Below are positions 1 to 64,000 of a DNA stretch of 64,000 nucleotides, in pieces (within the stretch, counting starts at the first letter, position 1; every line of letters begins with the position of its first letter). Source of the DNA: Selaginella moellendorffii (taxonomy: Eukaryota > Plantae > Lycopodiophyta); assembly GCF_000143415.4 (NCBI RefSeq), contig NW_003314319.1, forward strand, positions 258,115 through 322,114, read 5' to 3'. A model generated the notes under the pieces. That model did no database searches. It was given only the letters and a program-made list of their open reading frames with translations, and had not been told where the DNA came from. Position numbers and translations under genes: made by a program.

Positions 1-516
1 CAGTCTCAACATCAAGTCAGTTTGGAAATACCAGTGGAGAGTTCCTTCAAGACTAGTTCTTGGACCTCACTATCCCTACTATACTTTTGGAACCCCCTGC
101 AGCCCCCCCCCCCCCCCTGGGAGAAACACGCTTTGGGCTTTCACCCCTTGAGCTGTATTAGTATGTGGACTTAGTCTCAAAATCGATCTTGGACTCAATC
201 TCGGACCCGACTTCAGACTCGATCTCGGACTCGATCTCGGACTCGATCTCGGACCCGATCTCGGACTCGACTTCGGACTCGACCTCGGACTCGGTCTCGG
301 ACCCGATTTGGATCTTGGACTCCGTCTCGAACTCGGTCTCGATCTCAGTCTCCGATTCGGCCTCGGCTCGATCCCGGACTCTATCTCAAACTCAGTCTCA
401 GAGTCGGTCTTGGACTCGATCTTCGACTCGGTCCCATCCGATGAACTCTTTGTCATTTCGGTCATGCTTTTGGGGATCCTTTAGCCTATGACATCTCGGG
501 GAGTCGGTTCCTTACA
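1..516 (-). repeat. 3' LTR (partial) with internal ~12-bp tandem repeats (TCGGACTCGATC-like)
   Basis: Ends ...TTCCTTACA at 516 like the copy ending at 6901; 12 bp shorter than the matching part of the 5' LTR. Confidence 0.95.
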
Positions 517-528
517 ACTCCACCACCC
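517..528 (-). other. Polypurine tract
   Basis: Minus-strand GGGTGGTGGAGT immediately before TGTAAGG, the start of the 3' LTR. Confidence 0.8.
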
Positions 529-1301
529 ATAGAAGAAGTTCGATGCCCACATCGAATGTCTCTTTTTATCCTACGACTTGTTGACCATGTCTCCGGGGGC
601 ATCCCCCCACTTAGCGGTGTGCCTAAGTTAGCCTCCCCGGCCAAGAGCCCATGACAACGGAATATAAGTGTCCCTATACCCCTCACCTCACCACGGCCTA
701 GTATGGGGTCGGGACTTGAACCCAGCCTTGCTTTACTAGGGGGTTGGGACTTGAACCCAACCTCCGTAGAATATGTCTACGGATTCGACATCCCCGTGGG
801 GAGTCGGGCGTAGTGCCCTATGCCTGGTCGACCTATCCAACCCATGCTAATTAGCTTACCTTCGGCACGCCTTCGGGTCCCAACATATGCCTCTTGCTCA
901 ACTTCACAAATTGATGTTTTTAATTGAACTTTGCATAAGTACATAGAGTTCTGCCTTGCAAAAATTCCTCCACTAGATCTCACGCGTTCGCTAGGTTCTC
1001 CTCCGGTTCCCATGTTGCTTCAAAATGTGGAAATCCTTTCCACTTCACATGGAACTCTCTCACCTCACGTCCTTGTCGCTTGCTCTTGTGCGCATTGAGG
1101 ATGGCCTTGACTTCGTATTCCTCTTCCCCTTGGATAACCTCAGGTAAAGGTCTCACTTGGTCCTTGCGAAGCGGATCCTCAAAGTATGGCTTGAGTAAGT
1201 TCACGTGGAACACTGGGTGCATCTTACCCATCTCTCGAGGAAGTCGGAGTTGGTAAGCCACTTTACCGATTCGTGCCTCAATCTCGTAAGGCCCCGCGAA
1301 C

Positions 1302-1353
1302 CTGCTTATGGAACTCAAGATCAATTCATTTACAGGAATACATGCATTTTTAC
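1302..1353 (-). other. 52-nt GT-AG intron-like insert in integrase
   Basis: Minus strand CAAAG|GTAAAAATG...CATAAGCAG|GTTCGCG; removal gives LTQRFAGPY and joins ORF 1350-1589 to ORF 980-1324 in frame. Confidence 0.7.
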
Positions 1354-1771
1354 CTTTGGGTCAACTTCCGGTTGATCCCACTTGGTAGCCTAAGGTTCTT
1401 GGTGTTCAACCACACCTTCTCCCCAGCTTGGAACTCTACATCCCAACACTTCTGGTTCGCGTATTTGGTTTGCCTTTGTTGAGCCCGTTCCAAAGAATCC
1501 CTCACTAGATTCCAAATGCTGAGTCTTTCCGCCGTGAATGCCTCCACTACGGGTAACTCTCCATGATACTCGGCCACGCCGAGTTCCACAGGACCTTCAA
1601 TAGCTTGCCCATTGATGACTTCCTATGGACTCACCCCGATACTCGAATGTGGTGAGTTGTTATAACACATTTCCGCAAGTCCCAAATGACTTACCCAATC
1701 GGTCTGGTCTCCCGAGACATAGAATCGCAAATAATCCTCCAGCTGCCTATTCACCCTTTCCGTTTGTCCGT

Positions 1772-1817
1772 CTGTCAAGAAATGTTAGTGCCAACAACTT
1801 GACTTAATACCCCATAA
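1772..1817 (-). other. 46-nt intron-like insert in integrase core, donor degenerate (TTATGG)
   Basis: Ends CACTAACATTTCTTGACAG (branch point, pyrimidines, CAG); removal restores HPQIDGQTERVN in frame. Confidence 0.6.
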
Positions 1818-4800
1818 CTATCTGTGGGTGATAGGCTGTGCTGAATTTCAACTTGGTGCGATACTATTCCAGGAGAGTCCTCTAGAACCTACTGGTGAAG
1901 ATCTTATCTCAATCTGAGATGATCTCTTCCGGTCTTCCCCGCACTCAAACCACTTGTTCGAAGAATAGCTTCGCCACACCTTCCGCATCCACCTCCGTTG
2001 TGGTGGGTATGAAATGTGCCATTTTCGAAAATCGGTCCACCACCACGAATATCGCATCAAACCCCTCCCTTGGGGGGAGTCCCGTGATGAAGTCCATCGT
2101 AAGACATTTCCACGGGCAATCTGGAATTGGGATGCTTTGCAACAAGCCCCCACTAGCCTTAGTCACGACTTTGACCTGCTGACATGTTGGACATGTCTTT
2201 ACATAGTCTTGGACGTCCTTAGCCATATCTGGCCAATGGTACTTCCTCTTGAGTAAGCCCGTTGTCTTGGGCACTCCGCCGTGTCCCGCAAGAGGTCCGT
2301 CATGACACTCTTCTAAGGCTACCTTCCTTTGTTCCCCTTCTGGAACGTACACCCTTGTTTGTTTGTAATAGATGAGTCTGTTGCGTTCCGCATAGCCTGT
2401 TTTCTCTTCCATTGGCAGCTCACCTCTCTGGTGAGCTTCCCGTGCGTCTAGATTCCTCAGCAACACTTCTTGTGCTAGACCATCGTTCTCATATGCTGTC
2501 CGCACATCATCCCAAAAGGTTGCTGTTGCGCTGGATATTGCCAACCTCAAGCTCGCTTTTCGACTTAGCGCATCCGCCACAATGTTGCTCTTCCCAGGCT
2601 TGTACAGAATTTCGCAATCAAAATCGGCCAAGGCATTGGCCCACCGACCTTGTTTCCCTCTCAGGTCGGGCTGTGACAAGAAGTGTTTCGTTGCCACATT
2701 GTCCGTATAAACCTTGAAGTGTCTCCCAAGGTAGTGTCGCCACTCCTTGAGCGCCTTGACCACCGCAAACAATTCTTTCTCGTGGGCAGGCCACTTCCTT
2801 TAAGCCTTGTCTAACTTCTTCGAGAAGAATGCTACTGGATGGTTGTCTTGCTTCAAAACTGCGCCCAACGCAAAGTCCGAAGCATCCGTTTCTACCTCAA
2901 AGTCCTTACCAAAGTTTGGTAATGCCAATACGGGAGCCTTCCTCAACTTCCCTTTGAGGTGGACGAATGCCGCCTCGCATTCCACTGTCCATACCATCTT
3001 CCCTTTTCCTGTTTGATCCGTTAAGGGCAGGGCTACTCTCGAATAGTGTCTGATAAACTTTCAATAGTAGTTGCATAGCCCCAGGAATGCCCTCAACTCG
3101 TGTACATTCGATGGTCGCTCCCATTCCTAGATCACTTGGACCTTCTTCGGGTCCACCTTGAGCCCGTCCTGGCCCACCACATGCCCGAGAAACTTTACCT
3201 CTTGTTGAGCAAAGTCACATTTGCTCTCTTTAGCATATAGTTTGTGTTCCCTTAGTTTCTCAAACACCTTCGCCAAGTGTTCGGCATGCTCCTCTAGCGT
3301 CTCGCTATAGATCAGGATGTAGTTGATATAGACGACCACGAAGTGATCCAGATAGGGTACAAAGATGTGGTTCATTAGCGCCGAAAACGTTGCCGGCGCA
3401 TCGCATAGCCCGAAGGGCATCACCAGAAACTCGAAGCTCCCATACCTCGTTCGACAGGTTGTCTTCTCGACATCTTCCTCGGCTACCCTGATCTGGTAGT
3501 ATCCTGACCTTAGGTCAATCCTCGAGAACTATTTTGCCTTGCCCAACCTATCGAACAGGTCCTCAATCTTGGGTAAAGGGTACTTGTTCTTCTTTGTATA
3601 TTTGTTTAGCAACCGATAGTCTATGCACATGCGCATAGATCCATCTTTCTTTTTCACAAATAACACCGGCGCCCCATACAACGACTTACTCAACCTAACA
3701 TACCCTTTGTCCACCAACTCCTCTAGTTGGCACTTGAGCTCCTCGAGTTCTTTCTCGTTCAAACGATAGGGGGGACGAACCACCGCCTCAGCACCCTCGA
3801 CCAGCTCAATCTTATGTTCTATCAGTCGTGTGGGGGGCAACCCCACTGGTAACTCCTCTAGCATGGTATCCTGGAATTGGTCCAACACCCGTTGGATCAC
3901 TAAAGGTACTTTTTCCGTTCCTATCTTTTTGTCACTCTTCACTGAGAGTAAGCACAAAAATGCTGCCTTAATTCCTTTAGTGAGTTGTCCTCTCGTGGAC
4001 ACCAGGTTTAAGCAAGATTCTTTGGCCTTGCTTTGCCCTACCTTTAGATCCTGGGCCTCCACCCTGGACCTTCTTCCTTGGGCATTCGCTAGTACCACAA
4101 GGTTTCTACCTTGTCCATGCAGGGCTACTACGAACCGATTGAACCAGTCCATTCCGAAGATCACGTCAAATCCCGCCATATCTAACATGGTGAAATCCAT
4201 GTCAACTTTCCATGTCTCTACTTCAACTCTCGCTTGTCGAAGTACCTCATCAGTGCTTTGGCTACCTTGAACAAACTCTATAGTCCTTGGTTCGCCTAAC
4301 CGCTGCACCGTTAGTCCGGCTTGCCGGACTATGTCTGCAGCCACAAAATTATCTGAAGCACCCATGTCAATAAGGATTTTAACAAAGCTACCTCCGAGCT
4401 TCCCCCGAAGGGCTAGTAGATGTCGCGAACGACTCTCTACCAAAGTTGCTCGTGTAATGAGTAACTTTGAGTTAGGGACTGAATCACATACCTCAGTTTG
4501 AACTTCACCCGACTTGATGGCCATATTGGCTCTGGCCTTCTTCAGGTAGGGACATTCCCTCGAAAAGTGTCCTACTTCACCGCAGTTGTAGCATACATTG
4601 TTTCCCACGCTGCTATACGACTTGACCTTCTTATCCGTGGGTTTGTCTCTTTTCGCTTGACTCCCCCACGTACTCACTCGCTGGCCACCGGATTTGCCTT
4701 TCCAAAACCCCGAGGACTCATTCTTAGAGAAACTCTTCTTGAATTTCCCTCTGCTAAACATTCCCCTTGGTTTGGCCCCTTTGCTAAACGTGGATCCTGA

Positions 4801-5735
4801 CCCCGTCATGTTCCCCTTTCGCAGGTTATCGTTGAAATGTACCTTGATGGCCGCATCCAACGCTTCCATGTAGTTGGTCGGGTTCCACCGCATCACTTCA
4901 CCGCGAGCCCAGGTTTGCAAACCTGATATGAAGGCATGGAACGCATCCATATCCCCCCTGTCTGTGACAAGTATCATCTTTGCCATAAACCCATTCACAT
5001 ACTCTTGAATGGTTCCGGTCTGCTTCAGCCTACTCAGCTCATCCCTTAGATGCAGAGTAGCATTCGGAGGAACGTAAGTTGCGCGGATCCTCGCCTTCAT
5101 CATTTCCCAAGTGGCCACCAGTCCTTCGTTGGCCTCTGTCGTTCTCCACCAAGACTTGGCATTATCTGCCAAGTATGGTTTTGCACATGGGACCTTCTCC
5201 GAGCTCAGTAATCGCAACACTCGGAAGTAGTCCTCCATATCATAAAACTAATCCTCCACCACCTTATTGTTGTTCACTCCCTTGAAGACCGGTGGGGGCT
5301 TTGGTTTGTACTTGGGAACTGCCTGAGGGACTGATTGCACTTCGGTCTGTTCGACTTTGTCTGGTTTTACCTCAGTCCCTGCCGAAGGGTCCGCACCTTC
5401 TGCGCTGCTAGCATCCGCAGTCTTTCGCTTTTTCTTCCGCTTCTCATCACGCTTTAGCTTGCGTACGAGAGTCTCCAGCAGGGCATTGGTCTGTGCCAAT
5501 TGTCCTTCTAGAACGTCCAATCGAGCCTTGGACGACCGAACCTCGCCACCGGACTTCTGTTTAGAAGTTTCCTCACTAGAGTCCTCCTCATGCAAGGATT
5601 CCTCATCCATAGCCTCTTGTTCGACCGGAGACTCTAGCTCTAGCGGAGGTTCTGTCTCCGCCTGGGTTTGCTTACGCCCCGCCCTTGCCATCTCTCAGCA
5701 ATCTGCCTCTATCCTTCATTAGAACTGAGGAAAAG

Positions 5736-5747
5736 GCTCCGATACCA
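5736..5747 (-). other. Primer binding site, tRNA-iMet type
   Basis: Minus TGGTATCGGAGC, 3 nt inside the LTR end at 5751 (canonical TGGTATCAGAGC). Confidence 0.9.
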
Positions 5748-5750
5748 AAT

Positions 5751-6901
5751 TGTATGCCACAAATTTTTCCTTTCCAATTTGCCAGCTTACCTCGTCTATC
5801 TGACCAACTTTGCCTTGGCTTCTGCTAGGTTCCCTCGCCAAGATCCTCGCCTATGGTACCAGCTCCTACTTGGTTTTAGCTACTCACTGCACGAGCAATG
5901 GAGTGTTAGCCATCCATCTACGGATTCCCAAATCTCTCCCAATCCCCCTCCCCGGGTTAGACTGGACTTAAGGTTCGGCTACACTCCCCGCAGGCACAAG
6001 CATCCAAGCACACCTAGCCTCCAGATTCCTAACACCCCTTGGTACCACAAGACTTGATCATGGGACCCTCTAAATCCCAAGCCTTGGGTGCAACACTTGC
6101 TTCGAAATGTCGGGGCAAAACACCGTGGCCTAACGGCCCGGTATGGGTACCTCTACCCCCCCACTTCCATCCCGAAGGGAAGGCCCAAGCCCCTAGGAAG
6201 GGTGAGGACCAATGAGCCACAAGGTACTCAAGTGGGGCACCACTCCACATGAGCCGGGAGCACCGTAGTCGGTTTCCCTTTCGGGAGTGGGAGGTACTCT
6301 TGAGCACTTCCCTAGGTGGCCCCTCCGGCACCACCCAAGCCCATGCTCACTCGCACCCAAGGCCCCTCGGCCCCAGTCTCAACCTCAAGTCAATTTGGAA
6401 ACACCAGTGAAGAGTTCCTTCAAGACTGATTCCTGGACCTCACTATCCCTACTATACTTTTGGAACCCCCTGCAGCCCCCCCCCCCCCCCTGGGAGACAC
6501 ACGCTTTGGGCTTTCACCCCTTGAGCTGTATTAGTATGTGGACTTAGTCTCAGAATCGATCTCGGACTCAATCTCGGACCCGACTTCGGACTCGGTTTCG
6601 GACTTGATCTCGGACTCGATCTCGGACCCGATCTCGGACTTGAATTTGGACTCGACCTCGGACTCGGTCTCGGACCCGATTTGGATCTCGGACTCCGTCT
6701 TGAACTCGGTCTCGAACTCGGTCTCGATCTTGGTCTCTGATTCGGCCTCGGCTCGATCCCGGACTCTATCTCGAACTCGGTCTTAGAATTGGTCTTGGAC
6801 TCGATCTTAGACTCGGTCCCATCCGATGAACTCTTTGTCATTTCGGTCATGCTTTCGGGGATCCTTTAGCCTACGACATCTCGGGGAGTCAGTTCCTTAC
6901 A
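5751..6901 (-). repeat. 5' LTR, 1151 bp, TG...CA
   Basis: Bounded by the PBS and by the end of homology with 1-516; contains a poly-C tract and the 12-bp repeat array. Confidence 0.93.
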
Positions 6902-8353
6902 GTAGATCGAAGTCATTGGAATCTGCTGAGGATGAAGAGGACTCAGCCCGAGAAGGTGCTGTGTCATACCTAAACTGCCCTTGGATGTTATAAAGTTTAC
7001 TCCATACCTTAGGGCCTTAAGATATGGTAAAAGGGTGCCAATTTGTTGCACGTCTAGTTTGTACTGGCATCAAATACCCTGAACACTGCAAATGCCTGGT
7101 CAAGGCAAACTGGGTTGACAGGAGCAAGGAGACTGTAGGCTAGTGCTCAAGTTGCTCAAAGTTGCCCAAAATGCCTGTGACGAAGAGAAATAAGGGTGAA
7201 ACTGGAAGGAGATGTTGGCCTTGAGTACATATAACAGTTGGCCCATAGAGTAAGTGCTGACCTCTCGGAGTAGCCGGTAGCCAGTAACTAGTAACCAGTA
7301 ACCAATAACTAGGAACCTGTAACCTATAACTGGTAACCCCCTGCTCTCGCTCCTACGCATACTCCAACCTCTGCGCCAACTCCTGTTCCCTGAAGATTTC
7401 TTCGTTCTCAAGGAACTCCCAACAAAGTTTAGCCCAAAAGAGAAAAATGAGTCCTTTGGTCTTGATCTTTCCCCATTTGACTGTTAGTGGGCTCATTGGA
7501 AAGGGCTCAACCCCATCTCCCCTCTATCATAAGAATTTGTGAAGAAGTTACCTCAATATTCTCCAAAATCCAAAAAGAGGTAGCCAACAACACCAATATT
7601 GTGGAAAAACATGTGCATGTCACTAATGTAGATCGATACTAAGGCGCCATTAGTACTTTCGGAAAGCCTAGGACTAGGAGCACCTCTAAAGACAAGTGGC
7701 ATCCAAAACAAAGCCTGGAGAGGCACATCTTCCTGCTACAAAGATGATCTAATCTAGCTGGAGAAGAAAATCCTTTTGCATACCGTCAATTCACCCAAAT
7801 CTAGCGCCAAGAATCACCACTACTTGTAGATCTAGGCCAGATCTACAAGCCCAAATGCATTACTTTAAGAAATTGGGTTAAGGATCTAAGCGAGAAAGTG
7901 AAAACCATAAAATATTCATTCAACTAAGCCAAGAAATGTTGTATCTCTTCAAATACTGCACGGCTTGATGAATGCCATACCTTGCTGGAAAGAGGAGCTC
8001 CAGATCTATCCAACGCGCCTAAGATCAAACAAAACCACCACCAGAAAAACAAGAATTCCTTCCCAAAGTCTGTAGTCAAAAGAAAAAGAGAGAAATAACA
8101 CCTTAGAAAGTGCTACATGTCATGTCGAGTTCACCATTTGTTAGGGGAAAGAGGGGCACCTCCCCAACACTCGCTCAAACACAAGAAATGCTTCAATGCT
8201 CTTCACAAAAATGCCGCCCCCCCCCCCCCCCCCCTCCCCCCCTTCCGCGGCCCTCCGTGGGTCAAGGGTTTTATACAAGGAAGATAGGGAATATTCTAAG
8301 GACTAAAATATTCCCTCTCCCTCTCACACTTTCTCAGTGGCCATGCCTTAACA
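6902..8353 (-). mobile_element. Remnant of a second LTR element (LTR 8139-8353, tRNA-Trp-type PBS 8121-8136), apparently interrupted by the chromovirus
   Basis: TGTTA...TAACA termini; CATGTCGAGTTCACCA matches the plant tRNA-Trp 3' end as recalled (CACGTCGGGTTCACCA) with two transitions; internal region decayed. Confidence 0.65.
7270..7339. repeat. 7-bp tandem repeat (GTAACCA consensus, 10 units)
   Basis: gtagccg gtagcca gtaacta gtaacca gtaacca ataacta ggaacct gtaacct ataactg gtaaccc. Confidence 0.85.
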
Positions 8354-10206
8354 ATTGGCAATCATAAGTTGTTGTGCTTGTAGACTTCTCTAATAGCCAC
8401 CCCTCTTTGATCCCTTCCAATGATATGTTGACATAAGTGTCGAAAGACATGAATATGCCATCTGAATTGTCACCAATATACAGTGTTAAGAACTTCTCAC
8501 CTTTACCTATAGTTTGCATGATGTAAAGAGCCTTTCTCATCATATTCTTAAATACTTCTGGCAATTCTTTCTCTTTGTTCATTAAGCAGACATTGAGGAA
8601 CTCTAAGGTCTCTTGTTGCTTGTATAGAAACCTCGATTTTGCGATATTGTATATCATGTCATCTAGAGTTTTGTTCACTACAAAAATAATATATGCATAA
8701 TTGAGAAAAATGAAGTGTGATAAGAAACTTATATTCATGAAAAGAAACTTCAGCTATAGACTTTAGCTACTCCTTTGGCCTACAATTGTCTGCAATGCAT
8801 ATTAATTTCTTCAACTTTAAAGACTTTGCATGTTAAATTTTGTTCTGAATTTGTACAAGCTCAGCCAAGAGCTCTTCCCGACTCTTCTCTAGATGCACAA
8901 GTTCATAAGCATTTTGCTTGACCTTCACCAAAGACTAAAAACTCAAAACAATAAAAAGAAGTTCTTATAAAGTGAAAGGGAAAGATATACCTTACACCAC
9001 ACAATGAGCATAAAATTGATTAAGTTGTTGAATCATATTGTATTGTCATTTTGAGTGTGTGAATGTTAAATAAGTGTTGCAAGATCATCACCATAATGTT
9101 AGTGAATGTTATCCTCACTCAAGTCTGTCAAAAATTGAAGTTACTTGATGTCATGGACAAGATTTTGCTTTTGAATAGTGAACTACTCAAGCCTGCATTT
9201 AAATATGAGAAAACAAGTTAAAATGGAGTTGAAGGTGAAATTATAAAACTTACGCATTAATCTTTTGGCAAGCCAAAATAAGTCTATTGACATCTAGAGG
9301 TCCCCTCCCATAGACATAGCAGACTAGAATGTTGATATGGTAGATGGGATCATCGTGAAAATGAACGACAATACATTTCATCCAAGCCTTATATCGGTGG
9401 TTATTGTCAATACTTTGGAACATTATCCCCACAAGCTGTCAAATCTTAAAATGTCTGATAAGTATATTATCAAATTCCAGGGACTTCCTCCTCCAAATAA
9501 GATCCTAGCTATTCACAATCTTGGGTATGACGGTACTGATCTTCATTGTTCTTGGCTTGCAAAAAGATACTAAAAACATACCAATATTCATCGCAAGGCC
9601 ATTCTATTTGAACAAGCTATATATGTCCAAGTTGATATACCTAGATGTTGTGTGCATAAGATTCATTTGCTGCAAACAACAAGAGGGGATTTTTTTTATC
9701 AAGTCACAAGGGCCTAGCCACTTGAGTGCCTTAAGTGTTTGGTGAACTACTTTTTCTCTCGTCTGCATAACAGTCTCTTAAAAGTGCTTGTCCACCACAT
9801 TGTCAAAAAGGTCTACAACTCTTTCAACTCTAGGTTGTTCCTCAAGTTCCCTATCGTGAACACTGCTAGATTGCCCAACTTTAGAGATTTGTGCTGGTGG
9901 TGGGCCAGTGAGGAGAAAAGGTGGAGGTGGTAGTGGTGACGGTGGGGGTGGAGGCAATGGTGATAGTAGCAGTAGTGATGGCGGTGGTGGAGGTGGCGAT
10001 GGTGGTGAAGGTGGCAATGGCGGTAGTGGAGGTGGCGATGGCGGAGGTGATGGTGGTGAAAGCAATAGATCTCTAAGCAATTGCATTTCTATTAATGTGC
10101 TAATGGACATATCAATTGTAATATCTTCATCAGTGTTGAATTCAATTTTTTGTATTTTCTTAGCTCCAATAGCCTTTTTAAGTGGTACTATTTTCCTTTT
10201 TTGCAA
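8354..10206 (-). pseudogene. Decayed multi-exon gene, probably transposon-borne, with Pro-rich N-terminus and ParB/Srx-like motif
   Basis: ORF pieces 9778-10206, 9250-9432 (FQSIDNNHRYKAW, resembling the ParB-N IDGxHR motif) and 8334-8738; stops and frameshifts; cut by the LTR at 8353. Confidence 0.45.
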
Positions 10207-10337
10207 TAGAAGAAATTTTGTTAGTTAAACTAAACAAAGATAATAAAACATTCAAACAATCAAAAAGAAAAAAAAAAAATCAAGTGGGCCCAAACTTCAC
10301 CTTTGGTACATTAGTTGCCCGAAGGGCCCAGATTATA

Positions 10338-10695
10338 TGAATAACCTTGGCCCCTCAGGCCCCCAAAGTGCCCAAGGTTAAACTCGGGCCAGCCATCTCA
10401 CGCACTTTGGTGGCCATTGTGGCCCCTCAGGCGGCTAAAGTACCCAAGATAGCCAGCCCGATCTTGATCTTAGGCACTTTGGTGGCCTAAGGGGCCAAGG
10501 TTATTCAAGTAACCTCAGTCTTCAAGTGACCACAATACCTAAAGTGGCCAACCCAAGCTCGACCTCAGGCACTTTTGGGGCCTGAGGGGCCAAGTTTATT
10601 CAAATAACCTTGACCTCCTAGGCTACCAAAGTACCTAAGGTGGCCGGCCTGAGCACGACCTCAGGCAATTTGGTGGCCTGAGGGGCAGAGGTTTA
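10338..10695. repeat. Array of alternating inverted ~40-bp units (foldback or subterminal-repeat-like)
   Basis: AATAACCTTGGCCCCTCAGGCCCCCAAAGTGCC and its reverse complement GGCACTTTTGGGGCCTGAGGGGCCAAGTTTATT alternate several times. Confidence 0.8.
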
Positions 10696-11539
10696 TGGTT
10701 TCACTCAACAATCTTTATGGTGTATAGGCACAGAGTATTCACATAAATGGCCTCTATCATCCAGCAGAGTTTGAACAAGAGAGACACAGTCATCTCCAAC
10801 TTATAGTAGCGACCTTCTTGAACACTACAGTTTCAACACATGTAACAGTGGAAGCAGAAGCATTTAGTGGCTAGTTGGGCCTTGTGCACAGGCATCTGGT
10901 CCGTTCTATGGTGTAGCTTGTTTCCCTACCTATTCCTCTTGACTTCTAGCAACTCCTTCCAATAGAGATTTTTGGTTTACCACATTTCTTGGTGCATCTT
11001 TGTTAAGCATTCTAGTTTTGGCATGATTTAGTTGGTGGTTTTGGAGAGTTCTTCATCACAAATTGTGGCCAACATTCTTTTTGACTAAACACTAGTACTT
11101 TCATGTCTTGAGGCATTCATCTTTTCACCCATTTTCCTCCATTATCACACTTTTTTGCACTTTCCACTATTGGGCAACACACTTCCATTCCATGGCAAAG
11201 CTTTAGGGAGATTTGGGATACTTCTTGGAGGTTTGAGAACCTTGAAGGCTATCATCTAAATTTGAATCTCTAACTTGGGATTTTATTTTCTTATTTTTCT
11301 TTTATTTCTTCTCTTTAGTTTGACTATAGAGTTTCCCACTGGGTTTTTCCCTCTGTCTTCAAACTTCACAACTCTATCCTTTCTTTTTATTGTTTCACTC
11401 TCTTTCCGCAGTTACCTCACTTGGGTATATGCTTTCTCTTTGGCCTCCAATGTTTATAGTTGCAAGTCATGGGTTCTCTTCATGCCAAGGGGCTGCTCAA
11501 TCCACTTGTGGTCGCCTATTGCAGAGCATCTTGGAGCAT

Positions 11540-14500
11540 AGAGATTCTTAAAATATTCTTAGGGAATATTTCAAGTGTGAGAGAGGATATTCTATATGGG
11601 GTATATGCCTTTCTTCCCCACAAGTTTAGGACACAATGAGGGAAAGGATGTATTGAGTTTCTTAATTATAGAGGAGCTTCTTGCTATGTTTTTAGAGCAA
11701 GATGGTGTGTAAGCATGCACCACAAGCACTCAAGATGCAGACCAAGACTCGACGGCATCGCTAGTGGTGTGAGGAATGTAAAGCTAATACACACAACACT
11801 ACAAGGTGTTGGAAACTCCATCTAAAACTTTAACCCCAGTGCCCTCAGCATGTGCAACAATAGCCCTATATAAATAATAGCTCATTGGCATCATCATCAA
11901 CAGGATACCAATAGCTACTTGACCAGAGAGCACTCGAGGCAATCCCAGTTGTTGATTGCAGTAAATGTCTTGTGAACACAATTTTCGTCATTGAGTAGTA
12001 ACTTGCTCTAGCATCCATGACAAGAGATCAGAAGAAGTGTAAAATCACTGTGTAGGAGCTAGGCTCTACCTCAGCATGAACTCCAGTAGCTCCCTTGGCT
12101 CCATCTCTCACTGCTTGCAAGTTGTCTTTCCTGAAGGCATTTACAGTAGCATAAATGTCCTTGCTTATATCTCAAGATCCAATGTCTACATGCACTCCAA
12201 GCTTGACGAGTATGCCATTAGGAGGGGCCTCTATGATGACAGGTGGTTGCCCATGCACTCTTATTAATCAAGTCTTGGCAACACCAATTACAACAGCCAT
12301 CAATGTGCTTTGTCACCAATTCTCGAGATGTTGGCAGCAACTTGAAACTTCAGTATATACTTTTGGTGGTGTGGCTTCCTCTCCAGCCTCAGACACAACT
12401 CCCATTCTGATCATCAATGCTAGAGTTGCTCTCAATATAAGTGCATTCATTGTCCTGTCAATGATTGCAAACATCTATGTGGAAGCTCTTGCTGACTTGA
12501 GCTTGGCCACCAATGTCCTCCCTTTGACAATGGCTTAGCAAGCAGCTCTTAAGATCAAGAGTACTCAACAGTCATATTGAGGACTTTTGCCAATCATGTA
12601 GCCACTTTGGCAGAGATTTGTCATGACATACCTATTTTGGTTCATGGCCATGAGTCTATAGTCAACTTTTTGATTGTGGACTATATTGCTTTGGGAGCAT
12701 CCTCATAGATGCTATCAGTGATCCTTGGCCAACCATGGCTAGATATAGCTTCATGCTCCTTTGACTTTGGGTATGGCTAAATGTAGATTAGACAAGGTAG
12801 TGAGCAAGTGACCATCCTCAATGTGAAGGGACAAGCTTTGAAATCCCAAAAAGTGTCACAATTGACAATAGATAAACCAGAGTCTCCATCTTAGCTAGCA
12901 AGTCCCAACAATGATACCATATGGGAGTTTGAGATGCTTGAGTGCAACATGATTGAACTTTTTCATTCTGTCTAGACAATCTCACCCCTGGACTCCACTA
13001 TCTATTGTGACCTATTACACTTGCTTGGGCTCTAGGAAACGTAAATCTAATCAAAATTCCATATATTTTACAAATGCTCAAGGAGGAGGAGAGCAAAAAT
13101 GCAATAGCAGCTTTGAGGAGCAACTTTTCTACCTCAGGTTAGGGTGGGAGGACACAAAAGGACACCACCAGAGGTGTTAGATACAATTCTTCCCAACTCT
13201 TGCTTATTACCTTTCATTGAGACTTGTGATGCCAACTTGAACACACCTTTGGGAGAAAAGGAGGCACCACTTGAGCACATGGAGAGTTAGGACCAGCCCA
13301 CAAATGCACAGCTATGGCCATTAGACAAGATCCCTACTCTTCAACATGAGAAAGCCTCCTAAGCACTTGCATTGACAATGGAGTTTAAGCTTATGAAGAG
13401 GGATATTTCATTTTCTCTTGGTGATTATATCCACTATTTGCCTGTGATGTTGTACTTACTTTGCCTTTGCAGGAAATCCTCCAAGGCACTTATACTTTAT
13501 CATGTGATCATACACAATTATAAAAGGTGGCAACATTGATAGATTCATTCCTCTAGCAACTTGGTTTTCTTTTCCAACATTTCCAGCACCAAAAGGTGAT
13601 GCCAGCAAATTGGATCCACAAGATCCTAGCGAAAGCATCACCCAACACGATCATAGCATCTTCCGTGGTTGACATCATGGAACCCATCCACTAGATTCAC
13701 GACGACTTCAGCCACACTCTAAACTTTGGAGGCACTTCATCCTAGCATACAAGAGCTGTTGCCCTTCTAAAACAAAGTGGAGTTCTAGGATTCCACTTAA
13801 GGTTGTAGCAATCCACTGTGATGTATCCACACAACATCCAGCTCTAGAGGGAGACCCAACTAGCTTCACTAGCATCTTTGGCCTCCTTCAGGATGCCCTT
13901 CATCTATTTGGAACATGCTACAGCATAGTAACATTTAGTAGCTCCTGATATCACCGCAGACTTTTCTTGCAATGACTTTTTTCTCTCTTATTTGTTCTCT
14001 TTGTTTTTCTTTCTTTCCTTTGATTTCACTATTTTCTACTTGCCTTTCTAGGACTTGTATCCATGTGGTACCAAGATTAGATTTGGATTTCAATATTGAT
14101 GTGGCATCAACTTTAATTGTCTGGGAGCTCATTCATTTCTCAGCTTTTCTCCCATGGTTTCCAGGTTCTTCTTTATATCAGATCCATCCACACCTTATTA
14201 CCATCATTTTGAGTCACTTACAATTACCATTTAATCATTCCTAAATTTGCTACACCTTTAGCCATCACTCACTACATTTGCCTAGCTCACTTTTCTCCAC
14301 TTATCTCACCATACACACATTTGTTTGAGGACATCTTTATATCATATTATCTATCATACTCATGCACAGTAGATGCAATGGCAAGAAGTCTTTTCTGACA
14401 CAAAGAACTCAAAATATGGAGTGAACTCTATCGATACAGCATTTTCTTGGCAAATACTAGACACTAGAAGCTGATTTTGACTACCCAAAAGGTCTTGACT

Positions 14501-15225
14501 CCAGTAAGAAGCTAGGCACTATAAACGAGCAAATGTTATTTCCTGATCCCATATGACATGGCAAGATGCAATGATCCATGTAGATGCTGCCACTAGTTAC
14601 AAGCTTTTTCTTCTCCAACAATTTCAATATAAATTGTTGGAAACTTCAACATATTACAAGATCCCCACTACTAGTCTATTCAAGTCAGTCAACCATTCCA
14701 CCCATCATCCATCATTATGGCTACAATCTTACCATTCCATAGCACATCCAAGACTGGGCAACATAGTTAGCTCTTCCACTTTCCTTGGACCTTTGGGAGC
14801 AAACTTGGGCCATTTTTGAGGAATTTTTAAGAGGTTTGAAGACCTAAAAAGTTGGAGTCCAAGTCAGTGCTTTTTTCTCTCTTGGATTCTTTTTCCTTTA
14901 TCTTTATTTTTCTTTTTCCTTCTTTGTTTTTTTTACTTTCTTCCACTTTCCTTAGGGTGAGTTCTCAATTTTCCCCACATGGTTTTCCCTTGATCCTAGA
15001 ACTCTAAAACGTCTTCTCCTTTCTTTTCTTTATATTCTCTTTGGTTCTCTTTCTTGCAACAGTTACCGACATTGGACATTACATTGGAGCCTTCAGTAGT
15101 GATTTGATCATGGGTTCTCGCACACAATGGAGTCTAGTGTGATCCCTCATAGTCGCCTGTTAGGATATATGTAGCATTTAAGCAAGATTCTCTAGAATAT
15201 TCCATTGTTAGAATATTTTAGGGGT
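11540..15225 (+). mobile_element. Highly decayed Gypsy-like retroelement sequence; boundaries approximate
   Basis: Retropepsin-like remnant near 12570-12750 (ILRTFANH...IPILVHG...VNFLIVD...ILGQPWL); related motifs at 11220-11580 and 14820-15225 (CAGTTACC, TCATGGGTTCTC, GTCGCCT). Confidence 0.45.
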
Positions 15226-15876
15226 GTGAGACTGAGTCTGAGATTAAGTTTAAGACCGACTTTGAGACCAAATTTGAGACAGAGTCCAGGATCGAGTCCA
15301 AGGCCAACTTTGAAACCAAGTTCGAGACCAAGTCCGAAACCAATTTTGAGACCAAATCCAAGCTTATATGGAGTGTTGCCCCATTTGAGTATCTTGTAAC
15401 TTATTGGTCCTTACCCCTTCCTAGGGGCTTAGGCCTTCCCTTCGGGATAGAAGTGGGGGAGTAGAGGTACCCATATTGGGCCGTTAGGCCACGAAGTTCC
15501 CCCCAAGTGCCCTAAAACAAGTGTTGCACCTAAGGCTTGGGATTTAAAGGGTCCTATGGTCAAATCTTGTTGTACCAAGGGATGTTAGGAACCTGGAGGT
15601 TTAGTGTGCTTGGCTGCTTATGCCTGCAGGGAGTGTAGCCAAACCTTAAGTCCAATCTAACTCAGGGTGGGGGATTTGGAGAGATTTGGGAATCTATGGA
15701 TGGATGGCTAACACTCTATTGCTCGTGTAGTGAGTAGCTAAAACCAAATAGAACCAAGTAGAAGCTGGTACAATAGGTAGAAACCTTGGTGAAGGAATTT
15801 AACTAAAACCAAGGCAGTATTGATCAGAGAGACGAGGTAAGCTGGAAAATTGGAAAGGAAAATTTTGTGGTTTATA
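15226..15876 (+). repeat. Truncated, internally deleted LTR of the chromovirus family, opposite orientation
   Basis: 15370-15876 is the reverse complement of about 5751-6245; repeat array at 15226-15360. Confidence 0.85.
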
Positions 15877-15885
15877 TACTGATTT

Positions 15886-16462
15886 TGAACTCTATCGGTA
15901 ATGTAAGTCTTGCTTAAGCTCTATTGCTCACCAGATGATGTTGTGATTGATTGCATAGCAGGTAGCAGTTCTATGGTGGAGGCAACACGTGACTTTGGTA
16001 GCTCAGTATTTGCTATTGAAGAACATCATTTTTTCAAATGCCAGCTTAAAGGATTTTGTGAGTTATTGTAGTGCATGTGATCATGGGATGAAATTTAAAT
16101 ATATTGTCACTATAGATCTTTGGAACTTTAGGGGATAAATGGGGATCAAATAGCCACTAAGGGCTCTCTTATCAAGCAATTGCCCCTTTTCCAATTGACT
16201 TAAGGGGAGAGAGATAAAGTGTGTTATAGTTGCCTCTAACCTCAAGGAGGTAAATTATATTTATTAAAATTTCAAAATATATTTAATTATATTTTATAGA
16301 TCACTATCACCTAGAGTTTCTAGAATTGGAAGCTTTGGAAGTCTTCCTGACTATGCAGATGCTATGGCTCAATAAATGCAAGGTGAATCTTCCCCATAAT
16401 ACCAATATAAGAGGAAGCATAAAAGAAATCAATATATTGATGATGAGGGAGAAGAAAGTTAA
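15886..16462 (+). pseudogene. 3' remnant of a spliced gene with an N4/N6 (amino) DNA methyltransferase-like SAM-binding region
   Basis: 15910-16065 reads LLKLYCSPDDVVIDCIAGSSSMVEATRDFGSSVFAIEEH; removing the solo LTR (16067-16228 plus one TSD copy) and intron 16250-16299 continues in frame, through two premature stops, to KRKHKRNQYIDDEGEES-stop. Confidence 0.6.
16067..16228 (+). mobile_element. Solo LTR of the TRIM family at 49953-50769
   Basis: Reverse complement of the ~160-bp TRIM LTR; flanks GTTAT/GTTGC are a TSD differing by two transitions. Confidence 0.85.
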
Positions 16463-17065
16463 TTGCATCCTTATACGAAATAAAAAATTTGTTATATATT
16501 AGATGTCAGTGACAGTGTTAGATGTCAGAGACAGTGTCAATATCAAATATCATAATTGTAAGTTATCATTCTCACCTGTCACCATCACTTTATAATGTTT
16601 GTATGTTGCCATCTCCTCCTTCAACATCTTATAAACAAATTTATGTGATATGATAGCACTTTCTAGAATAAAGTATGTTACCTACAACTAATATCATTTT
16701 ATTATATTTTTTCTTTTAAAAGTGACAAAACTATAGTATAGTAAAATAATTCTAGATCTTACATTCTACTATAGGATGGCCTAAAAACCCCATATTTTGC
16801 ATTAGCCAATGCAGTATTTTCCAAGGGGATGTTATTCCTCACTATGAAGTGATAGTGGGTATGTGTCTATAACTCATTCTTGAATCTATTGAACATCCAC
16901 ATGTGCATGTTTTCTAGACCCACTGTTGGGCAATTGCTATAGTGCTCAAAAAAAGTTTGTAAACCTATAGAGTTATTTGTCTTGTCCAAAAAAAAATAGC
17001 ATATTGGACATAGAATGTGATAGCATTTTGTGCTTTCAAATAGTTTTGTTATATCAGGAACAAAA

Positions 17066-17657
17066 TGTAAGCTCCTGAGTTTGGACTTCCTGGGAGGTCA
17101 CCCAGCCCAGTACTACTCAAACCCAAGGACGCTTAACCCCAAATATCCCAAGACCCTTAACCGATTGGAAAAGGGGGTGCACTCTTATTCATAGGCCCTT
17201 TCCCTCTATATTTGAACTCCATGGATCGTCTCTCAAGTCGTTCCCTTTGGTTGCTTACAATCCACCACGCTTCCCTGCAAGTTCACGCCCTCGTGAACGG
17301 AAGCTGAGAGCCGCAGCTCCCCCGAGAGCCCCGCTCTCTTGACACCCTACCCCTCGGGTCGAGCCCAGCGGGAGCAAACTGGACCAGCCAGATGTCAATC
17401 AACATGTGGTGTGATTCCCTAGCCAACCAACAAAGTCGGACCCGAGACCTCTCTGATACCAAATGTAAGCTCCTGAGTTTGGACTTCCCGGGAGGTCACC
17501 CATCCCAGTACTATTCAAACCCAAGGACGCTTAATTCCAACTATCCCAAGACCTTTAACCGTTTGGAAAAGGGGGTGCACTCTTATTCATGGGCCCTTTC
17601 CCTCTATATTTGAACCCCATGGATCGTCTCTCAAGTCGTTCCCTTTGGTTGCTTACA
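17066..17657 (-). mobile_element. Cassandra-type TRIM with 5S rRNA-derived LTRs
   Basis: 194-bp LTRs 17066-17259 and 17464-17657 (TGTAAG...CTTACA), TSD CAAAA, PBS TGGTATCAGAG at 17451-17461; minus strand carries TTAAGCG...TAGTACTGGGATGGGTGACCTCCCGGGAAGTCC (5S A- and C-box region). Confidence 0.95.
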
Positions 17658-20600
17658 CAAAATCTTGCAAAAACATGTTGTATTGCTCTTGAAGCACTAG
17701 AAGCAATCCCTCTCTAGTAGAAAGATCCAAAATTTCATATATAGAGAGCTCTAATTCAACTCCACTAGAGCCCTTAGTAGAAAGATGATTATTAAGTGGA
17801 GATGATGGTGGAATATTTGTAAAATTTGGGGATGAAAGTGGAGATTGATATAAAATGTTAAGGGGCCAAGTATAAGTAGTAATGACTTTCCTTTGAGCCA
17901 TTTTAATATAAACTTCCAAGGATCTCAAAGAGAATAAAAAAACTATAATGACTATAACTTTTCTAGATAGTTTATATACTAAGTTTTAGTCTTGGGAATG
18001 AGGTTTATTTAATATGACACTAAAACTACTTAGACTCTTGAAATGTTAGTCTCGAAACTGGGGTTTCATAATCATAGCTTACTTGTAAACATAAGAGCTT
18101 CTAGAATTCTAGATTATCATATATACACATGCTCTATCATTTTGATGAAATCCTACTTTGCTACACATATATTCTTTTCTACACATGCCAAATTTCTAGG
18201 GAAATAGATTACAAGGAAATAGACTATAGGGAAATATAGACCATATTATAGTGGCAGAGCATGCTGGCATGTTGCCATTCTCTTATGTGAAATTGCCTTT
18301 TAGTCTTGGAAATGTAGATAAAGTTTATTCTTTGATGTGATATTACTTTTGAGTTTTTTGAAAGATTTTGATTTCTTTTAATATTATTCATAAACAACTC
18401 ACAAAAACTCTTATTGAGGATTCACTACAAAAATATACCTTAGTCTTTTTATATAGGAGGATTGCAATATAGGCAGGTAATAGAGTTTTTGATATGAATT
18501 AATATGTAAATTATAAATGTAATAGAAAATTTTATTGAGTAGATTTCTTAGTGTTTTTCACTGTGCTATTCATTTCTTCATTTCTCTTACTCTGAACTAT
18601 CGTTTCAAAAGTAATGGGAGCATTTTTATCAATTGTGATAGTAGTCTCCACATTCCCATATAGGTAATAAGAACTAAAACTGTAATATGAAAATTATGGT
18701 AGTGAAGCAAAATTAACATTCTTACATTCCTTTGCACTATAATTCTTACTCAGAGATATTTTATTTTCCTTGCTAAGAACCCTAAAATAATCCCTAAACT
18801 CAATCTTATAGAAACTTTTATCTCAGATATTTATATATTTCAATATTTTTTAGTTAGTTAGAACCTTCATTAGATTTCCTTTGTAAGACTTTTAGTTGAT
18901 TATGTTGACTTGAGTTGACTTGTGCTAAATTAAACTTATCTCAACTTTGGACCATCCTCGGTTGAGTGACCTTTAGTGTTAGAGGGGTTTTGGATCCAAC
19001 TCTATTAATTGGCTAAAGGAATCACACTATATGTTGAGATGTATTAAATTAGGACCTTTGCATCTACAAGGTGTATATACTTCTATAATGTTAGCTAGAA
19101 AATTCCAAGTTTGCTAGAAATAGAGTATAGTGTCTTGGTCTCTAGACTCTTAAGTTGGACATAAAGGGTAAAAGCACTTAGGTAAAAATGCCATGAATTG
19201 GAAAAACATATAAAGGAAGAAATTATTCCAGCATAAATATACTACTTTTGGAGTATTATAAATTACTGTATTATTGCTGTCACCAAACTCAAAATCACAG
19301 TCTGAATATGAACTGGAGTCTTGAGTTTGATTCAGTTCCTCATATTTCATTTCTATCTTCTACATCTACAAGAATTTGCCAATCACTCACTACTGTTTCT
19401 ACTTCAAACAATAGGAGCTCTTAAAGATTGGTAGAGGCCATCTATTTTAGCTTCTTGGCAAGGTCCTGGATTTGCTCACAGCCATGTAAGAGGCCAATAG
19501 CACATCTTGCAAGGGAGCAGCCAGGTATTACCAAGGAGTTATGAAAAGTTAGTGTATCTTTCTCTTGAAGCACCTTTTATCCAACATTGGTTTGCTGTTT
19601 TGAAACCATTTGCTTTGAATATGTAGTAGCTGAGGCAAGCCAAATAGCAAGTTTTTCCGACAGATCTGGAAGTGAGGTAGTTTCATGGTGATTGATCCAC
19701 AAAGTATTTGTGTTGGCTTCGAGTGTTTTTTTTTTCTCATTCTAGGTGGTGGTAGTGCATTGAGATTTGCATGGCATCATGAAGTACAAAACCATGAGTG
19801 GCCTTATTCATAGCATACAAAGACTATGTGAGTAAAAGCCAAGAAGATTTACTATTGTGGACTATGGGGTTGGTGGTTTATAGTATATACAGCAAACTAT
19901 GCAATCCAAATGACATGTTTGGTTTTTGTTTGTAGCATTAAGTCCCATTATCGTGTTCAATCCTAACATCATTAAAGGGACTTCTCGGAACACACATAAG
20001 ATTTATATGAGTAAGCTAGCAAGAGAGGTTTATTAAGTCCCTGATCTCTGCCTAAAACTCCAATTAACACCGTGCTTAGGAAGCCCGTCATTGTTGCCCA
20101 ACCCACCCATGCCATCACCGCTGCCTGGCATTGCGAGTCTCAGCCTACCCATTATCGCCCACTGCTCGCAATCCAATTGCTATCCCTACCTTACAGCCAG
20201 CATATCCTTGCCTATTACTAGCAATCAGATCACTATCCTTTCCCTATCTAAACAATGCATGCCATAAAGCATGGCCCATTTATGGCCCCATTTGGCAAGC
20301 AGAACAAATGACAAAAAATTTAAATTGATTTTTGGTTTGCTTAAGCAACCTGGTAATGGATATACCTAGACTATGCTTGAATATTCTAGGATATTCTACC
20401 AATGTTGTATTAATTTTGTATTTATAATTTATAAACATTTTTATAATTTATAAACTTTCCTAAATTCCTAGTATATTCTAGTTTATTTTACCATCTAATG
20501 GTTGATATTCAATGAGATTAATCTTGTGTTTATAAATTATAAACATGTTTATAATTTTTTATTTATTAGATTATTAAATAGGAATAACATTACTATTAAG

Positions 20601-21108
20601 CAAATCAAATGCAACATATAGCAAATTATTATAATTACATAATTTAAGATTTATAAAATTAAATTTTAATTAACTAGTTCTTATTTAAAATAAAATGGAA
20701 TTTTCAGTGATGTGGCTGTCTGCCTGACTACCAAAGTAGTGGATACACTTAAGGGTATATAAAACAACCAACAAAAACACAGACTTTTTACTGACTATAT
20801 TATTACTAAATATTTAACTAATATCTCATTGATAAATTAACTTAAATAGCAACTAAGTCATAAAGAACTCTCAGCTCCACCAGGCTTGCAAGTGCTAACG
20901 GACAGTGAATTTGAAGTTGGTTTTGCAACAGCTAGAGCCTAGCAAGTGGGCAGGAAGCTGTTCACTAACGTGAAAGCTAGACTAGGAACAAAACTTCTCC
21001 AAAATAAAGAAGCAATTGAAAACTTAGCCAGGTTGCTCTTTGACTTTAGTTTGACACTATAATAGCAAATTTGAGAGATTCAATGTAGATTTCCTTTCTC
21101 TCTCTCGA

Positions 21109-21673
21109 ATGGGACAACCTCCTTTCATTCTGGCCATCACTTTCTTCTTAGTTCCAGTTGCAAGAGCCAACATTGTTTTAGTGGCTGTCAACAATGCCAA
21201 AGGGACTCCCGGCCAGCACTTCAAATCCGCCATGGGAGTCAAGGGAGTTCTCGCCACCATTGGATCCTCGGCTACTCACGAGCCAGGATCAAATCCCACC
21301 TGGGAGCTCTCTTGGTCATGTGGTTTACCGGGGACCTGGCCCAAAGGATATAGATGGTAATCTAATCCCGAGATGACCCACGTCTGGCAGTGGGACGGGC
21401 GTGGCAATGCGCCGCGGGGATTGATCCAAGTTTGTTATCATCAAGGCAGGGCTGCGGCCATTCTACATGGAGGCTGGAGCCGGCAATCACTGGGACGAGG
21501 GGTACGCAATCACTGCCTGGTTCTTGAATCATCTCATGGGTTTGGATCCACACGTTGTGGGAAAGATTAATATGAAGCAGATTAATGCGAAGCTGTCTAC
21601 CGCATGGAGCGAGGGGTTCTTTGTGGACATCTTGGGAAGAATAGCTAGTCATGGTCAAACTAGTCAAAACTAG
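21109..21673 (+). pseudogene. Basic secretory protein (BSP/PR-17-like) pseudogene
   Basis: Signal peptide, EMTHVWQW.G.G.APRGL and HWDEGY...WSEGFF lie in three different frames; paralogue of 39325-39993. Confidence 0.85.
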
Positions 21674-21832
21674 TCAAACTATAGCAAACCCAGAACATCA
21701 AAATTTGTATGAATACATGTTTGGCCCTTTAGAACGTAGCTTGATCTTTGGCTTCTTTCGTTTTCAGCCGAGCTACATGTTAGAAAGAGTGTACAATCCG
21801 AGATTTCTGACGGACAAGGACAAAACAACACC

Positions 21833-24320
21833 TCAATCGTTGTCCTCGATCGTTGTCTTTTGCTTCTTCCATTTGTAAGCGGCTTCCAGTATCTTGAGAT
21901 TGGGAGCCATCGAGGTCTCGTCTGGGAATATATAGTCGTAGAACTCCTCTTGCCTGGAGTGACCAAGAAAAGCCGTGAGTCTCGAGAAGAAACGAGGAAA
22001 GGGTAAATGTTATATATACTACGTACCCAGCAAACGTCCCGTCCTCCTGCGCTATCGGTCGCTTCCGCTTGACAGTCCTCGGTTGTTTCTTCTTCACCGT
22101 AGCAGCATCGCCAAGGTCACCGAAGCTTTCCTCCATTTGTTGCCATTCGTCGAGCAGCATCTTCCTGTCCTCTTTTTGCTCCGGGGCTGAAGATCTGAAG
22201 TACTCGAATGCTCGTTCATAGACGCCTGAGGGAAGACAATAGTTAAACAAGTTTGGCAAAGAGTGCTTTACCTCTAGCCCGCCGGACTCGCTGCGACGCT
22301 TGTTCTCTCAAGACGTCCTGATTGATTTCCCTTTCTTCTCCTTGAGCTACGGATTCCTCTTCCAGTCTCACGCCCCCTTCAAACTTGGCGTAGCTTAGCC
22401 ACACCTTCAGATGCTTCGTCCTGTCCAATAATCTCTCGTAGAGCTCCCTCGTCCGTTCGTTCTCCCCCTCGTTGATTTCGAAGTCAATGTACGCCTGAAG
22501 ACAAAACGAATGTCAGCACGAAAGAGAACTCTTCGTGTTTACGATCTTACCTTCCACAAAAGCTCGGGCATGTCAAGGACAGGCTGCGATATTGCCAACT
22601 CAAAAATGGCCCGACCCCTTTCAGTTTCTCCAAGTGATTGCTCTAGATCAGCATATTTACTCCATGCGTAACAATTAGCGGGAGCCCATTCAAGGTATCT
22701 TTCGTATAGCGCCCTGCACCTGTGCATGTTCCCAAGCTGGAGCTCTATCTCGATATACGTTTTAAATATCTGTGAGCGAAAGAGTGTATAAAAACCTTGC
22801 ATAAATGGCCCGCAAGAAAACCTTACCTTGTCCTTGGGTGCCTTCCCGATTGCATTTCCTAGAATCGTTCGAGCAGCGGTGAGATTTTTCTGCCTGATTT
22901 CAAACTTGGCAGCCATTAACCAGAGTTTTGCGAATGTAAACTTCTTGTGCGGTATGATGCCCAGACAAGCACTGAAAAATAAAACACGACGATCAGGTAA
23001 GGAGTTCCAAGTGACAGACTTATAAAATACGTACCTGTAAACATCCCGGGTACGATCCATGTCTTCAGCCTCGAGTTCTTCATACAGAGCATAATTGATC
23101 CTGCACGAAAAATTAAAACAAAAGTTGATAAAGCAATCTGAAAACAACTTCTTTTTTTGCTTTGCGTACCAGAGATATATGTATCGTTGCCAGTACCGTT
23201 TCTCTTCCGCAGGAGGCACGTTTGCAATGGCTCTCTCGTAGACCTCACGAATCCTATCCTTGTCCCCAACACTTTCCTCCAGCCGAATATAATCGAACCA
23301 GAAATCATAGTTGAGTGGGTTCTTCTTGACTTCATCCTCGTACTGGAACCTTCGCTTGCTCACAATCACATCCTCGATACCCTCCCTGTTCCCGTGCTGC
23401 TTCTCAAAAGCCACAAACTTCTTGTACAGCTCCTCCGCCTGCGACTTCGGTATGTTGTCCAGAGCGTACTTGTAAATGGCCCGGGCCCTCTCAAACTCCT
23501 TGCACCGCTCCTCAAAGTTGGCAAACGCTACAAATAGCTCCTCGGTCTGACCATCCTCGCCGAGCTCCACCACCGCTCGGTGGTAGCAATCCCGGGCCCT
23601 CGTCACGTCCCCGTTCTTAAACTCAAACTTCGCGAACCGGATCCACGCCTTGACGGTGGGAAGGCAGCGAACGTATCTCTCGTAAATCCCCCGTGCCCGC
23701 TCCACCTCGTTGTACCGGAGCTCGAACTTGATATACGCGGCCCAGCCATGGTGGTCGGGCTCCCAGAGCATCCATCTCTCGAAAATCTGGCGAGCACCAC
23801 CGATGTTCACCATCATCTCCTCCATATGGATGTACTTGTACCAGAGCTGGTCGATCCGGGGCAGCAAATTCACGGCCCTGTCCCATACATTCCTGGCGTG
23901 GTTCACGAACTTGTTCCTCATCTCCATCTCGGCATACTTGAGCCATAGCGTCTGGTTCGTGTAGTCGACCGTGATAGCTCTCTCCCACACCGACCTCGCC
24001 CTGTTAAAGTCCTTCTGGGACTCCTCCCACTGGGCGTACTTGACCCACACCCCAATGTTCCAGCGTACCCGGCGGATGAGATCCTCGTACTCCTTGCGCT
24101 TGCGGAGGCGGTACTCGTCGAGCTCCTGCTTGTCGGTGATCTTCTGCTTGGGCGGCCGGATCTCGGGCTCCTGGCGCTCGCGAGTCTCCCGAAGAATCTG
24201 CTCGGCGGTGATCTGGACTGGCGCCGGCGTCTTGTTCTTGACGCGCGTCGGCCGCGGCAGCTTTACCTCCGTCTCCTTGCGCGTGAGGTAGCCCAACGAC
24301 GCATCCGCCTCCCGCGCCAT
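21833..24320 (-). CDS. CRNKL1: Crooked neck-like pre-mRNA splicing factor (CRN/CLF1/SYF3), HAT repeats, multi-exon
   Basis: [21 protein letters not shown]-terminus, HAT repeats, last exon [10 protein letters not shown]...[15 protein letters not shown]; about six short GT-AG introns in the 3' half. Confidence 0.96.
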
Positions 24321-24395
24321 GGCCCCGACCCAAGAACCCTAGAAATGCCGGGGTTTTAGGGTTTTGCGCCCAAGAACCCTAAAAATGTGTCCCAG
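24321..24395. promoter_or_regulatory. 75-bp divergent intergenic region with telo-box motifs
   Basis: TAGGGTTT at 24357-24364 plus two AACCCTA motifs between opposing ATGs. Confidence 0.6.
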
Positions 24396-26311
24396 ATGCT
24401 CTTGAAGATCGCGAGGACTCGCATTTCCCTCGCGCGCTACACGAGGAGTTCCTTTTGCTCCAGTGCCGCGCACGAAAGATCGGTAAGTTCTCGAGCTCTC
24501 CCTGTAGAAAATCTCTTCTCTAGAGAAAGATCTAAAATCTCTTGGAAAACTCTCAGGAAGCTCGGGAGGCTTCAAGGAAGCGAATCAAGCTCCAGCGCCT
24601 CGAGGAGAAGTCGCGGCGGCGCAAATTCCTGGCAGCTCTCAAAGACTGCAAGGATCTCGGCAAGCTCGTCCAGCTCCACGCCGAGGCAGCGCAAACCGGC
24701 GATGACACCAACGTTTTCGTGGCGAGCGCGCTCATCGGCAGCTATGCCAAGCTCGGCAGCGTGGCGGACGCTCGCAAAGTCTTTGACAAGCTCCCACAGC
24801 CCGACCTTGTGTCGTGGACGGCGCTCCTGGCCGGGTACGCTGACCGCGGTGATGCGCAAGAGGTTTTACGTTTGTTCCTGCGAATGCAGGCTCAGGGATG
24901 CGTGCCGGATGCCCGAGCTTTCGTGCTCGCGGCCAAAGCTTGCGGTGCGCTAGCGTCGAGCGAGCAAGGCACGCAGCTTGGAGGTGGCAAGGCCGTGAAA
25001 GCTGTAGCTCTGGAGCAAGGAATGGCGATCCACGCTCAAGCCGAGAGCGCTGGCTGTGAGAAGGAGCTCTTCGTTGGAAGCATGTTAGTCGACATGTACA
25101 CGAAGTGTGGGAGCACTCTGGATGCTCGACGGGTTTTCGACAGGATGGAGGGACACGACGTGGTTTCATGGACTGCTCTCGTGCTTGGCTATGCCGAGAG
25201 TGGTGAAGCGGAGATGGCACTGGAAGTTTTCTCGCGGGCTCAGCGGAGACAAGGCTGCGAACCGAATGCTCGGACGTTTCTAGCAGTGATCAAGGCTTGC
25301 TCTAGCTTGGCTGCGAAGGAAGAAGGGACACAGTTCGAGGGGAGGCTCGTCAAGTTGAAGACTCTCAAGAGGGGCATGGCTCTTCATTCCCAAGCTCTCT
25401 GCAGTGGCTGCTGCGAGTTCGATGCTTTCGTCGCGAGTACGGTGGTGGACATGTATGGGAAGTGTGGGAGCTTGGTGGACGCAAGGATGACTTTCGACAG
25501 GACTCCATTTCTCGACGTTGTTCTGTGGAACGCTTTGATGCGGGCTTGCGCGGAAAACAACGAGGAGCGCTTGACGCTCGAGCTCCTGCGGTGCATGAGG
25601 AGCGGAGGTCCATCTCCGGACGAGCAGAGCTTTGCGGTCGGTCTCGGCGCATGCAGCAGCACCGCAGCACTGGAAACTGGCAAGGCGATCCACTCGGAGA
25701 TTTGCAGAGATGGTGTGGAGAGCGACGCGGTTGTAGCAAACTGTCTGCTGGATTTCTACGCCAAGTGTGGGAACATGGTGGACGCTCATCGGATTCTCGA
25801 GGCAAACCACAGGAGGACCGCGACATGGACGTCGCTCATCGCAGGATACAGCCGCCAAGGCGACTCCAAACAGGTGTTCGAGCTCTTCCACGCTATGGAG
25901 GACGAAGGCCTGGAGATCGACTGCGTCACTCTCGTCTGTGTCCTCACCGCTTGCAGCCACGCCGGCCGCGTCGAGCAAGGCAAGAAGCTGTTCCAGGAGA
26001 TGAGCTCCAAGCATGGGATCACTCCAGGGGAGGAGCACTACGTGTGCATGGTCGATATGCTGGGCCGAGCGAATCGACTGGACGAAGCAGTGGGCTTGCT
26101 CGAGAGGATGCCGCACAGGCCGAGCTCGGTAGCGTGGAGGGCAGTGCTGGCGGCCTGCAAGAAGTGGAAGAATGTGGGCTTGGGAAAGGTGGCTTTTGAG
26201 TCATTGCTGGAGCTCGGAGAGCGTGATCCGGCAACTTACGACTTGATGGCAAGCATATATGGGAGTTCATCATCATCATCATCAACCAAAGAGACAACGA
26301 GATCTCCATGA
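24396..26311 (+). CDS. PLS-class PPR protein, truncated E domain, no DYW; join(24396-24482, 24557-26311)
   Basis: Exon 1 MLLKIARTRISLARYTRSSFCSS resembles a mitochondrial presequence; phase-0 GTAAGT...CAG intron; VDMYxKCG and VSWTAL repeats; HYVCMVDMLGRA. Confidence 0.9.
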
Positions 26312-26372
26312 AAAAGAGGTGTTTGTCTTTCTTTTCTTTGGTTTTCTATTCAGAGCTACCCTAAACACAGGT

Positions 26373-26777
26373 ATGGCGGAGGCTGTGATCGTAGGCGCCT
26401 TGGCTCCCGGTGTCAATGTGAGTGCTTTCTTCGTTTTTTTGTTTCTTCGCTGCGATGATGGCTTGAGGTCGTGTGTTTGCAGAGACCAACATGGACGGCT
26501 TTTAGAAACGTGATGATCTCCTTGTCCGTGGTTCTAGCCGTGCAGCTTGCAATCGCAGTGCAGTGGAGCAGTAACGAGCTGCTGCTCCATGTCTGCTGCC
26601 TCACAGCTCTCGCAGCAACGCTCTTCCTTCTCCTCAAATGGTAAGGCCGTCTTCTTTGTGCTCTTACAAAAGTTCGTTCTTGCGGCTTCTTCTATCAGGT
26701 TTGTCTCCGAGACTGGACTGGTTACTGTCCAGCAGCAAATGGACGAGCTCGGAGCTCTCAACAACAAGGCACAGTGA
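26373..26777 (+). CDS. 93-aa two-TM membrane protein, PKR1-like (V-ATPase assembly factor family); join(26373-26417, 26483-26640, 26699-26777)
   Basis: Two GT-AG introns give MAEAVIVGALAPGVNRPTWTAF...LLLHVCCLTALAATLFLLLKWFVSETGLVTVQQQMDELG; family assignment from memory. Confidence 0.75.
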
Positions 26778-26862
26778 GAGCTTGGTTACGTTGGCCGGTT
26801 CAAGCTTCTCGGTTAGGAGATAAGCACGAGTGGATAGACAAAAGGGGTGGGAGGCATTGGCT

Positions 26863-27372
26863 ATGGCGACGGCAGGCTCAACCTTCGTCACCATTCCAAA
26901 CTCACGCGTCAGGCATTGTTCCTGGCAGCACAAGAGCAAGCAATTGGGTCTCCAGGTACGTGCAGTGAGCAGCGAGGAGGAAGAGTTTGAGGCCCGGCTA
27001 GCAAGGATCCAGAGGAAGTCCGCTGCTGGAAAGAAGGCTGCGGCACGCAAGGCGAAGAAACTGGAAGGCAGCGGGGGCGCCAGCAAAGGAGGCAAGGCGT
27101 TGTTGCTACCGCCGGTGCCTCTCGAGGATGCCATCTCGGAGGGTCTAGTGGTGGAGCTCGGGTTTAATCCATACACCGAGAGGCTCAATGGAAGGTTTGC
27201 GATGCTCGGCTTGGCGGCGCTGCTCCTGGTAGAGCTAGCAACGGGCAGCAGCTTTGTCAAGTACCATGAAGCAGCGATAATTGGGATCCAGGCCTACACC
27301 ATGCTCGCCATAGCTGCGTTATTTGTCAAGTATGAGAAGGAGAAGAGAAGTGTTTGGCCGCCCCAGGCCTGA
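26863..27372 (+). CDS. Two-helix light-harvesting-like stress-enhanced protein (SEP/LIL family), plastid
   Basis: Transit-peptide-like start, chlorophyll-binding motif ERLNGRFAMLG, second hydrophobic helix. Confidence 0.88.
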   Translation: MATAGSTFVTIPNSRVRHCSWQHKSKQLGLQVRAVSSEEEEFEARLARIQRKSAAGKKAAARKAKKLEGSGGASKGGKALLLPPVPLEDAISEGLVVELGFNPYTERLNGRFAMLGLAALLLVELATGSSFVKYHEAAIIGIQAYTMLAIAALFVKYEKEKRSVWPPQA

Positions 27373-27661
27373 TGATTCGTGAAGAAAAGTTGAGCTCCAG
27401 CCATTCGCTGATTGTTCTTGGTCCATCATCGTGATGATAAAACGATCAAACTCTATATATGACATCTCCAGTGAGGTGTGAGATGGGGTCACAAAGCCCT
27501 CTCTGGCGTTGCAAAATTCCAGCCCAGACCTCATTGCCTTCCTCAGTGAATTGGCAGTAATACGAGCATGAAACTGATCCTTGGGGTCAATCCACACAAA
27601 AAGTTAAGTTGAATAGCCACTTTTATGGTACCTTGGAGGATTTAATCATGGTTCCATCCAG

Positions 27662-27903
27662 ATCTTGAGCAATAGAAAATACAAGAGCATTAAACACCAA
27701 GTCCTTGTCCAACATGATCAAACTCACCTCTCCATTGTGGCATTTTGCAATCCATCCCAGGATGTTGTGATAAGGCCTCTACCAAAACTTATTAATGAGA
27801 AATCCACCAATCTACAAGTCAATTTTGTATGAGGAGCACATCACAAATATCCACAAAATATTTGGATGGCAAACATTCTGAAAAACATCAAATTTATAAC
27901 TAA
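27662..27903 (+). pseudogene. Isolated decayed last exon of a 2OG-Fe(II) dioxygenase
   Basis: Close nucleotide match to 44045-44287 with frameshifts; preceded by an intron remnant. Confidence 0.88.
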
Positions 27904-28051
27904 GCCAACAAGAACAAATACAGCAGATCTCTCAAATTTCTGTCACTACTTAAATAACAAACTTATAATAGTTAAACATTTTTTTTTATATATATATATA
28001 TATATATAATCATATTGTCTGTAAGGATTCAGAAAAATTCTCACAGCACAA

Positions 28052-30125
28052 TATGGCAGCTCCAGCAAGAGCAATGGATCTGTGGAAGAACTGGGACACC
28101 GTCTCAAGGCATGTGCCAGGAGCAAAGATCTCGACGAGGACAGCTCCATGCTTGTTTCCAATCTCCGCCATTGCAAGTTCCTGGCGGATTATCTGGTGCT
28201 CATGTATGGCGCTTGCGGGGAACTGCAGCAGGCCTTGGAGATCTTCTCCTCTATCCCGAACCCTGACACCAGATCATGCAAAATTATGCTCAATGTCTAC
28301 AACCACAATAGCTGACTGAAAGAAGCCAAGATCAAGTCCCCCTACCTGACGCAGTTTCTTAGAACTCCATGATTATTGCAAATGCCCAGACCGGGTATTT
28401 TGAAGACGCTCGATTGATTCGACGGCATGCACGGGCAGGATCTAATCACCTGGAACTTGATGATAACCGCGTTTGCACGGTCCCTTGATCTGGCTAGAAA
28501 GTTCTTTGACAGGATGCCTAAGCGGAACGAGGTAGCATGGAACTGCCTAATTTCCACATTTGCCAAATGGACCTTCGTCTGGAGGTTTCCAAGGCCCTGT
28601 TTGACGTTATGCCGTAACAGAATTCTTTTTCGTGGACAAGGATATTCAATGCGTATGCCCAGCCGGGCATATACTTGGCGCCCTGTGTTTAAGAGGATGC
28701 CACTTCATGATGCCATGTTGTCAACGGCCATGATCACTGCGTTTGTGCAAAATGGAATGGATGTAGTCATTTCAGTTGAAGAAGTCAGCACTTGATATAG
28801 AGGACAAGTTCTGCAAGCCAGTGTTCAAGGGATAATTAGTCTTTGCATTTAGAATTTCTTTAACAGCCAAGAATTTTTTTATATTGTAAATTGCACATGG
28901 TTTCTCTAAAACTGAGTCCTTAAGGTTTTGAAAAGGCAAATTCAATAACCAATAAATAAGTACGTGCATGGAGATAATTTGATGATTTTACTGTACGCCA
29001 AGACGGTGCATCTTGGTCAGGCAAAAGAGATGTTTTGATTCAACACAAGGCAAAGCAATAAGTACCTGGAATGTTCTGGCAAAATCATTTCTACAGAATG
29101 GTAAGATTGACATGACAAGGATGATGTTTGATAAAATGCCATGCAGAAGCTTAGTGTTGTGGAACATCGCAGTGTCAGCCTATGCTCAAAGCAGTGTGTT
29201 GATCGCACAAAGTTTATGTTTGATCAAAAGAAACGTGATCTCCTGGACTGCTTTGATGTCATCTGGCGCGCAGAACAGCTCCATTAATCTTGTGAATATC
29301 ATGTTCGAGAAAATGCCTTTCTGCAATGTCGTCTCCTGGAATGCTGTTGTTGCAGCAAATGCCCAACTTGGATACGTTGAAGAAATGAACGTGCTTTGAT
29401 GCGGATCCATTTTCGTGGAACTCGCTACTTTCCGGGTTTTCTCAAGCGGGGCATCGCTCAAGCCTTGCAGGTCCAAAACACTGTGTCATCTCATCTAAAT
29501 GTAGAGCTCGTGGCATTTGGGACGAATGGCTGCTTGGAAATCCATGCCTGAGAGAACCCTAGTATCTTGGAACACCATGATCGCAGTCTACTGCCAATTC
29601 TCCTGCTTGGATGAGGCCAGGCTCGCATTCGACAGAATGCTACAGAGGCACGTTGTGTCATGGAGCTCAGTGATCAAGGGGCTCTCTCACTGCGGCAGTC
29701 TCGCGATGTCACAGCATGGAACATCATGACCTCAGCCTACGAGCAAAACGGCTTCTTTCAGGAAGCTCTCACAACTTTCCATAAAATGCTTGTCCGGGAC
29801 CTCGTATCGTGGAATGCCATATCAAGGCTCATGCGCCAGCAGGCGAAGCCCTCTTTCTCTTCCGGATGATGAACTTGGCCTGGTGCAGACATGCCGGGCT
29901 TGTCAATGAGGCGTTGACACAGTTTGTGCCAATGCTGACTTTGGGTTGACTCTCACGCGGTTGCTGCGTTGTTGACATTTTGGCGAGGTCTGGGCAGCTT
30001 GATAGTGCCGAGGAGGTGACAGACAAGATGCCGTTTGGCGCCCATGGAGAACGATGATCTGGCAGCTCGGGCAGCTGAGAAAATTGTGGTGTTTAAGCCT
30101 GAATGTGGCTCTCCATATGTGTTGG
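28052..30125 (+). pseudogene. PLS-class PPR pseudogene(s)
   Basis: Fragments such as LVLMYGACG, DLITWNLMI, FDKMP, VSWNTMI, CRHAGLV in shifting frames with stops. Confidence 0.85.
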
Positions 30126-31291
30126 TTACCAACCTTCATAATCCAGTTGAGGCGTGGCAATCCTGATGTTGCCGGTGTTGGAAGTCAACGCTGATAGATC
30201 TCCTTCAAACTGGTTGTGCGAGAGATCCAAGTGAACCAGCTGGTGGAACTGGCCGAAATCCATGTCTTGTTTTCCAAGCTTGACCTTGCCACCATGAGAA
30301 TGGAGAGGCTCGAAGACTTGCCCAGAGAAGCTGGAAGGCTGCCAACCAGAAGATTTTCTGACAAGTCCAAGTAGTAGAGCTGTGCGCCTCCCAGGCCTAG
30401 GAGGTATTTCTCCCGAGAACTGGTTTAGCTTTCCAAGGCAAGATGGTATTGAGTTCGAGGACAAATCACTTGCTGATGCTTGTCAGGTTGCAAGTTTGTG
30501 GGAGCGAGCCCCAGAGGTTATTTCTCGCGAGATCCAAAGTGCCAAGGTTCCTAGCTTGTTGGTCGAAATAAGAAAGAACTGAAGCTGCTCAAGCTTGGAA
30601 ATTTCCGGCGGAAACTGGCCACTGAAATTGTTCACGCCCATGTCAATGCGGCTCATGTTGACGCACAAGGACAAAGAAACAGGAACTTCCCATGCAGCAT
30701 GTTGAATGCCACGTCAAAGTTTGTCAGCGCGCTCAAATTTCATTCCTGGGATGAGGAGATGAGCTTCAAAAACCTGGCAAGTAGCTGAAGTCTTGCGATG
30801 GAATGCTGCCTGTTATCTGGTTGAAGCCTAGTTCCAGAACCTCCATACGACTCCATCGGCCTGGAAACCGTAGCTAAATGATTCCAACTTGTTCGCAGCA
30901 AGGCGTAAAACCCACAAGACTCTCGTGCGCAAAGAGAAAAGTTGGAACTTCTCCTTCGATGTCATTCCTCTTCCAGGAATTTGAGAGATTCACAAAGTCC
31001 CTTGGTACGGAACTGTCCCAAAAAGCTTGGAAGCTGGCCAGTGAGACGATTGCCACAGCAGGAAAGCTTCTCAAGCCTTGAGCACCGTGCTAGGCTAGAG
31101 GGAATCTCACCATCAAGTAAGTTCACATCAAGAGAAAGACTTTGCAGCATGGAGGGCTGGCCCAGAGACTCCGGGATCTTTCCTTGGAGATTGTTGAGCG
31201 TGAGATCGAGTGACTGTAGCCTCGGGCAGTTACCCAAGGTCGATGGAATCTTCCCCGACAAATAATTGTACGATAAATCAGACATGATCAA
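30126..31291 (-). pseudogene. LRR receptor-like protein pseudogene
   Basis: High similarity to about 56830-58270 (e.g. IPSTLGNC.RLQSLDLT.NNL.GKIPESLGQ) with deletions and frameshifts. Confidence 0.92.
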
Positions 31292-32399
31292 CCTAGTATT
31301 GCCAAGTGATAGTGAGGATTATTTTAAAGAAAAAAACCACATGATATTGAACATCGGTGCCAGTGGGTGAAGTGTGTACTGTCATACACCAAAGCAACCA
31401 AGGAGGTAACATCAGACATCTAAGCTTCACATGGCCAGTGGCAATGGACATCTCAACCTACTGTATATCTCTTAAAGATTTTAATGACAAAAAATGCTGC
31501 AATTGCTACAGTCAGTTAATGCTTAGCTTCCAAAAGAAAAAAGAAGAAACAACCTCTTTCAATTAACAGCGTATGTGTGTGAGTGTGTGTGGATTCACAC
31601 CCTCTGTAGATATGGAACAATAGATTCGTCTCTTCCTCGCCATAGCCTTGCAATTGGCCAGTGAAAGCTTATAACAACATGTTTGATCAGTCGGTAGCTA
31701 CTTGGCCCGCTCTTCTTTAATTTAATACGTGTTCAAATATAGCGACGAGCTTTCAGGTTATACTTAACCAACGTTTAAGTTTGATGCAGCTCTTCACGTA
31801 AATTCAGTGCGTTCTGAAGCAACTGGAGTCTGACATCTGAGGTCGCGGAGGGCAGTCCAGACGTTTCTCATCCCGACCCTTGAACTCTCAGGTACACGGT
31901 GTTTTGATTCTATTTAAATTACGATGTAAACGTGGTGATGCAAGCTCAGATCCTTGATCTCGAAACTCTAGGCAGTTTGCCTGAATCCAAAACCTTTCAG
32001 GCGCACTGAAACTTAATTTGTGATATGGGTGACAAAACTCAATTCTATCCTTGGGGCCAACGGTCTCAGTGTAGCATTATCTCCTTAACTGGGATGGTCT
32101 CCAGGTCTGGCTACTCTAGTGAAATCGATTGAGATAGCTATTGACTCTCGTTGCCTCTATTTCTGAAATGACCAGGAGTTGTTCCAATTCTATTCTAGAT
32201 GATTAGGCATGTAGTTTCTAACTGAGATGGAATGGAAAAATGTCCGTCTCTTCCTCGCCATAGTTTAGAGCTCTGCATCTAGTGCCATGTCCAAACCTCG
32301 ATCGAGTGTCTAGAGTGATGCTCGGAGCAACCCAGTCCCGAAACTAATGTCCAACATCCAAGCAGTGGTTGTTCCCCCTGCTGCCTACAGATAGATATG

Positions 32400-32990
32400 A
32401 GCAGATCGTAGTGAAGGAATAAATTGAAGAGTACATGCAGAGGCCATACCTGAAGATTTCTTCTCTTTTGTGCTGATCTTGGCCAGCAACGAAAAGAAAA
32501 GGTAAACCATATATATGTAAACGTCCAAATTTATTCAGATATTTGCAATGTCTGACATTGCCCAAAGTACATAAACATATTCGAGTCAGGCACTCATTCC
32601 AGAATGATGTTCACAGTTTTGCCACCCACCATGACATAGAGCTTGGGATCATTGGTAACAACCAGCTGATATTCAAGTCCTTCCATCTGGCTAATCCCAT
32701 TCTACCACAGCACAACATTGCCACCATTCTTTTCGATGCTAAAAGTGGCGTCCTCATGCAGTGTTAAATAGTAGCCACCACTGCGTTTCCAACCTTCTTA
32801 CCGCTTGCTATGACATCGCCGTCATTGCTCATGAGCAAGAGCAAGCCTTGTAGCGCGCGTTTGGGGACACAAGCACTTCATTCGTAGTCAGCTTCTCTCC
32901 AACATTGAGAGCCTTGAGGACAGTGGGCGAACCAGCCATTACCTTCACAAACTCACACTGGAGACAACAAGCAACAACAAAGTCAATAGA
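32400..32990 (-). pseudogene. Bulb-type (GNA-like) lectin pseudogene
   Basis: Hydrophobic leader, then LNVGEKLTTNEVLVSPNARYK...LMSNDGDV...YYLTLHEDATFSIEKNGGNVVLW, with stops and frameshifts. Confidence 0.5.
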
Positions 32991-34048
32991 TGCCGGATAG
33001 AAAGCCCCTGGAGGGCTGCAATAACAATATATAGCCTGGACAGCGTAGATTGATTATACTGACCCTGGGGCGTTGAACATCTACAGTTGCCATATAATAA
33101 TAATAACAGCTATTTCACGCCACGAAAGGCGCATCAGACTATCCTATCTACCACTAGTGTGGAGTTGGGGACGGGTTCAACGATGGCAAGCACATCGTGC
33201 AGGTTTGTGGTAGCAGTGAGGTACTCACAAAGTGGTCGTTGCCGTTGTTAGAGGAAGACGAGAGAGCGAGAGAGTTTCACATGGCCAGTGACAATGGACA
33301 TTTGTGTTTATGTCGATTTTGACGAGATGTTGCTGGTCTGGTGGGAGTGGAAGATGGAGACTCAAAGAGCAGATCTGGTGTTTCTGCACCAAAGAAAAAG
33401 AAACCAAGATTGGGCAAGAAGGGCCTGGGCATATAGAAAACCAAGGTTTGCTATTCACTTACCACAGATTTCAGGAAACTAGGCAAGTTCAAAAAGAAAA
33501 GGAAATGATAAACAAAGAGGAGAAGTGCAAGCTTCAAAGAGTGAGCATTAGATTCACAAGCAAAAACAGGTACTAGAAATTTTTCGAAACTCATTCAAGG
33601 TCTGCCCAGCATTTCAAGATTTAGAGGTAGAAAGGTTCCGTCTTCGCCTCTCCAAAATCTGATGAACTTTAAGCTAGATCGCTCATGCTAAGCATTGCAG
33701 TCAAACAGCTCACATTGAGGACTAGGGTAAGCACATGAGTTAAATATATATATATTTTTTTGTTGTTGTTAAATGATGTGACATTGGCACAAAACTGAGT
33801 GGAGCATCGTAGCACTCGACCTTTCCGGACAGTCAGAGACGCTGAACTAAAGAAGTAGATCATAGACTGACAATGGAGGTCTTAATCGCCATCACAACTT
33901 CAAGCGTGACATAATAGCTTTCTGATGGAACGTCAATTTGTGCATGAGACGTGTCAAACATTTCTTTTGATTTTTCTGCCTCCCTGTACAATCGCCGGCT
34001 AGTCATGTGATAAATAACCTTCAGCAGGACGGCGTTTCTCAAAAAGCC

Positions 34049-34738
34049 ATGGCCTCAAAGGATTCTGAGCAGGTGAACCTTGCCGATGCTCAAAAGCTGT
34101 GGAATGCATTGCGAGGTATTCCAGGTCTCAGCGATGGGGACGCATTCATCCATTTCCTGCGCATTTTGCACTTGGGGATGTTGGTTCGCCAGGCTCCTAT
34201 TGAGCATGCAAAGCAGGGGCAAGTGAGCGATGTGCTGTGCTGTGGAGTCACGGAACAAGGAACAAGAGTTGTGGGTGCTAACGTTCGTTTGAGGATGGAC
34301 ATGGCAGGGGGTAGACCAAATCCAGTAAGCATCAAGGATGTGGAGAAGAGGCTGGGAGTTCAAGTCTCAGCTTTTGATGATGACACCCATTCCAGGCTCC
34401 ACTTGGCACTTCTGGACGAGGATAAAGAGGCCAAGCCCAGTAAGGGCCGCGACTTCGAGAACTGTGCGGAGCATGCTGTGTTCGAGAAGCTGGCACGAGT
34501 GAATGAGTCGGCTGATACAACTTACGCCGTGCAGAAGCACCAGAAGAAGAAAGGCGAATCTAAAGTCGTGTGCGTCAAACGATGTGTAAACTGTCTCAAA
34601 GCTGGAGGTGCAAGTAGTAGCAGTGGAGGACCTTTCGGACAGACTCCACGTCTGGGAGCCATAGTGACGGACCATGACAGCATCGCTGGCTTAAGTGTTC
34701 CCATCAACACCATGCCCGTGATGGTGTTTATCAGGTGA
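34049..34738 (+). CDS. 229-aa intronless protein with a zinc-dependent deaminase-like signature
   Basis: Open frame in good ATG context (GCCATGG); VLCCGV-RVVGAN strands, NCAEH at 34460-34474, KRCVNC at 34577-34594. Confidence 0.65.
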   Translation: MASKDSEQVNLADAQKLWNALRGIPGLSDGDAFIHFLRILHLGMLVRQAPIEHAKQGQVSDVLCCGVTEQGTRVVGANVRLRMDMAGGRPNPVSIKDVEKRLGVQVSAFDDDTHSRLHLALLDEDKEAKPSKGRDFENCAEHAVFEKLARVNESADTTYAVQKHQKKKGESKVVCVKRCVNCLKAGGASSSSGGPFGQTPRLGAIVTDHDSIAGLSVPINTMPVMVFIR

Positions 34739-36711
34739 ATCTCCCGCTGTTTGTACGCGTTCTATAGATGCTTTTGTTTATACAGGTCTGTGTTTCGCGC
34801 TTTGAGGGAGAGGGAGAGTGAGCGTGCCCGTGTACTCGGGCTGTTCCCGTACCTCCAAGTTTGGCACGACCTCAGCATGAGCCAGGCTACACCATGTGCA
34901 ATCGATGGATCTGATGAACCTCCGCGCCCAAAACCAAAACACTAATTGCGTATATGGTGTGGTATTAATTCCATAAGGAAACGTGTGAAGTTAATAAGTA
35001 TATAAGCTGTCCTAGATAAATTTCCTTGATTATTCCTTGGTCACGCTCTCTCCAAAAAATCAAATCATCAAAACGAACCTGGAAATTTGGTTGCAGATAA
35101 AAATAATGGAAACTCTGTATGTGAATTGCTGCGGAGAATTCGACAATGCAGCATGTCAGGTGGCTACGCTCAGAGCAAGCAAGTTACAGAAAATGTAGAC
35201 TGCAAATGCAATGCTGGCAGCATACGAACCATGCTGGCTCGTAACCTCTTCCTAGACCATTCTCATGCTATGCCCTGGCTGAAGCTATATTAATCTTCCA
35301 AGGGAAGGGATGCTATGGTCTTTGTGCGCCTGTTGCAGCCGCCTGAGAAACCTTCCAAAGTATGACGGCCGACATCCACATTCAACCGAATTAGTTCTGC
35401 ATGGTCGATCTGTTCGGTACAACACGACTTCTGTTTGTTCCCAAAGGATATCTATGCCTGGGAGATCCTACCCGCCTCCTGTACAAACATGCTGGCCCAG
35501 CACTAATATGTACGTGATGCTCGAGAAGCAGAAGCCAAATGTGCTCACTGCTGCTGCTGTAATATCTGTCTCAGTGCATTTACAATATGAGGAACCGTTG
35601 CCGGACCCGGCTGCACCCATGCTCGTTTTTAACTGTGCCATTTGAAGCTGAAACGCCTTCTTTCCCAACCGGGTTAAGCAATCCGGCGGTTCTATCCGCA
35701 AAAATCTCAGGTGTGCCGCCAGCTGCAGTGCCCTGGAACAAGATCAGGAGAGAGATTTTATAGGGTATGTACATGGTTAAATGGGGAGCTGGAACACCAT
35801 AGCCTCAATTGAGATTGTTCAGTACGGATTGACAATGCACCAGATGCTCCATTCCTTTGTTCAGCACTAGCTGTCACAGCTCTGTGGATCCGGCTGGCTC
35901 GAGAACGCCTTTCTTGGCCTTTGCCTCACGAACCATTTCGAAATTGCTGCGAACATAGAGATGCCAAGCGACTCTCAGGCGTCTTGATCCTGGAGAAAAT
36001 CGAAAGTCAAGTTACAAACATATGCAAACAATTGGATGAAATCGAACCTCAGCCCAGACGCTGCTGCATTCGGCTTTTCAAATAAACTGTATCTCTTTTA
36101 GTTCTGGCAAGGCCCAGACCAGCAGCCGGCTCTCCGGAACGAATATCCGAATGAGAACGAGAAGCCTGCCATCCCTACGGCTTAACGAGCAGACTTGTAA
36201 ATCTCGAATATGACGGATCCAGGTAGCTGCATTTGGCTTCGTGCTGCTGGAAGCGGCTGTGCTGTGTCCAATGCTGGGTGCCTTCGTGTCCTGCCCAAAG
36301 GGTCACCGTTTCAAGATCTGCGCTTCATGCGGGCAACAAAATAAGGCTGGTCTTGTCTCCCACGAGCTCACTCTACTGGTATGTGCTTCAATTATCTGCA
36401 TTTCTCATCCGCAGACATGGACTTGAGTGTAAAGCTCCTCATTGTAGGATCTTTGCTGCTCATGGAGCTTGCTGTGCTGGTGCAACTATGGGTGACCATC
36501 AAGCAAGAAAAGAGACAGCACTTTTCAGTGAAGATGGAATCGATGCCGCAATTCTGGTGAATGCTTCCAGCTTGCTTCCTTTGTTCTTCTTAAAAGAGCG
36601 TCCAGGGTGCATGGATGCAGAAGGACTTGCAGATCCAGCAAACTTACGGCCCGATAGCACTAAATTCAAGCGAGACCTGGATGCTCGTGCAAAAGAAGAA
36701 GAGGAACTCTT

Positions 36712-38903
36712 CTACGTACGTTGGAACTCAGGCGTTCTCATACCGGGTATGTCAGGATTGCTTCGCTTATCTTCTCTTTTCCGCTTGTTTTCTAAATCAC
36801 GAGTCCGCTTAACAGCTCGGTTCCCAATCTCAACTTTGCCGAGGCTTCTGCAAGCCGCCAGTACGGCCCTCCACACCACAGCATCGCCCTCCACTGGAGA
36901 GCTTACCACGAAACGTACCATCTCCTCAAACTTCCCGGCTCGCCCGAGAAGATCGACCATGCACACGTAGTACTTCGCAGCGGGGGCGATCCCATAGTCG
37001 CTCCTCATCGACACAAAGCTGCAGTGAGCGTCCTAGAGCCCGGAGTGGCTACACGCCGAGAGGACGCTGACGAAGTTGATGGAGTTTGGCATGGTGCCGG
37101 ATCCCATTTGCATCACTCGGAAGAGCGTGAGAGCTCACACTGCGTGGCCGTGGCGAGCGTAGGCTCCCACCATTGCACTCCAGGTTATCACGTCTTCTCT
37201 TCGCAGCTGGAAGAACATCGCGTACGCAGCGTCCAGGCTCCCGTATTTGCTGTAGAGATTGAGCACTGCGTTGCCGAGTAGAACGTCCAGCCCCATTCCC
37301 CTCTCGCAAATCCAGCCGTGAACTCGCTTGCCATCTTTCAAGGAGGAGATCTCCGTGCAGGCAATGATAGCGTTTACGGAAGTGTGCTTGTTCATCCGGA
37401 ATCCTTCTAACTGCATGTGTGAATCGAGTACGATTTTTCCATGCTGGTACTGTACGTAGATCGTGATCAAGGCTTTCCACCACGTCGCATCCTTGTGAGA
37501 GATCTTGGCGAAGGCTTCTCGTGCATCAAGCAAGCTCCCACACTTTGCAAACATGTTGACGAGCGCGTTCCCCACGATCTTGTTAGAGGAGTCATAGCCG
37601 GACTCCACGGTGAATCTGTCGCCCCCCGCGCAGAAACGCCGGGGACGAGCACGCATTGAGCGCCGCCACGAGAGTTACGTTGTTCGGCCTCACGCTCTCT
37701 AGCTGCATGCGCCAAAGAAACACCATCGCCTGCAGTCCTTTTCCATTGCCTTGCTCCGCGAGAGCTGCAATGATCGACGACCAGGCGACTGCGTCTGGAC
37801 AATCCATGCTCTGGAAAAATCTCCTCGATTCATCTGCGCTGCCACACCTCCCACACATGGTTATCAGCGTGTTTCCTACAAATGGGACGCTACACTCTTC
37901 GATCAAACAGTGGACAAAACATCCAGCCTTGAGGACGCCGCAAGCCTCTAAAACCGCCACGAAAGCTCATCTGGACACCATTGAGCAGCATCAAACAAAA
38001 ACACTCGAGGGAAGCTCTCGTTTCCTCGTGTTCCACGTAAGCGCTGATCATGGCAGACCATGCAAACTTGTTCTTGCAGCTCATCCGCTCAAAAATCTCT
38101 CGCGCTTCCGCAAGGCTGCCACACTTTGCATACATATGAACAAGGCTCGTTCCGGCTGTGACGTCCGTCTCATGGAGAACATCCTCCGGAAGACAAGAGT
38201 GAATGAGTCTGCCGGTCTGCAGGAACATTGGGCCGCAGCAAGCCTTGAGGAGTGTAACGAATCCGATTTTTCCAATCTTGACACCCTCGAGCTGCATGAC
38301 AAAGAGCATTTTCACTGCATCCGACTGATGCCCATTTTGGGCATATGCTGAAACAATGGCGTTCCAAGACACTGTGTCTCGGAAATACATTCGATCTAAG
38401 AAAGCTCTGGCTTGGTCGATTTTGCCGCATTTTCCATACATGTTGATAACCGCATTTGAGATGATCACATTCTTCTCCAGCCCACGATCTGCTATTATTT
38501 TCTGTACCACAATGCCCTCTGCGAGAGCGCCGTGTGTGGAGCAAAGATTGAGCGCTGTCAAGAGGGCAGTTTGATCCGGGAGAATTCCCTGCTCCTCCAT
38601 CTCGTCCAGCAGGCCAACAGCCCCTCCGATCGATCCACATGAGCCGTGAGCCGTGATGAGCGCGCTCCACGAGAGAGAGCTCCCCTTACTCGCATCAAGG
38701 CTTTGGAACACAGCCTTGGCATCGTCCAAATGCCCGCACTTGCCATACATGTCGATGAGGTGATTCGCGAGACGCCCATCCCTTTCAAGGCGGCCCAGAC
38801 GGGAGATATGGGCGTGGAGCTTCCTACCACCATCGACCAATCGCAGGGATGCGCAGGTGTGGAGGAGATGGATGAGCTCTTCTGGCTCCCGGCGATCTGG
38901 CAA
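36712..38903 (-). pseudogene. PLS-class PPR gene with several frameshifts; no DYW seen
   Basis: Consecutive PPR fragments in ORFs 37890-38903, 37592-37960, 37135-37656 and 36712-37014 (YYVCMVDLLGRAG). Confidence 0.88.
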
Positions 38904-39324
38904 AGATTAAGGGCATACGAAAACAAAGAAGAGAAAGAAAAGGAATGTAGTCCTAGTGCCTCTCGCATCCTAATTAAGCACTCTAGTAGACTTGGTGGTG
39001 AGATTTTCTCTTTGTCCCGAAAGTTTTCTCTTGCATCCCTGGAATCCTTCCATCTTTGCGATTTCTCTCTCCTTTTGCGATTTGTTTCTAAAACTTTCTT
39101 TTGTTTGCAGTGCCACCCTTTGTTTTTCTCATCGTTTTGATTAACAATGGGGTCTACCTTTAGGAAAGATGCCGGAAAAATAAAGTAAATAACTGTTTTA
39201 TCATCTGTCTTATTGAGAAACTATCCCAGGAAACATAGACAATTATTCAATTTATGTTTTTCTTTTCCTCCTTATATCATTTGAGTTATTATTTCAAATG
39301 TAGAGTCAAACTCGCCCAAAGAAA

Positions 39325-39993
39325 ATGGCAATTTTTCTCCTCAGTATCCTAGCAACATTCCAGGTAACTCAAGGCACCTCCATCACAGGCGCCAACACAA
39401 CCCCAGAATCCCCGGGAGGCCAGCGCTTCGACTCTGTCATGGGAGTAGATGGAGCCCTCTCCATCCTCGCCGACGCCATGGCCTTCGTCCAGCTTGGCTT
39501 CGAGTATATGAGCCCCGACACACCCAAGAAGGAGATTGACACCATCCACTTCACAGTGGACGACATGCCTGGGGTGGCCTACGCCATTGGTGTGGAGATC
39601 CATCTCAGCGCACAGTTTGTTGCTACTTTCACTGGAGACTTGGTTTTTGAGCTCCGAGGCGTCTTGTACCACGAGATGACTCACATTTGGCAGTGGTTCG
39701 GCAAGGACGGGAGCCGGGCGCCACAGGGACTGATCGAGGGGATTGCCGACTTTATGAGGCTCAAGGCTAAGCTAGGTGTGTCGACCAATGGGTTTGTGGG
39801 GTCGGGGAGCCACTGGGACGAGGGGTATACCGTGACTGCATTGTTTCTAAACTATGTCAACGATCTCCATCCCAGCTTTGTGGCAGAGCTTAACAAGAAG
39901 CTCTATGACGGGTGGAGTGAAGGCTACTTCCAGGATCTGACTGGAAAGAGTGTGGATCAGTTGTGGAGCGATTACAAACAGAAATTTCAATGA
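39325..39993 (+). CDS. Basic secretory protein (BSP/PR-17-like), HExxH peptidase-like
   Basis: Signal peptide, GVLYHEMTHIWQW, GLIEGIAD, WDEGY; intact single exon. Confidence 0.94.
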   Translation: MAIFLLSILATFQVTQGTSITGANTTPESPGGQRFDSVMGVDGALSILADAMAFVQLGFEYMSPDTPKKEIDTIHFTVDDMPGVAYAIGVEIHLSAQFVATFTGDLVFELRGVLYHEMTHIWQWFGKDGSRAPQGLIEGIADFMRLKAKLGVSTNGFVGSGSHWDEGYTVTALFLNYVNDLHPSFVAELNKKLYDGWSEGYFQDLTGKSVDQLWSDYKQKFQ

Positions 39994-40868
39994 TGAACTT
40001 TGTTTATAGATTTTGTCTGAAGAATGGAACCAAATTGTCATTATGAAATATACATCAAATAAGAGTCTTAGATAATGGTAAAATTAAATAGCCCTTTAGC
40101 TATTACAACCTAAATTTATAATTAAAGAGTTTATAAAGAGTAAATTATTATAATTGAATACTTTAGATTTTTTTTGGATTGCTTAAGCAAACCTGTAAGT
40201 TATAAATGTATTTATAATTATTGATCATTTAGATTATTCAATAATAGTAAACAGGAATGACACTATTATAACCAAACATTGCTACATGCAAAGTGCAGCA
40301 AATGATTTTTCTTATTAAAAATGAAAAATAATGAAAATTTTAAAGGTTTGTTTAATATTCAAGATAATATACTTTAAAACTAAAGCATTAGTGTTAGTAA
40401 ATAGATTTTGTATTTGTCTTTGGGCAACTTGCCATGTGGCAATCTTCATTATAAGTTTTTTTCCTATGCTCTCTCTATTTTATAGTTAGTTAATTATTAT
40501 TTACTTTTTGAGTTTCTAATTTTTCATGTAATTTATTATCATGAAGATTATTGTATACTGCTTCTAATCACTTTATCTACCAAAAGAAGTCTTACACTGT
40601 ATTTAATCTCACCAAATTAAATAGTAAATATTTGCTAATGATTGTTACAATTTTTTCCTTTTTGATCATATATATTAATATCCATTGCATACAAGAGAAT
40701 CTCATGGTTTTTCTTTTGCATGATTATCTGTCTTATTTATCCCATAAAACATCAACCATCAATAGGCTGGTTTGACTTTGCATTTAAAATAATAACTCAA
40801 GTGAGTAATTGCTTAAAATATTTATGGCCTTATAGAAGTTTACTGTTCATTTCAGCAGCTAACATTTA

Positions 40869-42536
40869 TTAACCAGTTAATCTCTTTCGAAGAGTGACAC
40901 TATAAAACTTTGTTGTTCTAATGGACAAGATCAAGCTCACAATGGATGCAAACAAGCACACTCCAGCCATGACGAAGAAGGTTGTTCTGTAGCAATGTGG
41001 TCCATGGCAAAGGAGCTCATCACCATCCAGACTTCCATTGCTCGGTCCAAGCTTACTCTCGCGGTCGTATAAAACTCCTGCCACCCGGACGGACAAAACA
41101 TAAGTTCCCAGCGCCTTAGCGACGTAAGTTACATTTTGGAGCGTCCCATAGAACCTGAGCCCGAAGATCTCCGCTATCATGGTGTAAAGAACCGACCACA
41201 TGCCACCGATTGACAACCCAATCAAAACCGAGCCGTAGAAGAGCGCTCCGGGAAGCCCAAGAGCGATTATCAAGCTCCCAAGAGAGAGAAGCAAGAGAAC
41301 CAGGCACAGGAAGAAGGGCCTTGCGACGCCATAGCTGGCGAGGCATATATCCGAGATGAAGCCAACGCCAACGCCACCGATGAAGTCCCAGATGCTAAGG
41401 AGGGCGATGAAAGTGTTTGTTCCGGCCTGGGAGTAGCCAAGGGACGTTCCAATCTGGCCGAAATTGTTGGTCACGGTTAGCACAGCGCCAATGCCACAGG
41501 TTGAAGCCACGAAGATGAGAAACATGTCGATGCTACAGAGCGCCTGGAGGATTGTGAAATCGTCTCCTCGCTTGACGGGCGATCCTTTAAAGAAGAAGAT
41601 CGAAATGTGCGAGGCGATAGCTGGAGCAGCGGCGTCTGCCCCATGATCCGGAGGATCTACGTCTTGAAAATCTGTTTGAGGAGTTTCTATCGCTGCGTTC
41701 TCCACTAGATCAACATCAACTTCTTCGCGATGGCGATGCCGGAGGGTTTTGGATTCCTGTCTCAGAACCACAAGAACTGGGATGGAGAGAATGATCAGCA
41801 TAATGGAAACGAAGGCCTTGATGATCCGAGATTCTAGGCGCACGAAGTGCTGGAGGATGATAATAGCCATGAGATATCCAGCCAGGATCAAAGTTACTGA
41901 CACGAAGACGAAGAGCGTTCTCGAGTCATTGTAGCGGCCGTCGAGTGGGACGGATCGAATGAAAAACGCGAAGAGAAGGCACAAGAGCGATGGAAACCAG
42001 GCCAGCAAGAGAACGAATGAATCGTCACTGTGAGAGAAGAAGGCCTGGTAAAGCAGCGTGAATATCGCAACGCTCAATCCCTGCGTACTGTCGAGAAGAC
42101 TAAGAACCATGCCCTGGTTCTTGGGGAAATTCTTGGCACAGGCCACAAGAACAGCGGTGGTGGTGAAGGCTGCCGATGCGCCGATCATAAAGAGATAGAA
42201 GCACAGTTCCCAGACATGGGGGTGTGCGATTCTCTGCGTTGTAGCCAGCCATATCGTGAAGTATCCAGCAAAGTTTAGCGCAAATCCAAGGAGGAGCACG
42301 ACCCAGGGCCCGGTGAGATCATAGACGAGGCCGGAGAGAATCCCGACGCTGGTGCCAACGTCCTTAAATAAGCTTATGGTGTTGATATTTTTTTGGTTGT
42401 AGTCGAGGGACAGCTTGAGATGCTGCGAGAAGAGGCTGAAATTGTTGAGTGCTCCTCCCGTGGAGATCATGAGGAAGAAACTTGCCAATGCAACCATCCA
42501 TTGACTGTTGTAGAGGTGTTTGATCGTCCCAACCAT
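40869..42536 (-). CDS. Nodulin-like MFS transporter (NFD4-like)
   Basis: Many TM helices, FKDVGTSVGILSG, DFTILQAL, NNFGQIG, AEIFGL, C.G.HCY; intronless. Confidence 0.93.
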   Translation of the reverse strand: MVGTIKHLYNSQWMVALASFFLMISTGGALNNFSLFSQHLKLSLDYNQKNINTISLFKDVGTSVGILSGLVYDLTGPWVVLLLGFALNFAGYFTIWLATTQRIAHPHVWELCFYLFMIGASAAFTTTAVLVACAKNFPKNQGMVLSLLDSTQGLSVAIFTLLYQAFFSHSDDSFVLLLAWFPSLLCLLFAFFIRSVPLDGRYNDSRTLFVFVSVTLILAGYLMAIIILQHFVRLESRIIKAFVSIMLIILSIPVLVVLRQESKTLRHRHREEVDVDLVENAAIETPQTDFQDVDPPDHGADAAAPAIASHISIFFFKGSPVKRGDDFTILQALCSIDMFLIFVASTCGIGAVLTVTNNFGQIGTSLGYSQAGTNTFIALLSIWDFIGGVGVGFISDICLASYGVARPFFLCLVLLLLSLGSLIIALGLPGALFYGSVLIGLSIGGMWSVLYTMIAEIFGLRFYGTLQNVTYVAKALGTYVLSVRVAGVLYDRESKLGPSNGSLDGDELLCHGPHCYRTTFFVMAGVCLFASIVSLILSIRTTKFYSVTLRKRLTG

Positions 42537-43062
42537 GATCCTAAGCTAAACTTTAGATTGAAATAAGAGTGGAGAGCATATATATTTAAAGTATGGAAGA
42601 AATTCAAATCGAAAGAGAACATATTCACAATCTTTCTTAGTTTTTCTACCCGGCTCTTCCCGAAAGAAATTGTGTCCAAGCAGCGCACAACAAGGACTGA
42701 AGACCAGGAAGATCTGCAAGATGTAGCTCTAATTTTCAATCGCATCCATCAGTCTCATGCTTACAACTATCTATTTATGTTATTTCGGTAATCTCGTGAC
42801 TGATGGATGTAGAAAATCGAAGTCGCGATGTCGGCTCCCTCCTTCGCTGCTGCTGCCGGCTTCGTCGCTTACTATCCAGAGTCTCGAAAAAGAAAAGACG
42901 TGATGTTTTAAGGAATTGAGGCGATGGCCAGGTGGGCTGCCACCTAGAAAGAAGATCTTTCGCGGCCACCAACTTGGACTTTAACATCATGAAAAATCAA
43001 CTATATAAACCCACCAATTCTATGCAACCTCGTTCATCTTGTTTCCTCCTAATTTTGTAGCT

Positions 43063-44287
43063 ATGCCTTCCTTTGTTGCAAATGTCAATCAGCAGACTGA
43101 TGTTCTTCCAAAGGGTGTCAAAGCTCTCATGGATAATGGCCTCGTTACCATTCCTGGCCGTTATATCAAACCTCCCAGCCACCGAGCTGTGAAGCATTTG
43201 ATCGTTCCTGGAGTGGAGATCCCTGTGATTGACATGGCTGCATTGGAGAGTGACCGAGAGAAATTTGTTCAAACTTTGTGCAAGGCTTCGAGTGAATGGG
43301 GCATCTTTCAGGTATTTTGATGTGTACCTGCTCAAAAGGATCATTCATAATATGATGTCACATGCAGGTGATCAACCACGGGATTCCTGTTGCAACCATG
43401 CAAGGCATGGTCCATGGAGTGCTTGAGCTCTTTGATCTTCCTATTGAGGAGAAGATGAAGTATTATACGGAGGAGGTGTTTGTGCCCGTGCGGTACTGCA
43501 CGAGTATGACACCTTCTCAAGAGACTCATATGGAGTGGCACGATCACTTTCAGCACTACTTTTCAAACAGAGAAAAAGAGCATCCATGGCCGGAAAAACC
43601 AGCCTGCTACAAGTAAATGAGCCTGACTAATCTGGATTTCATGAGATTGCTTGGTTTCTTGGATACTGCAGGAGGCTCGCTTCCAGCTATGTTTCAAGCG
43701 TGAGACATCTGAGTCAGACTCTGATGTCTGCTTTGTCTGAAGGGCTCGGGCTGGATTCAAACTGCCTCGCGAAATCGTTTGGAGACTCGGAGATGATCTT
43801 GCGATCAAATTACTATCTGCCGTGCCCAAATCCCGACCTTGCTCTTGGGATGAATGGCCACACCGATAGTGGCGGTTTGACAATCCTGTTTGAAGATCAA
43901 GTTGGCGGACTCCAGGCCAGGAAAGGTGATCTCTGGTACGACTTGAAGCCTATAAAGAATGCATTCATTGTGAACATCGCTGATCAGCTTGAAGTAAGTG
44001 ACTTGGATTGATTTTTATCATGGCTTTGTTCTTTTCCATGACAGATTTTGAGCAATGGAAAATACAAGAGCATTGAGCACCGAGTCCTTGTCCAGCCTGA
44101 TCAAACTCGTCTCTCCATCGTGGCATTTTGCAATCCATCACGGGATGCTGTGATAGGACCCCTGCTAGAACTTATTGATGAGCAAAACCCGCTACTCTAC
44201 AAGTCAACCTTATACCAAGAGCACATCACAAATGTCTACACAAAATATTTGGATGGCAAGCATTCACAAAAGCTCCAAATAAACTAA
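43063..44287 (+). CDS. 2-oxoglutarate/Fe(II) dioxygenase (DOXC class); join(43063-43311, 43368-43612, 43672-43993, 44045-44287)
   Basis: IPVID, WGIFQVINHG, NYY.PCP, HTD, EHRV, RLS motifs; three GT-AG introns keep frame. Confidence 0.94.
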
Positions 44288-44379
44288 ACCAACGAGCTGT
44301 TACTAAAATAAAATAATAGAAAGAATAAATCTTCTATTTTATAAGAGAGAACCGTCTCCAAAGATCTCTACAAAGGCAG

Positions 44380-44850
44380 GATGCTCCACAGCTCCATTCT
44401 TGCTTCGCCGTTGCTAAGTTTATTTAGTGCTCATGTACATGGAACTGTAGCAGGCCTGGAGATCTTCAATATCTACTAGCTTGAAAGATCTATCGTGTTC
44501 CCAAACTCTCCAGGCTGAGACACCCCATTATCACATTGAAGACCTTCAAGCATCCGTGAAGCTTTGCAATCATGGATCAGTGATGCATGGAAGAGGTCCT
44601 AGCTCTAGAGGCCCTGGAAGCGCCAAAGTGAAGCATGTCCAAGAGTGCATTGGTGGACAGGTCCATGGCCGAGGCAATCCAGCTGCGAATCAACAGTCAT
44701 GGATAGTGCACTAGTTGTCTATATGAATTGCTTGGCATCACTTGGCCACCTCATCTCACTGAATCTCAGCACCAATTCACTCTCTGGTGCAATCCCTGGA
44801 TCGCTGGGTGATATTCCAATGCTATGGACGACCTTGAATCTTGATGCTCA
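44380..44850 (+). pseudogene. LRR-RLK/RLP 5' fragment next to retroelement DNA
   Basis: LASLGHLISLNLSTNSLSGAIPGSLG plant LRR unit; leader-like start; broken frames. Confidence 0.55.
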
Positions 44851-46130
44851 ACTAAATCTGCAAGATCTTCAACAAGGAGATTCCAAAATTTCTAGAGAAT
44901 ATTGCAATTAAACTCGGCTAAAGCATTGGCCCTCCCTCTCAGGTCGGGTTGTGACAACAAGTGTTTCATTGCCATATTATCCGTGTAAATTTTAAAGTGT
45001 CTCTTAAGGTAGTGTCGCTACTCCTTGAGTGTCTTGATCACCGCAAACAATTTCTTCTCGTGGGTAAGTTACTTTCGCTAAGTTTTGTCCAACTTTTTTG
45101 AGAAGAATGCTACTAGATGGTTATCTTGCTTCAAAATTGCACCCAACAAAGTCTGAAACATCCATTTCTACCTCAAAGTCTTTACCAAAGTCTAATAATG
45201 CTAACACAAGAGCCTTCCTCAACTTCTTTTGAGATGGATAAATGCCACCTCACATTCTGCTGTTCATACTATCTTCCCTTTTCTTGTTTAGTCTGTTAAA
45301 AGTAGGGGTACTCTCAAATAGTGTTTGAAAACTTTCAATAGTAGTTATATAGCTTTAATAATGCTTTTAACTTGTGTACATTCAATAGTCATTCCCATTC
45401 CTAGATTGCTTGGACTTTTTTAGGGTCTATCTTGAGCCCAATCTTTTCCCACCACATGCCCGATGTTGAGAAAAGTTATATTTGCTCTCTTTAATATACA
45501 ATTGGTGTTCCCTCAGTTTTTCAAACACCTTCGTCAAGTGTTCGACATGCTTTTCTAGTGTCTCGCTATAGATCAAGATATCCATCAATGTAGATGACCA
45601 CAAAATGCTTTAGGTAAGGTACAAAAATGTGGTTCATCAATGCCAAGAACATTGCTAATGCATTGCACAGCCCAAAGGGCATCATTAGAAACTCAAAACT
45701 TCTATACCTTGCCCAATAGGTTGTCTTCTTGATATCTTCCTCTTAAGTCGATCCTTGAGAAGTATTTTGCCATGGCAAAACACCATGGCATAACAGTCTG
45801 GTATGGGTCCCTCATTTCTATCCTAAAGGGAAGGCCTAAGTCCCTAGGGAGGCTGAGGACCAATGAACCGCAAAGTACTCAAGTGGGGCACCACTCCACA
45901 TGAGCCGAGAGCACTACAGTCAGTTTCCTTTTAGGAAGTGGGAGCTACTCTTGAGCATTTCCTTAGGTGGCCCCTCTGGCACCACCCGAGTCCATGCTCA
46001 CTCCCACCCAAGGCCCTTGAGCCCCAGTCTCAACCTCAAATCAGTTTAAAAGCACCATTGGCGAGTTCCTTCAAGACTAGTTCCTAAACCTCACTATCCT
46101 TACTATACTTTTGGAACCCCATGCAGCCCT

Positions 46131-46374
46131 NNNNNNNNNNNNNNNNNNNNNNNNNNNNNNNNNNNNNNNNNNNNNNNNNNNNNNNNNNNNNNNNNNNNNN
46201 NNNNNNNNNNNNNNNNNNNNNNNNNNNNNNNNNNNNNNNNNNNNNNNNNNNNNNNNNNNNNNNNNNNNNNNNNNNNNNNNNNNNNNNNNNNNNNNNNNNN
46301 NNNNNNNNNNNNNNNNNNNNNNNNNNNNNNNNNNNNNNNNNNNNNNNNNNNNNNNNNNNNNNNNNNNNNNNNNN
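46131..46374. other. Assembly gap (244 N)
   Basis: N run located at the LTR poly-C tract. Confidence 1.
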
Positions 46375-46699
46375 CCCCCCAGGAGACATATGCTTTGGGC
46401 TTTCACCCCATATTAGTATTTGGAGTCAGTCTTGGACTTGATTTCGGACTCGACCTCAGACTCAATCTCAGACCCGACTTCAGACTCTGTCTTGGACTCA
46501 AACTCAGACCCGACCTCAAACTCTGTCTCAGACTCAATCTCGGACTCGGTCTCGGATCTGATCTTGGATCTTAGACTCGGTCTCGAACTCAATCTCAAAC
46601 TCGGTCTTGGAGTCAGTCTTGGACTTGATCTTGGACTCGGCCTCAAACTTGGTTTTAGAGTCGGTCTCAGACTCGATCTCAGACTCGGTCTCATCTAAT

Positions 46700-48491
46700 T
46701 GTGAGACACAAAATCCCTAGGCCCCAAAGTGGAGCTGGAAAGGGTGCCACGTGGTAGTGGCCAAAGTGAAAGCCAAAACGAGTGTAACACGTTTGGACTA
46801 AAAACTCTAACTTGGAAGGTCGAGAGCGGGAGTGGAACTCCCAACAAAGTGCTCAAGGAGTGAGCATGAAGCGAGCAATAAGCAAGGCTCCAAAAAGGGA
46901 CCCAAAAAGGACCAACACATGACACGTGGAAGTGTCCGAGATGGAGTCCGAGACGGACCCTAGTTGGAGTCCGAGATGGACCCGAAGTGGAGTCCAATAT
47001 GGAGTCCGAAGTGGAGTCCGAGATGGAGTCCGATATGGAGTCCGAGATGGACCCGAAGTGGAGTCCGAGGTGGACTGAGACAGAGTCCGAGATGGACCCG
47101 AGATGGAGTCCGAGATGGAGTCCGAGATGGAGTCCGAGATGGACCCGAGATGGAGTCCGAGATGGAGTCCGAGGTGGACCGAGATGGAGTCCGAGATGGA
47201 CCCGAGATGGAGTCCGAGATGGACCGAGACGGAGTCCGAGATGGAGTCCGAGATGGACCAAGACAGAGCCCGAGATGGAGTCCGAGATGGAGTCCGAGAA
47301 GGACCCGAGATGGAGTCCGAGGTCGAGACCGAGACCGGGACCGAGACCGAGACCGGGACCGAGACCGAGACCGGGACCAAGACCGGGACCAAGAACGGGA
47401 CCGAGACCGAGACCGAGGCCAAGGCTGAGACCGAGCCCAAGCCCGAGTCCGAGTCCGAGTCCGAGTCCGAGTCCGAGTCCGAGTTCGAGTCTGAGAGGGT
47501 GAAAGCCCAAAGCGTTCATCTCCCAGACCCTGGGGGGTTTGGTGAGCTCCAAAAGTATAGTAAGGGGGAGGACTGCAGTGGAGCCAGTTTGGCCAGGAAA
47601 GGCCAGTTTGGCCCAGGAAGGCCAGACCCAGTGTTGGGTGATGAATTGACCACTAGGAAGTCCAAGACTAGAGTGAATACGGACCGACAAGCGGGGTAGC
47701 TTGGTGAAGTGTTCAAGAGCCGGCTCTAGTTCCCCCGGGAGATCGATTGGCCGATGCTCCCAATCCAAGTGTGGGTGGCACTACCTACTTGGATACCAGG
47801 CGTGGCTCAACGGAACCTCGCTCTAAGCCCATGGCTAGAGCACCTAAAGGCGAAAGGTGGGGAGAGTACCCAGGTGGCTCGCGTAAGGCCACGGTGTTCC
47901 GAAATGTTGTCCCAAAGGCCCAGACTGTGGAAAGGAAGAGGAGCAGTCCTCTGGGGTAGTGACCAAGGACACAGTCGTGTGGTGAGGAAGTCCCAGAGGA
48001 CCGTGGGACTTAGTGGTCGGGCCGGTGGGCCTCGATTCAGTGGTAGTGTTGGCGAACACGGCCGTGGGCAGAAAGGGACTTGGTGGGGACCAGAAAAGGG
48101 ATATTGGGGAAGGCTATTCCCCTTGTCGGTGGGCATCCTAAGGATGCTAAGTAGTGGATCTGGGATGACCCCTCATGGATGGTTGGCCCAGTCTTGGAGA
48201 GACAAGACTGTGTTGCAAGTGGTATTGGACTACCAATGCGGCAAAGGTGATTGGGCATGGCCTTAGCGTAACAGGCTGCTATGTCGGTGGTACCTTTGAG
48301 TGTCGGTCATGGGATCAGACACGTGGAGCACTTGGACCAGGTGCAAGGGTTGAGTGGCATGGATGCCATTCTTGGGGCTAGCAAGTCCTAAGTCCTGAAT
48401 TGGACTTATGGAGGTTGTGAATGAGACTCCTCCAAGTGGTCGGAGGTGTAGTTAAATGACTAAAGTATAATGGAAAAATTAGTCGCTTACA
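46700..48491 (+). mobile_element. Nested solo LTR (1792 bp) of a related family with GATGGAGTCCGA and CCGAGA/CCGAGT arrays
   Basis: TGT...ACA termini, perfect TSD CTAAT at 46695-46699 and 48492-48496; host LTR resumes after it. Confidence 0.92.
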
Positions 48492-48569
48492 CTAATGAAC
48501 TCTTTATATTTTGGTCATGCTTTTAGGGATTTTTTAGCCTTTGACACCTCATAGAATTAGTTCCCTACA

Positions 48570-50956
48570 ATCTTGCTTTCATGGGCTCTTATCTGGGGAG
48601 GATGACTTAGGCACATTGCTAAGTGGGGGGATGCCCCCAGAGACATGGTCAACAAGTCGTAAGATTAAAAGGAGATGTTTGATATGGGTAGTGAACTTCA
48701 TTTATAGGTTGTGGAGTTATAAGGAACCAACTCCCCAAGGTGTTGTAGGTTAAAGGATCCCTAAAACCACAATCTAAATGATAAAGAGTTCATAAAATGA
48801 GACCGAGTTTGAGATCAAGTTCAAGACCGAGTTCAAAACGGAGTCCAAGACTAAGTCCAAGACCGAGTCTGAAACCGAGTCTAAAGCTGAGTCCAAGACC
48901 AAGTCTGAAACCGAGTATGAGACCGAGTTCAAGACTAAGTTTTACATTGGGTCTGAGATTGAGTCCGAGATTGAGTCTAAAGTCAAGTCCAAGATCAAGT
49001 CCAAAATTGAGTATAATAAGGATAGTGAGATTTAAGAACTAATCTTGAAGGAACACTCTAGTGGTGCTTCTAAACCGACTTGAGGTTGGGATTGGGGGTT
49101 AGGGGCTTTAGGTGGGAGTGAGCATGGACTTGAATAATGCCAAAAAAGCCACCCAAGGAAGTGCTTAAGAGCAACTCTCACTTTGGTGCTGTGGAATGGT
49201 GCCCCACTTGAGTATTATGAAGTTTATTGGTCATTGCTCCTTCCTAAGAGTCTAGGCCTTCACTAATGGGGGAGTAAAGGTACCCATACCAGGCTATTAG
49301 ACTACAATATTTCACCTCATGGTCCCAAAGTAAGAGATGCACCCAAAGCTTGGGATTTAAAAGGTCCCATGATGAGGTTTTGTTGTACCAAGGGATGTTA
49401 AGAACCTAAAAGGTTTGTGTGTTTGGCTACTTGTGTCTATAGAGGATGTAACTGAACCTTAAATCTAATTTAACATGAGGAGGGGAATTTGGAGAGAATT
49501 TAGAAATTTATGGATGGATAGGTAACATTCCGTTGCTTATACAATGAGTAGCTAAAACCAAGTAAAATTAAGTAGGACCAAATAGGAGTTGGTACAATAG
49601 AAAGGAACCTTGCAACGAAGAAAGAACTTCCAAACAGTAGCAATATCACTATTACCGAAGATTATACATTCCTCCTAAGTTTATTGCACTATGGGATTCA
49701 GGATTGTACATCTTTAGGGGCTTTTTATATCTCTAGGAAACTATAGGTGCCATATAGATAGAGATCAAGTGAAGGCAGCAGTGTACCTCCACTAATCTCA
49801 TGATCAACTCAAGTCCCTCACATCAGTAGATACAATCACATAGGAGAGATGAGGTTGGGGACTATAGATAATGTGTGAAGTTCACCACCATTATAAATTG
49901 GGAGCATGCATTTATCCCTATTGATCCCTCCTTCATCACCACCCCTCTATATTGTAGCGCACCTTATCTCTCTCCACTTAAACTAACTGGAAAAGGGGCA
50001 ATTGCTTAATAAAAGAACCCTTAGTGGCTATTTTATCCTCATTTATCCCCTAATGTTCCAAGGATCCACGGTGACAGTATATCCAAATCTCATCCCATGA
50101 TGCATTCACCCCCCCTTCAGAGATGTCAATGTTCTCATTGACTATTGACTAATAACCCTTACTGAGCCAAGGGAAACCAACACCTCCATTTCTGCACTGA
50201 ATTTACCAACCCTTCACCTCCATTTCCGCACTGAATTTACCAACCCTTTTATTGTGTAGACTAGCTATTTCATGTGAGGCAATTAGTCATCCATCCGTAC
50301 CGCAATCCCACGGTGGATACCTTCGTCCATGGATACTCCACACAAGAGGAAGGATATACGCATAGATGCTCAATACGTACAATTTCAAATTTAGGGGTAG
50401 GAATATACATTCACCCGTACCACAATCCCATGGTGGATACCTTCGTCCGTGGATACTCTATGCAAGAGGAAGGATGTACGCATGGATGCCCAATACATAT
50501 GATTTCAAATTTAGGGGTAGGAATATACCTTGCTCAAGGGTATATTATATTTTTTAAGTAGCCACTAATCAATGGGAATCAAACCCGTGCCATTTGCTCT
50601 GATACCAACTATAGTGCACCTTATCTCTCCCCTTAAGCCAATTGGAAAAGGGGCAATTGTTTAATGAGAGAGCCCTTAGTGGCTATTTTATCCCCATTTA
50701 TCCCCTAAGGTTCCAAGAATCCATAGTGACAGTATATCCAAATCTCATCCCATGATCACATGCACTACACTTATGCTCTTTCCAAGTTTTGAGCATATCA
50801 AAACCAAACCTCTAGTTGTTTAGAAAATAAATATGAAAAGCCTCATTCGACAATAGGTGGGAACCTTGGCAAAGGAATTTAACTAAAACCAAGATAGTGG
50901 TGGTTGGATAGATAATGTAAACTAGCAAATTAAAAAAGAAAAATTTCTGGCTTACA
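48570..50956 (+). mobile_element. 3' UTR, PPT and interrupted 3' LTR of another chromovirus copy in opposite orientation
   Basis: 48580-48717 is the reverse complement of about 517-655; LTR 48718-49612 resumes at about 50850 and ends CTTACA at 50956. Confidence 0.85.
49953..50769 (-). mobile_element. TRIM (non-autonomous LTR element) with ~160-bp LTRs and internal tandem repeats
   Basis: LTRs 49953-50108 and 50610-50769, PBS TGGTATCAGAGC at 50596-50607, C-run PPT after 50108, two ~120-bp and two 34-bp internal repeats; TSD not clean. Confidence 0.88.
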
Positions 50957-50999
50957 ATTGGCTTGTGAAGTGCTTTTAACAACTCCAAAACCACCATGC

Positions 51000-51800
51000 A
51001 TCAATTTTGGATGGTAGCCATCTTGCTCTTTTGTACTTCTTGAATTTGCCAATCACTTCTCGTGGGGATTGCAAATTTTTTTAACTAAACTTCCACTAAT
51101 ATTATAGATTTTGCATAAAAAAGACTATTCCATCAAGATTCAATAGCATGGCTGAAAGGAATCTTGGCCATGTTGAAGGTGCCATATTGACCTTATGCTC
51201 CTCCAAAGCATGGCAAGAATCCTCAATTATCACTTCTAAAAGGAGGTTTCCCTTAATGGGAAGATAAAAAGATTGGTTGCCACTAGCTCTTTATGTTGCC
51301 TAGGGAAAATTTGCTCTTTCCTGACTTGTTAGCTCAAAACTCCAAAACATAGCCACCACCCCTTTGTGAATGCAATCTTTCATATTTAACCTTTAAAAAA
51401 CATCCAATGTTTGGGGTGGTGACAAAAGGAAGGATTAATGGAATAAGAGTTCAATTCTATGCAACTCATATTCATGCCACTCACTCTATAAATATGTACT
51501 CTCAATTTTTAGTGGTAGTGAATTTTGTGCTTTATCCATAGTCCCCAACCTCGTCTTTCCCATGTGATTGCACCTACCAATGTGAGGGATTTTAGTCAAT
51601 TGTGAAATCAGTGAAGGTACACTACTCTTTCTTGATCTCCATCTATATAAAAAGCCCTAAATATGTACCACCACCCTTTTGTGCATTAGAGATGTTATTA
51701 TTGGTCTTTTCCTTAAGCACACTTAATAATGTTAGTCCAACTCCAGGCTTTGCAAAAGATTTACCAGATCCTAAATTAGATCCACCAATTGCCATTTTCA
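51000..51800 (-). mobile_element. Decayed retroelement (gag-like) remnant; related inverted copy at about 49700-49900
   Basis: Reverse complement of 51540-51640 matches 49760-49865 (CAATCACAT...GAGGTTGGGGACTA); gag identity is an inference. Confidence 0.45.
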
Positions 51801-52611
51801 TGCATTCAATTCTTCAAGAAGATCCTGTAATAATATCAAGTTAAAAGATTAGCAAAAACAAATTGCACTCTTAAAGCTAGTTTGCTCCCCACCTGCAAGA
51901 ATTGTCATACAATTCCTCTACCAAGAAAGCACACATCAAAATCATCACTCAAATTATGTGGCACATAATATCTAACATGCTAGTTTGGCAATGCTTTGTC
52001 AATTTCATGCTGATACAGCTTGGTCACTCTTTATTTGCCCTCACAACACAAAACAAGTGTTTGTGCATGATGTAGCCTTGCAACACACTACATGGGACCT
52101 CACTCAGGACATTAATAAAAACACAGAACTCACACAGAACAAATGTGAGTGTATTTCAACTCAAGATGCTCACAAATAACAAAACACTCCTTACTTTAAA
52201 GCACACTCCAAGAAATGCTAGTAAACACAAAATCCCCAAGTGAGGCTCAGCCTAACCCTCGCTCCCCATTGTTTCCCACTTTTATTTTCCAGTTCTGAGA
52301 TTCTCAGGATCTTGAAATCCCTTGCACGAACTGTAACTGCGACACTGTGCCACTTGTTTGATCATTTATGAGTTTGTCCGGTACAATCTCATTCATTTTT
52401 CTTTAGTAGAGTGTAAACTCTACAAAGCATGAGAAGAAATCTCAGGAATATGGAAAGATTTGTAGAGTAAGTGAAATTTAAAATGGAAGATGTGATCAAC
52501 TTTCTTCGTTTGATATTATTTTTATAGTTTGGGCTCTTTGGAGCTTTCGAATCGATTCAACATCAATACCGCAAAAGTTGTGTGGGATCTGCCATTTCAA
52601 TAAGTGGTGAG

Positions 52612-52933
52612 GTGAGAAAGCAGAGCCTGCTACAATTGATCACGCTTGCTCTGCTGATCCTCAAAGCCTCTATTACATGCTCTGACGTTGAGATCTTTAG
52701 GTGAGCTTTTGAAATTCTTATTTAACTGCCGTGAACATGGGAATGCAACGTGGTGGGCGCGCAACACCTGAGAGTTACAAACCTACAACCGCAGCGCAGA
52801 CTCGAATTGCTCCAGGATGATAAATGGCATAGAATTCAAAGGCGTGAGTTTTGATGAACAGGGTGTTTTCAAGACTACTAGATGGTATGGATACCAAAAC
52901 TGGGTCATTATGGGCAACTATGTCAAGTTTACA
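52612..52933 (+). pseudogene. Decayed paralogue of the small secreted protein gene at 59032-59411
   Basis: ATG changed to GTG, TGA at 52769-52771, deletions; upstream sequence also homologous. Confidence 0.88.
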
Positions 52934-53075
52934 CATTGGGTGGAAGAGTTTGGAGAGCATGGTTTTGACTAGCTTAAAGCTTGAAGAGGCTGATACATTG
53001 TTATCACTTCTAGCTCTCTATTTGGAATATAACATTTAAGTTGAATGTGAGCTTTGTTGGTGGGAGAACAAGTAA

Positions 53076-55664
53076 TTATATGATTTGCAGGCAGCTTATC
53101 ACCGCATCTGCGATGAGACGCCGGAGCACTGGATCGCTTGTCTTGATAATGGTTTCACTGCCATTGAGCTCAATAGAAGCACTAGTTTGGAAGGTCACGG
53201 ATATGACAGGAACTTTGGATCCATCGGGTTGCTCCGCAAAGCTCTGCTGGATGTCCACCAGGCCCTTCTCCCTCAGAGCTCTCAACAGAGCGTCCACGTC
53301 GGGTGTGCCACAGAATCTTTGGGGCGTTTGTATCATTCTCGACACTCTCGGCATTTCCAGGTAGAAGTTCCCGTCGTAGAAGTGCATCTCTGCAGAGAGC
53401 CGAGCCAAGGCTGCATTGTTTCCGGTTCGAGTTTGCTTGGGCTTGATCCGGGTGGCTAAGTCCGCTGATAGTTCCATGTTGAGCTCTTCCTCCAAGCTCG
53501 GGATCTTTAGTGGAGCTCTGTGCACGTAGAACAATATTTTTGTGTCACAATCCGACGTCACCACGGATTTCAAGCGTTCTGGCACCTGGAGCAAAGAATG
53601 TAAAAGAAGGAACAATGTCATCAATCTAATCTACTCACCACTGCAAATTTGGGTTGCAAGCGATCTATCAAGGAGGACAAAGCTCCTCGTGACCTGCAAA
53701 GATCTGCCGTTAAGCGAAGACAATGGTTTTGTTTTGTAATTTATTTACCTCGCGCTAGTGGCTAGGGGAAAATGTTTTACTTGTATGGACAATGGCTTGA
53801 ATGGGAGTAAAAACCTCTCTACATCAATATCTGGCTGAAAGAAGAAACCAGAGATTAGTACAAAGTGAAAGAGCTCTACCAGTTATATTTTTATTCCTTA
53901 CTTCTGTCAGTATGAGCAAGTTACTCGAATGCTGGCGCCAACGATTTAGTATATGTACAGACGGTCCCATTCGAAGGCTTACATGGGAAGCCAGTATCAC
54001 GCAGGGACCAGACTCCCTACAAAGAATTTCTAAGTTTGACAGAAGAACACAACGAAAGACTTACACAACTTCTGGCGACAGGCTTGGAAAGTGAGAGAGC
54101 TTTCCCTCCTTTAGAAGCTCGACGTGTCCAAACAATGACTCCCCGTTATATAGCTGAAGGAGATGAATAGATGAGAGTTCACTGTAAGGAGCATCAATAC
54201 CTTCTCTTGCCGTGACGATGAGAGCCACTCCGGAACAGTGTTAGTAAAAGCCAGGAATTCCTGAGCACTCGGCGATACGTAGAAAATCTTTCCCGAGCTG
54301 TCACACGCTTGTCAAAACAAACTGAAACAAAACCAAGATATGCTTACACTTTTGCACAAGAAACTTCTTGAGAGATCGTCTCGATGAGCTCGAGGACTGT
54401 GTCTGAAACACTGGTGGGTATCAACACCGAGCCTCCCTTGCTTAAAGCATCTGCGGCAGCGTTTGCGACTTGCGCTAGCAAGGATCTCTGCTGAGGCTCC
54501 CGTTTCTCACTGAGTACGCTGTTGGCCATCCGTGGCTTGGCGTTGTGCGAAGTGATGAATTCCACACGAGCATTTACCCATGGCCGAGTCGTAAGTCTAC
54601 TGCGGGGTTCAGCTTCAGTATCCATCTCGAGTTTCTCCACAGAAGAAGTTGGCTGTTTGGCCGAAACAAGGAGAACTTGGCTTCCATCCAAAGAAGTCAA
54701 ATCCTGGCTCGCACAACTAGCTGCGGCCGCTGCTACATCGCAAGACGAAACGTATGTCACGCTCGAGCAAGGTCCTTTAATCACCCAGTTCGAAGCACCA
54801 ATGCCTTGGCCGGAGCTATAAGGTGTCAAGACCACACACCCATCAATGGGGGCCTCTTCACCATAACGAAGAGTTTGGATTCTTTCCATGCAGCCAAGCA
54901 CGTCTTCTGCACTGCACAGAAAGAGCGTTTTAAATCTGGGAGGAAAGAAAACCAATGCAAAGGTGGTCACCTGTAAAGCTTGTGCCAGTTTAAGATGCCT
55001 GAGTTGTGCTCCCCGAGAAGACAATCTTTGAGAGCCTCCGGAACTTCACACTGCGTGAACTCCGGATGGTTCTCAAGAGAGCTTGCTCCATAGAGTTTTA
55101 GAAAGTCGCGGTGGGAAGAAACAAGCTCCTGCATCAAAAGCTTCCCAACAGTTGCTGTTGGATACGTTGCAAAGATCTGGGAAGAAGAAAGAAAGGAGGA
55201 ACTGTAAGAAACCAAACCAGAACGACGAACCTTTGCGGTGAAATCTGGATTGCGAGTGAGAAATGGTAGAGCGAGCATGGATTCTGGTCTCGAGATCACC
55301 ACCGCATTGATCAGAGCCACATCCAAAACGCTCAAGTCGGCACTTTGGTACCATGGCTCGGCATCAATCACCACACCGTCGCCGGCTCTCCTGAAAGGAG
55401 CCTTGACGACCAGCTCGCTTGAGTCCCCTTTCTTCGGCTTCTTGCGCCTCGCATTCTCCGAGAGCGCCTCCTCTGTCGGGAGAAAGAGCGAAAGACTGGA
55501 CAAATCGAGAGGGCACTCGAGGAGAAGCTGCAAATCGCAAATCTCGAGCAGATTGCTGTCGACGGCGGCACCACTGGATGGCCTCTGCAGCGAAATCTAC
55601 AGGAGAAGAAAGACATCTCGATCCACTGAGCTCTAGACAACGATCCATCGCTTACCAGGCGCAT
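53076..55664 (-). CDS. INTS9: Integrator complex subunit 9 (metallo-beta-lactamase/beta-CASP), multi-exon
   Basis: MRL|intron start, LLECPLDLS, MLALPFLT, IFATYPT..VGKLLMQEL, PYSSG.GIGASNWVI, GGSVLIP, LAFTNTVPEWL. Confidence 0.9.
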
Positions 55665-55931
55665 TCCCGACAATAAACCCTAAAATGTCCGAATATTCGA
55701 TATACCCGAATATTTTATGAAATATGCTTTCGTTACCGCAAAAACAGGGTTTTGAAGAAACTCAAGAACAAGCTCTCCTGTTGTTCGCAAGCTGGAACAA
55801 CCTTGGATACATTTCATGAGGGATGAGAAGATTGCATGGTAGGCCTGAGTGTGTATGGGTAAAGTGTGCTGCTAGCAAAAAGACTTCAAAGCATTTAGAA
55901 AAGTATGTTTGATTGTGTACAGCTTATGTGA

Positions 55932-58601
55932 TCAGCGGCGAGGCTTAGATATATGGTTGATGATCCAATTGATTTGCTGCAGGCGTTGCTTCCAGTCTAC
56001 AAAAACCACCAAATGGATTGTACCCAAGAAACCCAGAAGAGCGCCAAGCAAGAAGCCTTTCATGGACACATTCTCGGAGAGCCAAGACGTCTCACGGCCA
56101 GCTTGAGTAGAAGTAGAAGTGTTGGAACAGGGTTGCAACGGATAAGATCCTCCACAAAGATTGTTTCCCTCGAAAGAACTGGGGCCGAACTTGGTGTAGA
56201 AGAGCTCTGATGCCAAAACCCTTCCACTGAGATGGTTGTGAGAAACGTTGAAACTTCCAAGCTGGCTCAAGTCACTGATCTGGGCCGGGATGGTTCCCTG
56301 GAGCTTGTTGCTCGACAAGTCGAGAGACTCGAGCTTGACGAGCCTGGTCAATGCCAGGGGGATACTGCCAGTCAGCCCATTGAACGAAAGGTTCAAGTAC
56401 TTCATGCCCACAAGCAGACCAATATCGTCCGGGATCCCGCCCTCAAGCAAGTTTGACGATAAGTCAAACAAGGTCAAACCGTTGATATACTGGGCGAAAG
56501 GAAGCCTCGAGCCCTTGATGATCATCTCAAACCGCATGCCGCCGGGGCATTCTGGGCAAGCCAGGCCAGGGATGTTGTGCCATCCTTCGGGATCGTCAGG
56601 TCTGGAATTCACGTCCTTGAAGGAGATCAACTCACCTATGCTGCCGGGGATGTTGCCAGTCAACCGGTTCTGGGACAGGTCAACAACCTTGAGCTGCGGG
56701 AGGCTGGACCAAATGCAGCTGGGAATGGACCCGTGGAGCTGATTGTACGAGAATGACAACAGAGTCAATGCAGTCCACCCGCAGATCGATTCTGGAATCA
56801 TCATGGAGAACCTGTTATCCCGGAAGTTGGCAATCCTGATGTTGCTGGTGTTGGAACTGAGGACTAGATCTCTTTCGAACTCGTTATGGGAAAGATCCAA
56901 GTGAACCAGACTGTGGATCTGGCTGAAATCCATGTCTATTTTTCCAAGCTGGTTCCTTGCCACCATGAGAATGGAGAGGCTGGAGCAATTGCCCAGAGAG
57001 GCAGGAAGGCTGCCAACCAGAAGATTTTGTGACAAGTCCAAGTAGTAGAGCTGTGAAGCATTGGCGCCCAGGCTAGAAGGTATCTCTCCTGAGATCTGGT
57101 TTCCCGAGAGATCCAGCGTCCACAGCGAGCTTGAGTTTCCAAGGCAAGATGGAATGCTCCCTGTGAGTGAGTTGAAGGACAAATCGAGCTTGCTAATGCT
57201 CGCCAGGTTGCAAGCTTGTGGGAGAGAGCCCCAGAGGTTATTTCTCGCTAAGTCCAAAGTGCCAAGGTTCGCCATGTTGAAATATTCCAGCGGTATGGTC
57301 CCCACCAACCTGTTGGTCGAAATAAAAAAGTTACTAAGCAGCTCAAGCTTGGAAATTTCGGGAAGAAGCTGGCCAGTGAAGTTGTTCACGCCCATGTCAA
57401 TGCGGCTCATCTTGATGCACAATGGCAAGGAAACAGGGATTTCCCCATCCAGCGTGTTGAAGGCCACGTCAAAGTTTGTCAAAGCGCTCAAATTTCGACC
57501 TAGTTCTGATGGAATTACTCCGGTGAGCCTGTTCCTCGAAAGATCCAGCTTTGTGACCTGTGAGCAGTGTAGCACAGATTCGGGGATCTCTCCTGTTAAG
57601 TTGTTGGTGCTCAGAATAATGGTTTCCAGGACACAGTGGTCTCCAAATTCTGGGATGCCACCTGTGAGATTGTTGTTCCGGAGGGAGATGAACTTCAGAG
57701 CTGGCAAGTAGCTGAAGAATTGCGATGGAATGCTGCCTGTTATCTGATTGTAGCCTAGTTCCAAAACTTCCATACGACCCTGGTTGTTCTCGGGAGAAAT
57801 CTCCTGAAACTCAGAGCTAAATGATTCCAAGTTGTTCGCATGCAAGTGCAAACCAACAAGACTCTTGCTCACCAGGAGAAACGTAGGAATTTCTCCTTCG
57901 AGGTCATTCCCTTCAAGGTTCAGCTCTTCCAAACTAGAGAGATTTGCAAAGCCCCTTGGTATGGAACCATTGAGAGAGTTGTAACTGAGATCCAGGAGCG
58001 TGAGATTGCGAAGCTGTCCCAAGAAGCTTGGAAGCTGTCCACTGAGGCGATTGCAACAGCAGGAAAGCTTCTCAAGCCTGGAGTACCGCGCTAGGCTCGA
58101 GGGAATCTCACCACCAAGTAAGTTCCCATCAAGAAATAGGCTTTGCAGCATGGAGAGTTGGCCCAGAGACTCCGGAATCTTTCCGTTTAGATTGTTGAAC
58201 GTGAGATCTAGGGACTGTAGCCTGGTGCAGTTACCCAAGGTCGATGGAATCCCCCCCGACAAATAGTTGGACGACAGATTGAGCAGCTCCAGAAACTCGA
58301 GGGAACCGAGAGAGGATGATATTTGCCCCTTCAAAGGAATATTGTAAAGAGCAAGGGATACCACCCGGCCTTGTGGATTGCAAGCTATTCCTGTCCAGTT
58401 ACACAAGCTTGTGCTACTCACGTCCCAATTCGCTAGAGGGTCTGGAAGCACATCCAAGATCCATGGTGGAGAAAATGCCTTGACACCTCGCTTGAACTCG
58501 AGAAGAGCACTGGCCTCGAGAGTAGATGACTGAGATGATTGAGATTGACCACCCTGGAACACAGTTAAGAGGAAGCACAAACAATAGAGAAGGGCCGCCA
58601 T
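55932..58601 (-). CDS. LRR receptor-like protein (RLP), 889 aa, no kinase
   Basis: Signal peptide, LRRNT (W...C.W.GI.C), many LxxLxLxxNxLxGxIP repeats, island domain, SFEGNNLCG, TM and short tail. Confidence 0.96.
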   Translation of the reverse strand: MAALLYCLCFLLTVFQGGQSQSSQSSTLEASALLEFKRGVKAFSPPWILDVLPDPLANWDVSSTSLCNWTGIACNPQGRVVSLALYNIPLKGQISSSLGSLEFLELLNLSSNYLSGGIPSTLGNCTRLQSLDLTFNNLNGKIPESLGQLSMLQSLFLDGNLLGGEIPSSLARYSRLEKLSCCCNRLSGQLPSFLGQLRNLTLLDLSYNSLNGSIPRGFANLSSLEELNLEGNDLEGEIPTFLLVSKSLVGLHLHANNLESFSSEFQEISPENNQGRMEVLELGYNQITGSIPSQFFSYLPALKFISLRNNNLTGGIPEFGDHCVLETIILSTNNLTGEIPESVLHCSQVTKLDLSRNRLTGVIPSELGRNLSALTNFDVAFNTLDGEIPVSLPLCIKMSRIDMGVNNFTGQLLPEISKLELLSNFFISTNRLVGTIPLEYFNMANLGTLDLARNNLWGSLPQACNLASISKLDLSFNSLTGSIPSCLGNSSSLWTLDLSGNQISGEIPSSLGANASQLYYLDLSQNLLVGSLPASLGNCSSLSILMVARNQLGKIDMDFSQIHSLVHLDLSHNEFERDLVLSSNTSNIRIANFRDNRFSMMIPESICGWTALTLLSFSYNQLHGSIPSCIWSSLPQLKVVDLSQNRLTGNIPGSIGELISFKDVNSRPDDPEGWHNIPGLACPECPGGMRFEMIIKGSRLPFAQYINGLTLFDLSSNLLEGGIPDDIGLLVGMKYLNLSFNGLTGSIPLALTRLVKLESLDLSSNKLQGTIPAQISDLSQLGSFNVSHNHLSGRVLASELFYTKFGPSSFEGNNLCGGSYPLQPCSNTSTSTQAGRETSWLSENVSMKGFLLGALLGFLGTIHLVVFVDWKQRLQQINWIINHISKPRR

Positions 58602-58648
58602 TCTCGTAAAGCGCTAGAACTCTAGTTAGAAACAATGAAAACCCAGTC

Positions 58649-58824
58649 GCCGTGTTGACTAAGTAGAGTTAAAGCCCTGTCCGTGCATACTTCATTTTCT
58701 CTCTTGTATCACTGTTATCAATCAATTCATGTCCTTCCTAGCACCTGCCTTGATTGATAACAGTGATACACGAGAGAAAATGGTCTGTAACGACATGCGT
58801 TTCTCTCTACTTAGTCAACACGGC
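58649..58824. repeat. Nested inverted repeat (hairpin) between divergent genes
   Basis: Outer arms 58649-58668 / 58805-58824 perfect 20 bp; inner arms 58693-58725 / 58750-58782 match 32 of 33; 24-nt loop. Confidence 0.9.
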
Positions 58825-59031
58825 CTTTCAAAAAGACTGACTTTGATCAATCAATGCATGTCCTTTCCAAAAGACTGACTTTGACAGACTTGCTGTTTGT
58901 ATCAGTTTCTACTATTATCAACGCGCTTTGGACATAGTTTTCGAATCGATTCAGCATCAATAGCACTGTTCACTACAAACAACATTGTTCTAGGATCTGC
59001 CCCAGTTCGACAGGTGAGAAGGTTTTGCAGT

Positions 59032-59411
59032 ATGAGAAATCAGCGCCTGCTACAATTGATCACACTAGCTCTTCTCATCCTCCCAAACTCAAGTATATAA
59101 TTCCTCTATTGCTTGCTCTCATGTTGATATCTCCAGGCGAGGACGATTGGGGCATTCCGCTTCTCAAATTCCTATTCAACTGCCGTGAACATGGGAATGC
59201 GATTGTGTGGAGGGCGGGCAACAGCTGGGAGGTGCAAACTTACAACCGCAGCGCAGCCTCAAATTGCTCCAGGGTGATAAACGGCGTGGAATTCATAGCC
59301 GTGAGCTTTGATGGAGAGGGTGTTTTCAAGACCACAGGATGGTATGGGTACCAAAACTGGGTTATGACGGGTCATTTTAACAAAGTGGGCAATTATGTCC
59401 AGTTTGCATAA
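59032..59411 (+). CDS. 111-aa putative secreted protein; join(59032-59092, 59137-59411)
   Basis: Signal-like MRNQRLLQLITLALLIL; a 44-nt GT-AG intron joins it in frame to EDDWGIP...GEGVFKTTGWYGYQNWVMTGHFNKVGNYVQFA. Confidence 0.65.
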
Positions 59412-59520
59412 TTATAAGAAAATTATCTGATATATGATTAACAAAGTTATTTATCTATTCGGTCAATGAAAAAGTTGACTTTTAAAAGCCTTTTGGTCAA
59501 GAACCCTAATTTTGTGAGAA

Positions 59521-61673
59521 ATGCCTAGGGTTCATGCAGAGTCTCTGTTTGCCTTTGCGCCGGGATTCTTCGATGGTGCTCGGATCTACGCCTTCAGCGC
59601 GGATTGTGACGCAGGTGGAAGTGGCCAAGGCGCATTGCGGCCGGATGGAGCTGAGGAGCGCGCTGTGGAACTGGGCGAGGCTGCCGCCGGGGATGAGGAT
59701 CTGGAGGATTCCAGGCTGAGCAAGTGGACGTGTGGAGCCTGTGGTATGAAGTTTCAGAACGGGGAGGATCAAAGGGGCCATTTCAAATCCGATTTCCATC
59801 GCTTGAATGTAAGTAGTCTCTCTTGTTTGTTCTGTGTAGGTTCTTAGAGTTTTTTCTTGCTTTGTTCAAGGAGCTTTTTTACTTTTAGGTGAAGCGAAAG
59901 ATTGCTGGGAAGGCTTGTTTCACTGAAGAGGAGTTTGAGAGATTCGCTGGCGGAGACATTGCGGGTGACACTGATGTTTCCAGCGTATCCGGCTCGGAGA
60001 GCGATGTGGAAGACGAAGAGAAACACAGCAGTAAGAATGTGGCTGGCAAAGTAAGCATTCCTTTGCTGCTTGGCTCTGGCCCGATCGTCGAGGTCTGGAG
60101 CTGCCTGGTTTTGAATAGCGGCGAGAGACTGGAGAAGCAGAAAGACGATCAACAAGAAGCTGGAGTGGTCACGGAAACGGTGTTCCTCTCACGATTAAAA
60201 TCTCTTGTTTCTTCGCCCAAGCTCGTTTGGGTCGTACTGCTCGCAGTCGGGGGTCACTTTGCTGGCGTGGTGGTGGACATAAAGACTGGCGTGGTTCAAG
60301 CACATCAAACTTATCACAGGTTTGCTTTCGTTTTTGTTGGTTTCCTGGACGTGTTTCATGGATTTTCTGTTTTTCCTTGTAGATACGTGGTGCGGGCAAA
60401 GGCTGGAGGGAAACAGGCTAATCGAGATGCTACTGGTAGAGCTCCCAAATCCGCTGGGGCTTCTCTCAGGCGCTACAACGAAATGGCTTTGCAGAAGGTG
60501 GGCATGACTTTGTGATAATGTTCCAACTTCTTAGATGCGTTTGTTTTAGGAAATCAAAACATTGCTCGAGTCCTGGAGAGACTACTTACAAGAAGCTAGC
60601 TTCATTTTCGTGTTCGCTCCATCACGGAATAGCCAGTCGATATTTGGAGACAAACCTCTACTAAGCCGGGAGGACAGTCGACTTCGATCCATTCCATTTC
60701 CAACCAGGAGGCCAACGTACAAAGAAGCGAGACGAGTATATGGACGCCTCTCCTCTTTACAGTACAAGGAGAAGGAAGAAGTTTTAAGTGTTCCCGACGA
60801 AGCACCGCCACCTTCTACTGAGAAAAGCGAGAAAAAAGTCACGGTTCAACACGAAAGGAGCGACACAGACTTGGATGCGGCTGCCGAGGAAAACGCCGCT
60901 GCTCAGGTGCCGCCGCCGCCATTGCACGAGGCTGTAGTGGCTGGAAACGCGACTCTAGTGATGGATCTCCTGGAGAGCGGCGCGGATCCTTGCGTTAAGC
61001 ATCGGGGACGAACAGCTTATGCGGCTGCAAGCCACAAAGAAACCAGGAACGCGTTTCGAAAGTTCATGGCCTCTCACTTGGACATGTGGGATTGGAATGC
61101 TGCCAACGTGCCAAGTCCATTGACAGACGAGATGGAAGCAGCCCAAGCTGCGAAACAGGTGAAAAAACTAAACAACTCCTCCGGTTCTCCCTGCTGAGAT
61201 CTATGGTTTTTGCAGGCTGAGAAGACTGCGAAACGCAGGGCTAAGGAAAAGGAACGCAAACTTGAGAGAAAAGCACAACAAAAAGCAGCCGCGGCAGCAG
61301 AGGTACTCGTTCTCTAAATGCAATGTTACATGTAGATGCCCGAAACAAATCACATCTTGCACAGGTCTCGAAGAAACCAGGGACGAGTGCCCCTAAGGAA
61401 GTTCCAACACAAGAGGTATAAAACAGAAAGGAATTGCCCTGGACTAACTTTGCGTTGATGATCAATCAGGCGATGAATGCGACGCAAAGAGAGTTGCGAG
61501 CTGCTGCTGCCGAATCGAGGATGAAGGCTTCGATGACAAGCGCCGGATCGTCGGAGTTGTGCTCGTGCTGTGCGAGCTCTCTCGCAAACAAGGTACCATT
61601 CTACAAGTTTGAGTTTAAGTACTGCAGTGTTGCTTGCGTCAATGCTCACCGCCGAATCCTCGAAGATGAATGA
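59521..61673 (+). CDS. ANKZF1: Ankyrin repeat and zinc finger protein 1 (Vms1 homologue), multi-exon
   Basis: C2H2 finger CGAC...HFKSDFHRLN, VLRF1 domain GGHFAG...HQTYHRYVVRAKAG..Q...SAGASLRRYNE, ankyrin repeat, coiled coil, C-terminal CSCC...YCSVAC. Confidence 0.93.
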
Positions 61674-61699
61674 ATAAAAAAAGCTCTCGAGTTTTAAAC

Positions 61700-61708
61700 T
61701 TTCCCGCC
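61700..61708 (+). promoter_or_regulatory. E2F binding site upstream of DNA polymerase alpha
   Basis: TTTCCCGCC fits TTTSSCGS, 43 nt before the ATG of a replication gene; telo-box TAGGGTTT at 61745. Confidence 0.75.
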
Positions 61709-61751
61709 AATTTTTGGGATTTTAGGTCCCAGGAGATTCTTCTTAGGGTTT

Positions 61752-64000
61752 ATGGGTTCCCGGGAGAATGCGAGGAGGGCTGCGGGAGCGGCCGGGCAGG
61801 CATCAGCTCGATCTGCGGCATTGGAGCAGCTCAAGAGGCTGCGCGAGGGAGGAGGGCGCCGCGTCGACACTTTCGAGCTCAAGGTAGAGGAGCAGATCTT
61901 CGATAGGCTAGACGAGAAGGATTACGCGCTGCTGGTGGCCAAGCGGCGGCTCGAGTCTCAGGATTTTGTGGTGGATGACGATGGTCTCGGCTATGCTGAT
62001 ATTGGCGAGGAGGAGAATTGGGATGTTGGGGCAATGCCGGAATCTTCTGACGAGGAGGACGGTGCTGCCAAAAAGAAAAAGATTGCTGGTAAGAGTCTTG
62101 TTCTTTTCCCTCTTTCAGATGAAGGAATTGTGGTGTTGTGTTGTAGATCCGAAGAAGAAGAGAGATGTGCCCAGTAGAAAGGAGAGGGAGCTCATGGCAG
62201 CAGCTTCGCTCATGGGGAAGCAGAGTGTCTCCAGTATGTTTGCTGCTGCTGGGTCGGGAATGAGCGTCAAATCCTCCAAAGCTAGAGACTTCGATGGAGC
62301 GGACCAGGTGCTGGATGACGTTCTCGCTGCTGTAGGCGCGGACAGTGTTCATCGGGAGAGGAAGAAGAAGCATCGACAAACATCGGAGGCAAAGGAGGAC
62401 AGTCACTTTTCCAGGGAAATGCCATCTCTTATGGCTGATATGGAAATAGCTGCCAAGGTGGAGGAGGACTCACTTCCACCACCACCTTCTACATCAGAGA
62501 AGCAGGCAGAAGACTCTGCGGTTTCCACTTTTCTTGTAGCTGATGCGGAAGTAAAAATCAAGGTGGAGGAGCCAAGTCAAGAGCTTCCACCACTGCCGTT
62601 CAACGCGGATCATAGCACGAGTAAAAATGAACGAATCAAAGCGGCTGAAGATTCTTCCGGCCTAGGAGAAATGCCAGCCCTCCCGGCTGACGAGATGGGA
62701 AACCTTTCATTTTTCTTCCTGGATGCCTACGAGGAGGCGTTCGGTGCAAACGCCGGGACTGTTTTCCTCTTTGGAAAGGTACGAAGTTCAGCTATAAACT
62801 TACGTCTCAGGATTGGTTTCGATGCAGGTTCAAAGAGGTGGAAAATATGTCAGCTGTTGTGTTGCCGTGAGAAATATCCAGCGGTGTGTTTTTGCAGTTC
62901 CTGGTCCGTCGGTATTTCCAGACGGCCTCGTCAACACTCTGGAACAAGAAGCAACATCATCCGAACTGAAGGTGAAGCTTCAGGTGGGGCCTTGAATTTT
63001 AGACATTGTTCCTGCTCTGACAATGCAGATTCCAGGAAATGGCTAGAGAAATGAAAATGGAGCTCTCAGAAAAGTTGATGGAGCTCAACGTTTCGAAGTT
63101 TAGCATGATACCTGTGAAGGTATAACATAGTTCAATATCTTCAAATCACAAATATTTTCTTTTCTCCAGAGGTCATATGCATTCGACAGAATGGATGTGC
63201 GATCAGGAGCTCATTATTATTTAAAATTAAGTTATCCCTTCAAGGTTTGCTTTCCATTTAGTTTTAATTAGTTAGTTTCGTATCCCGTAGGATCCGACGC
63301 TTCCGGGTGATCTGAGAGGAGCGCACTTCACCAGTGTATTCGGAACACGGACAAGGTGAAGGCATGCTTTAATTATGAGTACTGTTAGTTTTGACAGTTT
63401 CTTTCAATATTGCATAGTGCGCTGGAAACTTTTCTCATTAAAAGAAGAATCAAGGGACCTTGTTGGCTGTCCATCTCGAACTCGCACCAAATACCATGCT
63501 CTTCTCAGGTTGGTAATGACGAAAGATAGATTATCTTGACACTATCCTGTTGTTTCAGATCAGCTGGTGTAAAGTGGAGGTTTCCGTGGATTCTCCGAAA
63601 GACGTAGCTAATATATCAACTTTGAAACCTGCGTTTGAGATCCCGAGGCTGATTGTTGCTAGCATCTGTCTGAAGACGGTAGTCAATCAGAAACAAAATC
63701 TAAATGAGATTGTCTCTGCATCGGTAGTGTTTTGCGAGCGCGTAAAGGTATACTGGTCACATTTGATTTTGTGATGAACTTGTGACATGATTTTTCTGCA
63801 GGTAGATGCACCCATGCCGCAGTCCGAGTGGAACAAGCAAGAGATGCTAGAACATTTTAGCATCGTCCGCAAGCTCGATGGCGGAGTATATCCGATGGGA
63901 TTTTCTTCTGAGGTATCACTCATTAATAACAAGAGCGGGTGCAGCGTTTTGAGCTGTGAGGGGAGGTAAGCTTGGCAACGTGGGCCACTTATCCTGATTT
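61752..64000 (+). CDS. POLA1: DNA polymerase alpha catalytic subunit, 5' part; continues beyond the window
   Basis: FVVDDDGLGYADIGEEE, FFFLDAYEE...GTVFLFGKV, SCCVAVRNIQR, IKGPCWL, SWCKVEV, NEIVSAS; short GT-AG introns. Confidence 0.95.

Follow-up and report, generated by a model that had tools for sequence, protein, structure and literature searches.

A two-exon Selaginella moellendorffii gene for a predicted zinc deaminase-fold protein of lycophytes and ferns

Within a 64,000-nucleotide stretch of Selaginella moellendorffii DNA (the whole of which is hereafter called the window), an ATG at position 34049 opens a stop-free frame of 229 codons that runs to a TGA at 34736–34738, as read from both the list of open reading frames (ORFs) and the sequence. 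Its product contains VLCCGV (residues 62–67), VVGAN (74–78), N-C139-A-E141-H, TYAV (158–161) and K-R-C179-V-N-C182, a set of motifs that raises the question of whether the locus encodes a working zinc-dependent deaminase and, if so, how the plant came by it and what it acts on. An earlier note on this DNA had described an intronless orphan frame with a toxin-deaminase-like active site, and both the 229-codon ORF and the motifs that it listed, including an Arg for the usual Pro before CxxC, are indeed present. We propose that the gene encodes an expressed, lineage-restricted and catalytically competent enzyme of the zinc deaminase fold, a reading that leans in part on predicted structures and to which we assign a probability of about 0.65.

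Gene structure and transcription

The product of the ORF is 100% identical to residues 1–229 of the RefSeq entry XP_024544447.1, a 281-aa “uncharacterized protein LOC112351222” from S. moellendorffii, which is longer than the frame itself. RNA-derived contigs from four public runs belonging to four studies (X1, X2, X6, X10) were placed on window positions 33600–35400, and all four runs join position 34734 directly to 34786, which defines a 51-nt GT..AG intron at 34735–34785. In each run, one contig spans the region from ~34014 or 34183 to 35010 or 35035, minus these 51 nt. The contigs of three runs differ from the window copy at 0–1 positions, while the fourth run represents a sister copy that is 6 nt shorter. 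Since the assemblies are small (15–30 Mb) and contain the spliced form, we consider them to be transcriptomes, and LOC112351222 is therefore transcribed and spliced.

These data show that window positions 34014–35035 on the forward strand constitute a two-exon nuclear gene with a 281-aa product. The apparent TGA of the ORF sits inside the intron, at the 5′ splice site, and the true coding sequence according to the exon map consists of 34049–34734 plus 34786–34945. The description of the frame as intronless is thus overturned, whereas its description as stand-alone is borne out. The older GenBank models, of 635 aa and 338 aa, read on into non-coding DNA and can now be replaced by one of two exons and 281 aa. 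The features of the locus are as follows.

34014–34048, forward strand: 5′ UTR with an approximate transcript start (the longest RNA contig starts at 34014, no joint lies upstream, and 34049 holds the transcript’s first ATG)
34049–34734, forward strand: coding part of exon 1, comprising residues 1–228 and two bases of Arg229, with the whole predicted deaminase core (ORF, identity to LOC112351222, contigs of four runs)
34463–34471, forward strand: codons C139-A140-E141, the predicted first zinc ligand and catalytic Glu, at the start of helix 2 (conservation, model)
34583–34594, forward strand: codons C179-V-N-C182, predicted to supply the second and third zinc ligands, located where helix 3 starts and directly preceded by the conserved Arg178 (conservation, model)
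34655–34702, forward strand: codons for strand 4 (G203–D208, GxVVTD) and for the loop that leads to V217-P218, where conservation in the family is highest (invariant columns; pLDDT 90–96)
34735–34785, forward strand: intron of 51 nt, GT..AG, holding the apparent TGA of the ORF (joint in contigs of four runs from four studies)
34786–34945, forward strand: coding part of exon 2, comprising the third base of Arg229, residues 230–281 and the TAA; modelled as helices and a beta-hairpin at pLDDT ~90 (contigs, exon map, model)
34946–35035, forward strand: 3′ UTR with an approximate transcript end (contigs end at 35010–35035)

Predicted fold and catalytic residues

Two members of the protein family were modelled with AlphaFold2, in both cases from shallow alignments (9–11 sequences) that the two models have in common: the window protein, P0001 (nine aligned sequences, mean pLDDT 76, pTM 0.79), and P0007 (pLDDT 74, pTM 0.76), which is ~28% identical to it. 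The P0001 model runs from an initial helix through helix 1, strands 1 and 2 and a low-confidence insert to helix 2, which begins at CAE, and then through strand 3 with a hairpin, helix 3 at CxxC, strand 4, a loop, two helices and a hairpin. DSSP assigned strands to residues 59–68, 73–77 and 155–167 and helices to 140–150 and 180–186 of this model, in agreement with the order of helix and strands that had been proposed from the letters of the sequence. After strand 4 (202–206), it found isolated bridges at 216 and 221, a helix at 222–248, and strands at 251–255 and 263–267. The [HCD]xE and CxxC signature of the deaminase superfamily is present at the helix starts 140 and 180 of the model, and the three-layer alpha/beta/alpha core of the predicted structures superposes on solved deaminases.

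Both models were compared with 48,161 PDB representative chains using VIA-align, and in both cases the best match was blasticidin S deaminase (BSD) 3oj6_A, with a Z of 8.6 over 109 aligned residues (rmsd 3.2) for P0001 and of 8.4 over 106 residues (rmsd 2.6) for P0007, where a Z of ~8 is “middling” by the tool’s own scale. The Bacillus anthracis cytidine deaminase (CDA) 3b8f_A came second (Z 7.5 for P0001 and 7.0 for P0007), followed by about 25 more chains of the deaminase superfamily at Z 4–6. These next ranks were held by TadA, ADAT2/3 and the guanine, dCMP, RibD, cytosine and guanosine deaminases, and then by DddA, a T6S toxin deaminase, TOD6 and PPR-DYW. Foldseek gave a similar picture, as its first 33–35 rows were all CDA or BSD (probability up to 0.97, target TM up to 0.63), albeit with E-values of 0.05–0.5 that are without significance on their own. 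In the ESM Atlas fold search, rows 1–7 of the 10 listed were cytidine deaminase clusters (TM up to 0.62). The deaminase fold that had been suggested for this locus is thus supported by models of two targets that retrieve almost only deaminase-superfamily structures.

Conservation within the family points in the same direction. Among eight full-length homologues, with identities down to ~28%, C139, E141, C179 and C182 are invariant or nearly so, as the earlier note’s proposal of an active site would lead one to expect, and the motifs are more than chance. The helix 2 motif reads CAE in seven of the eight and CSE in the remaining one, while in the family alignment C182 never varies and R178 and C179 hardly do. 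The Pro that deaminases usually carry at the position of Arg178 is missing family-wide. Further invariant columns are G203, V206, T207, D208, V217 and P218, and the insert at residues 78–135 contains a conserved GAFD and (S/P)RL.

Could the fold be a modelling artefact, with a chance CxE/CxxC pair in a lineage-specific protein of some other function? At the level of sequence, Pfam and NCBIfam scans of all nine members and phmmer/hmmsearch searches of the PDB gave nothing meaningful. An hhalign comparison with an E. coli-type Cdd profile reached an E of 0.25 and aligned sensibly only in the stretch of helix 1, strand 1 and strand 2, although this is a weak test, the profile being built of close gammaproteobacterial Cdd fragments only. 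This lack of a significant sequence or profile match to deaminases, together with the shallow alignments and Foldseek E-values above 0.01, speaks for an artefact. On the other hand, two models of different targets gave the same ranking, about 30 deaminase-fold chains top the list, and no other Cys or Glu of the family is as well conserved as the four putative catalytic residues, which lie at the starts of helices 2 and 3, as the fold requires. We thus regard an artefact as improbable. No single one of the structural scores would decide the matter, but a CDA-like zinc deaminase fold with a CxE...CxxC site is a well-supported prediction, because the ranking from two targets is uniform and the catalytic residues fall at both helix starts. 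In such a site, Cys139, Cys179 and Cys182 would hold one zinc ion that activates a water molecule, Glu141 would serve as the proton shuttle, and the expected reaction would be the hydrolytic deamination of an amino-pyrimidine base, most likely cytosine.

Family, descent and genomic neighbourhood

The locus had been called an orphan, which no longer holds. With phmmer, run exhaustively against 1.84 billion protein representatives, nine relatives were retrieved at E-values up to 0.001. Those with a named source come from S. moellendorffii, the clubmoss Diphasiastrum complanatum and the ferns Adiantum capillus-veneris and A. nelumboides, and three of the nine (P0003, P0006, P0007) are transcript contigs. 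In S. moellendorffii itself, the group of the window protein comprises at least four loci that are at least 90% identical, and there is also a paralogue, SELMODRAFT_430527 (P0004), at 40% identity. A sister copy on the same scaffold as the window is probably LOC112351202. The same search of 1.84 billion representatives returned no bacterial, fungal, bryophyte or seed-plant relative, tblastn found no match in plasmids and phages, and a profile-based homologue search added no members beyond the nine. As far as can be detected, this is therefore a small, unnamed family that is limited to lycophytes and ferns. No paper found in a literature search names LOC112351222, SELMODRAFT_448059 or SELMODRAFT_430527, and SELMODRAFT_427619 appears in none besides Iyer et al. 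2011.

In a maximum-likelihood tree, the members fall into a Selaginella-type group A and a Diphasiastrum/Adiantum group B (support 100/100). A partial Adiantum protein, P0009, is closest to group A, with which it shares the Gly-rich loop and a C-terminal FP..V.VW..(V/L)SMSQ, and hence both groups seem to be present in lycophytes as well as ferns. In the paralogue P0004, an intron splits the same Arg codon as in the window gene, and the Adiantum P0008 gene breaks directly after the homologous Arg (by its gene model, not by splice sites). The common intron position and the presence of both groups in lycophytes and ferns indicate an old, vertically inherited family of vascular plants that is missing from seed plants; the vascular-plant ancestor appears to have possessed it, with a later loss in seed plants.

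This history bears on the proposal that the gene came recently from bacteria as a toxin-type deaminase (YwqJ-like or OTT_1508-like) and was domesticated for defence. Language-model features of both P0001 and P0007 lead to the YwqJ, MsddA-like, OTT_1508 and Toxin-deaminase clusters (0.75–0.87; these are leads only), and Selaginella has a divergent OTT_1508-like protein, SELMODRAFT_427619, according to Iyer et al. 2011. Against a recent transfer, bacterial, plasmid and phage matches are absent from the searches described above, and the two subfamilies and their common intron argue for a longer residence in plants. The family also departs from the toxin clades in its motifs, as set out in the comparison below. 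Taken together, horizontal acquisition, which had been put forward for this gene, is unlikely, and we prefer vertical descent.

Three genomic copies are intact (the window, GL377674.1 and GL377588.1), with a divergence of 1–2% in the coding sequence. Their pN/pS of 0.29–0.58, calculated from just 3–8 substitutions per class, fits purifying selection. Carriage by a transposon was also considered and rejected, there being no terminal repeats around the gene within 27–41 kb.

The surroundings of the gene had suggested both that it lies among pseudogenes and that it might be linked to RNA editing through nearby PPR genes. The block consists, in order, of the deaminase-like gene, a small ORF, a PPR gene on the minus strand, a BSP peptidase and a nodulin-like MFS gene, and comparison with the sister blocks (via the older models P0002 and P0135) showed that it is duplicated whole on three scaffolds. 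The description as a neighbourhood of pseudogenes is correct for the adjacent PPR gene, which is split over several frames in the window and in one sister copy, but not for the BSP peptidase, nodulin-like MFS, LRR and HAT-repeat neighbours, whose ORFs are long and intact.

A trans-acting catalytic subunit that serves organellar C-to-U RNA editing together with DYW-less PPR proteins would fit the E-class and fragmentary PPR genes at 2 kb and 8 kb from LOC112351222, and it would also fit the cytidine-deaminase-like predicted fold. However, the block was duplicated as a whole, so that the copies owe their PPR neighbour to common inheritance and are not independent cases. For the genes called next to P0004 and Adiantum P0008, the records list neither a PPR nor any other Pfam domain. 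An organellar transit peptide is also unlikely, because all members have an acidic N-terminus and, from about residue 8 on, a conserved helix modelled with confidence, leaving no room for one. The family is moreover undetected in seed plants and bryophytes, which edit as well. With no apparent transit peptide and no conserved PPR neighbour, we consider a role as trans editor very improbable, and the suggested link to PPR editing is not upheld. A myristoylation-like MGSGxSH starts two of the members.

Possible activity and comparison with known deaminases

The 281-aa product is probably soluble and cytosolic or nuclear. Regarding its substrate, we lean slightly towards a polynucleotide or nucleotide cytosine (roughly even odds) over a free nucleoside or a blasticidin-like small molecule (about one in three), because the inserts flanking the pocket are charged, the pI is basic, and the ribose-binding and PCxxCR signatures of nucleoside CDAs are missing. 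In the models, the pocket is flanked by the insert before helix 2 and by a Lys-rich hairpin before helix 3, and the pI ranges from 7.7 to 9.3 across the family. The best structural neighbours are small-molecule enzymes, which runs against this lean.

The most specific form of the nucleic-acid reading would be a cytosolic, stand-alone polynucleotide cytosine deaminase of seed-free vascular plants, a counterpart of APOBEC or fungal OLD that edits or mutates viral, transposon or nuclear-encoded RNA or DNA and forms a clade without detectable bacterial or seed-plant relatives. In this full form the proposal is rather doubtful, and yet its consequences would be considerable. To our knowledge, no plant nucleic-acid deaminase has been demonstrated beyond the PPR-fused DYW proteins, the housekeeping CDA, dCMP, TadA and guanosine deaminases, and the predicted Des/Cda editing deaminase. 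The last of these, Des/Cda, is a predicted editing deaminase in plants (PMC3239186). If the substrate is a nucleic acid, the family would add a new editing or defence enzyme to those known from plants and offer a compact new candidate for base editing, and an activity on polynucleotides in particular would make it a new base-editor scaffold; if the substrate is a small molecule, it would be an unknown piece of lycophyte and fern metabolism. Either way, the family can be annotated as a predicted zinc deaminase. On the predicted structures it adds a new clade to a well-known enzyme superfamily, one that is expressed, conserved, complete in its catalytic residues and unrecognised by domain databases.

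The small-molecule reading is best weighed by comparison with the CDA/BSD division (PF00383; PDB 3oj6, 3b8f). Here the protein would be a CDA- or BSD-like metabolic deaminase whose substrate, rather than nucleic acid, is a free nucleoside of the cytosine type or an aminopyrimidine metabolite specific to the lineage. BSD and tetrameric CDA, which are all-Cys zinc enzymes, are the best structural matches of both models (106–111 residues aligned), and the site predicted here likewise has CxE at helix 2, CxxC at helix 3 and an all-Cys zinc centre. The family looks old and vertically inherited with a common intron position, has few copies and has undergone no apparent rapid expansion, all of which would suit a metabolic enzyme. 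The differences are nevertheless substantial. A sequence-level match is absent, the language-model leads are toxin deaminases rather than PF00383, and the protein is twice the size of CDA/BSD (~280 aa vs. ~130 aa), with charged inserts around the pocket. What it has beyond CDA/BSD is an extra helix at the N-terminus, an insert of 55 residues ahead of helix 2, a hairpin ahead of helix 3, and a C-terminal extension made of helix and strand. After strand 2, E. coli Cdd has GANMEF, which binds ribose, whereas the present family has GA[SN]SxLR in its place. Signatures of the clades were taken from Table 1 of Iyer et al. 2011 (PMC3239186), by which the C[H]AE of CDA/BSD agrees with the CAE (7/8) and CSE (1/8) of the family. 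The helix 3 motif PCxxCR of this clade (PMC3239186) is missing, as the present family reads R-C-x-[NK]-C, with L, R, K or M as the next residue. CDA/BSD enzymes also have a C-terminal hairpin of strands 4 and 5 with a Glu closing strand 5; in this region, the P0001 model has the isolated bridges, helix and strands given above. We therefore treat a metabolic deaminase as a possible, tentative alternative to the preferred substrate of polynucleotide or nucleotide cytosine.

The DYW proteins are likewise plant zinc deaminases of the same superfamily, in which strand 4 ends in Asp and helix 2 is preceded by an insert, as seen here. The structural match is weak (Z 4.2–4.5 to 9kfx), DYW proteins have HxEK where the present family has CAE[HQP], and the family is without a PG box, a C-terminal CxC/DYW, a PPR fusion or an apparent transit peptide. 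No family member has a PPR or DYW match in Pfam.

Likeness to YwqJ (PF14431) had been inferred from the Cys as first zinc ligand. CxE is allowed in this clade, YwqJ is the highest named language-model lead (0.84–0.87), and both of its inserts occur in the present family, that between strand 3 and CxxC being the hairpin at 161–175 in P0001 and longer in others. However, a Cys in this position is the commonest state in the CDA/BSD division (PMC3239186), and the Gx[CH]xE of YwqJ is not kept: two positions ahead of the Cys, the eight full-length members have E, Q, K, E, E, G, E and E, with Gly in P0007 only. The conserved His of the YwqJ insert is missing from that of the present family, PF14431 is unmatched, and in place of a toxin-delivery or immunity context we find a spliced, eukaryotic gene. 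The likeness to YwqJ is accordingly not sustained.

In the OTT_1508 clade (PF14441), to which the A-to-I mRNA editors (OLD) of fungi belong, strand 4 is followed by an extended loop that bears a polar residue and xxP. The corresponding loop here is TD[HQS]...[LIV]xVP followed by a long helix, in which the residue before xVP is aliphatic and not aromatic. The GxxK that precedes CxxC in OTT_1508 is found as G169-E-S-K172 only in the P0001 group, other members having just the Lys. PF14441 is unmatched by all nine members at E-values up to 10. OTT_1508 enzymes carry an HxE...CxxC centre (PMC12754623), whereas every member of the present family has CxE. The “strongly divergent” OTT_1508-like deaminase of Selaginella in the literature is SELMODRAFT_427619 (Iyer et al. 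2011, PMC3239186). Since the family departs from the defining signatures of the CDA/BSD, YwqJ, OTT_1508 and DYW clades, we leave it unclassified, as a variant within the deaminase superfamily.

A duplicated block and its gene models

The deaminase-like gene LOC112351222 lies in a block whose entire extent was found again on scaffolds GL377674.1 and GL377588.1 (sister-copy loci L011 and L012), as follows:

34000-42600 of the window; L011, 5001-11269; L012, 5001-10880: entire block

The block comprises the deaminase-like gene, a small ORF, a PPR gene on the minus strand, a BSP peptidase and a nodulin-like MFS gene. Coding divergence among the copies in the window, GL377674.1 and GL377588.1 is 1-2%, and these copies are haplotype and/or segmental duplicates. 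LOC112351202 (279 aa), on the same scaffold as the window, represents a fourth copy.

The older GenBank models SELMODRAFT_445532 (635 aa), SELMODRAFT_448059 (338 aa) and SELMODRAFT_442274 (419 aa) overrun the true stop and extend into DNA without RNA-contig coverage:

34946-36000 of the window: read-through region of the old models

Transcripts agree with the 281- and 279-aa RefSeq models.

PPR genes and other features of the window

24542-26311, plus strand: intact PPR ORF, 589 aa, ending in an E motif
36400-39300, minus strand: broken PPR gene, 3' of the deaminase-like gene
3529-5238, minus strand: Ty3-type retrotransposon ORF (gag, zinc knuckle, aspartyl protease)

The stop-free pieces of the broken gene are spread over different frames in both the window and sister copy L012; this gene is probably either a pseudogene or one whose introns went unrecognised. 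The ORFs immediately downstream of the intact PPR ORF yielded no DYW domain, and the next of them (26830-27372) shows weak chlorophyll a/b-binding similarity. GC skew is strongly negative across the window's first 8 kb.

Fern and Selaginella-type relatives

In the fern Adiantum nelumboides, the deaminase-like domain of a single gene model (P0012) is followed by a fused C-terminal region of 344 aa (residues 280-623) that has no Pfam match; the fusion could be genuine or an annotation merge. Among the Selaginella-type (group-A) paralogues, the transcript contig P0003 and SELMODRAFT_430527 (P0004) share an N-myristoylation-like start:

L001, 4-876; L009, 6001-6936: paralogues P0003 and P0004 (N-terminus MGSGxSH)

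LOC112351222 and its near-identical copies lack this start, and membrane association may vary between the paralogues.
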